Position numbers and translations under genes: made by a program | DNA from: an uncultured Clostridia bacterium | Lineage (GTDB): Bacteria; Bacillota; Clostridia; TANB77; CAG-508 | Reading direction: 5' to 3' | Length of the DNA: 64,000 nt | Assembly (NCBI GenBank): GCA_934149275.1 | Contig: CAKPEG010000008.1 | Location: 210-64,209, forward strand | Notes under the pieces: generated by a model | What the model saw: only the letters and a program-made list of their open reading frames with translations | The model's database searches: none | What the model was told of the DNA's origin: nothing | In this document: in pieces, positions 1-64,000 of the stretch | Position numbering within the stretch: position 1 is the stretch's first letter | Layout of the letters: each line of letters starts with the position of its first letter

Positions 1-107
1 GGAGGGGAGAATTATTAATAGTGTTAGTTATAGTAAATTGATTTAAAAAGTGTAAGAACACTTTTTAAAAGTAGAATAAAAAATAAAATTAAGGAGGTTT
101 TAAAAAA

Positions 108-590
108 ATGAATAAAAAAGTATTGATTATAGGGCTAATTGTAATGTTAGCAATTGTTTTAATAGGATTAACAGGATGCGGATCAAGTAGTAAAAAAAGC
201 AAAAAAGATACTAGATTTAATTATGTTATTGATGAATTAAATACAGCAGTTGATGAAGTATGTGAAAGAAATGATGATAAGCAAATTTCAGTTGTAAGAA
301 TTGAAGGGAGACTTGAACAAGCTTTGTCATCAGCAAAAATAATTGCTTGTGGCGATAAAGCTTTTACTAAAAAAGTTGATTTAACACAAACGACTTATAC
401 AACTGATTTAGACGGATATGATGGAACAATTTTGAGTAGTATGACAAGTATAACTAAGGATTCAAATGTTAATTATTGTTTAGTTTTCGATTCTAAATCA
501 AGAGGATATTTGAACATTAAAGTAAAATATGAAAAAATTGATGATGAAAATTATAAAACTGTATTTAGTGCACCAGAACTATTAAATTAA
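108..590 (+). CDS. Putative lipoprotein, unknown function
   Basis: SD AAGGAGG at 91-97. N-terminal hydrophobic signal ends in the lipobox L-T-G-C. No catalytic motif recognised. Confidence 0.6.
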   Translation: MNKKVLIIGLIVMLAIVLIGLTGCGSSSKKSKKDTRFNYVIDELNTAVDEVCERNDDKQISVVRIEGRLEQALSSAKIIACGDKAFTKKVDLTQTTYTTDLDGYDGTILSSMTSITKDSNVNYCLVFDSKSRGYLNIKVKYEKIDDENYKTVFSAPELLN

Positions 591-626
591 AAATGTTACT
601 GATGTAATGCAATAAAAGGAGTGCAT

Positions 627-1709
627 ATGAACGAAGTAGAAAAAATATTGGAAGATGCAAATAAATTTTATAAATTAAAGGAATATCAAAAAGCGATTGA
701 CACATGTAATTATGCTCTTAGTATAGAACCATTTAATAATGATATATATATCACAAAACTAAAATGTTTTTTGGGGTTTGTAGAATCGGTAGAAGATTTA
801 GAGAGCAAAATTAAAAAGGGAGATAAAATTGTATGGCACAATTGTAGATGTGTAGAAACTGTATATAATGATTTTTGCAAAATTATGGATGTTAATGATT
901 CAAAAGATTATGTGTATGAAAAAATGGGTAATGATAAAATAGAAGAATGTAAGTACATTGTGAATTTATTGAAGAATAATGAGGATCCGTATAATTTAGA
1001 AGTTATAGAAAAAAAGGGAGTAGAACAAGTTGAAAAAATAAATGAAATGTTAGAAGCATGCAAACAATTGGCTAAAGAAAAAAGTTTTGCAATTGCATAT
1101 GCAATAATTCATGACGTATTTATGCAATATAATGATATAGATAGTGATGTAAAATTTGTTATTGATTCTGTTCCAACTATGCATTTTTATATTAAAGATT
1201 CTGATTTTCAATATGGTGCATGGAGATTAGAATATACGGGAGAATATAGAGCGAACGTTGGAGAGAAAATATATACTGCTGGAAGTTTTTATGAAAAAGA
1301 TGATGATTTGCATTATAGAGGTGAATCAAAAGTTGTAAATGAATATGCAACTTGTAAACAACATACTTTTGCAAGTATAAAAAAAGAGGCGTATGGAAAT
1401 TCGTTAGAAGAGCTTTGTAGCGAGTTAAAATCAGCATATGAATATTATATTAAAAGATATGAGTATGGTGTTAAGGTTAAAAATAAATTAAATGAATTTA
1501 TAAAAAATAGTAATATTTTTACAAGAACGAAAAAAGTAAAGAATCTATGTGAGTATCTAAAAATTGATTATTATGGTAATAATATATATTTTACGGAAGT
1601 AACTGATTTTTCTGTTTTATTTAGATTAGGAGGATCAAAAGAAGTTGATATTGCAAGGAGTTCATATAATATTGAAGAAATAGAAAAATACATAGAAGAA
1701 TATAAATAA
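627..1709 (+). CDS. Hypothetical protein with TPR-like N-terminus
   Basis: Track ORF is 621-1709; ATG 627 lies about 6 nt after AGGAG. The N-terminal YKLKEYQKAIDTCNYALSIEP resembles a TPR repeat. The rest is unrecognised. Confidence 0.5.
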   Translation: MNEVEKILEDANKFYKLKEYQKAIDTCNYALSIEPFNNDIYITKLKCFLGFVESVEDLESKIKKGDKIVWHNCRCVETVYNDFCKIMDVNDSKDYVYEKMGNDKIEECKYIVNLLKNNEDPYNLEVIEKKGVEQVEKINEMLEACKQLAKEKSFAIAYAIIHDVFMQYNDIDSDVKFVIDSVPTMHFYIKDSDFQYGAWRLEYTGEYRANVGEKIYTAGSFYEKDDDLHYRGESKVVNEYATCKQHTFASIKKEAYGNSLEELCSELKSAYEYYIKRYEYGVKVKNKLNEFIKNSNIFTRTKKVKNLCEYLKIDYYGNNIYFTEVTDFSVLFRLGGSKEVDIARSSYNIEEIEKYIEEYK

Positions 1710-1732
1710 AGAAAAAGAAGGAGATATAAAAG

Positions 1733-2704
1733 ATGTTAAGTTTCATTGGAGCTTTTTTATTAATTTTTTTATTATCAGTTGCACTAGGTGGTATACCATT
1801 TGTACTTATCATAATTTTTGTTGAAATGTCTGGAAATGCAGATTATATGAGAGCAATTACTTGGGGATTATATTCAGTAATACAATGTACAAATTTCATT
1901 GCGTATTTATGTGGAAGAGAGTTTGAATTTTCAATAAGTTTAAATATTTCTGAAATAATTGATAATATAAAATCATTATTTAAAAAGAAGGATAGAGAAA
2001 GCTTAATAAAAGCTAAAGAAGTAAAAAATAAAAGTTTAACATTAAAAACTGTTGAATTGATTATTGTTATAGGTGCAATTATTTATGGAACGATTCGAGT
2101 ACAACATTCAGGAATTTTAAATTTGATTTATGCTAATCCAATATTAAGAGTATTATATATTTTAGGATTCGTTTTAACTGTTATTAATTTTATAAATAGT
2201 TATAGAAGTCAAAAAGGATATGAATCATTTATTTCTTGCTTAGGTGAATATATATTTCTTGAAGCTTTTGCGCTATTATTGGCTCTTACAATTGCTTCAA
2301 CTGGAGTTATGATTGCAGATTCAATGAATGATGATCATGGATATATGGATACAATTAAAACTTGGTATGTTTATGATAATAATAAATTTGATGAAAAAAG
2401 AGAAGAAACATCTTTCAAAGGAGAATATGAATTTTTAAAAGAAGATATTGAACAAGCTCTTTCAACGTTAAAATCAAGCCATGATATAAGTGTTGAAAGT
2501 GAATATGGTTATGTGAAATCAAATTTATTTAATGATACTAAACTTAACGAGTATGGTTATAAAATAACAGATGTAAAATGGAAAGATGATAATATAGAAC
2601 TATTCTATATTTTAGATAGAAAAACAAGAAAAGGAAATTATTATAAATTAAATTACCAAACAGGAATATTTGAGCAAGCAGTAAAAGAAGAGTGGAGTAA
2701 TTAG
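1733..2704 (+). CDS. Integral membrane protein with soluble C-terminal domain, unknown function
   Basis: SD GAAGGAG upstream. Several hydrophobic helices in the first ~200 residues. Tightly follows the two upstream ORFs. Confidence 0.5.
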   Translation: MLSFIGAFLLIFLLSVALGGIPFVLIIIFVEMSGNADYMRAITWGLYSVIQCTNFIAYLCGREFEFSISLNISEIIDNIKSLFKKKDRESLIKAKEVKNKSLTLKTVELIIVIGAIIYGTIRVQHSGILNLIYANPILRVLYILGFVLTVINFINSYRSQKGYESFISCLGEYIFLEAFALLLALTIASTGVMIADSMNDDHGYMDTIKTWYVYDNNKFDEKREETSFKGEYEFLKEDIEQALSTLKSSHDISVESEYGYVKSNLFNDTKLNEYGYKITDVKWKDDNIELFYILDRKTRKGNYYKLNYQTGIFEQAVKEEWSN

Positions 2705-2788
2705 GAAGAGAATTATAAATGCCATCCACGTACCCTAGTGGTTAAAAGAGATGCAGGATTTGGCACACCTGCCAAATAACCAGAATAT

Positions 2789-2823
2789 AAGGAGCTATGG
2801 AAACATAGCTCCTTAATTTTTTT
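2789..2823. terminator. Hairpin terminator between convergent genes
   Basis: Perfect 11-bp stem AAGGAGCTATG/CATAGCTCCTT with a GAAA loop, followed by a T-run. Confidence 0.75.
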
Positions 2824-2830
2824 CTGAGTA

Positions 2831-3418
2831 TTAGTTAAAATTTTGATAAAATTTCTTTTGTGCTAATTTTTCTTGAACGCCATTTAATGCTTCTCCAAAT
2901 CTTTGGAAGTGAACGACTTCACGTTCTCTTAAGAATCTTAATGGATCTAATACGTCAGGATCATCTGCGCAAAGGTCAATTAATTTTTCATATGTTGCAC
3001 GAGCTTTTTGTTCGGCAGCAAGGTCTTCTGTTAAATCTGTTACGGGATCACTTGTTACTTGCAATGTTGCTGCGCTAAATGGTGTTCCACTTGCTGATTG
3101 AGGATATGTGCCCCAGCCGTGATCTGTAAAATATGCTCCTAATCCGGCTTTTTCTAGTTCTTCAGGACATACACCATCTGTTAATTGATGAACCATACTG
3201 CTTACCATCTCAAGGTGGGCCAATTCTTCCGTGCCTATGTCGTTTAGGATAGCTTTTGATTTTTCGTCTGGCATGCTTATTCTTTGAGAAATATATCTTA
3301 AAGCTGCACCAATTTCTCCGTCAGGTCCACCATATTGTGAAATTATAAATTTTGCTAAACGTGGATTTGGATTTTTTATTCTAACGGGATATTCTAATTT
3401 CTTTTGATATAACCACAT
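2831..3418 (-). CDS. cotJC: Spore coat protein CotJC (manganese-catalase/ferritin-like family)
   Basis: Ferritin-like di-metal motifs (GEIGAALRYISQ, EELAHLEMV). Last gene of a cotJA-cotJB-cotJC ordered cluster with overlapping junctions. Confidence 0.85.
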   Translation of the reverse strand: MWLYQKKLEYPVRIKNPNPRLAKFIISQYGGPDGEIGAALRYISQRISMPDEKSKAILNDIGTEELAHLEMVSSMVHQLTDGVCPEELEKAGLGAYFTDHGWGTYPQSASGTPFSAATLQVTSDPVTDLTEDLAAEQKARATYEKLIDLCADDPDVLDPLRFLREREVVHFQRFGEALNGVQEKLAQKKFYQNFN

Positions 3419-3687
3419 TAAAAGCTACCTCCTTTTTCCCATGGCCAAGGCTGTTCTAGCCAACGCCATTTATTACATGGACATTCTATTGATAGAGGTC
3501 CATACATTTTTTGATAATTGTCTGTTAACATTCTTAGTTTATTTGCGTTTTCGTTGTGAAGACATAGAGCTCTTTGGTCATTTGGGTTTATGTCTAGGTA
3601 TAAGCCTAGTTCAATTACAGTAAAGTTTATAGCTCTTATTTCATCTAATAATTCTGATCTTGTTTTTGGGCAATTTTCTTCCATCAT
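3418..3687 (-). CDS. cotJB: Spore coat protein CotJB
   Basis: 89-aa ORF between cotJA and cotJC with a 4-nt overlap to cotJA and a 1-nt overlap to cotJC. Has the CotJB-like LLDEIRAINFTVIELGLYLDINP segment. Confidence 0.75.
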   Translation of the reverse strand: MMEENCPKTRSELLDEIRAINFTVIELGLYLDINPNDQRALCLHNENANKLRMLTDNYQKMYGPLSIECPCNKWRWLEQPWPWEKGGSF

Positions 3688-4031
3688 GAGTTACAGCCAC
3701 CTCCAATTGAATTTTGGTCTTTTAAATAGTTTATTGTGTCTAAAGATTGATTTGGACAGTATGGGCTAACTAGTTCAGGGAAGATTGTTCCCATTCTAAG
3801 TCCTATTTCTGGAGTGTATACTTGATTCATTCTTTGGTGTGGAACATAGCAATGGCCATACATCCAATCTTGTGGGAATGCTGATGTGTTTGTGAAGCCA
3901 CATGAGCATGTATTATTATCTATGTTTCCATAGTCATTTTGTACCATACTACAAGATTCTTCGTACATTGTATTGTTATTGTTGTTATTACATTGAGAGT
4001 TGTTACATGAACAACCACAGTTTCTAAACAT
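3684..4031 (-). CDS. cotJA: Spore coat-associated protein CotJA
   Basis: Cys/Asn-rich N-terminus, then the CotJA-type YVPHQ...GLRMGTIFPELVSPY motif. SD GGAGGAA upstream. Confidence 0.7.
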   Translation of the reverse strand: MFRNCGCSCNNSQCNNNNNNTMYEESCSMVQNDYGNIDNNTCSCGFTNTSAFPQDWMYGHCYVPHQRMNQVYTPEIGLRMGTIFPELVSPYCPNQSLDTINYLKDQNSIGGGCNS

Positions 4032-4211
4032 TTATAATTCCTCCTTTTTTCTTATAATATAAAATATGAGAAAAATTTAAAAAAAGTGATAAAAAGTAAT
4101 TGTAATTATATAGTCATATGTTATAATTTACCTATATCGTTATTCACGACTTACAATAGATTTCGGAAATGTACGGTAGGATTTAGTAGGAAAAAGGAGT
4201 GAAAGTATAAT

Positions 4212-4478
4212 ATGAAGAAAATGATGACAATAATTGATGAGGAAAATAACATAGAAGAGGTTGAGGTATTAAATATTTTGTATTTGGATGTGACTGAAAA
4301 AAATTATGTGTTTTATGTTGAACCAGGTGAAGAAGAAAATGGAAGTGTTTTGATTTGTACTGCATCATGTGAAAAGTTAGATGATAAAAGGTTAAGAATT
4401 GATAGAAGATTATCAAATATTGAAAGAAAGATGATGAAATTGTCTTTGAATATAATGTTTGGATTAACAAAGGATTAA
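4212..4478 (+). CDS. Small DUF1292-like protein
   Basis: SD AAGGAG upstream. The N-terminal IIDEENNIEEVEVLNILYLD..KNYVFYVEP pattern resembles DUF1292/UPF0473 proteins. The C-terminal half is atypical. Confidence 0.45.
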   Translation: MKKMMTIIDEENNIEEVEVLNILYLDVTEKNYVFYVEPGEEENGSVLICTASCEKLDDKRLRIDRRLSNIERKMMKLSLNIMFGLTKD

Positions 4479-4486
4479 TTATTTGG

Positions 4487-4517
4487 AAACTCAGTAAAAA
4501 TTTTACTGAGTTTTTTT
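4487..4517 (+). terminator. Intrinsic terminator
   Basis: AAACTCAGTAAAA/TTTTACTGAGTTT stem followed by a T-run. Confidence 0.8.
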
Positions 4518-4584
4518 AAAACTATTTCAAAAAATGCGAAAATAAGGTATAATAGAAAGGAATTGTTTTATTTAGGAGAGAAAT

Positions 4585-6273
4585 ATGCGAAAAAAGTGGA
4601 AATATAAAGAATTAGATGAAGAGAAAATTGATGAAATAGTTAAAAAATTTAATGTACCTGAATTATTAGCCACGGTTTTGGTTAATAGAGGTATAGTTGA
4701 TGATGAAGAAATTAGAGTATTTTTAAATCCTACAAGATCTGATTTTCACGATCCATATTTAATGCCTGATATGGAGATTGCTGTTGAGAGAATTATAAAA
4801 GCAATTGATAATCAAGAAAAAGTTATTATTTATGGTGATTATGATGTTGATGGAATAACTAGTATTACAGTTTTAAAGAAATTTTTAAAGACTTGTGGTT
4901 TAGAGGCTGATTATTATATACCTAATCGTTTAAGTGAAGGGTATGGCTTGAATAATGCAGCGATTGATTATATAAAAGAAAAAGAATATACATTGATTAT
5001 TACAGTTGATTGTGGAATTTCTGGTATTGAAGAGATTGAATATGCAAATAGCTTAGGAATTGAGACTATCGTAACAGATCATCATGAGCCAATGGAAGTT
5101 TTACCACCTGCTGTTGCTATTGTTGATTTGAAGAGAAAAGATAATGATACATATCCATTCAAAAGTTTAGCTGGTTGTGGGGTTGTTTTTAAATTAACTC
5201 AAGCGCTTGGAATGAGACTTGGTATAGATGAAAAAGAATATTTAAAATATTTAGATATTGTTTGTGTTGGTACAATTTCAGATATTGTTCCATTAGTTGA
5301 TGAAAATAGGGTTATTGCTAAACTTGGATTAAAGTTGGTTGAAGTTACTAGAAATCCTGGACTTAAGGCTTTGCTTAATGCTTCTGGATATAAGGTTGTT
5401 AACTCAAATACAATTTCTTTTGGAATTGCTCCTAGAATTAATGCTTGTGGAAGAATGGGCTATGAGGAAGAAGCTTTAAAATTATTTTTAACTGAAAATT
5501 TAGTTCAAGCTTCAGAAATAACTGAGAGATTGAATAAATATAATAGAGATAGACAAGAAATAGAGAAAAATATTTATGATGAAGCAATTAAAATGATGGA
5601 AAAGGAAGATTCAAATGCTCAGTCTATTGTTTTAGGAAGCAATAATTGGCATCATGGTGTTATTGGAATTGTTTCTTCAAAGATTACAGAGATGTATTTT
5701 AAGCCTTCAATTTTGATATGTTTTGAAGGTGAGGATGGAAAAGGTTCTGGTAGAAGTATTCCTGGATTTGATCTTCATGAAGCTTTGGCTGAAACAGCTA
5801 AGTATTTAGAGAAATACGGCGGTCATGAAATGGCTGTTGGATTAAGTTTAAAAAAGAATAATTTTAATAGATTTAAAGAAGCTTTTGAAAAATATGTTGA
5901 AGAGAAAGATATAACTGGAATAGTTCCAATTATAGAGATTGATAAACAAATAAGTTTGAAAGATATAGATAGTAATATTGTTAAACAATTAGATTTATTA
6001 GAGCCTTTTGGTGAGGCTAATAGAAGACCAGTTTTTGTTTATAAGAATTTGAAAATAGATTCTATTCGTGCTTTATCAGATGGAAAGCATTTGAAGATGA
6101 CATTGAAAGATGGTAATACAATTGTTAATGCGATTGGTTTTAATATGGGGCAACTTTCAAAAGAGTATATGATAGGTGATAGAATTGATGTTGTTGGAAC
6201 ATTAGAAATAAATGCTTATAACGGAAGAGAAATGGTACAAATTAATGTTAAGGATATAATGAAGTCTTTATAA
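4585..6273 (+). CDS. recJ: Single-stranded-DNA-specific exonuclease RecJ
   Basis: DHH-family motifs (DYDVDGITS, VDCG, TDHHEP) and the DHHA1 motif GGHEMAVG. Confidence 0.9.
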   Translation: MRKKWKYKELDEEKIDEIVKKFNVPELLATVLVNRGIVDDEEIRVFLNPTRSDFHDPYLMPDMEIAVERIIKAIDNQEKVIIYGDYDVDGITSITVLKKFLKTCGLEADYYIPNRLSEGYGLNNAAIDYIKEKEYTLIITVDCGISGIEEIEYANSLGIETIVTDHHEPMEVLPPAVAIVDLKRKDNDTYPFKSLAGCGVVFKLTQALGMRLGIDEKEYLKYLDIVCVGTISDIVPLVDENRVIAKLGLKLVEVTRNPGLKALLNASGYKVVNSNTISFGIAPRINACGRMGYEEEALKLFLTENLVQASEITERLNKYNRDRQEIEKNIYDEAIKMMEKEDSNAQSIVLGSNNWHHGVIGIVSSKITEMYFKPSILICFEGEDGKGSGRSIPGFDLHEALAETAKYLEKYGGHEMAVGLSLKKNNFNRFKEAFEKYVEEKDITGIVPIIEIDKQISLKDIDSNIVKQLDLLEPFGEANRRPVFVYKNLKIDSIRALSDGKHLKMTLKDGNTIVNAIGFNMGQLSKEYMIGDRIDVVGTLEINAYNGREMVQINVKDIMKSL

Positions 6274-6300
6274 AATATAGAAAAGGGGAGTGAATGATAT

Positions 6301-8496
6301 ATGAAAAGTGATATGTTAGAAAGAAATATTGATGATGTTATTAAGCTTGCTAAAGAGAAGAATAGAAAAGTTGATGTGAAGAAGATAACTAAAGCATATA
6401 ATTATGCATGTGAAAAGCATGGAGATCAAAAAAGAAGATCTGGTGAGCCTTATATTATTCATCCACTCCAAGTTGCATATACATTAGCTGGATTAGAAAT
6501 GGATACAGATACAATTTGTGCGGCTTTACTACATGATGTCGTTGAAGATACTGATGCAACTAATGAGGATCTTATTAGAGAGTTTGGTGAGTCTGTTGCT
6601 GAGATGGTAGATGGTGTTACTAAACTTGGTAAATTGCAATATACAACTAAAGAAGAGCAACAGGTTGAAGATTATAGAAAAATGTTCCTAGCAATGGGAA
6701 AAGATATTAGAGTTATTTTGATTAAACTTGCTGATAGACTTCATAATATGAGAACTTTGAAGTTTTTGAGTAGAGAAAGACAAATTGCTAATGCGAAGGA
6801 AACAATGGATTTGTATGCTCCTTTGGCTAACCGTTTAGGTATATATTCTTTGAAATGGGAATTAGAAGATTTATCTTTCAAATATTTATATCCAGATGAG
6901 TATCATGAAATTGTTAAAGGTTTGGATAAAAAGAGAGAAGAGAGACTTGCTTTTATTGATAGTATAATGGATGAGATAAGAGTTGAGTTGAAGAATGCTA
7001 AGATAAATGCTGAGGTTACTGGTAGAGCAAAACATATTTATAGTATTTATAGAAAAATGCAAAGAGATAATTCAACATTAGATCAAGTTTATGATTTATT
7101 TGCTCTTAGAATTTTAGTTAATTCTGTTAGAGATTGTTATGCTGCTTTAGGTATTGTTCATGATTTATATAATCCAATGCCTGGTAGATTTAAAGATTAT
7201 ATTTCAGTACCTAAAAAGAACATGTATCAGTCTATACATACAACTTTGATAGGTCCAAATGGTACTCCTTTTGAGGTTCAGATTAGAACTTGGGATATGC
7301 ATAGGGTTGCTGAGTTTGGTATTGCAGCGCATTGGGCTTACAAAGAGCAAAGTTATAAAGGAAAGAAAAAAGCTGTTGTTGTTAAAGATGATAAATTGTC
7401 TTGGCTTCGTGAGACTTTGGAATGGCAAAAAAATACTGAGAATCCTGATGAGTTTTTAAATACTTTAAAGAAAGAATTGTTTGAAGATGAAGTTCACGTG
7501 TTTACTCCAAAGGGTGATATTAAAGTTTTACCTCGTGGTAGTACTCCAATTGATTTAGCTTATGCAATTCATGAGCAAGTTGGACATAGAATGATAGGTG
7601 CTAAAATTAATAGTAAAATGATGCCTATTGTTACAAAACTTCAAAATGGTGATATTGTTGAAATTATTACTTCAGATTCTGCTAAAGGTCCAAGTAGAGA
7701 TTGGCTTAAGTTTGTTAAGAGTAGTGGTGCAAAAACTAAGATTCAACAATGGTTTAAGAAGGCTCAAAGAGAAGAGAACATTGAAAAAGGTAAAGATATT
7801 TTAGAAAAAGATATAAAGAAATTAGGAATGAAGCATAGTGACTTGTTCAAACCTGAATGGGTTCAAATTGCTTTAGATAGATATAAATATAATTCAGTTG
7901 ATGATATGTATGCAAGTATTGGTTTCGGTGCTATTTCAGCTACTAAAATTATTGCAAGATTGCTTGAAGAATATAGAAAAGAACATAAAGAAGAGGATTT
8001 AGAAAAAACTATTTCTGAGCTTGCTAATAAAAAGACTTTGACTAAGCCTTCAAGAACTGGTGTTATCGTTGAGGGGATTGATAACTGCTTAGTTAAGCTT
8101 TCAAAGTGCTGTAATCCATTACCTGGTGATCAGATTGTTGGTTATATCACTAAAGGTAGAGGGGTTTCAGTCCATCGTGCTGATTGTGTTAATGTTAAGG
8201 ATTTGCTTTCTGATGAGGGTAGAATGATTGATGTTTATTGGGCTAATGAGGCTAAGACTACTTATAGTGTTGAGGTTACTGTGTATGCTAATGATAGACA
8301 GGGATTGCTTGCTGATGTTATTAAGGCTATTACGGGTGCTAAGTTTAATATCCTTGGTGTTAATACTAAGACTACTAAGGAGAGGATTGCTATTATTGAT
8401 ATGACTATCGAGCTTGAGAATTTGGAGGAGTTGAAGAAGGTTATTAGGGTGCTTAGGGGTGTTGATAGTGTTTATGATGTAAAAAGAAATAAATAA
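6301..8496 (+). CDS. relA: Bifunctional (p)ppGpp synthetase/hydrolase, long RSH
   Basis: HD hydrolase motif (HDVVEDT). Synthetase motifs (GRAKHIYSIYRKM, MYQSIHTT, EVQIRTWDMH). TGS- and ACT-like C-terminal domains. 731 aa. Confidence 0.9.
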   Translation: MKSDMLERNIDDVIKLAKEKNRKVDVKKITKAYNYACEKHGDQKRRSGEPYIIHPLQVAYTLAGLEMDTDTICAALLHDVVEDTDATNEDLIREFGESVAEMVDGVTKLGKLQYTTKEEQQVEDYRKMFLAMGKDIRVILIKLADRLHNMRTLKFLSRERQIANAKETMDLYAPLANRLGIYSLKWELEDLSFKYLYPDEYHEIVKGLDKKREERLAFIDSIMDEIRVELKNAKINAEVTGRAKHIYSIYRKMQRDNSTLDQVYDLFALRILVNSVRDCYAALGIVHDLYNPMPGRFKDYISVPKKNMYQSIHTTLIGPNGTPFEVQIRTWDMHRVAEFGIAAHWAYKEQSYKGKKKAVVVKDDKLSWLRETLEWQKNTENPDEFLNTLKKELFEDEVHVFTPKGDIKVLPRGSTPIDLAYAIHEQVGHRMIGAKINSKMMPIVTKLQNGDIVEIITSDSAKGPSRDWLKFVKSSGAKTKIQQWFKKAQREENIEKGKDILEKDIKKLGMKHSDLFKPEWVQIALDRYKYNSVDDMYASIGFGAISATKIIARLLEEYRKEHKEEDLEKTISELANKKTLTKPSRTGVIVEGIDNCLVKLSKCCNPLPGDQIVGYITKGRGVSVHRADCVNVKDLLSDEGRMIDVYWANEAKTTYSVEVTVYANDRQGLLADVIKAITGAKFNILGVNTKTTKERIAIIDMTIELENLEELKKVIRVLRGVDSVYDVKRNK

Positions 8497-8499
8497 TGG

Positions 8500-8621
8500 G
8501 TTCGAAAGATAATCATCATTTTGCGTTGTTACATTTCAGTTTTAATTCCTGCGACGTACCTATGTACGCCTCGGAATTTAAAACTTCATGTGCCTAGCAA
8601 AATAATAATTCTATTTCGAAC
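8500..8621. repeat. Long imperfect palindrome LIR-A (122 bp)
   Basis: Ends GTTCGAAAGATAAT.../...AATTCTATTTCGAAC pair. Middle stem is CAGTTTTAATTCC/GGAATTTAAAACT. Apex is GACGTAC-CTAT-GTACGCC. Homologous in ends and apex to 37669-37790. Confidence 0.7.
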
Positions 8622-8694
8622 GGTTTAAGAGTGAAATAATTAATTTATTTCGAATAGCTGAGTTATAAAAATTTACAAATGAGAAGGAGAGAAA

Positions 8695-9345
8695 ATGATT
8701 TTAAAAACGTTGAAGTTGAAAATTGGTCATATGAATTTGGTGACTAATTGTTATATTATTGTTGATGAGCATTCTAAGGAGGCTATGGTTATTGATCCGG
8801 GTGCTGAGCCTGAGAAGATTATCGAGATGCTTGATATATTGGATGCTAATTTGAAATATATTTTTTTAACGCATTGCCATGCTGATCATATTGGTGCTGT
8901 TGATGCAATTAAAAATGCTAAGGGTGGTAAAATTTTAATTAGTCGTGATGATAGTTCGGGTTTATATGATTCGTCTATTAGTTTGACTTATTATACAGAA
9001 ACTCATAATCCTGAGCTTGAGCCTGATTCTAGGGTTGATGATGGTGATTTGATTCATGTTGGAAATATTGAGTTTAGAGTAATTGCTACTCCTGGACATA
9101 CAAAAGGTGGACTTTGTTTATATTGTCCTGATGAGGATATGATTTTTACAGGTGATACAATTTTTTCTGGTTGCTGGGGAAGAACAGATCTTCCAACTGG
9201 TAGTATGGATGACATTATGGATTCTATTACTCATAAAATTTTGATTTTACCTGAGAATACAATTATGTATCCAGGACATGGAAAGTCTACTCTAATTAAA
9301 GAAGAAAAACCGATTTATTTCGAATTGAGAAAAAAAGATTTTTAA
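8695..9345 (+). CDS. MBL-fold metallo-hydrolase (glyoxalase II-like)
   Basis: THCHADH metal-binding motif and downstream GHTKG. SD GAAGGAGAG upstream. Confidence 0.8.
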   Translation: MILKTLKLKIGHMNLVTNCYIIVDEHSKEAMVIDPGAEPEKIIEMLDILDANLKYIFLTHCHADHIGAVDAIKNAKGGKILISRDDSSGLYDSSISLTYYTETHNPELEPDSRVDDGDLIHVGNIEFRVIATPGHTKGGLCLYCPDEDMIFTGDTIFSGCWGRTDLPTGSMDDIMDSITHKILILPENTIMYPGHGKSTLIKEEKPIYFELRKKDF

Positions 9346-9357
9346 GGAGTGATATTT

Positions 9358-10605
9358 ATGATACAAAAACCAAAGGGAACTAAGGATATATTGCCTGATG
9401 AAGTTTATAAATGGCAATATATTGAAAGCAAAATAAAAGACATTTTTGAGAATGCTGGAATGAAGGAGATTAGGGTTCCTGTTTTTGAACACACAGAATT
9501 ATTTTCTAGAGGTGTTGGAGAGACTACTGATGTTGTTCAAAAGGAAATGTATACTTTTGAAGATAAAGGCGGAAGAAGTATTACATTGAGACCTGAAGGA
9601 ACAGCTGGTGTTGTTAGAAGTTACATAGAAAATGGTATGGCAAGTCAGCCCACTCCAATTAAGTTATGGTATGAGATGGCTATGTACCGTTATGAAAATG
9701 TTCAAAAAGGACGTTTGAGAGAATTTAGACAAATTGGTACTGAAGTTTTTGGTACTTCAAGTTATTTAGCTGATGTTGAGTGTATTATGTTAGGTGTTAA
9801 AATATTTAAAGAATTGAATATTCCTAATATTAAATTGAATTTGAATAGTATTGGTTGTCCTGAGTGCAGAAGAACATATCAGGAAGCTTTGAGAGAATTT
9901 ATTAGACCAAATTTAGAAAAGTATTGTGATACTTGCAAAACTAGATTTGAAAAAAATCCTATGAGAATTCTTGATTGCAAAGAGAAAAAATGTAAAGAAA
10001 TGAATCAAGGAGCTCCTATTATATTAGATTATTTATGTGATGATTGTAGAGAACACTTTGATAAAGTTAAGAAAATGCTTACAGATTTAGGTGTTGATTT
10101 TGAGATTGATGCAGGAATTGTTAGAGGATTAGATTATTATACAAGAACTGTTTTTGAATTTGTTTCTGAGGATGATGGTTTAACAGTTCTTGGTGGTGGA
10201 CGTTATGATGGTTTAGTGAAAGAAGTTGGTGGGCAAGATACTCCTGCTGTTGGATTTGCAATGGGTGCAGAAAGACTTCTTGAAGTTTTTGAAAGATATA
10301 ATAAAGATGTTGCTAAACCAAAAGTAATGGATTTATATGTAGCTAATATTGGTGAAAAGGCAAATGAATTTGCGACAGAGCTTGTTTTAAAACTTCGTGA
10401 TAAAGGCGTTTTTGTTGAGAAGGATATTTGTGAAAGAAGTTTAAAGGCTCAATTTAAATATGCTGATAAAAATAATGCAAAATTTGTTTTGACTTTGGGT
10501 GATGATGAAGTTGAAACTAAAAAAGCTAAAATTAAAAATATGCAATCTGGTGAGGAAACTGAAGTTGAATTAAATGCTGATGAGATTGTTAAAGTAATAA
10601 TGTAA
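9358..10605 (+). CDS. hisS: Histidine--tRNA ligase
   Basis: Class II HisRS motifs (RPEGTAGVVR, YRYENVQKGRLREFRQ, GGGRYDGL). ATG 9358 follows AAGGAG at 9343-9348; the track start at 9349 is probably too early. Confidence 0.9.
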   Translation: MIQKPKGTKDILPDEVYKWQYIESKIKDIFENAGMKEIRVPVFEHTELFSRGVGETTDVVQKEMYTFEDKGGRSITLRPEGTAGVVRSYIENGMASQPTPIKLWYEMAMYRYENVQKGRLREFRQIGTEVFGTSSYLADVECIMLGVKIFKELNIPNIKLNLNSIGCPECRRTYQEALREFIRPNLEKYCDTCKTRFEKNPMRILDCKEKKCKEMNQGAPIILDYLCDDCREHFDKVKKMLTDLGVDFEIDAGIVRGLDYYTRTVFEFVSEDDGLTVLGGGRYDGLVKEVGGQDTPAVGFAMGAERLLEVFERYNKDVAKPKVMDLYVANIGEKANEFATELVLKLRDKGVFVEKDICERSLKAQFKYADKNNAKFVLTLGDDEVETKKAKIKNMQSGEETEVELNADEIVKVIM

Positions 10606-10725
10606 TAAATGGTGTTGGCTTAAATAGCCTTGACCATGAAAATAAAAAATGTAGTATGTCCTAAAATAAAGTTCTATATTAAATTTTGAATCATATATTA
10701 TATAAAGTAGATATATGAGGTAGAA

Positions 10726-11832
10726 ATGGTAAATTTTAGAGTTGTTAGATTAGGTGATGTTTTAAGAAATCTAGTAAAAGTTGTAATACTAATGGGTTGT
10801 ATTATGATATTTGCTAGATTTTTTAATGGAATTAAAAAGATAAATTTTCAGCAATTTGTTGAGAACAGAAAACGTGAAATAGAAGGAAAAACTTTTATTG
10901 AATGTCTTGAGGAAAATTTGGATGATGGTACTATTAAAGAAAAGATGGATAAGGAAAATTTGATATCTAAAGAGTTGGATTTTATAGTTCAAGCTTCGAA
11001 TCCTCCGGAAGAGGATGAACATATTGAGGCAGTTGAAGAAGCGGTTATTCAACCAGTTCAGCAAGATGAGGTTGTGCCGACTTCTCTTGCTACACAGGTG
11101 GTATCTGAACATAATAAAAAGGATGTTTATAATTCTACATATTCTACAGTTCAAATTAGAAATCAAACTTCTTTTCAATTAACTCAAGAAATGCTTACTC
11201 CTGATATTACTTTTGATAAAAGTAATATCATTATTTTTCATACTCATACAAGTGAGAGCTATACACCATCAGAAGCATATCCATATGTGGCAAGTGGCAA
11301 TTATAGAACCTTAGATACTAATGCAAATGTTGTTGGTGTTGGAAATGAATTAGCTAATAGACTTATTCAAAAAAATATTAATGTTGTGCATGATTCTACC
11401 TTTCATGATTATCCTGAGTATAATGGTGCGTATACGAGGTCTTTGAAAACTGTTCAAGGCTTACTTGGTTCTACTCCTGCAGATTTGGTTATTGATTTAC
11501 ATAGAGATGCAATTGCTGATAGTAGTTATGGACCTAGTGTGATGATTGGTGAGGAGAAAGTTGCACAGCTTATGTTTGTTATGGGAAGTAGTGAAGGTGG
11601 CTTAAGTCATCCTAATTGGATTAATAATTTGAAAATTGCTGTGAAAATTCAAGAAAAGGCAAATGAGATGTATCCTGGGTTGTTTAAGCCTATTTTGCTT
11701 AGTAAGTATAGGTATAATGAACATTTGGCTAAGGGGTCTTGTATTATAGAAGTTGGTGCGACTGGGAACACTATGGATGAGTGTGTTGCGAGTATGAAGT
11801 ATTTGGCTGAGGTGATTTCGGCTGTTGAATAA
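10726..11832 (+). CDS. spoIIP: Stage II sporulation protein P
   Basis: N-terminal membrane anchor. SpoIIP-type IIIFHTHTSESY and DLHRD motifs. Confidence 0.75.
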   Translation: MVNFRVVRLGDVLRNLVKVVILMGCIMIFARFFNGIKKINFQQFVENRKREIEGKTFIECLEENLDDGTIKEKMDKENLISKELDFIVQASNPPEEDEHIEAVEEAVIQPVQQDEVVPTSLATQVVSEHNKKDVYNSTYSTVQIRNQTSFQLTQEMLTPDITFDKSNIIIFHTHTSESYTPSEAYPYVASGNYRTLDTNANVVGVGNELANRLIQKNINVVHDSTFHDYPEYNGAYTRSLKTVQGLLGSTPADLVIDLHRDAIADSSYGPSVMIGEEKVAQLMFVMGSSEGGLSHPNWINNLKIAVKIQEKANEMYPGLFKPILLSKYRYNEHLAKGSCIIEVGATGNTMDECVASMKYLAEVISAVE

Positions 11833-12013
11833 ATATTGAAATTTTTCGTCAAGTAAAAAGTTAAACATTATTCTGTAATGCAAATACAATTTGTATAAGT
11901 AAAAGCAATATTTTAGTGTTAAAATATTTATTTTTTTCATATTTGTTCGCTATATTGTATTGATTAAAAATTTTTTTATAATTATAATTAAGACAGTTAA
12001 AGGAGGAGATATA

Positions 12014-13315
12014 ATGATTAAATTTGATTTTAAAAATTCTAGTATAAATGAAAGAATGATATATAAAATGGAGGAGATGGTCTTAGAAAACCATAATAAA
12101 TTGCATGAAAATCCTGATGATGAAAAGCAATTTTTGGGTTGGGTTAATCTTCCTGAAAATTATGATAAAAAAGAATTTGAAAGAATAAAGAAAGCTGCAA
12201 ATAAAATTCAAAATGATTCTGATGTTTTGATTGTTATTGGTATTGGTGGTTCTTATTTAGGTGCTAGAGCTGTTATTGAAGCTCTTACAAATTGTTTTTA
12301 CAATATGTTACCAGCTAAGAAAAGAAATAATCCTATGATTGTATATGCTGGAAATAATTTAAGTCCTAATTATTTAAATGATTTATTAAATTTAATTGGT
12401 GAAAGAGATATTTCTCTTAATGTTATTTCAAAATCTGGAACTACTACTGAACCTGCAATTGCGTTTAGAGTTTTAAGAGAAGCTATTGAAACTAAGTATG
12501 GCGTTGAAGAGGCTAAGAAGAGAATTTATGTAACAACTGATAAGAAGAAGGGAGCTTTGAAGGGTGTTGCTGATGAAGAAAATTATGAAACTTTTGTTAT
12601 TCCTGATAATGTTGGTGGAAGATTTTCTGTTTTAACTGCTGTTGGTTTGTTACCTATTGCAACTGCTGGAATTGATATAGACAAGCTTATGCAAGGTGCA
12701 AGAGATGCAAGAGAAAAATATATGGATCCAAGTGTAAAATTTAATGATTGTTATAAATATGCAGTTATAAGAAATTTACTTTATTCTTCAGATAAAAAAA
12801 TTGAGGTTCTTGCTAATTATGAACCACAACTTCATTATTTTACAGAGTGGTGGAAACAGCTTTATGGCGAGAGCGAAGGAAAAGATGGCAAAGGAATTTT
12901 CCCTGCTGGAGTTGATTTAACAACGGATTTACATTCAATGGGACAATATATTCAAGATGGTGAGAGACACTTATTTGAAACAGTTTTAGCTGTTGAAGAA
13001 TCAAAGAGCGATATAGTTGTAAAAGAAGATTCTGATAATGCTGATGGATTGAATTATTTAGCTGGTAAAGGATTAGATTTTATTAATAAAAAGGCGATGG
13101 AAGGTACAATTGAAGCACACGTTACTGGAAATGTGCCAAATATAAAGATTACAATGGATAAACTTGATGAAGAAAATTTAGGACAATTGATTTATTTCTT
13201 TGAAAAGGCTTGTGCTATGTCTGGTTTAATTTTAGGAGTTAATCCATTTAACCAACCAGGTGTTGAAGAATATAAAAAGAATATGTTTAGATTGTTAGAG
13301 AAACCTGGGTACTAA
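12014..13315 (+). CDS. pgi: Glucose-6-phosphate isomerase
   Basis: PGI motifs ([29 protein letters not shown]). ATG 12014 follows AAAGGAGGAG; the track start at 11960 is too early. Confidence 0.9.
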
Positions 13316-13331
13316 TATTGTGTGATTGATG

Positions 13332-13372
13332 AACGGTCATGTGGCATTAAAGGCAATGCTATGTGACCGTTT
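13332..13372 (+). terminator. Hairpin downstream of pgi
   Basis: AACGGTCA...TGACCGTT outer stem with an inner GCATT/AATGC stem. The trailing T-run is weak. Confidence 0.55.
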
Positions 13373-13453
13373 ATGTATGAAAGAACGTTTAGGTAATAAT
13401 CTTGACTGGTGTGATATAATAAGAGCATCAAACATAGATAGGAGGTTTCTGAT

Positions 13454-14383
13454 ATGCGGAAATCTAGCAAAAAGAGAGTTCTCATTCTTTCAATAATGCT
13501 ATTAGTAACTTTGCTATTCGTTTGTCGGTATATTCCATATATTAAGCCAGTTTCTGTTGAAGCAGTTGAGCATTTAGACTCAGTTCTTGAAATACATATG
13601 ATTGATGTTGGACAAGCTGAATCAATTTTAATTGTTCAAGGAAAAAATGCAATGCTGATTGATACAGGTGATATGTTTGATGGTAAAACTGTTGTTAGAT
13701 ATTTGCAATGTGTTGGTATTAATAAGCTGGATGCTGTAATCATAACTCATTATCATAATGACCATTCAGGTGGTATGCATGATGTGTTGAGCGCGATTGA
13801 TGTTAAAAAAGTTGTAGGAATGCGTGGAAAGTATATTTCTACTATGCAAGAACTTTTTTGGTATTCAGATATGCAAATTTCTCGTACAGTTTCATCGATG
13901 GTTCATTTGAAGAGAATATCTTTAGAATCGCCTTACAAAGAAGCAGGAATTCTTAGAACAATGTGGCTTGGTGATGCAGAAGTTGATTTTTTATCTCAGG
14001 AAACACATACTGATATTGTTAATAACAAATCTATTGTTATGAAAGTATCGTATAAAGACGTTTCGGCTTTGTTTACAGGAGATTCTCAGAAAGAGGTTGA
14101 GGATAGTCTTTTGGAAGCAGAGATTGATGTTTCAGCAGATATTTTAAATGTTGGACATCATGGGAGCAAAACTTCAACTAGTATGGATTTTCTTGAAAAG
14201 GTTAATCCTGAATATGCTCTTATTAGTTGTGGTGAAGACAATGAGTATGGTCATCCGAACTCATTTGTTATGGAAAAACTACAGAATCAGAAAGCGAGAG
14301 TGTATAGGACTGATTTGGATGGAGATGTTGTATTGGAAACCGATGGAACGAAGGAAGGTATAATGGTTATGACGAGTAAATAG
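13454..14383 (+). CDS. Membrane-anchored MBL-fold hydrolase, ComEC C-terminal-domain type
   Basis: N-terminal TM anchor. HYHNDHSGG and VGHHGSKTS motifs typical of the ComEC/Rec2 lactamase-B domain. SD TAGGAGG upstream. Confidence 0.7.
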   Translation: MRKSSKKRVLILSIMLLVTLLFVCRYIPYIKPVSVEAVEHLDSVLEIHMIDVGQAESILIVQGKNAMLIDTGDMFDGKTVVRYLQCVGINKLDAVIITHYHNDHSGGMHDVLSAIDVKKVVGMRGKYISTMQELFWYSDMQISRTVSSMVHLKRISLESPYKEAGILRTMWLGDAEVDFLSQETHTDIVNNKSIVMKVSYKDVSALFTGDSQKEVEDSLLEAEIDVSADILNVGHHGSKTSTSMDFLEKVNPEYALISCGEDNEYGHPNSFVMEKLQNQKARVYRTDLDGDVVLETDGTKEGIMVMTSK

Positions 14384-14397
14384 AATGAGGACGCAAA

Positions 14398-14436
14398 AAG
14401 ACTGTGTGTGAAATGTTGCACACAGTCTTCTTCTGT
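14398..14436 (+). terminator. Hairpin terminator
   Basis: AAGACTGTGTG/CACACAGTCTT 11-bp stem followed by a T-rich tail. Confidence 0.6.
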
Positions 14437-14478
14437 GTTAGTATTATAGAAGTAAATTAAAATTAGATAGAGGAAAAA

Positions 14479-16359
14479 ATGAATTATACAATAATAAATG
14501 GCGCTGTTGAATTTGGTGCGGAAACAATATTAGAAGAAATAAATTTTGAGATTAAAGGAAAAGATAAGATAGCGGTTGTTGGTAGAAATGGTGCTGGAAA
14601 GTCTACTCTTTTAAAAGCTATTATAAATAATGAAATGCTTACTGAAGGAATTGGTGAGGAAAAATTTGGTATTTATAAAGAAGGTAGTCCGGTTATTGGC
14701 TATTTGAAGCAGATAGAGTTTGAAGATGATTCTGTTACTATGCTTGATGAACTTTTAAAGGTGTATAAGTCAATAATAGATTTGGAAAATAAGATTCAAA
14801 AGTTAGTTAAACAGATGGAAACAGATAAGTCTGAGAAGCTTGCTATGGAATATTCCAAGGCAATGGATCGTTATGAATTTTTAGATGGTTATACATATAA
14901 AAAAGAATATGAAACGGTTATTAATAAATTTGGATTTTCTGCAGAGGATAAAAATAAAAAGATTTCAGAATTTTCAGGTGGTCAAAGAACTAAAATAGCA
15001 TTTATGAAGTTGCTTTTAAGTAAGCCAGATATTTTGCTTTTAGATGAACCAACAAATCATTTGGATGTTTCTACAATTGAATGGTTAGAAGGTTATTTGA
15101 AAAACTATCCTAGAGCTGTTGTTATTGTTTCTCATGATAGAATGTTTTTAGATAAAATTGCTAATAAAGTTTATGAAATTGAATATGGAGCAATTACTAA
15201 ATATACTGGAAATTATAGTAATTTTGAAAGGCAAAAGAAAGTTAATTATGAAAAGCAGTTGAAGGATTATGAATATCAGCAAGCTGAGATAAAGAGATTG
15301 ATGAGAGTTGTGGAAAGGTTTAGATATAAAGCTTCTAAGGCTAAGATGGCTCAAGCTAAGTTAAAGCAAATTGAACATATGGTAAAAATAAAGGAACCAA
15401 GTAAGTATGATTTGACTACTTTTAGAACTAATTTTGCCTTAGAAAAAGAGAGCGGAAGAGATATTTTACATGTGAAAAATTTGGAGATTGGTTATGATAA
15501 GCCAATTCAAAATGTGACATTTGATTTATATAGAGGGCAAAAGCTTGGTGTAATTGGTGAGAATGGAATTGGAAAGTCAACATTACTAAAAACGATTGTT
15601 GGAAGTATTGAAAAGCTTGGTGGAGAGGTTGAGTTTGGACATAATGTTGAGATAGGATATTTTGACCAGCAGATGGCTTTACTAGATTCAGAAAAGACAG
15701 TTTTTGATGATTTTGCAACTGATTTTCCTGGTTTAACTACAACAGAAATTAGAAATTCTTTAGCTGCATTTATGTTTTACGGAGAAGATGTTTTTAAGAA
15801 AATTAGTATGCTTTCAGGTGGCGAAAAAGTTAGATTAGAACTTGCAAAAATATTGAAGAAGGGACCTAATTTCTTGATTTTAGATGAGCCTACAAATCAT
15901 ATGGATATTGTAGGTAAGGAAAGTTTGGAGAGATTGCTTTCTGAATATAAAGGAACTATTTTAGTTGTATCTCATGATAGATTTTTCATAAATAAAATTG
16001 CTGATTCATTATTAATCTTTTCAAAGAATGGTGTTAAATTTTTTGATGGCAATTATGAAAAGTATGAAGAAGAGAAAAAAGATGAGATTGTTGAAAAGGT
16101 TGAAGTAGCGAAAAAAGAAAAGAGTACTAATAATTTGTACTTGCAACAAAAAGAAGAGGCAAGAAGATTAGCAAGAGTAAAGAAAATTGAAAGAGAAATT
16201 GATGTACTTGATGGGAAAATTGCTGAGCTAAAATTGGAGTTGCAAAAGGAAGAAGTTTATACTGATTATGAGAAATTAACAGAAGTGCAAAGCAAGATAG
16301 ATGAATTAGAAAAAAGAAATAATGAACTAATGGAAGAGTGGGAGAAGTTAGAGAGTTAA
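14479..16359 (+). CDS. ABC-F family ATPase (no transmembrane domain)
   Basis: Two Walker A sites (GRNGAGKST, GENGIGKST). Two signatures (FSGGQ, LSGGE). Inter-domain linker and charged coiled-coil C-terminus. Confidence 0.85.
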   Translation: MNYTIINGAVEFGAETILEEINFEIKGKDKIAVVGRNGAGKSTLLKAIINNEMLTEGIGEEKFGIYKEGSPVIGYLKQIEFEDDSVTMLDELLKVYKSIIDLENKIQKLVKQMETDKSEKLAMEYSKAMDRYEFLDGYTYKKEYETVINKFGFSAEDKNKKISEFSGGQRTKIAFMKLLLSKPDILLLDEPTNHLDVSTIEWLEGYLKNYPRAVVIVSHDRMFLDKIANKVYEIEYGAITKYTGNYSNFERQKKVNYEKQLKDYEYQQAEIKRLMRVVERFRYKASKAKMAQAKLKQIEHMVKIKEPSKYDLTTFRTNFALEKESGRDILHVKNLEIGYDKPIQNVTFDLYRGQKLGVIGENGIGKSTLLKTIVGSIEKLGGEVEFGHNVEIGYFDQQMALLDSEKTVFDDFATDFPGLTTTEIRNSLAAFMFYGEDVFKKISMLSGGEKVRLELAKILKKGPNFLILDEPTNHMDIVGKESLERLLSEYKGTILVVSHDRFFINKIADSLLIFSKNGVKFFDGNYEKYEEEKKDEIVEKVEVAKKEKSTNNLYLQQKEEARRLARVKKIEREIDVLDGKIAELKLELQKEEVYTDYEKLTEVQSKIDELEKRNNELMEEWEKLES

Positions 16360-16383
16360 TAGAAAATACAGATATTATAAAAT

Positions 16384-16423
16384 GAACCCAAAGTGTTAGA
16401 TGAAAGTTTAACATTTTGGGTTC
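16384..16423. terminator. Bidirectional hairpin terminator between convergent genes
   Basis: GAACCCAAA...TTTGGGTTC stem flanked by A/T-rich runs. Confidence 0.7.
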
Positions 16424-16432
16424 ACTATATTT

Positions 16433-17179
16433 TTATGCATTTACTAAATCATTTATAATTTCTTCTTCTGTTTTGAAGAAATTCGAGGTTAATATAGAAT
16501 GTTGTTTTTTATTGAAAAAACATTCTAATAGAGGTAGCTTGTGAGAGTCAAATTTTATTTCTTTTTCTTTTAAATATTTACAAGTGAATAGCTTGCATGT
16601 GATGCATTTTGTTGTACAGTTTCGATTTTGCTGATATTTACAAAGTTGTTCGTTTTTTATGAATTGAGGGGAAAAGAAACCGGCATATTCGAAAGAGTAA
16701 CAACATCCCATGATTGAATGCGCAGTTTTGTTTTCCCTGTTTGCAATACATTTATCGTTTTTGAAATCACATATATTTTTTTCTCTAAATTGATTGTCTA
16801 GGTAATCACAAACGTTTTCATATATTAAAGTATATTGTTCTTTTTTATTTGTTATTTCAAGTGCTTTTAAAGCTGTTTCAATATCTGAAATGTATTTAGT
16901 ATGTTCAGATTCTTGAATACTTGGAGTGTAGGTTAGTCCAAATTTAGAGCATAATTTTTTGAGTTTTATTAAGTTTTCTATAATCCATTTTGTTTCGTTA
17001 AAATCATCACTTGGGTTGATTATAAGATTAAATTGCTTTGTTAATTGTTTTATAATTTTGATTCCAATATGTGAGGTAGCATTTTTTATTTTTGATTTTG
17101 TTACGTAAATAGTGTTTGCTTCTAGTTGGCTTATTGGAGCCGAATAACTTATATAAATTGTATTTTTTATTTCGTTCAT
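16433..17179 (-). CDS. Cys-rich protein of unknown function
   Basis: ATG at 17179 follows GGAGG; the track start at 17212 is too early. The C-terminal half has about 15 Cys (C-x6-C-x14-CC; C-x7-C-x3-C-x2-C-x4-C). No family recognised. Confidence 0.55.
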   Translation of the reverse strand: MNEIKNTIYISYSAPISQLEANTIYVTKSKIKNATSHIGIKIIKQLTKQFNLIINPSDDFNETKWIIENLIKLKKLCSKFGLTYTPSIQESEHTKYISDIETALKALEITNKKEQYTLIYENVCDYLDNQFREKNICDFKNDKCIANRENKTAHSIMGCCYSFEYAGFFSPQFIKNEQLCKYQQNRNCTTKCITCKLFTCKYLKEKEIKFDSHKLPLLECFFNKKQHSILTSNFFKTEEEIINDLVNA

Positions 17180-17309
17180 TTTTTCCTCCATAAATTGTAT
17201 AGAGTATATCATATTGAGAAAAAAGAATATAGTTTTTATAATAAAAATTCAACTTGAAAAGCTACTATTTTAATAAGATAGGTTTTTTTGTTGATATTTC
17301 AACTTTTTC

Positions 17310-17339
17310 TTGCAATTCCTACCAAAATGGTAGTATAAT
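17310..17339 (+). promoter_or_regulatory. Promoter of the Rrf2 gene with a palindromic operator in the spacer
   Basis: TTGCAA (17310-17315), 18-nt spacer, TATAAT (17334-17339). Palindrome CTACCAAAATGGTAG at 17319-17333 and a TTCCTAC half-site. Confidence 0.55.
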
Positions 17340-17361
17340 AGATGATGTTGGAGGAAATAAT

Positions 17362-17763
17362 ATGAAAGTATCAAGTAAAGGAAGATATGCTCTTCGTATA
17401 ATGATAGATTTGGCGATGAATGATAATGGAAATTTTATTTCACTTAAAGAGATTGCTGAGAGAAATGGAATGTCTATGAAGTATTCAGAGCAAATTGTTT
17501 CTATGTTAAATAAGGCAGGTTATTTACAAACTGCTAGAGGAAATAATGGTGGTTATAAGTTAAATAGAAAACCTGAGGAATACAAGGTTGGAGATATCCT
17601 TAGAGCATCTGAAGGCGATTTAGCACCTATTATGTGTTTAGAGGAAGATGGAGTTTGTACAAGAAAGGAAAATTGTATTACTTATTCTTTTTGGGAAGGA
17701 CTTGATAAGGCTATTAATGATTATGTTGATAGTAAAACTCTTGCTGATTTAATCAGAAAATAG
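17362..17763 (+). CDS. Rrf2-family transcriptional regulator (IscR/CymR-like)
   Basis: N-terminal SSKGRYALRIMIDLA winged-helix signature. Three clustered Cys (CLEEDGVCTRKENC) consistent with Fe-S ligands. ATG 17362 follows GGAGGAA. Confidence 0.8.
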   Translation: MKVSSKGRYALRIMIDLAMNDNGNFISLKEIAERNGMSMKYSEQIVSMLNKAGYLQTARGNNGGYKLNRKPEEYKVGDILRASEGDLAPIMCLEEDGVCTRKENCITYSFWEGLDKAINDYVDSKTLADLIRK

Positions 17764-17765
17764 TA

Positions 17766-17806
17766 TTCCTATTGACTAGGTAGGAAATAGATGGTATAAT
17801 TCCTAC
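17766..17806 (+). promoter_or_regulatory. suf operon promoter with inverted TTCCTA/TAGGAA sites
   Basis: TTGACT (17772-17777), 17-nt spacer, TATAAT (17795-17800). TTCCTA at 17766-17771 is inverted with TAGGAA at 17781-17786. A third TTCCTAC lies at 17800-17806. Confidence 0.6.
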
Positions 17807-17945
17807 TGCGTTAGTATGAAAAAAGAAAAATATAAATTAATATATAAAAAGAAGTTATTAATTTAATTAATATAAAAATAAAAAATAAAGATAAATGAAG
17901 ATATCGAGAGATAACTATTCATTTATGGGGATAGGAGTTATTTTA

Positions 17946-18692
17946 ATGAATACATTATTGGACATTAAAGATTTATATGTAAATGCAGGAGAAAAGCAAA
18001 TTTTAAAAGGTCTTAATTTGCAAGTTAATAAGGGTGAGATTCATGTTATTATGGGGCCTAATGGAGCTGGAAAGTCAACTCTTGCTAATGTTATTTTAAA
18101 TAATCCTGAATATACTAAAAAATCAGGTGTTGTAGAATTTGATGGAGAAAATATTAATGAACTTACAACTGATAAAATTGCTAAAAAAGGTGTGTTCATG
18201 TCTTTCCAATCTCCAGAAGAGATTCCTGGAATTTCAAATATGAACTTTTTAAAATATGCTAAAGGAAAGATTACTGAAAAGCCTGTTAGAATATTTGAAT
18301 TTAAGAAGCAAGTTATGCAATATGCTGAAGAATTGAATATGAATCCTAAATTGGTTGAAAGAAATTTAAATGTTGGTTTTTCTGGTGGTGAGAAAAAGAA
18401 AAATGAAATTCTTCAAATGCTAGTATTAGAACCAAAATTGGCTATTCTTGATGAAACAGATTCTGGACTTGATGTTGATGCAATTAGAACTGTATCAAAA
18501 GGTATAGAAATGTTTAAATCTAGCGAAAATGCGGTTGTTATAATTACCCATAATACTCGTATTTTACAATATTTAGATGTTGATTATGTTCATGTTTTAG
18601 TTGATGGAAAGATTGTAAAAACAGGAGATGGAAGTTTGGCTAAAACAATAGAAGAAAATGGATATGAAGAATATAAGAGAAAAGAGGATTAG
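17946..18692 (+). CDS. sufC: Fe-S cluster assembly ATPase SufC
   Basis: Walker A GPNGAGKST, signature FSGGEKKK, D-loop. ATG 17946 is chosen over the track start at 17895. Confidence 0.9.
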   Translation: MNTLLDIKDLYVNAGEKQILKGLNLQVNKGEIHVIMGPNGAGKSTLANVILNNPEYTKKSGVVEFDGENINELTTDKIAKKGVFMSFQSPEEIPGISNMNFLKYAKGKITEKPVRIFEFKKQVMQYAEELNMNPKLVERNLNVGFSGGEKKKNEILQMLVLEPKLAILDETDSGLDVDAIRTVSKGIEMFKSSENAVVIITHNTRILQYLDVDYVHVLVDGKIVKTGDGSLAKTIEENGYEEYKRKED

Positions 18693-18697
18693 TTTTT

Positions 18698-20101
18698 ATG
18701 TCAGAAAAGACTAAGGTAGAGGATATAAATAGAAATATATATGATATAAAAAATGCAGATGATTATGATTTTAAAATGCAAAAGGGTTTGAACAGAGAAA
18801 TTGTTACTGAAATTTCTAAGATGAAAAACGAACCTGAATGGATGCTTAAAACTAGATTAGATGCTTTGGAAATGTATAATAAGTTGGAACTTCCTACTTG
18901 GGGACCAGATTTATCTGATTTAAAAATGGACGAGATTGCAACTTATGTTAGACCTAAATCTAAATTGAATACTAATTGGGATGATGTTCCTGAGGATATA
19001 AAAAATACTTTTGATAAGCTTGGTATTCCAGAAGCTGAGAAAAAATCTTTGTCTGGAGTTGGAGCTCAGTATGATTCAGAAGTTGTGTATCATAGTATAA
19101 AAGAGGAACTTATTAAACAAGGTGTTATTTATACAGATATGGAGACTGCTGTTAGAGAGTATCCAGAGCTTGTTAAGGAGCATTTTATGAAGTGTGTTCC
19201 TATTAGTGATCATAAGTTTGTTGCATTACATGCTGCTGTATGGTCTGGTGGTTCTTTTGTTTATGTTCCAAAGGGAGTTAAGGTTGATATACCTTTGCAG
19301 TCTTATTTTAGATTAAATTCACCAGAATCAGGACAATTTGAACATACTTTGATTATAGTTGATGAGGGTGCAAGCTTACATTTTATTGAAGGTTGTTCTG
19401 CTCCAAAGTATAACAAGGTAAATCTTCATGCTGGTTGTGTTGAATTATATGTTAAAGATGATGCATATTTACGTTATTCAACTATTGAAAACTGGTCTAA
19501 GAATATGATGAACTTGAATACAAAGAAAGCTTTAGTTGGCAAAAATGCTCAAATTGATTGGGTTACAGGTTCTTTTGGATCTAAAATATCAATGTTATAT
19601 CCAATGAGCATTTTAAATGGAGAGAATGCAAAAACTGAGTATACTGGTATTACTTTTGCTGGTAAAGGACAAAACTTAGATACTGGTTTTAAGGTTATTC
19701 ATAATGCACCAAATACTTCTTCAGTTGTAAATTCTAAATCAATTTCAAAAGACGGTGGTTCTTGCACATATAGAGCTTTGGTTAGAATTTCTGAGAATGC
19801 TAAAAATTCAAAATGTAGTGTAAGTTGCGAGTCTTTGATGCTTGATGATATTTCAAGGTCAGATACTATTCCAGTTAATGATATTAGAACTGATGAAGTT
19901 GAATTTTCACATGAAGCTAAGATTGGTAAGATAAGTGATAAAGAAATTTTCTATTTAATGAGTAGAGGACTTTCTGAGGAAGATGCTAAAGCTATGATAG
20001 TTAGAGGTTTTGCTTATCCTATTTCAAAAGAGTTACCAGTTGAATATGCGGTTGAAATGAATAATTTGATAAACTTAGAATTGGAGGGAAGTATTGGATA
20101 A
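18698..20101 (+). CDS. sufB: Fe-S cluster assembly protein SufB
   Basis: 467 aa, directly after sufC. C-terminal FYLMSRGLSEEDAKAMIVRGF segment is typical of SufB. Confidence 0.9.
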   Translation: MSEKTKVEDINRNIYDIKNADDYDFKMQKGLNREIVTEISKMKNEPEWMLKTRLDALEMYNKLELPTWGPDLSDLKMDEIATYVRPKSKLNTNWDDVPEDIKNTFDKLGIPEAEKKSLSGVGAQYDSEVVYHSIKEELIKQGVIYTDMETAVREYPELVKEHFMKCVPISDHKFVALHAAVWSGGSFVYVPKGVKVDIPLQSYFRLNSPESGQFEHTLIIVDEGASLHFIEGCSAPKYNKVNLHAGCVELYVKDDAYLRYSTIENWSKNMMNLNTKKALVGKNAQIDWVTGSFGSKISMLYPMSILNGENAKTEYTGITFAGKGQNLDTGFKVIHNAPNTSSVVNSKSISKDGGSCTYRALVRISENAKNSKCSVSCESLMLDDISRSDTIPVNDIRTDEVEFSHEAKIGKISDKEIFYLMSRGLSEEDAKAMIVRGFAYPISKELPVEYAVEMNNLINLELEGSIG

Positions 20102-21147
20102 TGGAAAAAGTTATTGTAAATGAAACACCAATTAGAACTTCTAGAAATTTTGGAATAAATAATATTAAGTTAGAAAATATAGTGTTACCTGAAAATTTGA
20201 ATAAGTTTGAAAATGTAAAAATTACTTCAAATCATTGTGAGGTTTCAGATGTTAAGCCTAATGTAAAACTTGTTTATGGAATGAGTAATGTTTTTGAAGA
20301 AAATTTGGAGAAGAATTGTAATAGTGCATTAAAGGTTTCAAGTGAAAAAAGGGATGATATTTGTATTGAATATTGTTTTGACGATAGCAATGCTGATTTG
20401 TTGAATTATTTAGAAATTGAAGCTATAAAAGATACGAATGTGATTATTAAATACATTTCAAATACTGATAAAGAATGTTTTCATAATGGTATTTTAAGAG
20501 TTAATGCTAAGAATGGTGCTAAATTAAATATTGCAATTATTAATTTATTAAATAATAAATCTTTGAATTTTGAATCTATAGAAAATACTTTTGAAAATGG
20601 TGCAATAATTAATTATACAATTATTGATATAGGTGCTAAAACTAGTGTTTCCAATTATTATTCAAATATGATTGGACAAGGTTCAAAAAATGATTTGAAA
20701 ACTATTTATTTAGGTACAGATAATCAGATAAAGGATATTAATTATATTGCTGAGCTTAGAGGAGAGAAAACAGATATAAATATTGATGTTCAAGGAGCTT
20801 TGAAGAATCATAGTAAAAAGAATTTTAAAGGTACAATTGATTTTAAGAAAGGTTGTAAAAAGGCTGTTGGTGATGAAAATGAGTACTGCATGCTTTTAAC
20901 AGATGATTCAAAATCAATTGCGTTGCCAATGCTTTTATGTACTGAGGATGATGTTGAAGGTAACCATAGTACAGCTTCAGGAAAGGTTGATGCTCAAGAG
21001 CTTTTCTATATTATGAGTAGAGGAATTGCTTATAATGATGCGATAAAGCTTATTGTTAAATCTAGATTTAATAAAATATTAGAAAGAATAAAAGATGAAG
21101 ATTTAAAAACTGAAATTTTACAAGAAATAGATAGGAGATTAGATTAA
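20101..21147 (+). CDS. sufD: Fe-S cluster assembly protein SufD
   Basis: Start overlaps the sufB stop (ATAATG). C-terminal SufB/D-type FYIMSRGIAYNDAIKLIV segment. Confidence 0.8.
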   Translation: MEKVIVNETPIRTSRNFGINNIKLENIVLPENLNKFENVKITSNHCEVSDVKPNVKLVYGMSNVFEENLEKNCNSALKVSSEKRDDICIEYCFDDSNADLLNYLEIEAIKDTNVIIKYISNTDKECFHNGILRVNAKNGAKLNIAIINLLNNKSLNFESIENTFENGAIINYTIIDIGAKTSVSNYYSNMIGQGSKNDLKTIYLGTDNQIKDINYIAELRGEKTDINIDVQGALKNHSKKNFKGTIDFKKGCKKAVGDENEYCMLLTDDSKSIALPMLLCTEDDVEGNHSTASGKVDAQELFYIMSRGIAYNDAIKLIVKSRFNKILERIKDEDLKTEILQEIDRRLD

Positions 21148-22361
21148 TGAATTTTAAAGAGGATTTTCCAATTTTTAAAAATAGGGATATAGCTTATTTA
21201 GATAGTGGTGCGACAGCTCAAAAACCTCAAATTGTAATTGATGCTATAAATAATTTCTATGATAAATTTAATGCTAATCCTCATAGAGGAGCGTATACTC
21301 TAAGTGTTGAGGCAACTGCTGTTTATGAAGATACAAGGGCGAAAATTGCAAAATTTATAAATGCTAAACATCCAGAAGAAATTATTTTTTCGAAAAATGC
21401 GAGTGAGAGTTTGAATTTGCTTGCGTATTCATATGGCTTGGATAATTTGAAAAAGGGTGATGATGTAGTTATTTCAATTATGGAGCATCATTCTAATTTG
21501 GTTCCTTGGCAATTTGTTACTCAAAAAACTGGCAGTGAATTAAAGTATATGTATATTAATGATGAGTTCGAACTTTCAAAAGAGGAGATTGAAAGTAAGA
21601 TTACTGATAATACTAAAATAGTTGGAATTACACATGTTTCAAATGTTTTAGGAACTATAAATAATGTTAAAGAAATTATAAAATATGCTCATAAAAAAGG
21701 TGCAGTGGTAATTGTTGATGCATCACAGAGTATTCCTCATATGAAGATTGATGTTCAAGATTTGGATGCTGATTTTCTTGTTTTTTCAGGTCATAAAATG
21801 TTTGCGCCTCTTGGGATTGGTGTCTTATATGGTAAGAGAGAATTGTTAAATAAAATGAATCCATTTTTAATGGGTGGAGATATGATTGAATATGTTTATG
21901 AGCAAAAAACTACTTTTGCTCCACTTCCAAATAAATTTGAGGCTGGAACTCAAAATGTTGAGGGTGTTGTTGGATTAGGTGCTGCTATTGATTATATTAA
22001 TAGTATTGGTTATGATAAGATTCAAGAACATGATAGAGAGATTGTTGAGTATGCTCGTGAAAAATTGTCAAAATTAGATTATTTGGATATATATATGACA
22101 CCTAATGTTGAAAATCATTCTGCTGTTATTTCATTTAATATAAAGGGTGTTCATCCTCATGATGTTGCAAGTATTTTAGATTCAGAAAATGTTTGCGTTA
22201 GATCTGGAAACCATTGTGCTCAGCCACTTATGAGATTCTTAGATATTGATTCAACTTGTAGAGCTAGCTTTTATATTTACAATACCAAAGAGGATGTCGA
22301 TAGATTAGTTGCTGGAATTGAAAAGGCATACAAGATGTTTGAAAAATATATTAATAGGTAG
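21147..22361 (+). CDS. sufS: Cysteine desulfurase SufS
   Basis: Class V aminotransferase with PLP-lysine motif FSGHKM and catalytic Cys in RSGNHCAQP. Start is coupled to the sufD stop. Confidence 0.9.
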   Translation: MNFKEDFPIFKNRDIAYLDSGATAQKPQIVIDAINNFYDKFNANPHRGAYTLSVEATAVYEDTRAKIAKFINAKHPEEIIFSKNASESLNLLAYSYGLDNLKKGDDVVISIMEHHSNLVPWQFVTQKTGSELKYMYINDEFELSKEEIESKITDNTKIVGITHVSNVLGTINNVKEIIKYAHKKGAVVIVDASQSIPHMKIDVQDLDADFLVFSGHKMFAPLGIGVLYGKRELLNKMNPFLMGGDMIEYVYEQKTTFAPLPNKFEAGTQNVEGVVGLGAAIDYINSIGYDKIQEHDREIVEYAREKLSKLDYLDIYMTPNVENHSAVISFNIKGVHPHDVASILDSENVCVRSGNHCAQPLMRFLDIDSTCRASFYIYNTKEDVDRLVAGIEKAYKMFEKYINR

Positions 22362-22370
22362 GAGATTAAA

Positions 22371-22838
22371 GTGGATAATTTAAATGAGATGTATAATGAT
22401 ATTATAATGGAACATAGTATGAATTCTTACAATAAGAAAAAGCTTGATGGTGCTGATTTTTCCGAGATTGGTCATAATCCTAATTGTGGTGATGAGATTA
22501 CTTTGGAAATGAAGCTAGATGGAAATGTGATTTCTGATATGGCTTTTTCTGGTCATGGTTGTGCAATTTCTCAAGCTTCTACATCTGTTATGATAGATAC
22601 ATTAAGAGGTAAAACTATTGAAGAAGCAAAGGAGATAATTAAAACTTTTATTGAGATGATTAAAAGAGAAATTACTGATGATGCTGAACTTGAAAAATTG
22701 GAAGAGGCTATTGCTTTTAAGAATGTTTCTAATATGCCTGCTAGAGTGAAATGTGCTTTGCTTGCTTGGCATACGTTAGAAGATATGATTGATAAAGGTG
22801 AGACTGATGGAAAAATTTCTTCATCTTGTTGTCACTAG
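22371..22838 (+). CDS. sufU: Fe-S cluster scaffold/sulfur acceptor SufU
   Basis: NifU-N/IscU-like Cys motifs (NPNCGD, GCAISQAS, VKCALLAW). GTG start after TAGGAGA. Confidence 0.85.
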   Translation: MDNLNEMYNDIIMEHSMNSYNKKKLDGADFSEIGHNPNCGDEITLEMKLDGNVISDMAFSGHGCAISQASTSVMIDTLRGKTIEEAKEIIKTFIEMIKREITDDAELEKLEEAIAFKNVSNMPARVKCALLAWHTLEDMIDKGETDGKISSSCCH

Positions 22839-22882
22839 GGTGTTAGTTTTAAATTTGATTTGTTCGTAAGAAGGGAATTTTA

Positions 22883-23941
22883 ATGGAAGAAAAGAGAGTT
22901 TTACTTGGAATGAGTGGTGGTGTTGATAGTTCAGTTTCAGCATTGCTTTTAAAGGAAGAGGGATATGATGTTATAGGAACTACAATGGAACTATTTGCTG
23001 GTAGTAGTTGTTGTAACACTAATACATATATCGATGCGAAAAATGTGTGTAATCAAATTGGAATACCACATTTTATTTATAATTTTAAAGATGAGTTTAA
23101 GAAATATGTAATTGATGATTTTATAAATTGTTATGCAAATTGCTTAACTCCAAATCCTTGTATTGAATGCAATAAATTTATGAAGTTTGGGCTTATGTAT
23201 GAGAAGGCTAAAGAGCTAGGGTGTGAATATATTGCTACTGGCCATTATGCTAAAACAGAGTATAGTGAAGAATATGGAAGATGGGTTTTAAAGAAATCAA
23301 AGGCTGGAAAAAAGGATCAGAGTTATGTCCTATGGAATATTCCTAAAGAATTAATTGAATATGTAGTTTTTCCGTTGGCTGATTTTGAAAGCAAGGATGA
23401 AATAAGAAAAATTGCTAGAGAGCATAATTTGAAAACTGCTAATAAACCGGATAGTGAGGATATTTGTTTTGTGCCAGATGGAAATTATAAAAGATTTCTT
23501 GAAGAAAATTCAGAGCTTAAGCCTAAAAAGGGAAATATAGTTCATGTGAATGGAACTGTTTTAGGAAAACACAATGGACTTTATAATTATACGATTGGAC
23601 AAAGAAAAGGTCTTGGAATTTCATATAAAGAACCATTATTTGTTGTTGGATTTAATAAAGAGAAAAATGAAGTTATAGTTGGTGAAAAGGAATATATTTA
23701 TAAAAAAGAAATGATTGTAAAGGACATTAATTTATTATTAATTGATTCACTTGAAGGACAAATGAAAGTTTCTGTGAAAACGAGATATTCTAGTGTTGAG
23801 GAGAAGGCTACTATAGAGATGCTTGATGATAATACAATTAAAGTAGTTTTTGAAAATCCTGTTGCTCGAATTACACCTGGACAATCTGCTGTATTTTATT
23901 TAGGAGATATAGTTGTTGGTGGTGGAAAAATTTTAAAATAA
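22883..23941 (+). CDS. mnmA: tRNA 2-thiouridine(34) synthase MnmA
   Basis: PP-loop GMSGGVDSS. Catalytic Cys context (NPCIECN, DICF). Confidence 0.9.
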   Translation: MEEKRVLLGMSGGVDSSVSALLLKEEGYDVIGTTMELFAGSSCCNTNTYIDAKNVCNQIGIPHFIYNFKDEFKKYVIDDFINCYANCLTPNPCIECNKFMKFGLMYEKAKELGCEYIATGHYAKTEYSEEYGRWVLKKSKAGKKDQSYVLWNIPKELIEYVVFPLADFESKDEIRKIAREHNLKTANKPDSEDICFVPDGNYKRFLEENSELKPKKGNIVHVNGTVLGKHNGLYNYTIGQRKGLGISYKEPLFVVGFNKEKNEVIVGEKEYIYKKEMIVKDINLLLIDSLEGQMKVSVKTRYSSVEEKATIEMLDDNTIKVVFENPVARITPGQSAVFYLGDIVVGGGKILK

Positions 23942-24144
23942 AATAATATTTAAAGAGAATTTTGGTAATGTTAGCTTGAATTCTTTTTTGGGACTTTTTA
24001 AATACACTATAATTTTTAAAAAAATTGTATCATTGAATTGCATTTTTTTCGACATTTTTTTTAATTTGATGAACAAAAAATGTAGCAAAAAAAATTAGTT
24101 GTGATATAATAATAATGTTATTAAGGGGATAAAATATTTAGTAA

Positions 24145-24927
24145 ATGAGGAATATTATGTTTTTTTCAAAACCTGGAGAATATAAAGCTTGTGGACTTTT
24201 TTCATTACAACATATAGGATTGATTTTAGCTACTTTGGCGTGTGTTGCAATTGCGTTAAAGAAAACAGTTCATAAGAGCAAAGAAGAAGTTTATAAAATT
24301 ATAAGAAATTTAACAGTTGTTATATGGGCATTGGAGATATTTAAGATATTGTATACAGTAACATATTTAAAATTAACAGATGTGAAAGAATGGTTACCTT
24401 TGTATTATTGTAGTTTGTTACTATATGCTGGATTTTTAAGTTCTTTTACAAAAGGACCTTTTAAGCGCGCTGGGGATGTTTTCTTAGCTACTGGTTCTAT
24501 TGTTGGTGGTGTTGTTTTTATTTTATTTCCAACAACGTCATTGCCAACATTTCCGGCTTTTCATTTTATAAGTATTCATAGTTTCTTTTATCATGGAACT
24601 ATGGTGTATTTAACTTTACTTGTAAATAAAACGCATTATGTAGAGATTAACAAAGAGAATATTATTTATTTTGCTAGTTTGGTTGGTGTGGTGTGTATAC
24701 TTGCATTGATGGTTAATATGGAGTTTCATAGTAACTTAATGTTTATTTCAGAGAATTTTCCAAATACGCCAATTGAGTTGTTTTATAATTTAACTGGAAG
24801 ATGGTTTACACCACTTATGATTCTTATTCAAATGTTTATTCCTTTTTATTTTGTGTATGGAATTATAAAAAGAAAAGAGAAAAAAGAAGTTGCTTTTTTA
24901 ACAGAGCAAGAAAATATAATTGAATAA
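24145..24927 (+). CDS. Polytopic membrane protein (possibly YwaF/TIGR02206-like)
   Basis: About 7 hydrophobic helices. The family call is a weak by-eye impression. An alternative start at ATG 24157 is possible. Confidence 0.5.
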   Translation: MRNIMFFSKPGEYKACGLFSLQHIGLILATLACVAIALKKTVHKSKEEVYKIIRNLTVVIWALEIFKILYTVTYLKLTDVKEWLPLYYCSLLLYAGFLSSFTKGPFKRAGDVFLATGSIVGGVVFILFPTTSLPTFPAFHFISIHSFFYHGTMVYLTLLVNKTHYVEINKENIIYFASLVGVVCILALMVNMEFHSNLMFISENFPNTPIELFYNLTGRWFTPLMILIQMFIPFYFVYGIIKRKEKKEVAFLTEQENIIE

Positions 24928-24936
24928 AAATTTGAA

Positions 24937-24970
24937 GAACGTGGAAATCAATGAGGTTCTACGTTTTTTT
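24937..24970 (+). terminator. Intrinsic terminator
   Basis: GAACGTGGAA...TTCTACGTT stem followed by TTTTTTT. Confidence 0.75.
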
Positions 24971-25067
24971 ATATTATGGACAAGTTTTCAAAAATTTTTG
25001 TGTAAAAAATAATGTATAAAAATATTGATTTAAAAAGTTATAATAAATGCAAATGTTAATACTTTTT
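24970..25067 (+). repeat. R1 intergenic cassette, short variant (copy 4)
   Basis: Shares TTGATTTAAAAAGTTATAATAAATGCAAATGTTAATAC with the R1 core at 35575-35630, 62585-62622 and 63692-63730, and a TATATTATGG start directly after the terminator T-run. Confidence 0.6.
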
Positions 25068-25079
25068 GACTTTTAAAAA

Positions 25080-25108
25080 TTGAAAGATATGTAAAAATAT
25101 GATATACT
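25080..25108 (+). promoter_or_regulatory. Sigma-A-type promoter of the WG-repeat gene
   Basis: TTGAAA (25080-25085), 17-nt spacer, TATACT (25103-25108). Confidence 0.5.
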
Positions 25109-25155
25109 TTTAGCTGTTACAAGCTATGTGCTTAAGTTGAAAGGAGAATTTTATT

Positions 25156-26040
25156 ATGGCAGAGCGGACAAAAGTAGTTAAAGTTCAACTTTTATCTGAA
25201 GAAGCGAAAAAACTTTTAGACAAGTATGGCCAGGTTACAGAAGTACTTAGTAAAAAATTGATTGTAGTAAAAAGGGACAACAAGATGGGGCTTTTCAATT
25301 CATATGGAACTCCATTGGTACTGCCTGATGAAGGTGTGCGTGTGCATATATTTGAGGATTATGTGCTTGTACAGCATAATCTTAAACGTAAGACACATGA
25401 ATATATGTGGTCGGTGTTTAATATGCATGGCATACTTGTGAAGGAAGGCGACTGGGAAGATGTAGGGGCTCCATCAGAAGATGTTATAACAATTAAGGAA
25501 AATGGTCGGTGGAAATATTTCAACTTGAAATTTAGAGAAACATTTCCTCAGCGTGGCAGCTTAGAACGAGCCCAGCCTTTTGCAAATGGTATGGGCGTTG
25601 GCGAAATTAACTCAAAGTGGGGGGCTTTTTCTCCAAATGGAAAATGCCTTATTCCTTTTGAGATTGATTACTGTTTTGACTTTAAAGGAGAGGATTTCGG
25701 AATTCTGCAGAAAAATGGCTTTTCTGTGCTGGTGCATTCTACTGGAGTTGAGGTAGTAAAGGAATCAGCAGAAATTCTGAGAAACCGTATGGAGAAAAAC
25801 AGGTATACTGTAACACTTGTTGATGGTAGAGTAGTAGATTTGCATGTGATAGTCTTTCCAGATAGCATTTGTATATTTTCTAGCTCAACATTACCATGGT
25901 ATGAGAAATATTCCATAAGAGTTTGGGGAGAAAAATGGGCTATTCTGGATCGATTAGGAAAGCAGATTGATATGTCTGATGAAATGTGCCAAAGACGAAT
26001 CGAGCAGATAAAGCAATATCGTTTGGATACGGAAGTTTAA
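25156..26040 (+). CDS. WG-repeat-containing protein
   Basis: Repeated aromatic-Gly repeats of the KWG type (NGRWKYFNLKF, NSKWGAFSPNGKCLIPFEIDY, GEKWAILDRLGKQI). SD AAAGGAGAA. G+C is visibly higher than in the flanks. Confidence 0.6.
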   Translation: MAERTKVVKVQLLSEEAKKLLDKYGQVTEVLSKKLIVVKRDNKMGLFNSYGTPLVLPDEGVRVHIFEDYVLVQHNLKRKTHEYMWSVFNMHGILVKEGDWEDVGAPSEDVITIKENGRWKYFNLKFRETFPQRGSLERAQPFANGMGVGEINSKWGAFSPNGKCLIPFEIDYCFDFKGEDFGILQKNGFSVLVHSTGVEVVKESAEILRNRMEKNRYTVTLVDGRVVDLHVIVFPDSICIFSSSTLPWYEKYSIRVWGEKWAILDRLGKQIDMSDEMCQRRIEQIKQYRLDTEV

Positions 26041-26063
26041 ATAATAAAGAATCCTAAAGAGGT

Positions 26064-26098
26064 GAGCTGGAGTGTGCTAATGTGCACTTCAGCTTTTT
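26064..26098 (+). terminator. Intrinsic terminator
   Basis: GCTGGAGTGTGC...GTGCACTTCAGC stem followed by TTTTT. Confidence 0.7.
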
Positions 26099-26267
26099 CT
26101 GTGTTTATTGTTAGATATTTTATTGCCTTTTGGGTGACATTTCTATAAAATAATTTTGTTATTTTATGGGGTGACATTATCACAAACTAATTATAAAAAA
26201 GAAATGTGGACTTTACATTTAATAATTTTAGTGATAGGATTATTAAAGTTTGAGGAGGTAGTAAAAA

Positions 26268-26996
26268 ATGAAAAACAAAAAAGTTGTAATTGCAATTGTT
26301 ATTGTACTTGTATTAGTTGCGGCTGCAGTCGCTGGAGTTTTAATCTTTAAACCTTTTGATAAAGAAGCGGAAGATAAAACTGAAAAAACAAATACAGCTA
26401 AGGTTGAAGAAAAAAATGATGAAAAGGATGCTGAAGAAGATGTTGATTATGAAGCAATTCTAGAAAAATTCTTAGATGCTTGTAATTCAGAGGATGATAT
26501 GGATAAATTTGTTGAGGATTATGTTGATATAAAATCAATGTATGTAGCTGATCAAGTTGATACACCTTCAGATTTTGAGGATGAATATAATAAAACTAAA
26601 GCCAAAGATTATAAAGATTATACTGATACTGTAAAAGATTTATATTCAGAATTTGTTGATGAAGATGTAAAATTGACATTAAAGAAAGTTGGAAAGTCAA
26701 CTAAAATGACTGAGATAGGAATAGGTATGTGGAATGATGTAAGATTTACTGTTGACAATGATGGAGAAACAGAAAAATTAGCTGCTATTTTCTGTGGTGA
26801 TAAACTAGTATTAGTTTCAGATGAGGATAGTATGGAAACTTTATATGATAGTTTAAAAGAAAAAGAAGAAGATGCTGATAATACAACAAATTCTACAAAA
26901 GATTCTGATGAAAATGTAACAAATACATCAAATAGAGTATCAAACGAAACATCAAATAGAACAACAAGTTCATCTTATTCTGATGATGAAGAATAA
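26268..26996 (+). CDS. Membrane-anchored, highly acidic protein of unknown function
   Basis: SD GAGGAGG. One N-terminal TM helix, then a D/E-rich domain and a Ser/Thr/Asn-rich tail. Confidence 0.55.
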   Translation: MKNKKVVIAIVIVLVLVAAAVAGVLIFKPFDKEAEDKTEKTNTAKVEEKNDEKDAEEDVDYEAILEKFLDACNSEDDMDKFVEDYVDIKSMYVADQVDTPSDFEDEYNKTKAKDYKDYTDTVKDLYSEFVDEDVKLTLKKVGKSTKMTEIGIGMWNDVRFTVDNDGETEKLAAIFCGDKLVLVSDEDSMETLYDSLKEKEEDADNTTNSTKDSDENVTNTSNRVSNETSNRTTSSSYSDDEE

Positions 26997-27048
26997 TTAA
27001 AAAATATAGATAATTATTTTAAGTATAATCAGAAATATTATTAAAGGT

Positions 27049-27087
27049 AAAAATAACGTAAAACTTTGTCTAGTTTTACGTTATTTT
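27049..27087 (+). terminator. Intrinsic terminator
   Basis: AAAATAACGTAAAAC/GTTTTACGTTATTTT 15-bp stem with a T-run. Confidence 0.8.
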
Positions 27088-27175
27088 TGTATAATATGCA
27101 TAAAATTTGTGTGCGAGTAAAAATTAGAAAAAAGTTATAATGAGAGCAATGTTAATAAGTTTGATTTTTGTTCTC

Positions 27176-27204
27176 TTGACAAATACCCTATAGGGGTATA
27201 TAAT
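27176..27204 (+). promoter_or_regulatory. cop operon promoter with CsoR-type operator
   Basis: TTGACA (27176-27181), 17-nt spacer, TATAAT (27199-27204). The spacer holds the GC-tract pseudopalindrome ATACCCTATAGGGGTAT (27183-27199), typical of CsoR boxes. Confidence 0.75.
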
Positions 27205-27225
27205 TTCGTACGAGGTGATTAAAGT

Positions 27226-27537
27226 ATGGCATGTAGTAAGTGCGGAAAATGTCAGATGTGTCAAAAGTCTACACATAGGACTGATGAAGAGAAAAAAAGA
27301 CTTACTAAAAGATTAAATATTATTGAGGGACAAGTTAGAGGAGTTAAACAGATGATTGAAAATGATAGATACTGTGATGATGTTTTAACTCAATTATCTG
27401 CAATAAATAAGGCTTTGGAAAGCTTGGAAAATTCAATTTTAGAGAGTCATATTGCAACATGTGTGACTTATGAAATTCAATCTGGTAATTTAGATATTAT
27501 AGAAGAAGTAATGGATTTAATAAAAAGATTAAGATAG
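27226..27537 (+). CDS. csoR: Copper-sensing repressor CsoR
   Basis: DUF156-type RLNIIEGQVRGVKQMIENDRYCDDVLTQL...H..TC with the C-H-C ligand pattern. Confidence 0.85.
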   Translation: MACSKCGKCQMCQKSTHRTDEEKKRLTKRLNIIEGQVRGVKQMIENDRYCDDVLTQLSAINKALESLENSILESHIATCVTYEIQSGNLDIIEEVMDLIKRLR

Positions 27538-27570
27538 GAAATACTGTAATTAGAAAGTGAGGTTTTTATT

Positions 27571-27774
27571 ATGGAAAGTATAGAATTAAATATTGAAGGA
27601 ATGCATTGTACAGGATGTAGTACAAGATTACAAAAAGTTTTAAGCAATTTAGATGGTGTTTCAAAAGCAGAGGTTAGTTTTGAAACAGGAATTGCTAAAA
27701 TAGAATATGATAGTAAATTAAAAGTCGAAGATATAAAATCTGCAATTGTTGATGCTGGATTTAAAGTTAAATAA
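27571..27774 (+). CDS. copZ: Copper chaperone CopZ (HMA domain)
   Basis: 67 aa with the GMHCTGC metal-binding motif. Confidence 0.85.
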   Translation: MESIELNIEGMHCTGCSTRLQKVLSNLDGVSKAEVSFETGIAKIEYDSKLKVEDIKSAIVDAGFKVK

Positions 27775-27788
27775 AGGAGAGAATTACT

Positions 27789-29987
27789 TTGAAGAAAGTT
27801 TTATTAAAAATTGGAGGAATGACTTGTAGTGCTTGTTCTAGTGGATTAGAAAAATACTTGAATAAGCAAGATGACGTTGTTCGAGCTAATGTTAATTTGG
27901 TAATGAATAATGCAAGTATAGAGTATGATGATAAAAAATTATCTTTAAAAGATATAGAGAAATTTGTTGATAAAGCTGGTTTTGAAAGTTTAGGAATAGA
28001 TAATTTGAAAAAGGAAGAGAGAAAAAAATCTGGAGAAAAAATTAATTTAATTTTGACTTCAATTTTTTCAATTGCGATTTTATATGTGTCTATGGCACAT
28101 ATGATAGGTTTGCCTGATATTCCTTTTTTGAGTATGATGGAACATCCTTTGAATTATGCGGTTTCATTGCTTGTTTTAACAACTGTTGTATTAGGATTAG
28201 GATATAGCATTTTGAAAAACGGAATTAAAAATTTAATTCATGGAACTCCTAACATGGACACTTTAGTTACAATAGGTGTTTTTGCTAGTTTTATTTATAG
28301 CGTATATGAAACGGTACAAATTTTTTTAGGAGATACAAGTTTTGTACATTCGCTTTATTATGAGTCAGCTGCTATAGTTATTTTCTTCATTAGAATTGGA
28401 AAATATGTTGAAGGAATAAATACTGATAAAACTAAGGAAGCTATTCAAGAGTTGATGACAATAACTCCTAATTCTGCTGTTATTGAAAGAGATGGTAAAG
28501 AGCTTACTGTTACTTTAGATGAAATAGAAAAAGGTGATATTGTTATTTGTAAGCCTGGTGAAAAGATTGCAGTTGATGGTACAGTGGTTGATGGAATTTC
28601 TCACATTAACGAATCTTTTATTACTGGTGAGAGTATGCCAGTTAAAGTTGAGGCTGGTTCTAAGGTTATTGCAGGGAGCATTAATTATGAAGGTGCAATT
28701 AAATATAATGCTGAAAAAATAGGAAGGGAATCAACCGTTTCTGAAATTGTTAGAATGGTTGTTGAAGCTACAAATACAAAAGCGCCTATTTCAAAACTTG
28801 CTGATAAAGTTAGTAGTGTGTTTGTTCCTATTGTTATTGCAATTGCTATTATTACTTTTATTGTATGGTTAATAATTGGAAAGAGTTTTGCTGTTGCATT
28901 GAATTATTTTGTAACAGTTTTAGTTGTGGCTTGTCCATGTAGTTTGGGATTAGCTACACCGCTTGCTATTGTTATTGCTTCTGGAGTTTGCAGCAAAAAT
29001 GGAATATTGGTTAAAAATAGTGAAAGCTTAGAAAATGCTCATAAAGTAAAAACAATCATTTTTGATAAAACGGGAACTTTAACAAAAGGAACATTGAGTT
29101 TTTCAAAAATGTATAATTACAGCGATTTGAGTGATGATGATATTTTCAAAGTTATTGCAGGAGTTGAAAAGAAATCTGAGCATCCAATTGCAAAAGCAAT
29201 AGTGGAAGAGGCTGAAAAGAGAAATATTGATTTTGATGAAGTAAAGGAATTTAAAGCTATTTCAGGTCAAGGTGTTTTTGCTGTTGTTGAAAATTATGAT
29301 GTTTTAATTGGAAACAAGAGATTAATGGATGCTAATAATATTTCTGTGCATGAGTCTGATTTTGATGAGTTAGTAAATGACGGAAATAGTATTTTATATG
29401 TAAGTTTGAATAATAAAGTTGTTGCTTTAATTGGAGTTAAAGATATTGTTAAAGAAAAGGTTTCTGGAGTTATTGCTTCTTTGAAAAAGAAAGGTATTAA
29501 TGTTGTTATGCTTACAGGAGATAATGAAGTAACTGCAAAGAAAATAGCTGAAATTGCTGGAATTGAGACTGTTGTAGCTAATGTTATGCCAAGTCAAAAG
29601 GCTGAGTATGTTGAGAAGTTAAAAAAAGATGGCTTGGTTATGATGTGTGGAGATGGAATTAATGATAGCGTTAGTTTAGTTAAAGCAGATATTGGTGTTT
29701 CAGTTTCTTCTGGAACTGACATTGCGATGGACTCTGCACAGGTTGTTATTATGAATGATAATTTGGATAGAATTAATGATTTGATTAGAATTAGTTCTAA
29801 AACTATTCGAAATATTAGTGGTAATTTGTTTTGGGCATTTTTCTACAATATTTGTATGATACCAATTTCTATGGGTGTGTTTGTTGGTTTAGGAGTGAGC
29901 ATGAACCCAATGCTTGCGGCACTTGCAATGGTTTTCAGTAGCTTATTTGTGGTATTAAATGCTTTGAGGTTGAGAGTTGTTAAATAA
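27789..29987 (+). CDS. copA: Copper-translocating P1B-type ATPase CopA
   Basis: N-terminal HMA (GMTCSAC). CPC in the TM helix. DKTGTLT, TGDN and GDGINDS motifs. TTG start after AAGGAGAG. Confidence 0.9.
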   Translation: MKKVLLKIGGMTCSACSSGLEKYLNKQDDVVRANVNLVMNNASIEYDDKKLSLKDIEKFVDKAGFESLGIDNLKKEERKKSGEKINLILTSIFSIAILYVSMAHMIGLPDIPFLSMMEHPLNYAVSLLVLTTVVLGLGYSILKNGIKNLIHGTPNMDTLVTIGVFASFIYSVYETVQIFLGDTSFVHSLYYESAAIVIFFIRIGKYVEGINTDKTKEAIQELMTITPNSAVIERDGKELTVTLDEIEKGDIVICKPGEKIAVDGTVVDGISHINESFITGESMPVKVEAGSKVIAGSINYEGAIKYNAEKIGRESTVSEIVRMVVEATNTKAPISKLADKVSSVFVPIVIAIAIITFIVWLIIGKSFAVALNYFVTVLVVACPCSLGLATPLAIVIASGVCSKNGILVKNSESLENAHKVKTIIFDKTGTLTKGTLSFSKMYNYSDLSDDDIFKVIAGVEKKSEHPIAKAIVEEAEKRNIDFDEVKEFKAISGQGVFAVVENYDVLIGNKRLMDANNISVHESDFDELVNDGNSILYVSLNNKVVALIGVKDIVKEKVSGVIASLKKKGINVVMLTGDNEVTAKKIAEIAGIETVVANVMPSQKAEYVEKLKKDGLVMMCGDGINDSVSLVKADIGVSVSSGTDIAMDSAQVVIMNDNLDRINDLIRISSKTIRNISGNLFWAFFYNICMIPISMGVFVGLGVSMNPMLAALAMVFSSLFVVLNALRLRVVK

Positions 29988-30036
29988 AAATGAGTGCGAT
30001 TAGTGATAATCGCAGAGATGTGAAAGGGGTACATAT

Positions 30037-30789
30037 ATGAATCAGTTTTCTAGAACAGAGTTATTAATAGGAAAAGATGGCGTAGAAAAATTACATAATG
30101 CAAAAGTTGCAGTTTTTGGCGTTGGCGGTGTTGGTTCGTTTGTTGTTGAGGGACTTGTTAGAGCTGGTGTTGGTAATTTTATTTTGGTTGATGATGATGA
30201 GGTTTGTTTAACTAATTTAAATAGACAGATTCATGCTACTAGAAAGACGATTGGAAAGTATAAGGCTGAGTTGATGAGGGATAGGATTTTGGAGATTAAT
30301 CCTGATGCAAAAGTTGAAGTTTTCAAAGAATTTTTTATGCCTGATTCCGAGGTGAAAATACTTGATGATAGTATTGATTATATTGTTGATGCTATTGATA
30401 CTGTTACGGCTAAGATTGAGCTTGTTATGCAGGCTGATAAGCTTGGTGTTCCAATTATGTCTGCAATGGGAACAGGAAATAAGTTGGATCCTACAAGGTT
30501 TGAAGTCACTGATATTTATAAGACGAGTGTTTGTCCTTTGGCTAAGGTTATGAGAAAAGAATTGAGGGCTAGAGGAATTAAGAAGTTGAAGGTTGTTTAT
30601 TCTAAGGAAGAGCCTATTAAGCCTTATGAGAGTGCGGAGAATAGTTGCAAGAATCATTGTGTTTGTCCTCCTGGTGCTAAGAGAACTTGTGCGATTAAGA
30701 ATCAGGTGCCTGGTAGTATTTCATTTGTGCCTAGTGTTGCTGGAATGATTATTGCTGGGGAAGTAATTAAGGACATTTTGAAAAAATAG
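30037..30789 (+). CDS. tcdA: ThiF-family protein, tRNA threonylcarbamoyladenosine dehydratase-like
   Basis: Rossmann motif GVGGVGS, DDDEVCLTNLNRQ, and length about 250 aa as in TcdA/YrvM. Confidence 0.7.
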   Translation: MNQFSRTELLIGKDGVEKLHNAKVAVFGVGGVGSFVVEGLVRAGVGNFILVDDDEVCLTNLNRQIHATRKTIGKYKAELMRDRILEINPDAKVEVFKEFFMPDSEVKILDDSIDYIVDAIDTVTAKIELVMQADKLGVPIMSAMGTGNKLDPTRFEVTDIYKTSVCPLAKVMRKELRARGIKKLKVVYSKEEPIKPYESAENSCKNHCVCPPGAKRTCAIKNQVPGSISFVPSVAGMIIAGEVIKDILKK

Positions 30790-30893
30790 GTTGTTGATTT
30801 ATTTTTAAATTTATAAAATTATTGAGTGATGAAACAATACTTTTGACGTAGAATGTGTTAATTTTATAAAATCAATAATTTGTTAGAATTTTA

Positions 30894-30920
30894 ATGCTGC
30901 TAAGTTTTAGTAGCATTTTT
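30894..30920 (+). terminator. Intrinsic terminator
   Basis: ATGCTGCTAA/TTAGTAGCAT stem (one G:U pair) followed by TTTTT. Confidence 0.7.
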
Positions 30921-30954
30921 AGTTGCTTGGAATATTATATTTCAGGTGATTTTT

Positions 30955-31812
30955 ATGAAATTAGGTTTATCTTTAGCTGGTGGTGGAATAAAAGGTTTTG
31001 CTCATATTGGAGCGATTAAAGCATTAGAGGAAGCTGGAATACATTTTGATTATATCTCTGGTACGTCTTCGGGAAGTATTGTTGCTATGTTATATGCTTG
31101 TGGTTATTCAACAGATGAGATTTATGATATTTTTAGGGCTAATGTTAGAAAAATAAGGTATGTTGATTTTGAAAATATTAGGAGAATTGTAAAGAGATTT
31201 TTTGCAGGCGAAGGTTTGAAGATTGATGGACTAAATAGTGGTGGAGTTATAAAAAAGCTTGTTGACGAATATTGCTTGAAGAAAGGGATAACCAACATTA
31301 AACAAATTAGAATGCCGATTGTTATTCCTGCGGTTAATTTATGTACAGAAGAATTGTATGTTTTTTCTAATAATATAATTCAAAATAGAGACAGAGATAT
31401 CAAGTACATAAATAGTGTTAGTGTGGGAACTGCAGTTCAAGCTAGTTGTAGCTATCCAGGAATTTTTTGCCCTTGTAGATATGGAGAAAATTTATTGGTT
31501 GATGGCGGAATTGCAGAAAATCTTCCGTGGAGAGAAACGAAAAAAGCTGGTGCTGATAAGGTTTTGAGTATTGTTTTTGTTGATAAGGATAAGAAAAGGT
31601 GTGATAATATTTATGATGTTTTGAATAAGTCTTTTTCTATTTTGTGTTCTGAGCTTGCGGATTATGAATGGGATGGAACGGATTATTTATTAAAACTATA
31701 TATGCCTAAGGTTGGGTTACTTGCCAAAGGTAGACAGGAAGAACTTTATGAGCTTGGGTATAAGCAGACTAAGGAGAAAATTTCTGATATTGTTAGTTGC
31801 TTAAGAAATTAG
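30955..31812 (+). CDS. Patatin-like phospholipase
   Basis: GGGIKG oxyanion motif, GTSSGS nucleophile elbow, DGG catalytic Asp motif. Confidence 0.8.
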   Translation: MKLGLSLAGGGIKGFAHIGAIKALEEAGIHFDYISGTSSGSIVAMLYACGYSTDEIYDIFRANVRKIRYVDFENIRRIVKRFFAGEGLKIDGLNSGGVIKKLVDEYCLKKGITNIKQIRMPIVIPAVNLCTEELYVFSNNIIQNRDRDIKYINSVSVGTAVQASCSYPGIFCPCRYGENLLVDGGIAENLPWRETKKAGADKVLSIVFVDKDKKRCDNIYDVLNKSFSILCSELADYEWDGTDYLLKLYMPKVGLLAKGRQEELYELGYKQTKEKISDIVSCLRN

Positions 31813-31985
31813 AAAATATATATTTAATTATGTGAAGTTAGTTTTTAGAAGAATAGAGTACAGATTGAATTTGAGGTTGTGATGGTGTGAGTGGTTTTTA
31901 TTGCTTACATTTTTTGTTTGTGCTGTTCATTGACTTTTAGTGTTAAAACTGATAAAACTATGTAAAATGTATTTTGGAGAAAGAA

Positions 31986-33275
31986 ATGATAGATGTAAAT
32001 GAATATTTAAAGGGATTTTATAAAGGAACTAAGGAACCATCATTAAAAGCTATGCATTATTTTATGGATAAGTATAATAATTTTGAAAAAGAAATGAAAT
32101 TTATTCATATTGCAGGCACGAATGGAAAAGGTAGTTGTGTAGAAATTATATCTAATATATTAAAAATTCAAGGGTATAGAGTTGGAAAATTTTTATCTCC
32201 ACATCTAATTAGATATAATGAAAGAATTAGTATTAATGGAGAAAGCATTTCTGACGAAGATATGCAGGGATTGATTGAAGAGCTAAAGCCTTTGATAGAT
32301 GAATATAATGAAAAAGAAAATTCAAGAATTACGTTGTTTGAATTGGAAACAATGATGGCACTTTTATATTTTTATAGGAAGAATGTAGATTTTGTTGTGT
32401 TAGAGACTGGGCTTGGTGGCTTGTATGATTGTACGAATGTGATTACATGTCCGTTGGTTTCTGTTATTACTTCTATTGGTTATGATCATATGAATCTTTT
32501 GGGTGATACTTTGCCTAAAATTGCTTTTCAGAAGGCTGGGATTGTTAAGCATGGTTCAAGTACGGTTATTTTCGAGCAGATGCCTGATGTTGATGCTGTA
32601 TTTATGCGAGAGTGTGAGAAGAAGGAAAATCAGCTTCATATTGTTAGAGAAGCGGATATTTCTAATTATAGATATGATAGTAGTTTGCAGTATTTTGATT
32701 ATGGCGAAATGAAGAATATTGCTGTTAATTTGAAAGGAATGGTTCAAATTAAGAATGCAAGTATTTGTATTGAAACAATGAAGATATTAAGAGATGACGG
32801 GTATGAGGTTTTAGATAATAGCATAAGAGAAGGTTTGAAAACTGTTATTCATAAAGCTAGAATGGAGAAATTATCAGACAAACCTTTTATAGTTTATGAT
32901 GGAGCTCATAATACGCCTGCTATGGAGAATTTGCAGAGTATGGTGACTATGTATTATTCTGATTTCGATAGAGTTTATATTGTGTCAATATTGAAGAGTA
33001 AGGATTATAGAAAAATGCTAAAAATTCTTGCAAGTGATAAAGAAGGAAAATTTATTTTTACATCTGGAAACGATGCAGAGAGATATGTTGATGGAAATAC
33101 ATTGTATGAATGCATGAAAGAATATGTTGATGAAGATAGAATTTGCACAATGACATTAGAAGATGCAGTAATTAGCACAAAAAATTCTAATGAAAATACA
33201 GTTAATTTAATTGTTGGAAGCTTTTATGTGTATGGCGATGTTGTAAGAATAATGGATGAAATGAATAAACAATAA
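31986..33275 (+). CDS. folC: Folylpolyglutamate synthase/dihydrofolate synthase
   Basis: Mur-ligase P-loop HIAGTNGKGS. FolC-type length and layout. ATG 31986 follows GGAG. Confidence 0.85.
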   Translation: MIDVNEYLKGFYKGTKEPSLKAMHYFMDKYNNFEKEMKFIHIAGTNGKGSCVEIISNILKIQGYRVGKFLSPHLIRYNERISINGESISDEDMQGLIEELKPLIDEYNEKENSRITLFELETMMALLYFYRKNVDFVVLETGLGGLYDCTNVITCPLVSVITSIGYDHMNLLGDTLPKIAFQKAGIVKHGSSTVIFEQMPDVDAVFMRECEKKENQLHIVREADISNYRYDSSLQYFDYGEMKNIAVNLKGMVQIKNASICIETMKILRDDGYEVLDNSIREGLKTVIHKARMEKLSDKPFIVYDGAHNTPAMENLQSMVTMYYSDFDRVYIVSILKSKDYRKMLKILASDKEGKFIFTSGNDAERYVDGNTLYECMKEYVDEDRICTMTLEDAVISTKNSNENTVNLIVGSFYVYGDVVRIMDEMNKQ

Positions 33276-33359
33276 TTCGTCAATATAGAATGATTGAAAA
33301 AAGTTTACTGTTATGATAGTATGTTCTTGAAATTAAAAGTTAACAAAGGAGAAGAAAAA

Positions 33360-33795
33360 ATGGAAGAAAACAATATAATTATTTGTGAAAAATGCTATGA
33401 AGAGAATGAGGGAACAAGAAGCACCTGTAAAAAATGCGGAGCTAAACTTTATAAAAATGTAGTTGAAAAAGGTACAAAAGAATATTCTGATACTAAGAAG
33501 ACAACAACTAAGAAAGACGAAACGATAGTAAAAGAGAATGCTTATAAAGATTCAAGTAATAGTTCAAATAGAGTAGCTGATAAATTTGTATCAGTAGTTA
33601 TAGTTAGTAAGTTTTTAGGATATTTAGCAGCAATTATTTCAATGATATATGCATGGCGGAGCAGGAGAAATTTTCATTGGAATTATAGCAGGTATAGTAA
33701 TAGCTGTTGCTGTTTGGCTTAGTACTTTATTTCTTGAAGCTATTGCTGAAGGCCTTAATCTTTTGCAGGATATAAAGAATAAATTGTATAAATGA
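33360..33795 (+). pseudogene. Zinc-ribbon membrane protein with an apparent +1 frame break near 33650
   Basis: ATG 33360 follows AAAGGAGAAG. N-terminal CxxC...CxxC ribbon (CEKC, CKKC). After 33650 the reading frame gives an implausible tail (AWRSRRNFHWNYSRYSNSCCCLA), whereas the +1 frame gives a clean TM helix and tail (GGAGEIFIGIIAGIVIAVAVWLSTLFLEAIAEGLNLLQDIKNKLYK) ending at 33795. Confidence 0.45.
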
Positions 33796-33806
33796 TTAGA
33801 TGAACT

Positions 33807-33835
33807 AAAAAAGGGTATCTGTGATACCCTTTTTT
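33807..33835. terminator. Bidirectional terminator between convergent genes
   Basis: AAAAAAGGGTATC-TGT-GATACCCTTTTTT. Confidence 0.8.
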
Positions 33836-34082
33836 AGTTATTTGATTGAAATTTTTGTTTAGCACTTGCAAGTTGCATTTGGTCAGCTTCTTGAGTTGTG
33901 TACCAACCTTTTTCTTTCATTAAATTATAAATTTTGTTTTGTATATCTAATGAAGTATTTAGTGCTTCTTTAAATGCACAGTGTACTTCTTGAGTTGTTG
34001 ATTCGATTGTGCCGTGTAGGTACAAATCACATACTCCTTTTATGACTAATAATTCTTTTTCCATTAAATCTCTGTCTTCCAT
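33834..34082 (-). CDS. Spore coat protein, CotF-domain family
   Basis: Coat-F-like helical pattern (EKELLVIKGVCDLYLHGTIEST, KEKGWY). SD AGGAGTG upstream. Confidence 0.65.
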   Translation of the reverse strand: MEDRDLMEKELLVIKGVCDLYLHGTIESTTQEVHCAFKEALNTSLDIQNKIYNLMKEKGWYTTQEADQMQLASAKQKFQSNN

Positions 34083-34096
34083 TTTTGAAACACTCC

Positions 34097-34270
34097 TTAT
34101 AATAAATTTAAAAATTTGTTAAATAGTTCACAATGTTTTTGTTCTAGTTGACTAACGTATTCTGAAAGTGTAGTATCTTGCAATTGTGCAGATGTTTTTT
34201 TACTACAGCATTTCATGAATTGCTCATGTCCTAAAGCATCTTCAACATATAAAAGTTCTTTATTTGTCAT
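34097..34270 (-). CDS. Small CotF-associated protein
   Basis: ATG 34270 follows GGTGGTG. ELLYVEDALGHEQF motif. Forms a two-gene unit with the downstream CotF-like gene. Confidence 0.5.
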   Translation of the reverse strand: MTNKELLYVEDALGHEQFMKCCSKKTSAQLQDTTLSEYVSQLEQKHCELFNKFLNLL

Positions 34271-34461
34271 TTTTATCACCACCTGGATTTAGTATTTGCA
34301 TAATGAAATTTTATATACTAAAAATATTTGAAAAACTTGATTAAAATGATATTTGTTTTGAATTTGAGAGGTATAAAACTGAAGTTTAAATGGTTGACTT
34401 TTGTATGGTAATGATGTAATCTAAATGAAGATTAGAAATTTAGTAGAAAGGTGTGAAACAA

Positions 34462-35436
34462 ATGAAAGTTGATGGATTTATTAAAAACTTAAAAAGAAGT
34501 TTGATTATTGGAATTATTTTAATTCTTGCATCTATATTCTTTTATTGGATGGCAGTAAGTGTTAGTGATAAAGATACAAATGCAACTCCAGTTGATTGGG
34601 GAACATTAAAAAATTCAGGAAATGATGCAGAAGAGACATATGTTAAAATAACGAATATATGGGAACCAGATCAATTTGCTGAATTAGAAGGTAGTGAGAA
34701 TGATTATAAGTATTATATAGTTGGTGATGAAAATAATGCGTATATTGCTAAATTGACAGTTGATACTTTTAATAAAATTGAGAGTGCAATTGATGAACAA
34801 GGTGAAAATTTTTCTTATGAGTTAAAAGGATATATTTATGCAATTCCTGATGAAGTAAAGAAACTTGCGATAGAGAGAGTAAAAGAATATTCAGAAGAAG
34901 ATTTCACAGATGCAGATTTTGATCAATATTTTGGAAAGTATTATTTAGATGAAATTCAATTGCCTAATGATGGTACTGTTTCACTATGTGTTTGTTTAGG
35001 TGTATTTGCTGATATTTTTGCTTTCGCTTGTTTTATTACGTATTTTATCAAAAAGTCAAGAATGAAGAAAACTTTAAAAGAATTTAATAAAGATGAATTG
35101 GAAAAAGCGTTAGAAAAAAGTGTAGCTTATGAAAAAGCTAAAATATATTTAGCAGATGAATATTTAATTTCTACTGCATCTGGACTTGATGTAATAAAAT
35201 ATGATGATTTGTATTGGATATATATTAATAAGACTAAATACAGAGGTATAACAACTGGAAGATATTTAATTGCAATTAAGAAGGATAAGAGAAGTGTTCA
35301 AATTGCATATACGGTAAGAGATGAAAAAATGCTTCAAGAAATAATGGAAAAAATTCATGAGAAAAATGATCAAATATTAATTGGTTATACGCCTGAAAAC
35401 CAAAAGACATTTGCGGAATTTAGGAAAAATAAATAA
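34462..35436 (+). CDS. Two-TM membrane protein of unknown function
   Basis: ATG 34462 follows AAAGGTG. TM helices near residues 15-35 and 165-190. No family recognised. Confidence 0.55.
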   Translation: MKVDGFIKNLKRSLIIGIILILASIFFYWMAVSVSDKDTNATPVDWGTLKNSGNDAEETYVKITNIWEPDQFAELEGSENDYKYYIVGDENNAYIAKLTVDTFNKIESAIDEQGENFSYELKGYIYAIPDEVKKLAIERVKEYSEEDFTDADFDQYFGKYYLDEIQLPNDGTVSLCVCLGVFADIFAFACFITYFIKKSRMKKTLKEFNKDELEKALEKSVAYEKAKIYLADEYLISTASGLDVIKYDDLYWIYINKTKYRGITTGRYLIAIKKDKRSVQIAYTVRDEKMLQEIMEKIHEKNDQILIGYTPENQKTFAEFRKNK

Positions 35437-35443
35437 TTACGAA

Positions 35444-35480
35444 AGAGATTTTTGATAGTTTTTTGTCAAAAATCTTTTTT
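35444..35480 (+). terminator. Intrinsic terminator
   Basis: AGAGATTTTTGA/TCAAAAATCT stem followed by TTTTT. Confidence 0.8.
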
Positions 35481-35645
35481 ATATAATAGGAAAGTTCTCC
35501 AAACTTCTTATTATATAAATTAACAATGCATAGAAATTTGCGAAGTAAATTTCGCGCGCGAACAAAGACGCGGACTTAAAAATATTATAATCAGTGTAAA
35601 TGTTATTAATGTCCGCTTTTGTTCTTTTGAGATGAAGTTGTTTGT
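35479..35645 (+). repeat. R1 intergenic cassette (copy 1)
   Basis: Near-identical by eye to 62489-62636. Has a 5' hairpin TATAATAGGAAAGTT/AACTTCTTATTATA, a GC palindrome TTCGCGCGCGAA, and a 3' hairpin GCGGAC-N35-GTCCGC plus TTTTGTTCTTTT with an invariant TATAAT in its loop. Confidence 0.75.
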
Positions 35646-35663
35646 GTCTAAAAGGACGTCCCA

Positions 35664-35679
35664 TGACACCCACATGACA
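35664..35679 (+). promoter_or_regulatory. Direct repeat TGACA-N6-TGACA in the RR gene leader
   Basis: TGACA at 35664-35668 and 35675-35679 (11-bp period). This is the reverse complement of the TGTCA-N6-TGTCA repeat at 37819-37834. Confidence 0.4.
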
Positions 35680-35702
35680 CCAATTACACGTTAGGAGTTT
35701 TT

Positions 35703-36374
35703 ATGAGTAGGATTTTATTGGTTGAAGATAATGATTCAATAATTTTAGGTTTAGAATATTTATTTAAGGAAGAAAAATTTGAGTTCGATTTTGCTAAATT
35801 GAAGAAGGATGCAATTGATAAAATTGAGAAAGAGAATTTTGATATTGTTTTGATTGATATTGGCTTGCCTGATGGTAATGGGTTTGAGGTTGGAAAATAT
35901 GTGAAGGAGTATAGAAAGCAGTTGCCGATTATTTTCTTGACGGCTAATGATGAGGAGAAGGATGTTGTATATGGATTAGATTTGGGTGCAGAGGATTATA
36001 TTACAAAGCCTTTTCGAAATAGAGAGTTGATTTCTAGAATTAAGAATGTGCTTAGGAGAAATGGTAAGCCTGATTTGATTTCATGTAAGGGTGTTTCGAT
36101 TGATACGGTTCAGAGGAAGGTTTTTAGAGATGGAGCTGAAGTGGATTTAACTAAACTTGAGTACAGTATTTGTTTGAATTTGTTTAGTAATATTAATAAG
36201 TTGATTACGCGTGAGGAGATTTTGAATGATATTTGGGATTTAGCGGGTAATTTTGTGAATGATAATACGCTTACGGTTTATATTAAGAGAATTAGAGAGA
36301 AGATTGGTGATAAGGACGGAAAGATTATTGAGACTGTGAGAGGTGTTGGATATAGAGTTAGTAGTGAAAACTAA
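35703..36374 (+). CDS. OmpR/PhoB-family response regulator
   Basis: Receiver domain (VEDNDS, VLIDIGLPDG, K in ITKPF). Winged-helix output (TVRGVGYRV). Confidence 0.9.
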   Translation: MSRILLVEDNDSIILGLEYLFKEEKFEFDFAKLKKDAIDKIEKENFDIVLIDIGLPDGNGFEVGKYVKEYRKQLPIIFLTANDEEKDVVYGLDLGAEDYITKPFRNRELISRIKNVLRRNGKPDLISCKGVSIDTVQRKVFRDGAEVDLTKLEYSICLNLFSNINKLITREEILNDIWDLAGNFVNDNTLTVYIKRIREKIGDKDGKIIETVRGVGYRVSSEN

Positions 36375-36454
36375 TAATTTGGAATTGTATATTTAAGGGA
36401 TTTAATCTTTTAAGAGAAAGAGCTTACAATTGAAATTTAAGAGAAGGTTTTGGT

Positions 36455-37666
36455 ATGAAAAATTTAGTTGCTCGAAGATATTTAATATTTTCTATGGTTA
36501 TTATTTTAATATTTATGTCATGTATGGTAGGGTTTAATATTTATCAAGATGCTGAGTATAAGGAAGCTTTGAATAAGTATGCATGTGCTGTGGTTGAGAT
36601 GGTTAAGGAAAAGTATCCAGAGGTGAGTGAAGAGGATATTGTTAAGCTTGTTAATGCTGAGAATGTTGAGGGTTCGGATGATGTGCTTGCGGATTATGGA
36701 ATTTCTGGTGATGTATATGTTTTTAAGAGTATGGAACATACTAGAAGAGTTACGGTGATTGGTAATATTGTTATTTTGACTATGTTAGGTGTTTTGTCAT
36801 TAGTTGTGTTTGGCGTGTATACTAGTAAAAGAAAGAGGAAGATTGACGAGTTAGATAGATATATTCAAGATGTTTCTAATAAGATGTATGAGATTGGGAT
36901 TGATAAGGAATCTGAGGACGAGCTTAATAGGTTAAAGGATTCTTTGTATAAAATTACGGTTATGTTGAAAGAAGATTCAGAAAGTAAGAGAAAGCAGAAT
37001 GAGGCAATTTTGGAGTTGGTTTCTGATATTTCTCATCAGTTGAAAACACCGATTACGTCAATTCAGATTTTGCTTGATAATATTTTAGAAAATGAGAATA
37101 TGGATAGTGATACGCGAAGAAAGTTTACATTAGAGATTTTAAGGCAAGTTAAGGGAATGAATTTTTTGATTTTTTCTTTGCTAAAGTTGTCGAAGTTGGA
37201 TGCTTGTGTAGTTGAGTTTGATAATGAGAAGATTTCTGTAAATAAGCTTGTAACAGATATTTTAGCTGATTTGGATGTGCTTATTGAGTTGAAACATCTT
37301 TATGTTCATGTGAATGTTCCAGAGAATGTTCGTTTTGATGGGGATTATAATTGGAATAAAGAAGCGGTTTTGAATATTGTTAAAAATGCAGTTGAATATA
37401 CTCCGGATGGAAAGAATATTTTTATTGGTGCTGAGGAGAATGATTTGTATACTAAGATTGTAATTAGAGATGAAGGAAAGGGGATTGATGAGAAGGATTT
37501 GCCTCATATTTTTGAGAGGTTCTATAAGAGAGATAATTCAGCTGAGGATAGTTTTGGTATTGGTTTAGCACTTTCAAAGTCGATTGTTGAAAAGCAGGAT
37601 GGGTTTGTTAGTGTGGATTCGGAGGTTGGAGTTGGGACTACATTTACGATTAAGTATTTTAAGTAA
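36455..37666 (+). CDS. Sensor histidine kinase
   Basis: Two TM helices flank a loop of about 65 aa. H-box SDISHQLKTP. N/G boxes (NAVEYT, DEGKGI, GIGLAL). Confidence 0.85.
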   Translation: MKNLVARRYLIFSMVIILIFMSCMVGFNIYQDAEYKEALNKYACAVVEMVKEKYPEVSEEDIVKLVNAENVEGSDDVLADYGISGDVYVFKSMEHTRRVTVIGNIVILTMLGVLSLVVFGVYTSKRKRKIDELDRYIQDVSNKMYEIGIDKESEDELNRLKDSLYKITVMLKEDSESKRKQNEAILELVSDISHQLKTPITSIQILLDNILENENMDSDTRRKFTLEILRQVKGMNFLIFSLLKLSKLDACVVEFDNEKISVNKLVTDILADLDVLIELKHLYVHVNVPENVRFDGDYNWNKEAVLNIVKNAVEYTPDGKNIFIGAEENDLYTKIVIRDEGKGIDEKDLPHIFERFYKRDNSAEDSFGIGLALSKSIVEKQDGFVSVDSEVGVGTTFTIKYFK

Positions 37667-37668
37667 GC

Positions 37669-37790
37669 GTTGAAAAATAATTACAATTTTATCTGTGTCA
37701 AAAAGATATCAAAACGCAGTTACGTATACACATACGCTCCTTTGCCTTTTGATATCTTTTTTCCTGGCTAAAATTTAATTCTTTTCCAAC
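37669..37790. repeat. Long imperfect palindrome LIR-B (122 bp)
   Basis: Ends GTTGAAAAATAATT.../...AATTCTTTTCCAAC. A 15-bp perfect middle stem AAAAAGATATCAAAA/TTTTGATATCTTTTT. Apex ACGTAT-ACAC-ATACGCT. Same length and end/apex motifs as LIR-A. Confidence 0.7.
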
Positions 37791-37818
37791 CTCTTGCAGA
37801 TTATATTGAATAAAAAAC

Positions 37819-37851
37819 TGTCATTTGATTGTCACTTTTGATTTATATAAT
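37819..37851 (+). promoter_or_regulatory. Putative RR-dependent promoter of the ABC transporter genes
   Basis: Direct repeats TGTCA at 37819-37823 and 37830-37834 (11-bp period) overlap the -35 position. TATAAT at 37846-37851. Confidence 0.5.
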
Positions 37852-37885
37852 GTGTTTAGTAAATTTATTAAGAAAGGATTTTGTT

Positions 37886-38554
37886 ATGGAAATATTAAGA
37901 GTTGAAAATTTAACAAAAAGATATGGAAAAGGTGATAATCAGGTTGTTGCGGTGGATGATGTTTCTTTTTCAATTGAGAAGGGCGAGTTTGTTGCAATAG
38001 TTGGTAGTTCTGGAAGTGGAAAGTCTACATTGCTTCATTTGATTGGTGGTGTTGATAGGCCTACTTCTGGTAAGGTTTTTATTGAGGGGAAGGATATTTA
38101 TTCTTTGAATGATGATGCTTTAGCGATTTTCAGAAGAAGACAGGTCGGAATTATTTATCAGTTTTATAATTTGATTCCTATTTTAAATGTTGAGGAAAAT
38201 ATTACTTTGCCTTGTGAACTAGATGGAAAGAAACCTGATCAAAGACAATTAAATGATTTGATTGCGACTTTAGGATTAACTAATAGGAAAAGACATTTAC
38301 CTAATCAATTATCAGGTGGTCAACAGCAAAGAGTTTCAATTGGAAGGAGTCTTATAAATAATCCAAGTATTGTGCTTGCTGATGAACCTACGGGAAATCT
38401 TGATTCGAAGGCTAGTGAAGAGATTGTAGAGTTGCTACGTTTGTCTAATAAAAAATATAATCAAACAATTGTTATGATTACTCATGATTTAGAGATTGCA
38501 AAGACTGCTGATAGGATTATAAAAATCGAAGATGGCAGAATTGTAAAAAGGTAG
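37886..38554 (+). CDS. ABC transporter ATP-binding protein (MacB/BceA-like)
   Basis: Walker A GSSGSGKST, signature LSGGQQQR, Walker B LADEPT. ATG 37886 is chosen over the track start at 37829. Confidence 0.9.
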   Translation: MEILRVENLTKRYGKGDNQVVAVDDVSFSIEKGEFVAIVGSSGSGKSTLLHLIGGVDRPTSGKVFIEGKDIYSLNDDALAIFRRRQVGIIYQFYNLIPILNVEENITLPCELDGKKPDQRQLNDLIATLGLTNRKRHLPNQLSGGQQQRVSIGRSLINNPSIVLADEPTGNLDSKASEEIVELLRLSNKKYNQTIVMITHDLEIAKTADRIIKIEDGRIVKR

Positions 38555-41155
38555 GTGAGTAATATGAATTTGTTGAATAGATTGACTTTAAAGAATTTGA
38601 GGCTGAACAAAAAGAGAACTTTGGTTACTATAATTGGTATTATTTTGTCTACGGCTTTAATTACTGGTGTTGCAACTCTTGTTAGTAGTTTTAGGAGTAC
38701 GATTATTGAATATGAAAAGCAGCATTCTGGGGATTATCATTATGTGTTTTATAATGTACCTGCTGATGATTTGAAGTACATAAGAAATAATAGAAATGTT
38801 GAGGATGTATATTTAAATGAAGATTTAGGTTATAGTTTATTGAATGGCGGAAAGAATGAGGATAAACCTTATTTGTATTTGAAAGCATATTCAAAAGGTT
38901 CTATTGAAAAATTGGGCATTAGTTTAGTTGATGGACGTTTGCCAGAGAATGATAATGAAGTTGTAATTTCATCTCATATAAAATCTAATGGTGGTGTTGA
39001 ATATAAAATTGGTGATGAACTTGATTTGAATTTAGGAGAGAGAATAAGTGATGGTGAAAGTTTAGGACAAGGTGTGGCTCTGAAAGATGTTGAAAATGAA
39101 GAATTTGTTCCTAAAAGTGAGAAAACTTACAAGATTGTTGGAATAATTGAAAGACCTAATTTGGATGTTGAACCTTATACAGCACCTGGATATACGGTGT
39201 TAACAATATTAAGTGACAAATATGTCACAAATAATTTGAATGTGTATGTAAGGTATAAAGACGTAAAGAAACATATCACTACAACTGCTCAAATTATAGA
39301 AATTGATGAACAAGTAATGAAACGTATAACAGATCCATCTAATGGAATGATTAGTGAGTCAGATACTGAAGCTTTTGGAAATGCTAAATATTCATTTTCT
39401 GAAAATGATGGTTTATTAAGATGGGAAAATTTAGAGTTTAATGAAAGTACTACAAATACATTATATGCAGTTAGTGCTGTTGTTATAGTTATTATTATTG
39501 TTACTTCTGTTTTTTGTATTAAAAATAGCTTTGAAATTTCTATTACAGAAAAAACAAGACAGTATGGTATGCTTGCCTCTGTTGGTGCTACTTCAAAACA
39601 GATTAGAAAGAATGTATTGTATGAAGGTTTAATTCTAGGACTTATTGGAATTCCTGTTGGAATATTAAGTGGTTTAGTAGCTATTTTTATTTTACTTAAA
39701 GTTATTTCAAATATTTTAAAAGACTTTTTAGGCATAGAATTTATATATGCAACAAGTTTTTTAGCAATAGCAATTTCAATTGTTCTTGCCAGTATTACTA
39801 TTTATTTATCTGCTAGAAAGTCTGCGAAGAAGGCTAGCAAAATCTCACCAATTGAAGCTATTAGAAATGCAGATGATATAAAAATTAAAGCTAAGAAATT
39901 AAGAACGCCAAAGATTATAAAAAGATTATTTGGTATAGGAGGAGATATTTCATATAAGAATTTAAAAAGAAATAGAAAGAAATATAGAACAACAGTAATT
40001 TCAATTATTGTTAGTGTTTCAATTTTTATTGCGATGAGTGCATTTGTACAATATGCATTTGGTGCTACATCCGTATATTACAAAAATTACGATTATAATC
40101 TTGTGGTAAATGCGAGTGAAAGTGATATTAATCAGTTATTAGAAATTGCAAAAAATGATACTGTAAAAAAATATTCTATTACTAGACAATTAATGCTTGA
40201 TGTTTCTGGAAAAGAGCTTACAAATCATTATACTAATGAAAAAAAGAGTGCTGATGAGAGTATTGGTGTTATAAATCCTGATAATGAAAAGGATTACATA
40301 ACAATTTTTGCAGTTGGAAAAGAAGAATATATGAGATTTTTAAATAAGAATGGTTTAAAGTATGAAGATGTAAAAGATAAAGTTATTTTAAAGGATTCGA
40401 CTAAAACGTATATTGATAGTAAGAAAACATATTCAATGTATAGAGTTTATGATTATAAAAAAGGTGATTATATTAGCGCTAGTATAGATGGTAAGAGCAT
40501 TGATTTAGAAATTGCTGCGATTGTTGATTCGGTTCCAATGGGACTTCAAAATGATTATTATTCAAATGGAATGCTTATAGTTAGTGATGAGTTTTTTGAT
40601 AAGTATAAAAATAAAGATGATATGAGTGTAAGCTTATATGCTGATTCTAGCAATCCAAGTGAACTTGAAGAGTTTGCTAAGAAATCAAGTGCGGTAAAAT
40701 ATGTGGAGAATATTGAAACGATGGTTAAAGAACAAAGTGCTATGTGGTTGGTTATTTCTATTTTCTTATATGGATTTATTGCTGTTATTTCTTTGATTGG
40801 TGTTACAAATATATTTAATACGATTACAACTAATATGGAGTTGCGTCAAAAGGAATTTGCTAATTTGAAATCAATTGGTATGACGAAAAAAGAGTTTAAC
40901 AGGATGATTAGATTGGAAAGTGTTTTATATGGTGGTAAGGCTTTAGTTATTGGTATACCAATTGGAATTGGTTTGTCTTATTTATTATTTAAATCTTTTG
41001 GTATTGGATATGAGATGACGTACGAGTTACCATTAAAAGCAATTGGCATTTCAATTATTGCTGTTGTTGTTTTAATTTGGGTTATTATGAGATTTTCTTT
41101 GAAGAAAATTAATAAGCAAAATATTATTGAAACAATAAGGAAGGATAATATATAG
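38555..41155 (+). CDS. ABC transporter permease with two FtsX-type domains
   Basis: 866 aa. Two 4-TM FtsX-like blocks separated by a large soluble region. The start could be GTG 38555 or ATG 38564. Confidence 0.8.
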   Translation: MSNMNLLNRLTLKNLRLNKKRTLVTIIGIILSTALITGVATLVSSFRSTIIEYEKQHSGDYHYVFYNVPADDLKYIRNNRNVEDVYLNEDLGYSLLNGGKNEDKPYLYLKAYSKGSIEKLGISLVDGRLPENDNEVVISSHIKSNGGVEYKIGDELDLNLGERISDGESLGQGVALKDVENEEFVPKSEKTYKIVGIIERPNLDVEPYTAPGYTVLTILSDKYVTNNLNVYVRYKDVKKHITTTAQIIEIDEQVMKRITDPSNGMISESDTEAFGNAKYSFSENDGLLRWENLEFNESTTNTLYAVSAVVIVIIIVTSVFCIKNSFEISITEKTRQYGMLASVGATSKQIRKNVLYEGLILGLIGIPVGILSGLVAIFILLKVISNILKDFLGIEFIYATSFLAIAISIVLASITIYLSARKSAKKASKISPIEAIRNADDIKIKAKKLRTPKIIKRLFGIGGDISYKNLKRNRKKYRTTVISIIVSVSIFIAMSAFVQYAFGATSVYYKNYDYNLVVNASESDINQLLEIAKNDTVKKYSITRQLMLDVSGKELTNHYTNEKKSADESIGVINPDNEKDYITIFAVGKEEYMRFLNKNGLKYEDVKDKVILKDSTKTYIDSKKTYSMYRVYDYKKGDYISASIDGKSIDLEIAAIVDSVPMGLQNDYYSNGMLIVSDEFFDKYKNKDDMSVSLYADSSNPSELEEFAKKSSAVKYVENIETMVKEQSAMWLVISIFLYGFIAVISLIGVTNIFNTITTNMELRQKEFANLKSIGMTKKEFNRMIRLESVLYGGKALVIGIPIGIGLSYLLFKSFGIGYEMTYELPLKAIGISIIAVVVLIWVIMRFSLKKINKQNIIETIRKDNI

Positions 41156-41173
41156 TTTGAAAAAGTAAAGGAA

Positions 41174-41207
41174 AAGGGGTCATATGACCCCTTCCTCATT
41201 TTTTTTC
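41174..41207. terminator. Bidirectional terminator
   Basis: AAGGGGTCATATGACCCCTT palindrome followed by a T-run. It overlaps the last codons of the minus-strand 82-aa gene. Confidence 0.8.
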
Positions 41208-41428
41208 TTTAACCTGCACCGGCGCACTTGAATTGCTTTAACAGAATGTTGAATGATTTTTGACAACTCAGTATCAGAAATAAGATGCTCCAAAACCATT
41301 TTATCTTGTTCGACAGTCCAAGTACTCTGACCGTAAAAACTGGTTTTGCTATAGTATCTTTTTTTCTGAGCGTTTGTAGTTTTTCGAAACTTTTTCATGT
41401 CGGCATACGCATATTTTCTGTTTGGCAT
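41180..41428 (-). CDS. Small basic protein with SANT/Myb-like helix pattern
   Basis: SD AAGGAGAG upstream. W-x2-EQD-x3-L...ELSKII.HS.KAIQVRR resembles Myb/RsfA-type DNA-binding repeats. G+C is modestly higher than in the flanks. Confidence 0.5.
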   Translation of the reverse strand: MPNRKYAYADMKKFRKTTNAQKKRYYSKTSFYGQSTWTVEQDKMVLEHLISDTELSKIIQHSVKAIQVRRCRLKKKNEEGVI

Positions 41429-41472
41429 ATTTACTCTCCTTATTCAAATTATTGTTTGCAAGTTACCAAAAT

Positions 41473-41526
41473 AACTTGAGAATCTCAAGTTGAAAATATT
41501 ATAACACATACTGAGTATTTCGCCAA
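41473..41526 (-). promoter_or_regulatory. Promoter and palindromic operator of the 82-aa gene
   Basis: On the minus strand: TTGGCG (41521-41526), 17-nt spacer, TATAAT (41498-41503). A perfect palindrome AACTTGAG-AAT-CTCAAGTT (41473-41491) lies just downstream of the -10. Confidence 0.55.
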
Positions 41527-41677
41527 TGTCTATTTTTTGAAAAATGTTATGTTAGAAATTGTTGCGGAAAAGATGATTGAGAAAATAAGAAATTATTAAA
41601 CTTAACAAATAGTCTACTTTATGGTAGACTATTTGTAGTTTATTGAATTAAATATTTGAAAGGAATGATATTATTAA

Positions 41678-42214
41678 ATGTTGTATGTAATAAGACATGG
41701 TCAAACTGATTGGAATGTGGAAGGAAAAACACAGGGAAGTATTGATATTAAACTAAATGAAACAGGAAAAGAGCAAGCTGAAAAGGTGAAAAATGAACTT
41801 ATGAATACGAGAATAGATGTTGTTTTGTGTAGCCCACGAAATAGGTGTAAAGAAACGGCAAAAATAGTTTGTGAAGGTAGAGATGTTCAAATTATTGAAT
41901 TAGATGAATTGCGTGAAAGAGATTTTGGAGAGTTCGAAGGTAAGAAAAAGAATGTTGAATATGATTGGGTAGAGTTTTGGAATTGGGAAGCGGATAGACA
42001 TTATGAGAAAGCTGAGAATGTTCGAGATTTTTTTGATAGAGTTTCAGATGTTATAGAAAAAATACGAAAAGAATATGCTGATAAAAATGTTTTGATTGTT
42101 ACACACGCTGGAATTTGTGCGATGATGTATTGTTATTTTAATAATTTAAAACCAGATGGAAAATTAAAGATTCCAGGAGCGGGTAATTGTGAATTGAATA
42201 TGTATGATGTATAA
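41678..42214 (+). CDS. Histidine phosphatase family protein (phosphoglycerate mutase-like)
   Basis: RHGQTDWN catalytic motif and a downstream THAG histidine. Confidence 0.8.
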   Translation: MLYVIRHGQTDWNVEGKTQGSIDIKLNETGKEQAEKVKNELMNTRIDVVLCSPRNRCKETAKIVCEGRDVQIIELDELRERDFGEFEGKKKNVEYDWVEFWNWEADRHYEKAENVRDFFDRVSDVIEKIRKEYADKNVLIVTHAGICAMMYCYFNNLKPDGKLKIPGAGNCELNMYDV

Positions 42215-42239
42215 AAAATGAAGGATATTATGAATTATT

Positions 42240-43922
42240 ATGAAAGATTTTTTGAAAGTAAATTATAAATATATTATTGTGATTTTTGTTATTAGTGCTG
42301 TTATGACTTTTTTTATGACGAAAAAAGAAGGATTTCATGAGGATGAAATGTTTTCTTATGGTTCGTCTAATTATGCTTATGACAATGTTTACAGACCTTA
42401 TGGCAAGGAAGATGAAACGAATATTTTTGTTAAAGAAAAGATTATGAATGATAATATTATTCAGAATTTGAAGTATTATTTGATTGATCATAGGGATGTA
42501 AAAGATGAAACTTTGGCTAGTATTAAGTCTGAGTTTGTTCCAACATGGAGAAGTTCTGATGAGGCAAATGATTATTTAACTATTCAGCCAAAGGATGCGT
42601 TAAATTATGGAATGGTTTATTATAATCAATCTCGTGATATTCATCCGCCTCTTTTTTATTTTTTAGTACATACAGTTTCAATATTTTTTGTGGGGCATTT
42701 TTCAAAGTATATTATTTTTAGTATTAATCTTATTTTTATGATTTTGAGTTTATGGACTATAAAAAATATTTTTGAAAAATTGGATAAAAAACATTTAATT
42801 GTTCCTGCTTTAATTTTGTATGGATTCAGTATGGGGGCGATTTCAACGGTCATTTTTCAAAGGATGTATTCTATGCTTAATTTCTTTGTTTTAATGTTTA
42901 TTTCAGCTAACATTGATATTATAAAAAAAGATTTTGATATAGATAAAAAATTATGGAATAAACTCACTTGGATTGTTTTACTTGGATTTTGGACGCAATA
43001 TTATTTTTGCATTGTTGCTGGAGTGGTTGCGGTTTTAGTTTTAATAGGAGTGATAAGAAAGCAAGGAAAACAGGGCGCTATAACGTATATTTTGAAATAT
43101 TTAAAAATGGCTGTGATAGGTGTATTGCTTTATCCATTGAGTATTAATCATATTTTCTTTTCATATCGTGGAGTCGGAAAAGCTGAGATGGCAAGAGGGT
43201 TTGGCGAAAAGTTAGTAGAGTATTTGAATATTATAGGATATTCTTTTTCCGTTCCTGTTTTGGCTATAGCTATATGTTTGATTTTATTGGTTATGGCGGT
43301 TGCTGTAAAATCTGTGATTGATAAGAAAGTTGATAAAAATGCTTTAGGTGCAGGTGCGATTATATTTTCTGTAATTTGTTATGTTTGTGTTATTGTAAAG
43401 GTTTCACCGGAATTGCAAGATGCAAATATTATAAGATATATAATGTGTGTTTTGCCGTTAATAATTATTTCAATTTTATTGTTAATTGATACTGTTATTA
43501 AAAATAAAAATGTGCTAAAATATAGTTTAGTTGGAATTTTGTTGGTAATTTCAGTTTATGGATTAATGTTTAGTGAGCCTGCTTTTCTTTATAAAGGTTA
43601 TGCTAAGTATTTAGAAATTGCTGAAGAAAATAAGGAAGATAAGTTTGTGTATGTTGGAGATACGGTGTTTAATCATATTCAAAGTATGCCTGAATTTGCA
43701 ACATATAGTGAGAGTTTAATATTGAATGAAAATCAATTAGATGTTTTGGAAAATGATTCTAAGCTTTCAGAAGAAAATGAATTTATTTTGAGCATAAAGA
43801 AGTACAAAGGTGCTGATGAGATTTTGGCTAAAGTTATTGAGAAAACCGGCTTTTTAAATTATGAAGTTTTACTTGATGATGATGGAGACGTTGGTTGTAA
43901 GATTTACAAGGTGATGAGGTAG
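42240..43922 (+). CDS. Polytopic membrane glycosyltransferase-like protein (GT39/ArnT-like)
   Basis: More than 10 TM helices. The first loop has FHEDE and DIHPPLFYFLVH motifs as in GT-C family 39 enzymes. Soluble C-terminal domain. Confidence 0.55.
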   Translation: MKDFLKVNYKYIIVIFVISAVMTFFMTKKEGFHEDEMFSYGSSNYAYDNVYRPYGKEDETNIFVKEKIMNDNIIQNLKYYLIDHRDVKDETLASIKSEFVPTWRSSDEANDYLTIQPKDALNYGMVYYNQSRDIHPPLFYFLVHTVSIFFVGHFSKYIIFSINLIFMILSLWTIKNIFEKLDKKHLIVPALILYGFSMGAISTVIFQRMYSMLNFFVLMFISANIDIIKKDFDIDKKLWNKLTWIVLLGFWTQYYFCIVAGVVAVLVLIGVIRKQGKQGAITYILKYLKMAVIGVLLYPLSINHIFFSYRGVGKAEMARGFGEKLVEYLNIIGYSFSVPVLAIAICLILLVMAVAVKSVIDKKVDKNALGAGAIIFSVICYVCVIVKVSPELQDANIIRYIMCVLPLIIISILLLIDTVIKNKNVLKYSLVGILLVISVYGLMFSEPAFLYKGYAKYLEIAEENKEDKFVYVGDTVFNHIQSMPEFATYSESLILNENQLDVLENDSKLSEENEFILSIKKYKGADEILAKVIEKTGFLNYEVLLDDDGDVGCKIYKVMR

Positions 43923-43924
43923 AA

Positions 43925-44650
43925 ATGATATTTGTTGATAAAGTTAAAATAGGATTAAGAGATACTGGAAAAGATTGTTTAATAAAAAATGAGGCTATTC
44001 TTGAAATTCTTGAAAATGTTGGTGGAGAGCAATCTGATTTAGCGGGATATGGAATATTGGATATTGAAAGGACAAAGCTTAGTTGGATTTTGCTTGATTG
44101 GACAGTTAAGGTTATTAAAAGACCTGCTTATCCTGAGGAGTTAGAAGTTAGAACTTGGGGAAGATGTTTTCAAAAGGCGTATACATATAGGGATTTTGAG
44201 GTTTATAATTCAAAGGGAGAATTGTGTATTAAAGCTACTACTAAGTGGGTTATGATTAATAGCGATACTAGAAAGATTGTTAGAATGGGACCAGAAGTAA
44301 AGGAGGCTTATAAACCTGAAGATTATAGTTCTTTTGGTGATTATAATTTCCCTAAGCCAGAAGTTCCCATTGAATTTTCAAATGAGGTTAAATATACTGT
44401 ATCTAGAAAAGATATTGATATTAATGGTCATATGCATAATACATATTATTTGAATTTGGCTTATGATGCTTTGCCTGAGGATATTTATGATGCAAGACCT
44501 TATGATATTTTTAGAATAACGTATAAGCATGAGATTAAATTGGGTGATACGGTTATTTGTAAGTATGCTTATTTTAATGGCAAACATGTTGTTGTTATTA
44601 TGAGCGAGGATGGTAGTGTTGTTAATTCTGTAATTGAATTATCAAAATAA
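43925..44650 (+). CDS. Acyl-ACP thioesterase
   Basis: Double hot-dog layout. LSWILLDWTVKV...RTWG in the first half and DINGHMHNTYYLN in the second. Confidence 0.75.
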   Translation: MIFVDKVKIGLRDTGKDCLIKNEAILEILENVGGEQSDLAGYGILDIERTKLSWILLDWTVKVIKRPAYPEELEVRTWGRCFQKAYTYRDFEVYNSKGELCIKATTKWVMINSDTRKIVRMGPEVKEAYKPEDYSSFGDYNFPKPEVPIEFSNEVKYTVSRKDIDINGHMHNTYYLNLAYDALPEDIYDARPYDIFRITYKHEIKLGDTVICKYAYFNGKHVVVIMSEDGSVVNSVIELSK

Positions 44651-44674
44651 AATGTGATTACAAAGGATTTAAAG

Positions 44675-45142
44675 ATGAAGTTAAATAGTAAGATGGAATT
44701 TTATAAATATATTTATAAGTTGACTAAGTATAAGTATATTAAAAAGTTGCTTAAAAATTATAAGCAACATGGAAAGACGTCTGTGTGGGAACATTCTAGA
44801 AATGTGGCTTATAGGAGTTTTATGTTGGCGAAGAGATTGGAGAAGAGATACAATATCCAGTTTAATTATGATGATTTGATTGTTGGTGCTTATTTGCATG
44901 ATTTCTTTTTGTATGATTGGCATGAGAAGAGTAAGGATCATAGGTGGCATGGTTTTAGTCATCCTAAAACGGCTGCTAAGAATGCGAAGGAGATGTTTGA
45001 TATTTCTGAGAGTGAGCAGAAGATTATTGAGTCTCATATGTGGCCTCTTACTATTACGAAGTTGCCGAAGTCTAAGGAGGCTTTGCTTGTTTGTATGGTG
45101 GATAAGTATTCGGCTATTCTTGAGACGGTTAATAGGAAGTAG
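44675..45142 (+). CDS. HD-domain phosphohydrolase
   Basis: H...HD pattern ([21 protein letters not shown]). ATG 44675 follows AAAGGA. Confidence 0.7.
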
Positions 45143-45227
45143 CGCGTTACATTGATTTTAAGGTTCATTTAAAATAATAAAATATATGCAGATAACTATA
45201 GAATAAAAAGAGAGCGGTGGTTATTAG

Positions 45228-46112
45228 GTGATTGATTTACATATACATACAAAGTATTCAGATGGAACGGATTCAGTAATTGAGGTATTGAGAAAGGCTG
45301 AGAAACTTGGCTTGAAGGCTATTGCTATAACGGACCATGAGAATTGTGACGCCTATAAAGAGATTGCTAAAATTGATGTTGGTAAATATTTTTCTGGAAG
45401 AGTATTGCATGGTATTGAGTTAAAGGCTAGGTATACTGATAGAGTTATTGATGTTCTTGGATATAATATTGATTGTGAGAAGATGGAAAAGTATTTGAAA
45501 GATTGTTATGGTAATGTTACTAGAGATGAAATTCAAGACAGACAGCTTAGAAAATTTTACGAGTATAAAGATGAGTATGGTTTGGTTTTAGACGATATTG
45601 ATAGTTTGAAGTGGGATAAGCATACTGGTTGGGCAAGTATTGTTTTTTATGATGAGTTGAAGAAACATGAGGAGAATAAAGCTAAGGTTCCAGCAGATAT
45701 GTGGGACAGTTTTACGGTGTTTAAGAGAAATTATTATCATGGTAAGGGTAAGCCTTTTTATGTAGATAATTCTGTCGATTATCCATCTTTGGAGAAGATT
45801 ATTGAGATTATTCATAAATCTGGAGGTTTGGCTTTTGTTGCGCATATATATGAGTATGCATGGATTGACGATAAAATTGCTGAACTGGAGAAGATTACAG
45901 ATGGTTATGATATTGATGGAATTGAGTGCTATCATAGTATATTTAGTCTTGAGCATATTGAATTGGTAAAGAAATTTTGCAAGAGTAGAGGTTTGCTTAT
46001 GAGTGGTGGTAGTGATTATCATGGTTTGCATAAGCCTGATATTGAAATTGGGTCTGGTAAAGGACAGTTGTGTATACCGGATGAGATTTATGAGAGAATT
46101 GTAGAAAAATAA
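45228..46112 (+). CDS. PHP-domain phosphoesterase (TrpH/YciV-like)
   Basis: IDLHIHTKYSDGT and ITDHEN motifs. C-terminal GGSDYHG. GTG start. Confidence 0.75.
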   Translation: MIDLHIHTKYSDGTDSVIEVLRKAEKLGLKAIAITDHENCDAYKEIAKIDVGKYFSGRVLHGIELKARYTDRVIDVLGYNIDCEKMEKYLKDCYGNVTRDEIQDRQLRKFYEYKDEYGLVLDDIDSLKWDKHTGWASIVFYDELKKHEENKAKVPADMWDSFTVFKRNYYHGKGKPFYVDNSVDYPSLEKIIEIIHKSGGLAFVAHIYEYAWIDDKIAELEKITDGYDIDGIECYHSIFSLEHIELVKKFCKSRGLLMSGGSDYHGLHKPDIEIGSGKGQLCIPDEIYERIVEK

Positions 46113-46113
46113 T

Positions 46114-46160
46114 AAAAGATACAATAGCTTTTTTAGTTATTGTATCTTTTATTATTTTTT
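46114..46160 (+). terminator. Intrinsic terminator
   Basis: AAAAGATACAATA/TATTGTATCTTTT stem followed by a T-rich run. Confidence 0.75.
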
Positions 46161-46282
46161 ATGTAACATAGGATTAAAAAGATTTTTTATACTGACCCGC
46201 CAGTCTAATGATTTTAGTTTTGAATAATGGTATAAAAGGTATAGTGATTTTTGGGGAAGAATTTGAGAAAGGATTTTGTAAT

Positions 46283-48004
46283 ATGGCTGAGGGGTTGTAT
46301 GAATATATAGAGATTTCTGATTTGAAGGATATGCTTCAAAAGTCAGGTGATTTATATGGTGATAATATTGCTTATAAAATAAAGAGAAATGGTGAGTATA
46401 TAACTTTTTCTCATAAAGAGATTAGAAAAATGATTAATGGTTTAGGGACGTCTCTTATTAATATGGGGCTTAAAGGTAAACGAATTGCTGTTATTGGTGA
46501 GAATAGGTATGAATGGGAGATTGCATATTTGGCAATTGCGTGTGGTACTGGTATAGTTGTTCCTTTGGATAAATCTTTGCCTGAAAACGAGCTTAGAAAT
46601 TTAATTGAGCGTTCTGGCATTGAGGCAATTTTCTATACTAAAAAATATGAAGATTCTTTGATTAAGATGAAACATGAGTGCATTGGCAAATTAAAGCATT
46701 TAATAAATATGGATTTAGATATGCATACTGATGGTATATATTCTGAAATGGAGCTTGTTCAGTATGGAAAGAATTTAGTTGAGGATGGTAACAGAGATTT
46801 TGTTGATGCTAAGATAGATGCTGAGAAAATGGGTGTAATGTTGTTTACTTCTGGAACAACGTCTGCTTCTAAGATTGTTGCGTTATCTCATAAAAATATT
46901 TGTTCTAATTTGATGGATATTGCTTCTGTTTTAGATATTAATGATCAGGATGTGTTCTTATCTTTTTTGCCTTTGCATCATGTTTTTGAGTGTACTGTTG
47001 GATTTTTATTTTCTCTTTATAAAGGGGCTCAAACTGTTTTTGCAGATGGAATTAGGCACATTGTTGAGAATATGAATGAATATCATGTTACGGTTATGGC
47101 TTCTGTTCCTGCTATTTATGAAAGAATTTTTAAAATAATTTCTAAGCAATTGGAGAATAAAAATTTAAGAGAAAATATTCTTGAGCTAGAAGAGGAGCAT
47201 AAGGAATCTTCTATGGAAGAGAAAAAGAAAGTTTTTTCTGAAATACATGAGATGCTTGGCGGTAATGTTAGATTGTTGATCTCTGGTGCTGCTAGTTTAG
47301 ATCCTACAATTGAGGAAAAATATAGAAAATTGGGCTTGAATATGGTTCAAGGTTATGGCTTGACAGAGACGTCTCCTGTTGTTGCTGTTGGAAATAAGAT
47401 TTTTAATAGGGTTGGTTCTGTTGGAAAATCTGTTCCTCATGTGAAGGCTAAGATAGTTAATGCTGATAAGGATGGAATGGGAGAGCTTGTGGTTTCGGGG
47501 CCAAGTATTATGCTTGAATATTACCAAAATGAAGAAGCTACAAAAGATGCTTTACGTGATGGTTGGTTCTATACTGGAGATTTAGCAAAGATTGATGACG
47601 ATGGTTATATTTTTATTTGTGGCAGAAAAAAGAGTGTTATTGTTTTGAAGAATGGCAAAAATATTTTTCCAGAAGAAATGGAGAATTTACTAAATAGAAT
47701 TGAGGGTGTTGAAGAGTCTTTTGTTTATGGGATGCCTGTTTCAGAAGATCCTAATGATTTGAAGATTTTTGCTGAAGTAGTTTATAACGAGGATATTGTT
47801 ATGAAAGCATATAAGGTTGAAGATTTTGATGGTATATATGATGCAATTTTTCAAAAGGTTAAGGAGATTAATAAAACGATGCCACCTTACAAAGCGATTA
47901 GAGGTATTACATTAACTAAAGAAGCGCTAATAAAAACTACTACTGGAAAAATAAAAAGAAATGAAAATTTGAAAAAGGTTTTAAAAAATTATGAAGTTAA
48001 ATAA
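46283..48004 (+). CDS. Long-chain acyl-CoA synthetase (AMP-forming)
   Basis: AMP-binding motifs LFTSGTTSASK, GYGLTETSP, TGDLAKIDDDGY, GRKK. ATG 46283 is chosen over the track start at 46208. Confidence 0.85.
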   Translation: MAEGLYEYIEISDLKDMLQKSGDLYGDNIAYKIKRNGEYITFSHKEIRKMINGLGTSLINMGLKGKRIAVIGENRYEWEIAYLAIACGTGIVVPLDKSLPENELRNLIERSGIEAIFYTKKYEDSLIKMKHECIGKLKHLINMDLDMHTDGIYSEMELVQYGKNLVEDGNRDFVDAKIDAEKMGVMLFTSGTTSASKIVALSHKNICSNLMDIASVLDINDQDVFLSFLPLHHVFECTVGFLFSLYKGAQTVFADGIRHIVENMNEYHVTVMASVPAIYERIFKIISKQLENKNLRENILELEEEHKESSMEEKKKVFSEIHEMLGGNVRLLISGAASLDPTIEEKYRKLGLNMVQGYGLTETSPVVAVGNKIFNRVGSVGKSVPHVKAKIVNADKDGMGELVVSGPSIMLEYYQNEEATKDALRDGWFYTGDLAKIDDDGYIFICGRKKSVIVLKNGKNIFPEEMENLLNRIEGVEESFVYGMPVSEDPNDLKIFAEVVYNEDIVMKAYKVEDFDGIYDAIFQKVKEINKTMPPYKAIRGITLTKEALIKTTTGKIKRNENLKKVLKNYEVK

Positions 48005-48566
48005 TTTACATACTCAAGTGCTTGGAAAAAATTTTGAATATTATGAAAAGATTGATTCGACGCAAAAAGAAATTTGGTCAAGAGTTACAGAGAATAGAAT
48101 TGAAAATGGTACTGTTATTTGTGCTGGGGTTCAAGAGAGTGGTGTTGGAACTCATGGAAGAGTGTGGCACACTGATGAGAAGAATAATATTGCTTTTTCG
48201 TTTTATTTGAACTTGAATGTTGAAATTGAAAAGCTTGATGGAGTTACATTGGAGATTGCTGAGATTATAAGAAGTATTTTTGAAAAGGAATATAATATTT
48301 TACTAAAAATCAAAAAGCCAAATGATATTGTTTATAATCAGAAGAAAATTGGAGGAATCCTTACAGAGACAAAGTTAGTTGGTGAATGTGTGAGAGATTT
48401 GGTTGTTGGTATAGGAATAAATACGAATCAAACTGAGTTTGCTGATGAGATACATGATATTGCTACGTCTATAAAAAATGAGTTTGGTTTTAGTGTTGAC
48501 AATGAGAAAATAATTTCAGAATTTTGTAATTTATTTGAGAAGAAAGTTTATGAAAGGATTAAATAA
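47991..48566 (+). CDS. birA: Biotin--[acetyl-CoA-carboxylase] ligase, short form without HTH
   Basis: GVGTHGRVWHT (GRGRxW-type) motif and KPNDIV..KKIGGIL. Overlaps the preceding gene by 14 nt. Confidence 0.75.
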   Translation: MKLNNLHTQVLGKNFEYYEKIDSTQKEIWSRVTENRIENGTVICAGVQESGVGTHGRVWHTDEKNNIAFSFYLNLNVEIEKLDGVTLEIAEIIRSIFEKEYNILLKIKKPNDIVYNQKKIGGILTETKLVGECVRDLVVGIGINTNQTEFADEIHDIATSIKNEFGFSVDNEKIISEFCNLFEKKVYERIK

Positions 48567-49517
48567 ATGAAGATAGGATTTTTATTTCCTGGACAGGGTT
48601 CACAATCTGTTGGAATGGGAAAAGATATTTATGAAAAATATGAAGTAGCTAGAAAAGTGTATGATGAGGTTGAGAAAATTACTGGGATTGATGTGGCTGA
48701 TATTACTTTTAATCAACCTGCTGAGATTTTGAATCAGACTAAGTATACTCAAATATGTATTTTAACAATGAGTTTAGCGATTTTGAATGTTTTAAAAGAC
48801 AAGAATATAAAAGCTGAGGATTCTGCTGGTTTGAGCTTAGGAGAATATGCTTCATTAATTTATAGTGGTGCTCTTTCGTTTGAGGATGGAATATCAATAG
48901 TTAAAAAAAGAGGAGAATATATGCAGAATTTATTGCCAGAGGGCGATTGGAAAATGGCTGCTGTGTTGGGATTGGATGAAAAAAGTGTTATTTCTGCTTG
49001 TAATAGTGTAAAAAGTGGTTTTGTTGTTCCAGTAAACTTTAATACAATTGGACAAATTGTTGTGTCTGGCGATGCAGAAGGTATTAGTGAGCTACAAAAA
49101 GTTGCTACTGAATATGGTGCTAAAAAGGTTAGAGTTTTAAATACTGCTGGTCCTTTTCATACGGAAAAATTAATAGATGCTTCAAATGCTTTGAGAAAAG
49201 ATTTGAAAAAGATAAAATTTCATGAGTTTAATTCTAATGCTTTTAAGAATTTAGATGGAACTGAATATAAAAGCAATGACAACATGTCTGATATTTTAGC
49301 TAGGCATATTGTTAATCCAGTTAAATTTTCAGATGTGCTAAAAAATATGTATGCTGATGGAGTGGATACATTTATTGAAATAGGTCCTGGTAAAACATTA
49401 TCTGGATTTGTTAAGAGAATGGAATTTGAAAGACCTGTTTATATTTTTAATATAAATAATGTTGATTCTTTGGGATTTACAATTGATAGTTTGAAAAAGA
49501 ATATGGAGGTGTTTTAG
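48567..49517 (+). CDS. fabD: Malonyl CoA-ACP transacylase
   Basis: FPGQGSQ and GLSLGEY active-site motifs. Confidence 0.9.
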   Translation: MKIGFLFPGQGSQSVGMGKDIYEKYEVARKVYDEVEKITGIDVADITFNQPAEILNQTKYTQICILTMSLAILNVLKDKNIKAEDSAGLSLGEYASLIYSGALSFEDGISIVKKRGEYMQNLLPEGDWKMAAVLGLDEKSVISACNSVKSGFVVPVNFNTIGQIVVSGDAEGISELQKVATEYGAKKVRVLNTAGPFHTEKLIDASNALRKDLKKIKFHEFNSNAFKNLDGTEYKSNDNMSDILARHIVNPVKFSDVLKNMYADGVDTFIEIGPGKTLSGFVKRMEFERPVYIFNINNVDSLGFTIDSLKKNMEVF

Positions 49518-49518
49518 T

Positions 49519-50250
49519 ATGGCTAAAGTTGCTTTGATTACAGGTGCTACAAGAGGAATTGGTAAAGCAATTGCTATTAGGTTGGCTAATGCTGGTTTTG
49601 ATATTGCTTTGAATTACAGAAAAGAAAATGATGAGTTGATCAATACAAAATCAGAAATTGAGAAAACTGGAGTGAATTGTTTACCTGTTCAAGGAGATGT
49701 TTCTTCTTTTGAGGATTGCGAGAGAATTGCAAAAGAAATATTTGATAAGTTCGGTGAAATTGATGTTTTAGTTAATAATGCAGGCATCACAAAAGATATG
49801 TTGCTTATGAGAATGAAGCCGGAAGATTTTTCAAGTGTTGTTGATGTTAATTTAATTGGTACTTTCAATATGACAAGAAACGTTGTTCCATATATGGTTA
49901 AAGCTAGATCTGGTAAAATTGTTAATATTTCTTCTGTTGTTGGAATAGAAGGAAATGCAGGACAAGCTAATTATGCTGCTTCTAAGGCTGGTATTATTGG
50001 TTTTACTAAGAGTTTGGCAAGGGAACTTGGTTCTAGAAATATTTTAGTAAATGCTGTTGCACCTGGTTTTATTGAAACAGATATGACGGCTGTTTTGAGC
50101 GATTCTGTTAGAGATGAAATTGCTAAGAAAATATCGTTGAGAAGAATGGGTTCAGCTGAGGATGTAGCTGGTGTTGTGGAGTTTTTATGCAGTGATGCTT
50201 CAAGTTATGTAACTGGGACAGTTATTCCAGTTACAGGAGGATTAATTTAA
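49519..50250 (+). CDS. fabG: 3-oxoacyl-ACP reductase
   Basis: SDR motifs TGATRGIG, NNAG and YAASKAG. Confidence 0.9.
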   Translation: MAKVALITGATRGIGKAIAIRLANAGFDIALNYRKENDELINTKSEIEKTGVNCLPVQGDVSSFEDCERIAKEIFDKFGEIDVLVNNAGITKDMLLMRMKPEDFSSVVDVNLIGTFNMTRNVVPYMVKARSGKIVNISSVVGIEGNAGQANYAASKAGIIGFTKSLARELGSRNILVNAVAPGFIETDMTAVLSDSVRDEIAKKISLRRMGSAEDVAGVVEFLCSDASSYVTGTVIPVTGGLI

Positions 50251-50291
50251 TTAATAAATTGTTTAAAAATAAATTGTGAAAGGTGAGTGCT

Positions 50292-51530
50292 ATGAGTAAT
50301 AGACGAGTTGTTGTTACAGGATTAGGTTGTATAACTCCTATCGGAAAAAATGTCGAAGAGACTTGGAATGGAATTGAAAATGGAGTTTGTGGTGTTGATA
50401 CTATGAAGTTAGTTAATCCAGAAACTTTTAAAACCAAGATGGATGCTGAAGTTAAGGATTATAATCCACATGATTATTTTGATGTGAAACAGGCTAGACG
50501 TTTGGATAGGTCTTCTCAATTTGCTTTGATTGCTGCTAGAGAAGCGTTTGCCGATTCTGGTATTTCTGAGGAGAATACGGATTTTAATAATGTTGGTATT
50601 TTTGTTAGTTCAGGTATTGGAGGATTGATTACAATTCAAAACCAATGTGAGGTTAATTTGGAGAAGGGACATAATAGAATTTCACCTATGTTTATTCCTA
50701 TGTCTATTGCTAATATGCCTGCTGGAAATATTGCTATTGAACTTGGAATTAAGGGTGAATCTGTTTCTATTGTTACAGCGTGTGCATCTTCTACTCATGC
50801 TATAGGTGAGGCTTATAGAACTATTAAACATGGTTATGAAGATGTAATTTTAGCTGGTGGTACTGAAGCTTCTATTTGTGAAGTTGGTATTGGAGGTTTT
50901 GAAAACATGAAAGCTCTTTCTAGTGCTACTGGTAAAAACAGAGCGAGTATTCCATTTGATAAGGAGAGATCTGGTTTTGTAATGGGTGAAGGTTCTGGAA
51001 TTTTAGTTCTTGAGGAATATGAGCATGCTAAAAAAAGAGGTGCTAAAATTTATGGTGAAGTGATTGGGTATGGCGCTACTTCTGATGCTTATCATATTAC
51101 ATCTCCTTGCCCTGATGGAGCAGGAGCTGTAAATGCTATGAATAGAGCAATTAAAGATGCTGGTATTTGTGCTAATGATATTGATTACATAAATGCTCAT
51201 GGAACTTCTACTCATTTGAATGATTCTTGTGAAACTATGGCTATTAAAAAGGTTATGGGAGAAGATTGGAATAATGTTTTAGTTAGTTCTACTAAAGGAA
51301 ATACAGGACATTTACTTGGCGCTGCGGGTGGCGTTGAGGCTATTATTTGCTCTAAGGCTTTAGAAAATGGAATTGTTCCACCAACAATTAATTATAAAGT
51401 ACCGGATTCAGAATGTGATTTAAATATTGTTCAGAATGAGATTATAAAAAAAGATTTAAATGTAGTTATGTCTAATTCTTTAGGGTTTGGTGGGCATAAT
51501 GCAAGTATTATATTTAGAAAAATGAATTAA
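50292..51530 (+). CDS. fabF: 3-oxoacyl-ACP synthase II
   Basis: Active-site TACASS; HGTSTHLND; GHLLGAAGG. ATG 50292 follows AAAGGTGAG. Confidence 0.9.
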   Translation: MSNRRVVVTGLGCITPIGKNVEETWNGIENGVCGVDTMKLVNPETFKTKMDAEVKDYNPHDYFDVKQARRLDRSSQFALIAAREAFADSGISEENTDFNNVGIFVSSGIGGLITIQNQCEVNLEKGHNRISPMFIPMSIANMPAGNIAIELGIKGESVSIVTACASSTHAIGEAYRTIKHGYEDVILAGGTEASICEVGIGGFENMKALSSATGKNRASIPFDKERSGFVMGEGSGILVLEEYEHAKKRGAKIYGEVIGYGATSDAYHITSPCPDGAGAVNAMNRAIKDAGICANDIDYINAHGTSTHLNDSCETMAIKKVMGEDWNNVLVSSTKGNTGHLLGAAGGVEAIICSKALENGIVPPTINYKVPDSECDLNIVQNEIIKKDLNVVMSNSLGFGGHNASIIFRKMN

Positions 51531-51547
51531 TTATGAGGTGAATTAAA

Positions 51548-51985
51548 ATGGAGTATGAGAAAATTAAACAATTAATGGATGATATGGGAAACTCAAAATT
51601 ATCTTCTATTGATATTGATTTTCCTGATGGTACAAAGATTAGTATGAAGAAAAATGAAAATGTTGAAATATCAACCAAAGTAATGAAATCTTCTAGTCAA
51701 GATGTTAAGAAGGAGGAGCCTGAGTTAGAGCAACCAAGTAATGAAAATACAGGAAAAATTGTAAAATCTCCTATGGTTGGTACTTTTTATATCAAACCTA
51801 ATCCAAGTGCTAATCCTTATGTTGAGGTCGGAAAGAAGGTTAAAAAGGGAGATGTGCTTTGCATTATAGAGGCTATGAAACTTATGAATGAAATTGAATC
51901 AGAGTTTGATGGTGAGGTTGCAGAGATTTTTATAAAAGATGGTGAAGCTGTTGAATATGGGAAAGCTTTATTTAGAATTATATAG
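51548..51985 (+). CDS. accB: Biotin carboxyl carrier protein
   Basis: Biotinyl-lysine motif EAMKLMNEI in the C-terminal lipoyl-like domain. Confidence 0.9.
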   Translation: MEYEKIKQLMDDMGNSKLSSIDIDFPDGTKISMKKNENVEISTKVMKSSSQDVKKEEPELEQPSNENTGKIVKSPMVGTFYIKPNPSANPYVEVGKKVKKGDVLCIIEAMKLMNEIESEFDGEVAEIFIKDGEAVEYGKALFRII

Positions 51986-51997
51986 ATTAACAATTAT

Positions 51998-52166
51998 GTC
52001 AGAAATATAAAAATAAATTTTATTTTGGCTCGTTTCGTGGTTTAGAAATTCTAAGAAAAATCAATCAGCGCCCTCAATCCTGTGAGATTCCCTAATTGAT
52101 TTTTCTAAGATTTTCTACTACCATCTCTCACGTCGCAATCATAAATTTTATTTTTATATTTCTGAC
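51998..52166. repeat. Long imperfect palindrome LIR-C (169 bp)
   Basis: A 20-bp perfect outer stem GTCAGAAATATAAAAATAAA/TTTATTTTTATATTTCTGAC. Inner stem CTAAGAAAAATCAATCAG/CTAATTGATTTTTCTAAG with two mismatches. Ends resemble LIR-A/B. Confidence 0.65.
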
Positions 52167-52202
52167 GTAAAGGATAATGAAATAAGTAAAAAGGAGTAAA
52201 GT

Positions 52203-52625
52203 ATGTTAAATAAAAATGAGATAAAACAAATCATACCTCAAAGAGAACCTTTTTTGATGATTGATGAAGTTGAAGAATATGTACCTGGCGAATCAGCTAT
52301 TGCATACAAACATGTAAGTGAAGATGAATGGTATTTTAAAGGTCATTTTCCTGGAAATCCAATAATGCCTGGGGTTTTAATTACTGAAAGTTTAGCCCAA
52401 ACAGGAGCTATTGCAATATTGAGTTTAGAAGCAAATAAAGGTAGAAATGCTTTATTTGCTGGAATTGATAAGATGCGTTTTAAAAAGCAAGTTGTTCCTG
52501 GGGATGTTTTAAAATTAGAAGTAAAAATCATAAAACAAAAAGGTCCAATTGGTGTTGGAGAGGCTTTAGCAACTTGCGATGGAAAAATTGTTGCTAAAGG
52601 TGAACTTACTTTTGCAATTGTTTAA
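52203..52625 (+). CDS. fabZ: 3-hydroxyacyl-ACP dehydratase
   Basis: FKGHFPGNPIMPGVL hot-dog active-site motif. Confidence 0.9.
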   Translation: MLNKNEIKQIIPQREPFLMIDEVEEYVPGESAIAYKHVSEDEWYFKGHFPGNPIMPGVLITESLAQTGAIAILSLEANKGRNALFAGIDKMRFKKQVVPGDVLKLEVKIIKQKGPIGVGEALATCDGKIVAKGELTFAIV

Positions 52626-52640
52626 AAAGGAGATTTTATA

Positions 52641-53984
52641 ATGAATAAAATATTAATTGCCAATAGAGGTGAAATTGCAGTTAGAGTAATACGTGCATGT
52701 AAAGAGATGAATATTAAAACTGTTGCTGTTTATTCTGAGGCTGACAAAGATGCTATGCATACTCATTTAGCAGATGAGGCTGTGTGTATCGGCCCTGCAA
52801 ATTCTACCAAAAGTTATTTGAATTGTAAAAATATTATTGAAGCAGCTAATATTACTGGAAGTGATAGTATTCATCCTGGGTTCGGTTTTTTATCAGAAAA
52901 TAGTCAGTTTGCCCAAATGTGTGAAGAATCTAATATTAAGTTTATTGGTCCTTCTCATAAGGTTATTGAATTTATGGGAAACAAGTCTAATGCTAAAGAA
53001 TTTATGAAGAATGCGGGAATTCCTGTTATTCCTGGTTCGGATGGAAGCATAAAAGGATTAAAAGATGCACTTGCAGTTGCGGAAAGAATAGGGTATCCGG
53101 TTATGTTGAAGGCTGCTGCAGGTGGTGGCGGAAAAGGAATTCGTGTTGCAAATTCACCTGAGGAATTAGAGAAAAATTATAATATTGTAAAGCAAGAGGC
53201 AAAAATTTCTTTTAATGATGATGAAATTTATATAGAGAAATTTATTAAAAATCCAAGACATGTTGAGATTCAAATATTAGCTGATGAGCATGGAAATGTT
53301 ATTCATTTGGGTGAAAGGGATTGCTCAATTCAAAGAAGAAATCAAAAGGTAATTGAGGAAACACCTTCAACTATTGTTGATGAAAAGCTGAGAAATAAAA
53401 TGGGAGAAACTGCCGTGAAGGCTGCTAAATTGGCTGGATATAGTAGTTGTGGAACTGTTGAATTTCTTGTAGATGATGATAAGAAATTTTATTTTATGGA
53501 AATGAATACAAGAATTCAGGTGGAGCATCCGATTACTGAGATGAGAACAGGTATTGATATTGTTAAACAGCAAATAAAGATTGCTGGTGGTGAACAATTG
53601 AAATTAAAACAAAAGGATGTTGAGTTTAGAGGGCATAGTATAGAATGTAGGATTAATGCTGAAAATCCTTCTAAAAATTTTATGCCTTGTCCTGGTAAGA
53701 TAACTGGTTTGAATTTTCCAGGTGGTAAGGGAATCAGAATTGATTCAGCAATTTATGAGGGATATACTATTCCTCCAAATTATGATTCTATGATTGCAAA
53801 AATTATTGCTTTTGGTGATACAAGAAATGAAGCAATCAGCAAAATGAAAAGAGCTCTTGAGGAAATTGTTATTGAGGGAGTGGATACTAATATTGATTTT
53901 TTATTTCAGATTATAAAAAATCAGGATTTCATTAGAGGAAAGTTTGACACATCATTTATTGAAAAAGAAATTTTAAATAAATAA
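52641..53984 (+). CDS. accC: Biotin carboxylase
   Basis: ATP-grasp with the GGGGKGIRV glycine loop and EMNTRIQVEHP. Confidence 0.9.
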   Translation: MNKILIANRGEIAVRVIRACKEMNIKTVAVYSEADKDAMHTHLADEAVCIGPANSTKSYLNCKNIIEAANITGSDSIHPGFGFLSENSQFAQMCEESNIKFIGPSHKVIEFMGNKSNAKEFMKNAGIPVIPGSDGSIKGLKDALAVAERIGYPVMLKAAAGGGGKGIRVANSPEELEKNYNIVKQEAKISFNDDEIYIEKFIKNPRHVEIQILADEHGNVIHLGERDCSIQRRNQKVIEETPSTIVDEKLRNKMGETAVKAAKLAGYSSCGTVEFLVDDDKKFYFMEMNTRIQVEHPITEMRTGIDIVKQQIKIAGGEQLKLKQKDVEFRGHSIECRINAENPSKNFMPCPGKITGLNFPGGKGIRIDSAIYEGYTIPPNYDSMIAKIIAFGDTRNEAISKMKRALEEIVIEGVDTNIDFLFQIIKNQDFIRGKFDTSFIEKEILNK

Positions 53985-53989
53985 TAACT

Positions 53990-54037
53990 AGTTTCTAAAA
54001 TGTTATTTTTAATGTGCTTTGTAGCATTTTAGAAACT
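53990..54037 (+). other. Perfect 13-bp stem-loop between accC and accD
   Basis: AGTTTCTAAAATG (53990-54002) pairs with CATTTTAGAAACT (54025-54037) around a 22-nt loop. Confidence 0.6.
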
Positions 54038-54073
54038 GTATTATACATTAGCTTTTTTAGGAGTGTAAAAATT

Positions 54074-54922
54074 ATGATTGTTGATAAGATGAAGAAAAGA
54101 CCACCTACTGCGAAGAATATAAAGTCTAAAATAGATATTCCTGTTGGTAAATGGGTTAAATGTGATAAATGTAAAGAAATTGTTTATAAAGAAACTGTAA
54201 GAGAGAATATGAGTATTTGTCCTAATTGTGGTGCTTATTTTAGAATGCATATTAATAAAAGACTTGAAACAATTCTCGATGAGGGATCTTATAAAAAGTT
54301 CGATTTAAATATTGATAATGTTAATCCATTGAATTTAGATGGCTATGAACAGAAAATAAAAACTTTACGAGCTAAAACTGGAATTCAGGAGGCTGTTAGT
54401 GCAGGAATAGGAAAGATTAATGGTGAAGATGTTGTAATATGTGTAATGGATAGTGGATTTTTAATGGGAAGCATGGGAAGTGTAGTTGGTGAAAAGATTA
54501 CATATTCTATGGAGAAAGCTATTGAATTGGGTATTCCATTTATAATTTTTTGCACATCAGGTGGTGCTAGAATGCAGGAAGGAATTATTTCTTTAATGCA
54601 AATGGCGAAAACTACTGCAGCTGTTGCAAAATTGAATAAAGCTGGCATTTTGTATATTTCTGTATTGACTGATCCAACTTATGGTGGTGTTACTGCTTCT
54701 TTTGCTAGCATTGCTGATATTGTTTTGGCTGAGCCTGGTGCAATGATTGGTTTTGCAGGACAAAGGGTAATAAAACAAACGATTGGACAAGAGTTGCCAG
54801 AAGGCTTTCAAACTTCAGAATTTTTACTAGAACATGGTTTTATAGATGAAATAGTTGAAAGAAAAGATATGAAAAGTATGTTATATAAATTGGTTAAATT
54901 TCATAAAAGGAGTGATGTTTAA
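54074..54922 (+). CDS. accD: Acetyl-CoA carboxylase carboxyltransferase beta subunit
   Basis: N-terminal zinc ribbon (CDKCKE...CPNCG) and carboxyltransferase domain. ATG 54074 follows TAGGAGTG; the track start at 54014 runs through the hairpin. Confidence 0.85.
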
Positions 54923-55704
54923 TGAAAAAAGTTACTGCATGGGAAAGGGTTGAAATTGCTAGGTCACCTAATCGAAAAACATCTCTTGATTATATTGATG
55001 AAATTTTTGATGAGTTTATTGAATTGCATGGCGATAGAATGGGATATGATGACAAGTCAATTGTGTGTGGTATTGCTAGAATAGGTAATCAAAGTTTTAC
55101 AATTATTGCTGAACAGAAAGGTAGAAATACTAAGGAGAATATTGAAAGAAATTTTGGAATGCCTAATCCTGAAAGTTATAGAAAGGCTATAAGATTTATG
55201 AAACAGGCAGAAAAGTTTCATAGACCTGTTATAACTTTTATTGATACTAAAGGTGCGTATCCTGGAATTGAGGCTGAGGAAAAAGGCCAAGGTGAAGCAA
55301 TTGCTAGTTCTATGCTTGAAATGGCTGGACTTAGGGTTCCAATTATTTCTATTGTCATAGGTGAAGGTTCAAGTGGTGGCGCTTTAGCTATTGGTGTAGG
55401 AAATAGAGTTTTTATGTTAGAAAATGCAATTTATTCGATTCTTTCGCCAGAGGGATATGCTAGTATTCTATGGAAGGATTCTTCAAAGGCTAAGGAAGCT
55501 GCTGAAAAAATGAAACTTACTGCTTATGATTTATATGATTTAAAGGTTATTGATAAAATAATTGAAGAGTCTGATGAAACAGCAAATACTTTAAAGTGTG
55601 AGATTTGCAAGGCTATAGATGAGTTGTTGCAATTATCTGATGAGGAGCTTGTTGAAGATAGATATGCTAAGTTTAGGAATATGGGTGAGTATAAGAAGGT
55701 TTAA
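54922..55704 (+). CDS. accA: Acetyl-CoA carboxylase carboxyltransferase alpha subunit
   Basis: Start overlaps the accD stop. [10 protein letters not shown] and [10 protein letters not shown] motifs. Confidence 0.85.
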
Positions 55705-55739
55705 TATTAATTATAATGATTGAAAGGTTGGATTTTGAT

Positions 55740-56513
55740 ATGTTATTAGAAAATAAAAAAATATTAATAATGGGAATTAGGAATAAGTGGAGCATTGCGT
55801 ATGGAATTGCAAAGTCTGCTTATGAAAATGGGGCAAAATTGATTTTTACTTTTATGGGTGAGGATAATAGAAAGAAAATTGAAGAATTGGTTTCTGATTT
55901 TGCTGGAAGTAAGTGCTATTGTTTGAACGGTGCTTCTGAAGATGAATTGGTTGAAAAATGTTTCAAAAAAATTAAAGAGGAAAATGGTAAAGTTGATGGA
56001 ATTGTTCATGCGATTGCACATGCAAATACAGAAGATTTACACAATGATTTTATTTATACAAGTAAAGAGGGATTTGCACATGCTTGTGATGTAAGTAGTT
56101 ATTCATTTGTGCTTGTAGCTAGAATGGCTAAACAAATGGATTTGTTAAATGAAAATGCTAGTTTAGTTACTTTAACTTACCACGGTTCTACTAAAGTTTT
56201 AGAAGGGTATAATGTTATGGGTGTTGCTAAAGCTGCGTTAGAGACGAGTGTTAGATATTTAGCTGAAAATCTTGGTAAGGAAGGTGTTCGTGTGAATGCT
56301 GTTTCTGCTGGACCTATTAAAACTTTATCTGCTAAGGGAATAAAAGATTTTGGAAGTATTTTAAATATTGTTGAGGAAAAGGCACCATTACATAAAAATG
56401 TTACTACTAGTCAAGTTGGGGATGTCGCAACGTTTTTATTATCTGGTATGTCAAGCTGTGTTACGGGACATGTACTTTATGCTGATAATGGTTATAACAT
56501 AATGGGAGTTTAG
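55740..56513 (+). CDS. fabI: Enoyl-ACP reductase FabI
   Basis: FabI-type SDR (ILIMGIRNKWSIAYGIA, Y-x6-K in YNVMGVAKAAL). ATG 55740 follows GAAAGG. Confidence 0.8.
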   Translation: MLLENKKILIMGIRNKWSIAYGIAKSAYENGAKLIFTFMGEDNRKKIEELVSDFAGSKCYCLNGASEDELVEKCFKKIKEENGKVDGIVHAIAHANTEDLHNDFIYTSKEGFAHACDVSSYSFVLVARMAKQMDLLNENASLVTLTYHGSTKVLEGYNVMGVAKAALETSVRYLAENLGKEGVRVNAVSAGPIKTLSAKGIKDFGSILNIVEEKAPLHKNVTTSQVGDVATFLLSGMSSCVTGHVLYADNGYNIMGV

Positions 56514-56712
56514 GACTACAAAATCCTGCAAAGTGTTGAGCTACTGGGACTTTTATTGAGAAAATGCAATAAAATGATTAAGAACAATATTTAATAAGAT
56601 AAACATATATTGGAAATGAAATTTGAGCTAAAATGGTTAAATTTGACTGAAATTGGTTAAAATTAACTTGTTTATCAAATTGCTTTTTAATTTGAAAAAT
56701 CGTATTATTACT

Positions 56713-56746
56713 GTGTTAGCCTTAAAAGTGGTTAGCACTATTTTTT
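56713..56746 (+). terminator. Terminator of the fab/acc operon
   Basis: GTGTTAGCC/GGTTAGCAC stem (two G:U pairs) followed by TTTTTT. Confidence 0.6.
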
Positions 56747-56801
56747 ATGAGCAGGCGAATCGGCTGTAACTAGCTTGGATTGCTTGTTATAGGAGAATCA
56801 T

Positions 56802-57773
56802 ATGAAGAAAAAGAAAAAAGCAAAACCGCGAATACAGATGTCTCTTGAAGAGACTGTATTCAAAAAATATTTTAAAGAAATGGAGGAATTGAAAGAGAAA
56901 TCAAATATTAAATTTAATTTGTTTCAATCTTTGCCAGAAAAAGATTTTTTAAATGGCATTTTGAAATTAACTTATTTTTATGACCAGAATTTTATTGGTA
57001 ACAAAGATTTTATGCATGTACCGGATGTTTCACAGGTTTATCAAAATGTGACTAGGTATCCTGTTATACTTGCAACGCAGAGAAATGAGTTTGGTGAAAA
57101 TGATATTATTGGAGCGACAACAGTTAAAATTGAAAATAATTTAAAAAAGTCTGATAATCCGTTTTTCCCAACTTCAAATGAAAATGTGATGTTTATAACA
57201 GGTGTTCTTGCAAAGCAGAATATTTTTGATGTGTATGGAAATAAAGTAAAAGGAATTGGTAAGCAATTATATAGGTCTGCAATTAAAGGTGCTTATGAGT
57301 TGAATAAGGAAAGTAAAGTACGTTTAGCGTGTGAGATTGATTGTAGAAACAAAAATAGTTTTGATGCTTTGTGTAAGACGGTTAAATCGTTGCAGGAAGA
57401 TGGATTAAATGTAGGATTAAAGCTGGTAGGTTATTATGAAATTATGAATAAAAACATAGAATTAAAAGAGGCTCCAACTTTTATGTTTGAAATAGATTTT
57501 CAAAATAAAGGTGAAGAGAGTTCTGAAAAAGTTTTTTCTTATGTTGATTTGGATAAGGATAATTTGTTTAAAAAATTGTCTCATATTATAAAAAGAAATA
57601 CATATGAAAAACGTAGTTATTTGAATATGTATGAACATGATTTTGTTGTATACCATGAAATTAAACCAGTAAATGCACTTAATATGAGCATAGAGCCTGG
57701 AAGTACGGCAGTTGGTAATGAAAGAACACCAAGGTTTGAAAAAGTTCAGGTAGAATCTATGAATATATTGTAG
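56802..57773 (+). CDS. Hypothetical protein with a GNAT-like acyl-CoA-binding motif
   Basis: SD AGGAG 6 nt upstream. Central ITGVLAKQ...VKGIGKQLYRSAIKGAY resembles GNAT motif A (Q/R-x-x-G-x-G/A). The N- and C-terminal ~100 aa are unrecognised. Confidence 0.5.
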   Translation: MKKKKKAKPRIQMSLEETVFKKYFKEMEELKEKSNIKFNLFQSLPEKDFLNGILKLTYFYDQNFIGNKDFMHVPDVSQVYQNVTRYPVILATQRNEFGENDIIGATTVKIENNLKKSDNPFFPTSNENVMFITGVLAKQNIFDVYGNKVKGIGKQLYRSAIKGAYELNKESKVRLACEIDCRNKNSFDALCKTVKSLQEDGLNVGLKLVGYYEIMNKNIELKEAPTFMFEIDFQNKGEESSEKVFSYVDLDKDNLFKKLSHIIKRNTYEKRSYLNMYEHDFVVYHEIKPVNALNMSIEPGSTAVGNERTPRFEKVQVESMNIL

Positions 57774-57793
57774 TTGTAAGAAAGTGAGTTATT

Positions 57794-59560
57794 ATGAAAA
57801 TAGAAAAATATAATATTAGTCTCGAAAGAGAGTTTGTAAGAATTAATTCAAAAAATAAGTTGGTTGAAACAAGTTTTCCTAAGGCATTTGGCTGTAAGGA
57901 AAAAAATCCGTTAATTACGGCTGATGACGATGATGTTGTTTTTAAAATTAAAACGCCAATGGAAGAAAATTTATTTGATGCGTATGATAAATTTAATGAA
58001 ATAACAAATGTTGTTATTGAAGAGTTATATAAGATTAATCAATATATGTGGACGTTTGGAACTTTTAAGAAGAAGGATGAAAAGATAAAATTAAAGGTTC
58101 AAATGGGAATTATATTGGATGAAGAGTTTTATGATGAAATTAGAGAAAAGGATTTTTTACCAGATGATATTGAAGAGGCTAATGAGAAGATTAAGAAAGA
58201 GTTTGAGCGTAAGTTAGAACTTATTCAGCCGTTGTTTGGTAAGTGTAAGATTATTGCTGGAAAGAATAAGTTGAGGATTTCATCAATAGGTATTAATTAT
58301 CGTTCAAAGTGTGGTTTGTCAGAAGCTGATGCAATGTTTTTATTAACATTTATTTTTGGTTGCTTAGGAAATGATGAGTCAAAGAGCTTGAAAGAGGAGA
58401 TTAAGTATTTATATAAGGTAGAGAAAAAGTATAATTTGAAGACTAAATCAGGTCTTGAATCTATTGAAGCTGAGGTTAAAGCTGGATTGTGTAGATTTGA
58501 TGAGGATTCTTTAGCAGATGAGAAAGTTGAGGAACTTTTGAGTTTGTATACTAATGAAGGTCACAATGCTAGATATTGTCTTCAAAATTATAAGAAGCTA
58601 GTTAGTGAATCTGTAGTTTTAATTAAAGATGCTATTGCTAATGGTGTTGATTATGAAGTTTTGAATGAGTTAAAAAGCATTGTTCAATTCTATTATAAGG
58701 CCAGAGAGGAGTTTGTAATTGAGGGAAATAAGACTGATAAAGATACATATATTTTCCCAATTATTACTGATGATAAGTTTACTTCAAAGCAGATAATGAA
58801 AGAACATGGTCTGAATGTTCCGAATGCTATTTTGCTAAATAGAAATATGAATGCTCAGGATAGAGAAGAGTTATTGAAGGAATTTTATAATCGTTCTTTG
58901 GTTGTAAAGCCTAGAAATACGAACTATGGTACTGGTATTACTGTATTTGCTAAAAGTGCTTCTAAAGCTCAGATTATGAATGCTGTTGATTATGCGTTTA
59001 AGTTTGATGAAAATGTTTTGATTGAGCAGTATGTAAAGGGGATGGAGTATCGTTTCTTAGTTGTAAATGGAAAATGCTTGAGTGTTGCTCATAGAAGGGC
59101 TGCTAGTGTTGTTGGAAATGGAAAGAGTACAATTAAGGAATTGATTGATGCGAAAAATAAAGAGCCTTGGCATTTCTTGACTGGAACTCCTGTTAAGATG
59201 GATGAGCCGGTTGTTGAGTATTTGAGGGTTCAAGGCTATGATTATGAAACGGTTTTACCTGCTGGAAAGAGAGTTTTCTTGAGAACAAATTCAAATTGTT
59301 CTACTGGCGGTGAGAGCGTTGATATGACTGAGATTATGCCAACATATTTCAAAAAGGTCGCTGAGAAAGCGTCTCGTGCATTTGATGCAAAAATTTGCGG
59401 TGTTGATATAATTATTGAGGATTTGGACGAGGAAAATTATTCAATTATTGAGATTAATGATAATCCTGGCTATTCAATTAATGAATGGCCTTATGAGGGA
59501 AAAGGTGAAAAGATTGGTGTTGCGATACTAAAATTGTTGAATCTTTTGCCTAAAGAGTAA
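57794..59560 (+). CDS. GshA-like (degenerate, truncated) N-domain fused to an ATP-grasp ligase (GshF/cyanophycin-synthetase-type)
   Basis: The C-terminal ~320 aa are collinear with GshF-type ATP-grasp domains (VVKPRNTNYGTGITVF, GMEYRFLVVNG, NSNCSTGGESVDMT, EINDNPG). The N-terminus has the glutamate-cysteine ligase opening pattern (LEREFVRI ... NPLITADDDDVVFKIKTP ... YMWTFGTF), but acidic or conserved positions are replaced and it is about 190 aa shorter. Confidence 0.6.
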   Translation: MKIEKYNISLEREFVRINSKNKLVETSFPKAFGCKEKNPLITADDDDVVFKIKTPMEENLFDAYDKFNEITNVVIEELYKINQYMWTFGTFKKKDEKIKLKVQMGIILDEEFYDEIREKDFLPDDIEEANEKIKKEFERKLELIQPLFGKCKIIAGKNKLRISSIGINYRSKCGLSEADAMFLLTFIFGCLGNDESKSLKEEIKYLYKVEKKYNLKTKSGLESIEAEVKAGLCRFDEDSLADEKVEELLSLYTNEGHNARYCLQNYKKLVSESVVLIKDAIANGVDYEVLNELKSIVQFYYKAREEFVIEGNKTDKDTYIFPIITDDKFTSKQIMKEHGLNVPNAILLNRNMNAQDREELLKEFYNRSLVVKPRNTNYGTGITVFAKSASKAQIMNAVDYAFKFDENVLIEQYVKGMEYRFLVVNGKCLSVAHRRAASVVGNGKSTIKELIDAKNKEPWHFLTGTPVKMDEPVVEYLRVQGYDYETVLPAGKRVFLRTNSNCSTGGESVDMTEIMPTYFKKVAEKASRAFDAKICGVDIIIEDLDEENYSIIEINDNPGYSINEWPYEGKGEKIGVAILKLLNLLPKE

Positions 59561-59680
59561 TTATTATATGTTGATGTATGTTTTATGAAACTGAGATAGT
59601 AAAACTAATATGATAATTTAAATTTAGAATGTTAATAAATGATTATTTCTCAGCATAATTGGAGGTTTATCATAAAGTTA

Positions 59681-59717
59681 AAAAAAGACCAACCTTGACG
59701 AAACAAGGTTGGTTTTT
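59681..59717. terminator. Bidirectional terminator between convergent genes
   Basis: AAAAAAGACCAACCTTG-ACGAAA-CAAGGTTGGTTTTTT. Confidence 0.85.
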
Positions 59718-59776
59718 TGAGTTCCATTGAACTCATAGATGTGATGTGAGACATATTAAATGTGTTAATTGGTTCC

Positions 59777-60871
59777 TTACCAGATTGAGATTGTATTCAT
59801 ACGACGACTGTTAAAATCTTTGCCAAAATGAATACCATCCTGGTCATTGTGTATGTTTTTGTAACTATTAAAGAAGCGAATGTTTGCATCTTTAAGTTCG
59901 TCTTCACTTAATGTGAAGATTTTTTTATACTGTTTCACACGGTCTTTGTGAACATCATGTGATGCATTGATGTCGTTTTCAGCATGATTGTCCATCGCCC
60001 AGGTTCTAAACTGCAGTTCAATCTGTAATCCTGCGAGTTCAGGTGAAGTGTTGTCTAACGCCAAAATTACATGGATAGACTGGTATCCATTTTCCTTAGG
60101 ATTAAGATAGTACTTGATGTTGCCAGCAAGATATTTTACCAATTCGAAATCTTCCGGTGTAGGAAGTTCAATATCAGGATATTTTGCTGGATCAAATCTA
60201 GTTGGATCGTCTTTCCTGAAAAGTGGCATTGGTGAAAACGGTAAGTTGAACACATGATTAATGGTTGCTAGCTGAAGACTATTGAAATTTGCTTGGGCAA
60301 ATTTTAAGAAATCTTTTCGGTCTTCATGACTTGGACTGCATAAAACGTTGATAACTTTCGTTAACAAAAAACATAAATCATGAATTCCTTCGTAATTTAT
60401 AACGCGTATTCCGAATCTATCCATAAGCGGTGTAGGGTCATCTACGTCAGCTAAGCTGAGTATTTTTGCCAATTCGCTTTCAACAGATTTCCGTCTTGCT
60501 TTTACAACAACGTCTAACTCCATTTTGTACTGATGGTTAATCCAAATCACAATGTACAGAATAACATGTAAAATTGCTTCTACACATTCTGTAATTTTGA
60601 ACGTTGGAAGCCGTCCACCAATACATTTGGCAAGTTTGTCTTTAAATGCTCCAAGAATTTTTTTATCCTTGGAATTAGATGTTGTAACTGATGCAAGTTC
60701 TTTTTGTAAATGTTCTTCAACTTCTGTTCCATTGATGTTTTGCTTTCGTGCTGCCGATGCATATGAATTATGAATGTTCTGAGCCAGCTCAGAGGACATA
60801 TTCATTTTGGGTTCTTTTTTTTCATCTGCAACTTCAGTGTTTATAGTTTCAAAAAATTCATTATCTTTCAT
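59777..60871 (-). CDS. RelA/SpoT-domain protein (small alarmone synthetase-like, atypical architecture)
   Basis: All four synthetase motifs are present in order: RRKSVESELAK, DRFGIRVI, NGYQSIHVIL, ELQFRTWAMDNHAE..H. No HD hydrolase domain. SD AAAGGAGG. G+C is visibly higher than in neighbours. Confidence 0.7.
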   Translation of the reverse strand: MKDNEFFETINTEVADEKKEPKMNMSSELAQNIHNSYASAARKQNINGTEVEEHLQKELASVTTSNSKDKKILGAFKDKLAKCIGGRLPTFKITECVEAILHVILYIVIWINHQYKMELDVVVKARRKSVESELAKILSLADVDDPTPLMDRFGIRVINYEGIHDLCFLLTKVINVLCSPSHEDRKDFLKFAQANFNSLQLATINHVFNLPFSPMPLFRKDDPTRFDPAKYPDIELPTPEDFELVKYLAGNIKYYLNPKENGYQSIHVILALDNTSPELAGLQIELQFRTWAMDNHAENDINASHDVHKDRVKQYKKIFTLSEDELKDANIRFFNSYKNIHNDQDGIHFGKDFNSRRMNTISIW

Positions 60872-60941
60872 AGCAAGAGCCTCCTTTTGCTGTGGTTGTA
60901 TAGTTCATGTCTCACATATAAATAAAAAAGCATCTATAGTA

Positions 60942-60970
60942 ATTATATCTCAAAAATCGCAGAAAATCAA
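60942..60970 (-). promoter_or_regulatory. Sigma-A-type promoter of the SAS-like gene
   Basis: On the minus strand: TTGATT (60965-60970), 17-nt spacer, TATAAT (60942-60947). Confidence 0.55.
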
Positions 60971-61031
60971 GCAAGGGAGGAGATTCAAAGAATTTTAACG
61001 ATAAATGTAAAATTTTGTATATTGAATGTAT

Positions 61032-61060
61032 TTGACTCTTAAATTTTGAAATAGTATAAT
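61032..61060 (+). promoter_or_regulatory. Consensus promoter abutting the sortase start codon
   Basis: TTGACT (61032-61037), 17-nt spacer, TATAAT (61055-61060). ATGs lie at 61062 and 61068, so there is no room for an SD. Confidence 0.6.
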
Positions 61061-61067
61061 TATGGGC

Positions 61068-61832
61068 ATGAGTAGAAGAGAAAAAAGAGAAGAAAAAAAT
61101 AAGAAAAGAAAGTTAATAATCGTATTTTTAGTAGAGTGTATATTTGTTGTTGCTCTAATATATTCTGGAATAAAAATTTATTTTTGGTTTATGGATAACA
61201 AGAAAAATGGTGAGGTTATAAGTGAAGTTCAACATTATGTACAGGTTACACAGGACAATAATAATGAAAAAGATTATAGTGTTGATTTTACTGCGTTGAC
61301 TGAAAAAAATCCTGATACTGTTGCATATTTGATGGTTAATGGTACAGACATTAGCTTTCCTGTTGTGAAAACAGATAACAATGATTTTTATTTGAGACAT
61401 AATTTTTATAAGGAATATAATCGTGCTGGTTGGATATTTGCAAATTATATTAATAAGTTTGATGGTACAGATAGAAATATTTCTATTTTTGGACATAATA
61501 TGAGAAATAATTCTATGTTTGGAACGATGAATAATATGCTAACGGCTGATTGGCAGAATAATGAGGAGAATATGACAGTTGTTCTTGCAACTAAGGATAG
61601 TGTTGATTATTATCGAGTTTTTTCTGTATATAAGATTGAACCAGAAGAATATTATTTAAAAAGTTACTTTGAATCTGATGAAGAATATTTGAAATTTTTA
61701 AATACATTGAAGTCTCGAAGTGTAAAGAATTTTGGAACAGAGCTATCAGCACAAAGCAGGATTTTAACATTGTCAACATGTGCTAATGATAATAAAGAAA
61801 GAATTGTTTTACATGCAGTAAAAATGCCTTGA
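61068..61832 (+). CDS. srtB: Class B sortase
   Basis: N-terminal TM anchor. SrtB-type NPDTVAYLMVNGTDISFPVVKTDNNDFYLRHNF. Catalytic TLSTC. The start is either 61062 or 61068. Confidence 0.8.
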   Translation: MSRREKREEKNKKRKLIIVFLVECIFVVALIYSGIKIYFWFMDNKKNGEVISEVQHYVQVTQDNNNEKDYSVDFTALTEKNPDTVAYLMVNGTDISFPVVKTDNNDFYLRHNFYKEYNRAGWIFANYINKFDGTDRNISIFGHNMRNNSMFGTMNNMLTADWQNNEENMTVVLATKDSVDYYRVFSVYKIEPEEYYLKSYFESDEEYLKFLNTLKSRSVKNFGTELSAQSRILTLSTCANDNKERIVLHAVKMP

Positions 61833-61904
61833 AATTATATTAAGTTTATGATATAAAATGAAACAAATAAGGGGAGAAAAAATAAAATTTTAGGAGGTTT
61901 TAAA

Positions 61905-62444
61905 ATGGAATTAAAAGGTTCAAAAACAGAGAAAAATTTAATGGATGCTTTTGCTGGTGAATCACAAGCAAGAAATAAATACACATATTTTGCAAGTAAA
62001 GCTAAAAAAGAAGGATATGAGCAAATTGCTGCTATATTCCAAGAAACAGCTGATAATGAAAAAGAACATGCAAAAATGTGGTTCAAATTATTAAATGGTG
62101 GAGATATTCCTTCAACAGAAGAAAATTTATTAGCGGCAGCTGAAGGTGAGAATTTCGAATGGACTGATATGTATGAGAGAATGGCTGAAGAAGCTAAAGA
62201 AGAAGGATTTAATCATATAGCATTTTTATTTTCAGAAGTTGCAAAAATAGAAAAAGAACATGAAGAAAGATATAGAAAATTATTAGCAAATGTTAAAGAT
62301 GGAAAAGTTTTTGAGGCAGGAAAAGTTAAGATTTGGAAATGTAGAAATTGTGGACACATTGTAGTTGGAACAAAAGCTCCAGAAGTTTGTCCTGTATGTG
62401 CTCATCCAAAAGCTTTCTTTGAAATTAAAGCTGAAAATTATTAA
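61905..62444 (+). CDS. rbr: Rubrerythrin
   Basis: Ferritin-like di-iron E-x-x-H motifs ([16 protein letters not shown]) and a C-terminal rubredoxin CRNCG...CPVC. Confidence 0.9.
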
Positions 62445-62463
62445 TATGTAATATCTATATTGT

Positions 62464-62490
62464 GAGATGGACTTTTGTTCATCTCTTTTT
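62464..62490 (+). terminator. Intrinsic terminator
   Basis: GAGATG...CATCTC stem followed by TTTTT. Confidence 0.7.
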
Positions 62491-62636
62491 GTATAATAGG
62501 AAAGTTTTATGAAATCCCTATTATATAAAAATAACAATGCACAGAAATTTGCTTTGTAAATTTTGCGCACAAACAAAGATGCGGACTTAAAAAAGTTATA
62601 ATCAGTGAAAATGTTATTAATGTCCGTTATTGTTCT
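62489..62636 (+). repeat. R1 intergenic cassette (copy 2)
   Basis: Aligns with 35479-35645 along its whole length by eye. Has a 5' hairpin TATAATAGG/CCTATTATA and a 3' hairpin GCGGAC-N35-GTCCGT. It ends directly at the SD AAGGGGGAG of the PHP gene. Confidence 0.75.
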
Positions 62637-62657
62637 AAAAAAAGGGGGAGATTTATT

Positions 62658-63548
62658 ATGAAAAGAATTGATTTACATATCCACACAAATATATCGGATG
62701 GAGCTTTAAGCCCCAAAGAGGTAATTGATGAAGCTGTGAGAAATAATGTGTCAGTTATTGCTATATCTGATCATGATACGGTTGATGCTTATAATGAGGA
62801 TTTATTTTTGTATGCTAAGAGTAAGAATATACAGCTTATAAATGCAGTTGAAATATCAACTAAATGGGAAAAATGCGGAATTCATGTTTTGGGATATAAT
62901 TTTAATTTAAATGACAAATCTTTTCGAGAGAGTTTATATAAGTTAAGAAATATAAGACATATTTATTTACATGATGTTGCTGAAAAATTGAATGAGTTAG
63001 GTTATTATCTAAATGTTGAAGAATTAGATAAAATAGAGGCAGTTACAAAAGCTCATATAGCACTTGATGTAGTAAATTGTGAGAAAAATAAAAAGAAATT
63101 ATTGAATGATTTTGGACATATTCCTACTAAAGGTGAATTTATAGAAACAATTATGAATGAGGGCTGTCCTGCCTATGTTAAGAAAAATACATGTACGCCT
63201 AAAGAGGCTACTGAAATTATAAGAAAAGCTGGTGGAAAAGTGGTTTTGGCGCATCCAATTGCATATGCTAATGAGGAAGGTTTGACAGAAGATGATATAC
63301 AAAAAATTGTTGATGATATGAAACCTGATGGAATTGAGGCTTATTATTTCTATACGGATTGTAATAATCAAAGACATGACGAATCTGAGAAATGGTGTGA
63401 GTTTGCTAAAAGAAATGGCTTATTTGTTACTGTTAGTTCTGATTTTCACTTTAAAGATGGTATTCGCCCTGAAATTGGTTTGGTAAATACAGATTTAAAA
63501 TTAGATGATGATGTGATTGATGAGATTATTAGAAACATTGTTGAATGA
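62658..63548 (+). CDS. PHP-domain phosphoesterase (second paralog)
   Basis: IDLHIHTNISDGA, ISDHDT and SSDFH motifs. Same length class as 45228-46112. Confidence 0.75.
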   Translation: MKRIDLHIHTNISDGALSPKEVIDEAVRNNVSVIAISDHDTVDAYNEDLFLYAKSKNIQLINAVEISTKWEKCGIHVLGYNFNLNDKSFRESLYKLRNIRHIYLHDVAEKLNELGYYLNVEELDKIEAVTKAHIALDVVNCEKNKKKLLNDFGHIPTKGEFIETIMNEGCPAYVKKNTCTPKEATEIIRKAGGKVVLAHPIAYANEEGLTEDDIQKIVDDMKPDGIEAYYFYTDCNNQRHDESEKWCEFAKRNGLFVTVSSDFHFKDGIRPEIGLVNTDLKLDDDVIDEIIRNIVE

Positions 63549-63604
63549 TTTAAAGTAATGTAAGTACTCTTACTTAAAGTTTTGATAAAGTTGTAGGTAC
63601 TTTT

Positions 63605-63745
63605 TTATGTAATAGGGAACTTTTTTGAACTTTCTATAAATAACAATGCTTAGAAATATAACAAGCAAAATTCGTGTATGAATAAGAATGTTGACTTGAA
63701 AAAGTTATAATAAGTGCAAATGCTATAAATGTATGCTTTTGCGCT
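63605..63745 (+). repeat. R1 intergenic cassette (copy 3, more diverged)
   Basis: Shares TGTAATAGGGAAC..., TAACAATGCTTAGAAAT and the core TTGACTTGAAAAAGTTATAATAAGTGCAAATGCTATAAATG with the other copies. Confidence 0.65.
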
Positions 63746-63811
63746 ATTGATAAATATAGAAAAATCTGTTATTATACTTTTGAATATATAAATAAGAAAT
63801 AAGGGGAAGAT

Positions 63812-64000
63812 ATGACACAAACACAACAAACGGTATTAGCATTGGCAATATATACAATATGGATAACACTATTATATATAAGAATATTTGATAAAACACT
63901 AAAAAAATATGTATTATCAATAGGTGTGCTATTAGCATTTTGGATGGTAGTAAGAATGCTTAAAACATATACAACAGGGTATGCAACAGAAATATTGTGG
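63812..64000 (+). CDS. Polytopic membrane protein, N-terminal fragment (runs off the window)
   Basis: ATG 63812 follows AAGGGGAAG. An open frame of 63 codons runs to the window edge with two hydrophobic helices. There is a faint resemblance to 7TM sensor N-domains. Not in the supplied ORF track because it is incomplete. Confidence 0.4.
   Translation, partial: MTQTQQTVLALAIYTIWITLLYIRIFDKTLKKYVLSIGVLLAFWMVVRMLKTYTTGYATEILW

Follow-up and report, generated by a model that had tools for sequence, protein, structure and literature searches.

The window analyzed here, a stretch of DNA of 64,000 nt from an uncultured Clostridia bacterium of the gut (genome 1.63 Mb, completeness 94%), carries long hairpins in the spacers between co-directional genes, and the question arises what kind of element they are and on which strand their fold is kept. 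An initial annotation, made from the letters of the window, had proposed a family with three members, A, B and C, in which A and B were 122-nt imperfect palindromes (8500-8621 and 37669-37790), and these coordinates were confirmed for both. The common ends ascribed to A and B are present (left, GTTCGAAAGATAAT / GTTGAAAAATAAT; right, AATTCTATTTCGAAC / AATTCTTTTCCAAC), as is the apical module ACGTAy-N4-rTACGC, and the middle stems of the two copies are indeed unrelated in sequence and each self-complementary. There is no adjacent transposase, reverse transcriptase or Cas gene, as had also been stated. The flanking genes code for RelA, with HD_4, RelA_SpoT, TGS and ACT domains (Pfam), and a hydrolase of the metallo-beta-lactamase fold (MBL) in the case of A, or for a histidine kinase with HisKA and HATPase_c domains and an ABC ATPase in the case of B.

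Table 1. Coordinates in the window of the hairpins A, B and C, of their conserved parts and of the adjoining stop codons.
Feature	Position	Strand	Description
Copy A of the hairpin repeat	8496..8626	(-), functional orientation	Spacer between relA/spoT and the MBL-fold hydrolase gene
Copy B, B-type sub-lineage of the same family as A	37664..37796	(-)	Spacer between the histidine kinase gene and the ABC-transporter ATPase gene
relA stop codon TAA	8494..8496	(+)	ORF 6301-8496; base of hairpin A 3 nt further on
Histidine kinase stop codon TAA	37664..37666	(+)	ORF 36455-37666; hairpin B 2 nt further on
Apical module of A	8548..8574	(-)	Plus strand ACGTAC/GTACGC, 6-7 bp helix around a 4-nt loop, as read from the sequence; minus-strand flanks CCGAGG...GUCGCAGG
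Apical module of B	37716..37743	(-)	Plus strand GCAGTTACGTAT-ACAC-ATACGCTCC
Conserved internal-loop box of A	8523..8532	(-)	Plus strand GCGTTGTTAC; 3' side of the minus strand, ..GUAACAACGC; almost invariant AAC..G columns (alignments A3 and A4)
Internal-loop partner box of A	8590..8600	(-)	Plus strand GTGCCTAGCAA; 5' side of the minus strand, UUGCUAGGCAC; almost invariant C.AGGC columns
Partial repeat of the plus-strand 3' arm of A	8633..8657		GAAATAATTAATTTATTTCGAATAG, compared with AATAATAATTCTATTTCGAAC; in the tail between hairpin A and the MBL ribosome-binding site
Element C	51986..52178	not assigned	193-nt hairpin, first base directly after the accB stop codon

Folding as RNA yielded -34.9 kcal/mol (z -4.6) for the plus strand and -49.1 kcal/mol (z -8.7) for the minus strand of A, and -32.9 kcal/mol (z -7.0) and -44.5 kcal/mol (z -8.2), respectively, for the two strands of B, and not one of 200 shuffled sequences reached the fold energy of either copy. 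The covariance model of the family, R1, gave 90.7 bits (E 3e-22) on the minus strand of A versus 36.3 bits on its plus strand, and 49.6 bits (E 1.2e-10) on the minus strand of B, both copies being aligned at full length (model positions 1-129). We use the term R strand for the strand on which the fold is maintained, which for A and B is the minus strand of the window. When isolated mismatches flanked by Watson-Crick pairs were counted, helix-internal wobbles favored the R strand by 17:4 in this genome and by 111 versus 15 across phyla (p 3e-19; 64 versus 6 elements), the G.U columns of the apex being partly set by the search pattern with which the cross-phylum sample was gathered. This count replaced an earlier one with a symmetric arm alignment, in which the ratios had been weak (412:310 overall, 29:45 in this genome) because forced loop pairs were included. 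The suggestion of the initial annotation that the minus strand is the folded one is therefore borne out by fold energies, model scores and wobbles alike. It is the R-strand fold that is maintained, and in the common orientation this strand lies opposite the coding strand of the gene upstream (relA for A, the histidine kinase gene for B).

All copies have in common, on the minus strand, the apex CCGGAGGCGUAC-N4-GUACGUUGAGGA and an internal-loop box. By model R1 the family is defined as a rod-like hairpin of ~125 nt with the apex GCGUAY-N4-RUACGU and the internal loop YWAGGC / AACRMR on one strand, and both features are found in A and B. Over 110 copies, 85.7% of the cells are paired, versus 56.7% in shuffled sequences and ~40% with slid partners. 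Double-sided changes occur at 47 of the 50 pairs, with 1623 compensatory cells in the 110 copies, and all helices covary, which places the compensatory nature of the stems, first proposed for A and B, far above both controls. Conservation resides in the columns of the apex and the internal loop, and columns 80-109 of alignment A4, which form the apex, are paired to 99.5%. The ends of the element vary between copies and the base pairs at its foot run through all four pair types, the apex being invariant. The G+C content of the copies follows that of the host, from 0.27 to 0.72.

Searches with nhmmer and the covariance model revealed ~25 copies in this genome, A and B among them, and homologous copies were matched with E values as low as 1e-29. 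They fall into a number of sub-lineages (A-type, B-type and others) that have diverged from one another, copies 80-87% identical to B being present at further sites in this genome and in relatives. Divergence among the copies of one genome greatly exceeds that of a typical recent burst of MITEs or REPINs, and the descent from one master sequence that had been proposed for A and B is too simple a picture for several diverged sub-lineages and a family that spans phyla. Within the genus the copy number ranges from 0 to 45, five species having none. Within the phylum, matches were obtained in 33 of 301 sampled genomes (28 of 222 genera). The element is multi-copy in Planctomycetota and Synergistota, too, among other groups. 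Between 2 and at least 141 copies per genome were counted in Carboxydocellales, Planctomycetales, Muiribacteriota, Geobacteraceae, Nitrospira, Pyramidobacter, Patescibacteria, Polyangiaceae, Acidobacteriota and Rokubacteria. Copies often occur in tandem arrays or as truncated units. The distribution of the family is thus very wide yet patchy.

One end of the element is fixed with respect to genes. The upstream gene is co-oriented at 56 of 66 loci, and in ~33 of them its stop codon lies 57-63 nt from the apex. It is the 3' end of the R strand that adjoins the gene boundary. For most copies the adjoining gene is encoded on the opposite strand and the boundary is its stop codon; where the gene lies on the R strand itself, which is rarer, the boundary is its ribosome-binding site or an rRNA 5' end. 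In this genome seven copies have the opposite orientation and lie 0-35 nt upstream of a ribosome-binding site, and for about one third of the copies, including those in the rRNA operon and the S10 operon, the R strand is within sense transcripts. Anchored sites are enriched in TAA stop codons (38 of 47 versus a background of 55%, p 2e-4). Highly expressed genes are found among the neighbors, with copies at rpsJ|rplC, rplW|rplB, rpsG|fusA and in the 23S-5S spacer. The solitary copies of copy-poor genomes, at fabG|fabF, recF|gyrB and rpsG|fusA, were considered as possible masters and rejected as such, their sites being spacers between housekeeping genes. With a split of 11:11, the orientation of the copies shows no dependence on the replication strand, and targeting of the replication strand in the manner of IS200/IS605 was rejected on this ground.

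Comparison of orthologous sites showed that close relatives differ in the presence of copies. The relA|MBL spacer measures 8-17 nt in most relatives, copy-rich ones included, and is filled only in G000, G020, G006, G014, G017 and G018; from the relatives with an empty site the stretch 8497-8676 is absent as a whole. Similarly, the kinase|ABC site of B is empty in most genomes of the genus and otherwise rearranged or decayed in relatives. At a further site, C1:68923, copies are present in G020 and G006, with a flank identity of 97-99%, and none in the genome studied here, and the outer stems of these two copies differ. In G014 a copy has decayed, and at rodA|dus this genome has lost the core and one arm, a solo arm remaining. 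The comparison of G020 with this genome at rodA|dus had suggested local target DNA as the template of the outer arm, an idea that was rejected because comparison with an outgroup showed the 24-nt arm here to be the remnant of a deletion. Possible target-site duplications were TTAGA at one junction and TAA at another, and none was seen at the remaining junctions. Empty orthologous sites in the majority of relatives show that copies of this repeated DNA are acquired, duplicated in tandem, rearranged and lost again over the time in which species of one genus diverge. Presence or absence in close relatives, the fixed end anchored at gene boundaries and the wide, patchy range are defining properties that go beyond those given in the initial annotation.

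Neither a described RNA family nor a partner enzyme was recovered. Rfam 15 gave no match in the window at the gathering threshold and only generic hairpin or miRNA noise for A and B at E values up to 10. Among 19 loci of other phyla there were three matches with gathering scores, none of which is the element itself: two are tRNAs and the third is a cobalamin riboswitch that spans the copy at locus L057, an insertion within this riboswitch. The best match to RAYT transposases (Y1_Tnp, PF01797) in this genome, with 16.5 bits (E 0.008), was under the 23-bit cut-off. Clustering of the neighboring proteins of 116 loci revealed no recurrent mobility family, housekeeping families alone being recurrent, nor did a transposase-like ORF recur within 2.5 kb at these loci, and no parent IS was found for the A/B family. 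A reverse transcriptase was tried as the partner and dropped, the association being weak (11 of 14 copy-rich versus 3 of 8 copy-poor genomes, p 0.08); a diversity-generating retroelement (DGR) accounts for the reverse transcriptase of this genome. A matching description was likewise not found in the searched repeat literature (REP/MITE, stop-codon repeats, Chunjie). Given that there are many copies, that the stem differences are compensatory and that neither Rfam nor the searched papers supplied a described family that matches, the view that A and B represent a structured family of their own stands.

Taken together, we consider it probable (roughly 0.6) that A and B represent a palindromic repeat of ~125 nt that is non-autonomous, widespread and uncatalogued, a gene-end hairpin that can be grouped broadly with REP/REPIN, ERIC or MITE sequences. 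REP units are 20-40 nt long, have a conserved GTAG or CGTC head, are accompanied by a RAYT gene and occur in hundreds of near-identical copies. The gene-end hairpin resembles the REP/BIME/REPIN sequences of Proteobacteria with their RAYT (TnpA-REP, Y1 HUH) in being an interspersed extragenic palindrome that forms hairpins in single strands, often lies near stop codons, is co-transcribed with its neighbors, occurs in clusters or tandems and keeps a structure for recognition by a protein, and a REPIN is also a hairpin of ~100 nt. However, the conserved sequence of REPs, with its GTAG/CGTC head, is located in the arms and here in the apex and internal loop, the ends being variable; moreover, there is no RAYT above the cut-off, and the copies are diverged, distributed across phyla and anchored to genes by one end. 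ERIC or IRU sequences (127 bp), which have their own consensus and are confined to Enterobacteria and Vibrio, are likewise imperfect palindromes of ~125 nt with a conserved center and indels, at transcribed intergenic or operon sites and with no known transposase. No sequence relation to them was seen in a comparison by size and kind that draws on their description only, and to our knowledge neither anchoring at gene ends nor a fold of the antisense strand has been described for ERIC. MITEs possess terminal inverted repeats that match a parent IS and produce defined target-site duplications. Like the gene-end hairpin, MITEs such as Correia/NEMIS, RUP and Chunjie are short and non-autonomous, insert into intergenic or operon sites, differ in presence between strains and can fold as RNA, but here neither a parent IS nor a reliable duplication was found. 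Chunjie elements measure 178-235 bp and have TIRs and direct repeats (PMC10969869).

How such a repeat might spread can be sketched from the conserved features. The element would propagate via, or be acted on as, a putative single-stranded R strand, either ssDNA or RNA, and this strand would fold into a rod. Two G.U(T) pairs, a C-C/G-G clamp and probably a tandem G.A belong to its predicted apex, a 7-bp helix, and the docking site of a putative trans-acting protein may be formed jointly by this apex and the asymmetric loop (YWAGGC / AACRMR). Such an apex-reading protein might install or maintain the copies at gene ends. The relA-MBL and kinase-ABC transcripts carry the element in the weaker-folding sense orientation and probably as a tolerated passenger; any role of the sense orientation would at most be that of a 3' stabilizer or of a brake on terminating ribosomes. 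Also, conserved wobbles and loop motifs are equally expected of a functional RNA, which counts against a mobile element. A more specific proposal, which we put forward tentatively and hold to be rather less probable than the general one, is a new class of mobile elements whose homing to gene boundaries would require no classical transposase, in which an enzyme recognizes the apex of the R-strand hairpin (ssDNA or RNA) and the 3' end is set precisely at a stop codon, a ribosome-binding site or the end of an RNA gene. The enzyme would then be either widely available or still to be found, the other end would be ragged (tails, partial copies of arms, tandem units), as in target-primed or template-switching copying, and outer stems would turn over as units, compare G020 and G006 at one site.

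Selection for a benefit to the host would offer another explanation for the placement of the hairpins, namely a cis-acting RNA element of the sense transcript that protects against 3' exonucleases, slows ribosomes or provides a site for RNase III between cistrons. Copies inside operons, near rpsJ|rplC, rplW|rplB, rpsG|fusA and 23S-5S, their exact position at stop codons and the sense-strand hairpins of A and B, which are still significant (z -4.6 and -7.0), are in agreement with this explanation, as are REPs located up to 15 nt from a stop codon, which, in the passage of PMC12306157 that cites Liang et al. (2015), stall ribosomes and lower translation. We nevertheless think it unlikely, as the fold, judged by wobbles and covariance model, is kept on the antisense strand of the commonly oriented copies, the orthologous sites of most relatives function without the element, five species of the genus have no copy, copies decay (G014) or get deleted (rodA|dus in this genome), and the neighbor clustering at 116 loci shows no tie to any gene function. 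Transcription of the R strand from the spacer toward the 3' end of the upstream gene would account for the strand preference, with the hairpin as the body of an antisense sRNA or as a terminator that shields from antisense transcription. This agrees with the location of the fold, of the conserved G.U pairs and of the probable tandem G.A on the R strand, and also with the enrichment of TAA and a T-rich sequence after the R hairpin in AT-rich genomes (0.42 versus 0.29). This T-richness, however, disappears at mid and high G+C, convincing promoters upstream of the R strand were not seen at A or B, no terminator-like site or U-tract was present on either strand there, the R strand of about one in three copies of this genome is part of sense transcripts, and tandem arrays and truncated units would be odd for genes. 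An antisense RNA gene or insulator is therefore improbable in our judgment, and its variant as an antisense terminator was rejected, since any U-richness was no greater than expected from AT-rich coding DNA and neither promoters nor terminators were called.

Integron attC sites have RYYYAAC...GTTRRRY boxes at their base and a variable apex, require IntI and flank mobile cassettes. As imperfect palindromes of 57-141 nt directly after ORFs, in which conservation is limited to the structure and some motifs and in which the antisense strand matters, they (e.g., VCRs) bear a resemblance to A and B that extends to the size class (~125 nt for VCR-type attC), to stems of variable sequence and conserved structure, to the fold on the strand antisense to the ORF and to elements in adjacent arrays. 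Nonetheless, it is very improbable that A and B are attC-like sites of a site-specific recombinase between exchangeable genes. Here the apex and internal loop carry the conserved sequence in place of basal R''/R' boxes, the base varies and the ends differ between copies, and in A and B the order of the boxes is inverted, with GTT at the start and AAC at the end. The integron integrase profile TIGR02249 was above the cut-off in none of 22 genomes of the genus, generic tyrosine recombinases reaching ~73 bits against a cut-off of 265 bits, and the flanks are housekeeping genes that are still adjacent where the site is empty, not mobile cassettes. AT-rich intergenic DNA yields many hairpins by chance, but the shuffled controls (0 of 200), homologous copies with E values down to 1e-29 and the absence at A and B of the U-tract that directly follows the G+C-rich stem of an intrinsic terminator leave practically no room for unrelated chance hairpins or ordinary terminators.

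If the reading of A and B as gene-end hairpins is right, a single structured element with a motif conserved between phyla would sit at gene ends in at least 10 sampled groups of many phyla, from gut Clostridia to Planctomycetota and the ultra-small Patescibacteria; one genome has more than 140 copies, yet neither Rfam nor the repeat literature searched contains the family. As hairpins within operons for ribosomal proteins, rRNA, fatty-acid synthesis (fab) and the stringent response, the copies probably influence mRNA ends and translation termination. They also break assemblies and create tandem arrays, and in annotation they may be mistaken for sRNAs, terminators or parts of riboswitches, one of them sitting in a cobalamin riboswitch.

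The three-member family of the initial annotation holds for A and B and has to be given up for C. Although C folds well (-64.1 and -68.0 kcal/mol), it was not matched by the family HMM, scored only 15.8 bits (E 0.4) with the covariance model and had no second copy in this genome. It is an insertion common to G006, G020 and G014 only, with additional copies in G014, and matches restricted to its apex occur in G011, G015 and G021. The conserved apex of C and its relatives elsewhere differs from that of the A/B family, and C is the same kind of hairpin from a separate repeat family.

Of the three long hairpins that the initial annotation had recognised in the window, A and B matched their description in sequence, and each folded as one long imperfect hairpin. 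Minimum free energies on the plus strand were -34.9 kcal/mol (z -4.6) for A and -32.9 kcal/mol (z -7.0) for B; on the minus strand they amounted to -49.1 (z -8.7) and -44.5 kcal/mol (z -8.2), respectively, and none of 200 shuffles was as stable. The pairwise alignment displayed the common ends and the apical ACGTAy-N4-rTACGC module that had been described, as well as inner stems that are indeed unrelated in sequence between A and B and are each self-complementary.

The two hairpins belong to a family of structured non-coding repeats that is mobile and present across phyla. Searches with BLAST and nhmmer revealed about 20 related copies in the assembly of the same genome (1.63 Mb, 28.9% G+C, 49 contigs), and R1, a covariance model built from 32 copies in minus-strand orientation, detected 25 distinct ones there. 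Within the genus, copies per genome range from 0 (five genomes) to 45, and an even sample of the phylum gave matches in 33 of 301 genomes and 28 of 222 genera. With one genome per species, the exact apex pattern was found at more than 116 loci among the matches listed, the chance expectation for its 17 fixed bases being about 70 loci by our own arithmetic; nearly all listed matches cap a roughly 125-nt hairpin of the same architecture, and many genomes carry several. The hosts comprise many gut Clostridia, Peptococcaceae, Carboxydocellales, Negativicutes and Syntrophomonas, and furthermore Desulfobacterales, Geobacteraceae, Polyangiaceae, Nitrospira, Planctomycetota, Omnitrophota, Muiribacteriota, Rokubacteria, Acidobacteriota, Synergistota and Patescibacteria. 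R1 identified 110 copies in 100 of the listed loci, and their G+C content (0.27 to 0.72) tracks that of the host, which argues for resident copies and against contamination. Whole-genome counts, which are lower bounds obtained with a model trained on Clostridia, reached at least 141 in Carboxydocellales, 27 in Muiribacteriota, 25 in Planctomycetales, 19 in Pyramidobacter, 16 in Geobacteraceae, 15 in Nitrospira, 7 in Patescibacteria, 6 in Polyangiaceae, 3 in Acidobacteriota and 2 in Rokubacteria.

On the strand on which the fold is kept (R strand; the minus strand of the window for A and B), the element consists, from its base upwards, of an outer helix (about 25 bp), an asymmetric internal loop in which 5'-YWAGGC and AACRMR-3' are nearly invariant, a variable inner helix, A/U-rich towards its top, a C-C/G-G clamp followed by purines able to form tandem G.A, and an apical helix of 7 bp (GCGUAC/GUACGU; G.U or R.U at the two lowest pairs) with a 4-nt loop of free sequence. 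In the alignment of the 110 copies, which was fitted to R1 and whose apex columns owe part of their conservation to the search pattern, standard pairs make up 85.7% of cells, compared to 56.7% with shuffled partners (none of 500 shuffles reached the observed value) and 36-42% with partners slid by 1-3 columns. Two-sided changes occur in 47 of 50 pairs, with 1623 compensatory cells, and in the three variable helices, which are unaffected by the search-pattern bias, all four Watson-Crick types are encountered at every pair. Covariation above both controls bears out the earlier view that the stem differences are compensatory.

The suggestion that the minus strand is the folded one was likewise upheld, by the lower minus-strand energies of A and B, by R1 scores for A of 90.7 bits on the minus strand versus 36.3 on the plus strand (B, 49.6 bits), and by the distribution of wobble pairs. 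By minimum free energy, the R strand is the more stable one in nearly every cross-phylum copy, the margin often amounting to 10-40 kcal/mol, and in the own genome this holds for 15 of 22 copies. A first strand-neutral arm alignment, blurred by forced loop pairs, had given wobbles of 412:310 (own genome, 29:45). When only isolated mismatches with two Watson-Crick pairs on each side were counted and the apex was left out, wobbles fell on the R strand at 111:15 across phyla (p = 3e-19; 64 elements versus 6) and at 17:4 in the own genome. Recent substitutions in copy A between near-identical genomes (L118-L120) include plus-strand C-to-T changes that generate plus-strand wobbles, which argues weakly, given the few events, against mutation pressure as the source of the long-term R-strand excess.

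The element has one end fixed at gene boundaries, and it maintains its fold on the strand that is antisense to the gene usually found upstream. Eight own-genome copies, including A (3 nt) and B (2 nt), begin 0-6 nt past the stop codon of the gene reading towards them, to which the R strand is antisense. Seven lie in the opposite orientation, with 0-35 nt between the R-strand 3' end and a ribosome-binding site downstream of it; among them are copies in the rpsJ-rplC and rplW-rplB spacers, upstream of ychF, mutS and rarA, and in the 23S-5S spacer. Two own-genome copies come directly after T-box terminators. Orientation bears no relation to the replication strand in the own genome (11:11; local GC skew). 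Across phyla, 56 of 66 loci have the anchored-side gene in co-orientation (p = 7e-9), and in about 33 its stop codon is situated 57-63 nt from the apex; among the 10 loci with this gene on the opposite strand, 5 have its start at a distance of 70-85 nt from the apex. No anchoring of the opposite end was detected in the cross-phylum loci (distances 67-340 nt), and therefore it is always the same physical end that is turned towards the gene boundary. TAA accounts for 38 of the 47 anchored stop codons, as against 55% in the same loci (p = 2e-4).

Locations of hairpin repeats and neighbouring features (plain numbers, window; C1 to C7, contigs of the own genome; L057, locus from an uncultured delta proteobacterium MAG)
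Location	Feature	Flanks or context	Remarks
8500-8621	copy A	relA/spoT and MBL-fold hydrolase	
37669-37790	copy B	histidine kinase and ABC ATPase	
46105-46159	25-bp near-perfect A/T-rich hairpin	between two plus-strand genes	96% complementary, 5-nt loop
51986-52178	C, 193-nt hairpin	accB and fabZ	first base directly after accB stop codon
C1:68923	site of copies in G020 and G006		no element in own genome
C2:16150, C7:13744, C2:101790	relatives of ~165-nt repeat		79-83% identity
C4:74-202	copy	23S-5S rRNA spacer	R strand in rRNA transcript, end 14 nt before 5S
C4:69200-69365	two more tandem ~98-nt units	after copy C4:69370	each unit: element's last 25 nt + ~70 nt other sequence
C5:95-15892	340-aa reverse transcriptase, Avd-like four-helix-bundle ORF (124 aa), small ORF	outside window	adjoins 4655-aa surface-type protein
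C6:40958-41323	three tandem A-type units	after T-box terminator	one unit there in G020 and G006
C6:53283-53413	one unit	after T-box terminator, between T-box leader and regulated gene	
L057:5477-5778	cobalamin riboswitch match		302 nt; model 189 positions
L057:5601-5726	hairpin copy	within riboswitch match	same strand

The complete genome G221 holds identical-scoring copies in pairs at four loci, which may be rRNA operons too. At L057, judging from the over-long riboswitch match, the repeat appears to have been inserted within the riboswitch.

In most genomes of the genus, copy-rich ones included, nothing but the stop codon, the ribosome-binding site and the ATG makes up the relA-MBL spacer, which is then 8-17 nt long (46-53 nt in two genomes). 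The element is present there in the own genome (G000), G020 and G006, with 98% identical flanks, and, with a decayed apex, in G014; G017 also has one, with the A-type apex and box on different stems, and G018 has three tandem copies. These comparisons show the element at this site to have been gained inside a sub-lineage. At site B, G000 and G020 carry the element, and G004 and G002 are empty; G006 has kept only the first 39 nt and is rearranged beyond, and the G014 copy is decayed. The kinase-ABC spacer of G017 (L154) holds a 1-kb insertion with an ORF where B would be. At C1:68923, one copy is present in G020 and two in G006 (flanks 97-99% identical); the inner stems of the copies from the two genomes share about 90% identity, and their outer stems are completely different and self-complementary. 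Three different sub-lineages occupy one position directly after the stop codon in the rodA-dus spacer of different species, and in the own genome only a 24-nt plus-strand 5' arm is left there, core and other arm being lost. Tandem arrays are common, and so are units with one end truncated; A-type and B-type copies of 80-94% identity occur at other sites and in other species.

Members of one sub-lineage (L186, L196, L122, L204 and L212 from G020, G006, G017, G004 and G021) carry a conserved tail, CTGATGAC (variants CTAATGAC and CTGGTGAC), directly past the hairpin's plus-strand 3' end (..TTAAC, then CTGATGAC), which suggests a mobile unit that extends past the palindrome by a few bases on its unanchored side. 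Adjoining the rodA-dus element in G020 and G006 (L185/L195/L199/L201) is a different, G+C-richer repeat of about 165 nt that reads ..GCCGCGCAGCGACCAAATGAACGAAG.. and has relatives in the own genome. A separate repeat in L189 and L192 is present at about 30 own-genome sites.

No Rfam family matched the element, whether in the window, in A and B or in 19 cross-phylum loci, and no description of the element was found in the literature by motif strings or topic; Chunjie and the elements of a 2024 MITE review are different by description. No RAYT/Y1 transposase was found in the own genome, no integron integrase in 22 genomes, no recurrent protein family next to copies and no mobility gene near solitary ones. 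The presence of a reverse transcriptase tracks copy number weakly; for this reason, and because it belongs to a diversity-generating retroelement, the own-genome enzyme was rejected as a partner. That retroelement (C5:95-15892), as read from ORF translations, is unrelated to the hairpin repeats. Neither A nor B showed a promoter or terminator signal, and a U-tract after the hairpin is not a general feature. We infer that the element, as single-stranded RNA or ssDNA, would be recognised at apex and internal loop by a putative trans-acting protein. Its one precise and one ragged junction would fit, speculatively, a primed-copy or template-switch mechanism. Presence in mRNAs would be mostly tolerated; for REPs located within 15 nt of a stop codon, ribosome stalling has been reported (PMC12306157), and this is a plausible side effect here.

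The third long hairpin of the window, C, had been grouped with A and B, an assignment that did not hold. It was missed by the HMM and scored 15.8 bits (E = 0.4) with R1; no second copy was found in the own genome, and C is an insertion common only to this genome, G006, G020 and G014, the last with further C copies. Since both models miss it, it has no second copy and its own relatives are elsewhere, C is a second, stop-codon-anchored hairpin-repeat family on the same plan. Matches to C in elements of G011, G015 and G021 extend over 28-31 nt of the apex only, and this apex of 30 nt (AGCGCCCTCAATCCTGTGAGATTCCCTAATTG) recurs there on other stems. A minus-strand UUGAGG motif is common to C and the family of A and B. 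The short A/T-rich hairpin at 46105-46159 is probably an ordinary terminator-like structure.

Follow-up and report, generated by a model that had tools for sequence, protein, structure and literature searches.

What kind of sequence occupies the spacer between the DUF6709 gene and the response regulator gene at this locus is the question addressed here, because the same sequence, called R1 below, recurs at other places in the window (the whole stretch of 64,000 nt of DNA from an uncultured Clostridia bacterium that was analyzed). The first-pass annotation of this DNA had listed four copies on the + strand, could assign them to no known family, and proposed four candidate identities: a multicopy small RNA gene, an attenuator leader, a portable promoter/operator cassette, or a non-autonomous mobile element. 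The four copies do exist, all on the + strand, and the core that they share (AAAANRTTATAATMARTGNAAATGYTA) matches exactly those four places, with 0.00 matches expected (100 shuffles). They are not the only ones, however, as BLAST and a covariance model of the family both reveal a fifth, decayed copy, so that the window holds three intact copies, one short variant and one decayed copy, all in the same orientation (Table 1). The copy under review had been assigned the range 35479-35645; R1 is indeed present there, but the unit itself is shorter (Table 1) and the last 20 nt of that range are unique flanking sequence.

Table 1. Positions of the R1 copies in the window, and of the parts of the copy under review together with the terminator that precedes it
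Feature	Position	Strand	Description
Native intrinsic terminator of the upstream DUF6709 gene	35445-35480	+	hairpin 35445-35476 plus T-run; outside R1
R1 copy under review, intact	35481-35625	+	order of parts: P1, linker, P2, P3
P1	35478-35519	+	long near-perfect hairpin TATAATAGGAAAGTTC / GAACTTCCTATTATA (predicted fold)
Linker	35520-35527	+	unpaired TAACAATG; near-invariant alignment columns; majority fraction 0.90
P2	35528-35557	+	GAAATTTGC-N3-GCAAATTTC hairpin/palindrome with short outer helix; takes in part of TTCGCGCGCGAA
P3	35560-35624	+	interrupted stem GAACAAAG / GCGGAC / TTAA ... TTAA / GTCCGC / TTTTGTTC
TATAAT box in P3 loop	35586-35591	+	oriented toward the downstream gene
R1 copy, intact	62491-62636	+	150 bits; rubrerythrin terminator (62464-62490) on one side, PHP gene on the other
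R1 copy, older/diverged (listed among the three intact)	63607-63745	+	104 bits; 72% identity to consensus
R1 short decayed variant	24970-25067	+	P1 remnant and P3-loop core retained
R1 decayed copy	27090-27174	+	38.8 bits; BLAST to consensus

The copy under review scores 177 bits against the covariance model, is 93% identical to the family consensus, and has a predicted fold of -42.9 kcal/mol (z = -6.8). It begins immediately after the T-run that adjoins the hairpin of the upstream gene's terminator (-12.9 kcal/mol). A terminator scan places a hit at 62464-62485, upstream of the 62491 copy, and a ribosome-binding site starts 9 nt past the end of that copy; the 63607 copy is followed by a distinct promoter-like site, TTGATA-17-TATTAT; and the 27090 copy is flanked by a terminator (27045-27089) and by the promoter of a CsoR/copper operon. 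In the 24970 copy P2 and the P3 stems are gone, and the core alone scores (19.8 bits with the covariance model).

R1 is a unit of ~147 nt made of three hairpins, P1, P2 and P3, whose stems have majority fractions of 0.84-0.95 over 22 distinct sites. The outermost pairs of P1 join the native T-run to an A-run. Its stem had been described as conserved and its loop as variable between copies, which holds for the family as a whole (22 distinct sites; majority fractions 0.84-0.86 for the stems versus 0.71 for the loop), and changes on both sides are seen at P1 pairs 8/45, 9/44 and 16/37. P2 was missed at first, when two hairpins, now P1 and P3, were correctly recognized. Its two 9-nt arms form a perfect inverted repeat around 3 central nucleotides that vary; 96% of the P2 cells are paired, and the P2 loop has a majority fraction of 0.65. 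The palindrome TTCGCGCGCGAA, earlier regarded as an oddity of a single copy, sits at the P2/P3 junction and turns out to belong to the family consensus, being found again in many copies.

P3 comprises 18 pairs enclosing a 26-nt 'loop' and has 91% of its cells paired; the GCGGAC...GTCCGC arms recognized earlier, the TTTTGTTCT that follows them and the TATAAT in the loop were confirmed, the last in 20 of the 22 distinct copies. The loop, a direct repeat of AAATGTTAT(A/T)AAT, is as conserved as the stems (majority fraction 0.91), a parity that hints at sequence-specific function. As folded by prediction P3 looks like a terminator, since stem and U-tract are both present, but the loop of 26 nt departs from the 3-8 nt expected of an intrinsic terminator, and a consensus terminator scan did not call P3. 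The TTGAC-like hexamer that had been reported 9 nt upstream of TATAAT is there in the 24970 and 63607 copies, where TTGAC stands in place of the GCGGAC stem arm, but the intact copies have GCGGACTT, the 5' arm of P3, at that position. The sole recurrent open reading frame in R1 (17 aa, MHRNLLCKFRARTKTRT) starts from the invariant ATG of the linker; it was rejected as a conserved peptide, since no ribosome-binding site precedes it and indels interrupt the frame at loci L011, L043 and L020.

The covariance model yields 47 strong matches, which represent 39 distinct sequences at ~28 genomic sites. The distribution is narrow. In a pattern scan of one genome per species, true copies occur in three uncultured species only ("Clostridium sp." UMGS1994, UMGS1672 and a Hadza Clostridia MAG), and the window itself is 96-98% identical to contigs of UMGS1994. 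The metagenome scan adds 32 further loci, and wherever contig names identify the source, the samples are human-gut or Hadza. Relatives whose PHP protein is 76-78% identical have no intact R1 in the 14-21 kb examined for each. The earlier impression that R1 belongs to no known RNA family is borne out by Rfam 15, which gives zero matches at gathering score over the whole window; with E-values up to 10 allowed, the best match in 35400-35720 is a plant miRNA model at 0.72, which is noise. Phage, plasmid and viral collections gave chance matches only: one match of 47 nt is internal to a Bacillus gene, and two pattern matches in viral contigs were rejected by the covariance model.

The position of R1 relative to terminators is its most distinctive feature. 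A hairpin with a T-run that ends exactly at the start of R1 (hairpin cut-off -5 kcal/mol or better) was found at 16 of 23 distinct sites, compared with 33 of 920 random positions from the same loci (3.6%; Fisher p = 4e-17). Two further sites have longer hairpins that the scan overlooked, and where there is no hairpin the 5' flank is still T-rich. Every one of the hairpins differs in sequence; they are therefore the native terminators of the upstream genes rather than a part of R1. Orientation is also constrained, with the upstream ORF running in the direction of R1 at 27 of 28 sites (p = 2e-7) and the downstream ORF at 22 of 27. Four copies are hosted by convergent gene pairs, and two of these end at the stop codon of the opposite gene (L006, L036:8764); three of the four are on the negative-skew strand. 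R1 lies on the strand of positive GC skew at 24 of 28 sites. Where the upstream gene points opposite to the majority of genes around it, as it does at four sites, R1 follows the gene, and three of these copies are on the strand of negative GC skew; because the rule holds at those three sites, orientation is set by the terminated gene and not by replication.

A plain MITE, as the first-pass annotation had pointed out, would be expected to occur in random orientation, inside genes and with target-site duplications. The copies are instead intergenic and oriented, and no target-site duplication is consistent across the flanks of the 28 sites, the sole empty-site comparison differing downstream of R1 as well. 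Inverted termini were also sought, by eye and on the consensus, but the left end (A)TATAATAGGAAAG and the reverse-complemented right end TATAGAACAAAAGCGGAC agree at only ~10 of 18 positions. Since terminal inverted repeats are lacking and no target duplication is visible, R1 is probably not a classical MITE; what it shares with MITEs is that it is small, non-coding and multicopy, and that its presence varies between genomes. Each of the R1 hairpins is a separate internal palindrome.

Comparison between lineages shows that the presence of R1 varies. Matching of flanks among R1-bearing loci gave no empty sites, which follows from the loci having been chosen for carrying R1; empty sites were subsequently located through homologues of the flanking genes. 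The order copper ATPase, ThiF, patatin, Mur ligase, DUF6709, response regulator, histidine kinase and ABC transporter is kept across lineages. In the window the spacer between the DUF6709 and response regulator genes is 266 nt, R1 included. In L071-L073, where the DUF6709 protein is 80% identical, this spacer is 85 nt and R1 is absent, and in the L075 strain (DUF6709 protein 93% identical) it consists of 229 nt of unrelated sequence. The window, L071 and L075 have a common terminator hairpin and diverge exactly past its T-run, which is equal in length in the two closer genomes; as that length is found in a strain without R1, the T-run at 35475-35480 is part of the upstream terminator. Presence/absence variation is seen at two more loci, or three in all. 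The strain of L063/L064 (PHP protein 96% identical) has the 62491 copy but not the 63607 copy, and a different gene follows the PHP gene. In L065 and L052 a degenerate copy comes after the attenuator terminator of a leader, and there is none in L068; in L065 this leader precedes a P-type ATPase, and it matched no Rfam family. A clean empty site differing by R1 alone was not found at these loci, the best comparison differing past R1 as well.

The copies also decay. Orthologous copies are 94-97% identical, compared with 98-99% for the 600-nt, mostly coding, flanks, which suggests that R1 diverges at roughly the neutral rate. Variants consisting of P1 only or P3 only, tandem partial copies, a 32-nt duplication, and an internal deletion running from TATAAT to TATAAT were all observed, and in several places the synteny between strains breaks at the ends of R1.

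In our judgment R1 is probably a family of small non-coding interspersed DNA repeats that has spread in a narrow lineage of uncultured human-gut Clostridia. Among the four identities first proposed, the mobile element is thus the one favored, because ~28 sites occur in a few related species while both a sister species and a close strain lack R1 at the locus, and because of the neutral-like divergence, the truncated, internally deleted and tandem forms, and the breaks of synteny at its ends; the promoter cassette is likely a side effect of the mobile element at some sites, and the small RNA and the attenuator are weak candidates for reasons given below. From these patterns in the DNA we infer both mobility and a choice of target. 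R1 would integrate right after an oligo-T tract, in almost all cases one that belongs to an intrinsic terminator, would come to point the same way as the terminated gene, and after insertion would decay at a roughly neutral rate. Insertion there would do almost no harm, the spot having a terminator on one side and the next promoter on the other; in the opposite orientation, on the A-tract side of a terminator, R1 would come between a gene and its terminator, and such insertions would be purged.

No transposase or parent element was found for R1, and no candidate was noticed in ~0.73 Mb of loci viewed without systematic annotation. When P1, P2 and P3 were searched for separately, single modules were not in excess and P1 and P3 were not seen to enclose an ORF; the modules mostly occur together. 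A 3.5-kb insert in L016 was considered as a parent and set aside, being a serine-recombinase element with no R1-like sequence noticed at its ends. The better conservation of stems than of loops, with the excess of G-U cells described below, hints at selection on a + strand fold and counts against a plain mobile repeat, though a mobile element may itself need its hairpins; the conserved P3 loop and the missing TG of the extended -10 in the three intact window copies count against it as well.

A more novel reading, in which R1 would represent a new, non-intron class of mobile DNA that homes to terminators, is unlikely. An enzyme would recognize a hairpin with its oligo-T tract and put R1 right after the T-run, with which the A-run that closes P1 would then pair. 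At the other end, P3 and its T-tract would rebuild a terminator-like target, and this would account for the tandem partial copies in L022 and L041. A promoter in the P3 loop would restart transcription of the next gene, making the insertion self-insulating and of little harm.

A different proposal is that selection maintains R1 as a regulatory cassette of the host, in which a shared promoter is combined with an operator (the P2 palindrome or the AAATGTTAT direct repeat of P3) and which would bring unrelated genes under a single regulator or sigma factor; we regard this as quite improbable. The near-invariant TATAAT and the highly conserved loop around it argue for a cassette. The family consensus around the box is TGTTATAAT, an extended -10, and the TG of the extended form is present in 13 of 22 distinct copies (TGnTATAAT), although it is missing from all three intact copies of the window, where the copy under review reads TATTATAAT (35583-35591) and the other two AGTTATAAT. 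The motif TGNTATAAT is found 35-100 nt upstream of the window ORF starts 13412, 17792 and 24102, a placement that marks it as a native promoter type of this genome. A sigma-70 promoter with a -35 element was rejected, as no -35 match at 16-18 nt spacing was found in R1 and the TTGAC, 9 nt off, occurs in decayed copies only. The perfect inverted repeat of P2 with its variable centre would fit a dimer operator, the downstream gene is mostly co-oriented (22/27), and some downstream genes have no other visible promoter. In four cases (the 62491 copy, L046, L049 and L041:11268) a ribosome-binding site comes directly after R1, behind a terminator and with no other promoter visible, and judging from this arrangement the P3-loop box, in the interspersed-repeat reading as well, probably serves the downstream gene as promoter at a minority of sites, for example the PHP gene at 62658.

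As an explanation of the family, however, a selected cassette has to contend with the four copies between convergent genes, two of them reaching the other gene's stop codon, with the lack of a match at the -35 position, with the roughly neutral divergence, and with the fact that the same genes lack R1 in sister lineages. The downstream genes have no function in common either, just as the first-pass annotation had found no pathway to unite them. Downstream of many copies, moreover, there is a canonical promoter distinct from R1 (27176-27204, L022, L054, L036:4674). After the copy under review, the 77 nt past R1 include a motif that is shared with the region upstream of the ABC transporter in L075, so that R1 appears dispensable as a promoter there. 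Another likely effect of the repeat on its host is termination, for which P3 may provide a backup in either direction, since it has an A-tract on one flank and a U-tract on the other; the convergent genes of L006 and L036 have no hairpin other than P3 between them.

An alternative of similarly low probability is that R1 is a multicopy structured RNA, either a family of trans-acting sRNA genes or a cis RNA element, of which the three hairpins are the product. The predicted folds of the intact copies are strong (z = -6.8 and -3.0), the stems and the unpaired linker TAACAATG are conserved in contrast to the variable hairpin loops, and P3 with its U-tract resembles a terminator. In the alignment paired cells make up 92%, both partners change at nine pairs, and none of 500 shuffles reaches the observed covariation score. 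G-U cells outnumber A-C cells by 132 to 53 on the + strand (99 to 53 when one pair that is always G-U is left out), and at one orthologous site a single P1 pair reads A.G, U.G and C-G in different strains; this bias and this series make some selection on the hairpins plausible. Against an RNA product, a good fold is predicted for the minus strand too (z = -4.1 and -3.6), as expected of DNA palindromes, and the sequences are too alike for strong covariation, with 92.0% of cells paired versus 91.0% in the shuffles. No Rfam family matches, no conserved promoter precedes R1, which starts at the T-run of the upstream terminator, divergence between orthologous copies outpaces that of their flanks, truncation often removes whole hairpins, and R1 is missing at the same locus in sister lineages. 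Both the sRNA and the attenuator among the identities first proposed are weak on these grounds, that is, the start right after a terminator, the lack of a conserved promoter, the poor conservation of orthologs, and the four copies between convergent genes.

The last alternative is that R1 is a REP-like sequence or a non-autonomous IS200/IS605-type derivative (PATE), moved by a single-strand HUH (Y1) transposase that would recognize the end hairpins and insert, on the lagging-strand template, 3' of a short target; this is very unlikely in spite of the hairpins at both ends, the lack of terminal inverted repeats and target duplication, the single orientation 3' of a short T-rich sequence and the positive-skew strand in 24/28, because P1 shares no sequence with P3 (in IS200/IS605 elements the hairpins at the left and right ends are similar to one another), R1 tracks the upstream gene and not the replication strand at the four counter-oriented sites, no candidate transposase was noticed in the same ~0.73 Mb without systematic annotation, and a three-module unit of 147 nt is far larger than a REP. 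Membership in this group was rejected on the first two of these points, the dissimilar end hairpins and an orientation that is not tied to the replication strand.

To our knowledge, the movement of small repeats without inverted termini (SPRITE, BOX and REP-like sequences) is poorly understood, and the sharply defined left junction of R1, at the last T of a terminator and in one orientation, makes its mechanism of insertion testable. For annotation, R1 flags intergenic DNA of gut Clostridia that is not to be labeled as sRNA or riboswitch, and it coincides with breaks of synteny and possible assembly chimeras in metagenome assemblies. R1 may also give its neighbors, the PHP gene among them, promoters and backup terminators. 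If these promoter and terminator activities, which are predictions from sequence, prove true, R1 would be a compact natural terminator-plus-promoter insulator for low-GC Firmicutes.

Among known systems SPRITE of S. pneumoniae (PMC3049150), with which R1 was compared by description, appears to be the closest analogue. Like R1, SPRITE is a small AT-rich non-coding repeat of a Firmicute with a long duplex followed by a U-rich tract, is enriched near gene 3' ends and between convergent genes, has no known transposase and no established target duplication, and is confined to one or two close species (PMC3049150). The 18 pairs of P3 with the TTTTGTTCT after them, and the enrichment of R1 at gene 3' ends, correspond to the features by which such elements are described. 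R1 differs in having three hairpin modules rather than one 18-bp duplex, in standing behind the T-run of a separate native terminator instead of being merely terminator-like, in being oriented almost always with the upstream gene, and in carrying an extended -10 box in its terminal hairpin.

BOX and RUP, also of S. pneumoniae, resemble R1 in their modular build, with partial and duplicated modules, in their stable predicted folds, and in their intergenic placement, clustering and nesting; they have terminal inverted repeats and target duplications, however, and R1 shows neither, and whereas the number of modules in BOX varies, those of R1 mostly travel together. The Correia elements of Neisseria (CREE/NEMIS) are likewise repeats of ~150 bp, and they bring sigma-70-type promoters to their neighbors and can act as terminators or processing sites, while the promoter of R1 is a predicted one. 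Correia elements belong to Proteobacteria; their ends are inverted repeats of 26 nt, and a TA duplication accompanies them.

Group IIC introns home to DNA stem-loops, mostly rho-independent terminators, and like R1 they are found just downstream of the terminator in the orientation of the terminated gene (PMC8643678). They are ribozymes of 0.7-2 kb that usually encode a reverse transcriptase, whereas R1 has 147 nt. As a group IIC intron R1 was rejected, because of this size, because it begins ATATAATAGG and not GUGYG, and because no intron model matched at E-values up to 10; the likeness is one of site choice alone and not of membership.

REP/BIME sequences and the PATEs derived from IS200/IS605 are, like R1, palindromic extragenic repeats at gene 3' ends without inverted termini, and their mobility depends on hairpins. 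REPs are single palindromes of 20-40 nt that are tied to RAYT genes; R1 differs from them in its three-hairpin unit, in the unlikeness of its end hairpins, and in having no linked transposase in the DNA examined. By these comparisons R1 appears to be a new family of the same broad kind as SPRITE, BOX, RUP, REP and Correia elements.

At the exact position that R1, the ~147-nt three-hairpin repeat, occupies behind the DUF6709 gene of the window, the related strain represented by locus L075, whose DUF6709 protein is 93% identical, instead carries 186 nt of DNA (L075 6019-6204) that is unrelated to R1, starts directly behind the same terminator T-run and is present as a single copy among the fetched loci. 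The site immediately 3' of the terminator may be a general hotspot of insertion or replacement. At the R1 copy that begins at window position 63607, comparison of the window with loci L044 and L063 shows that homology to another strain begins within the terminator hairpin (window 63584-63606), 21 nt upstream of the copy, and the genes behind the PHP gene, which precedes this copy, differ in other strains; a rearrangement breakpoint therefore lies inside the adjoining terminator.

Two further irregularities involve R1 itself. The short contig L056 links the sequence upstream of one R1 site directly to the sequence downstream of another, the two sites being those found in L043 at 4025-4181 and 11419-11563, 7.4 kb apart and in the same orientation. 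Either recombination between two R1 copies has deleted the DNA between them, or the contig is a chimera created by assembly across the repeat. In one R1 copy, in L011 (5600-5660), the 3' half of the terminator-like hairpin P3 (AGTGTAAATGTTATAA..GCTTTTG) is duplicated in tandem over 32 nt, and the copy thus has two 3' arms of the terminator-like type.

The 77-nt spacer between the R1 copy at window 35481-35625 and the response-regulator gene contains a direct repeat, CATGACACC, whose two occurrences start 11 nt apart (window 35662-35681). An adjoining part of the same spacer (~35643-35668, TGTGTCTAAAAGGACGTC...) is found again in L075 (8191-8217), upstream of an ABC transporter. The repeats and the shared stretch may jointly be binding sites for the OmpR-type response regulator, which would imply autoregulation.

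The locations of other features of the window and the fetched loci are given in the table. The leader upstream of a cation P-type ATPase in three loci consists of a promoter, a AATGAGGGAGTAATTAGC... segment and an attenuator terminator; since it matches no Rfam family at gathering score, this may be a riboswitch or leader that has not yet been annotated.

Features of the window and of related loci
Feature	Location	Strand	Remark
Promoter TTGACA-17-TATAAT	window 27176-27204		perfect match
Genes behind this promoter: CsoR-type metal repressor (PF02583), copper P-type ATPase	window 27226-27537 and 27789-29987		
Conserved leader upstream of cation P-type ATPase	L065 10990-11150; L068 10990-11150; L052 12350-12560		
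Mn-catalase (CotJC-like) gene	window 2831-3418	-	uninterrupted in window

In the UMGS1994 MAG (L016 4125-7624) the Mn-catalase gene is interrupted by a 3.5-kb insert that encodes a large serine recombinase of 526 aa, with a 5-bp overlap that corresponds to window 3117-3121 when the two sequences are compared; the insert may interrupt a sporulation gene in the manner of the skin element, or it may be an integrative element. The spacer of the perfect-match promoter contains the palindrome TACCCTATAGGGGTA, and together with the genes behind it this arrangement resembles a classic copper operon with its CsoR operator.
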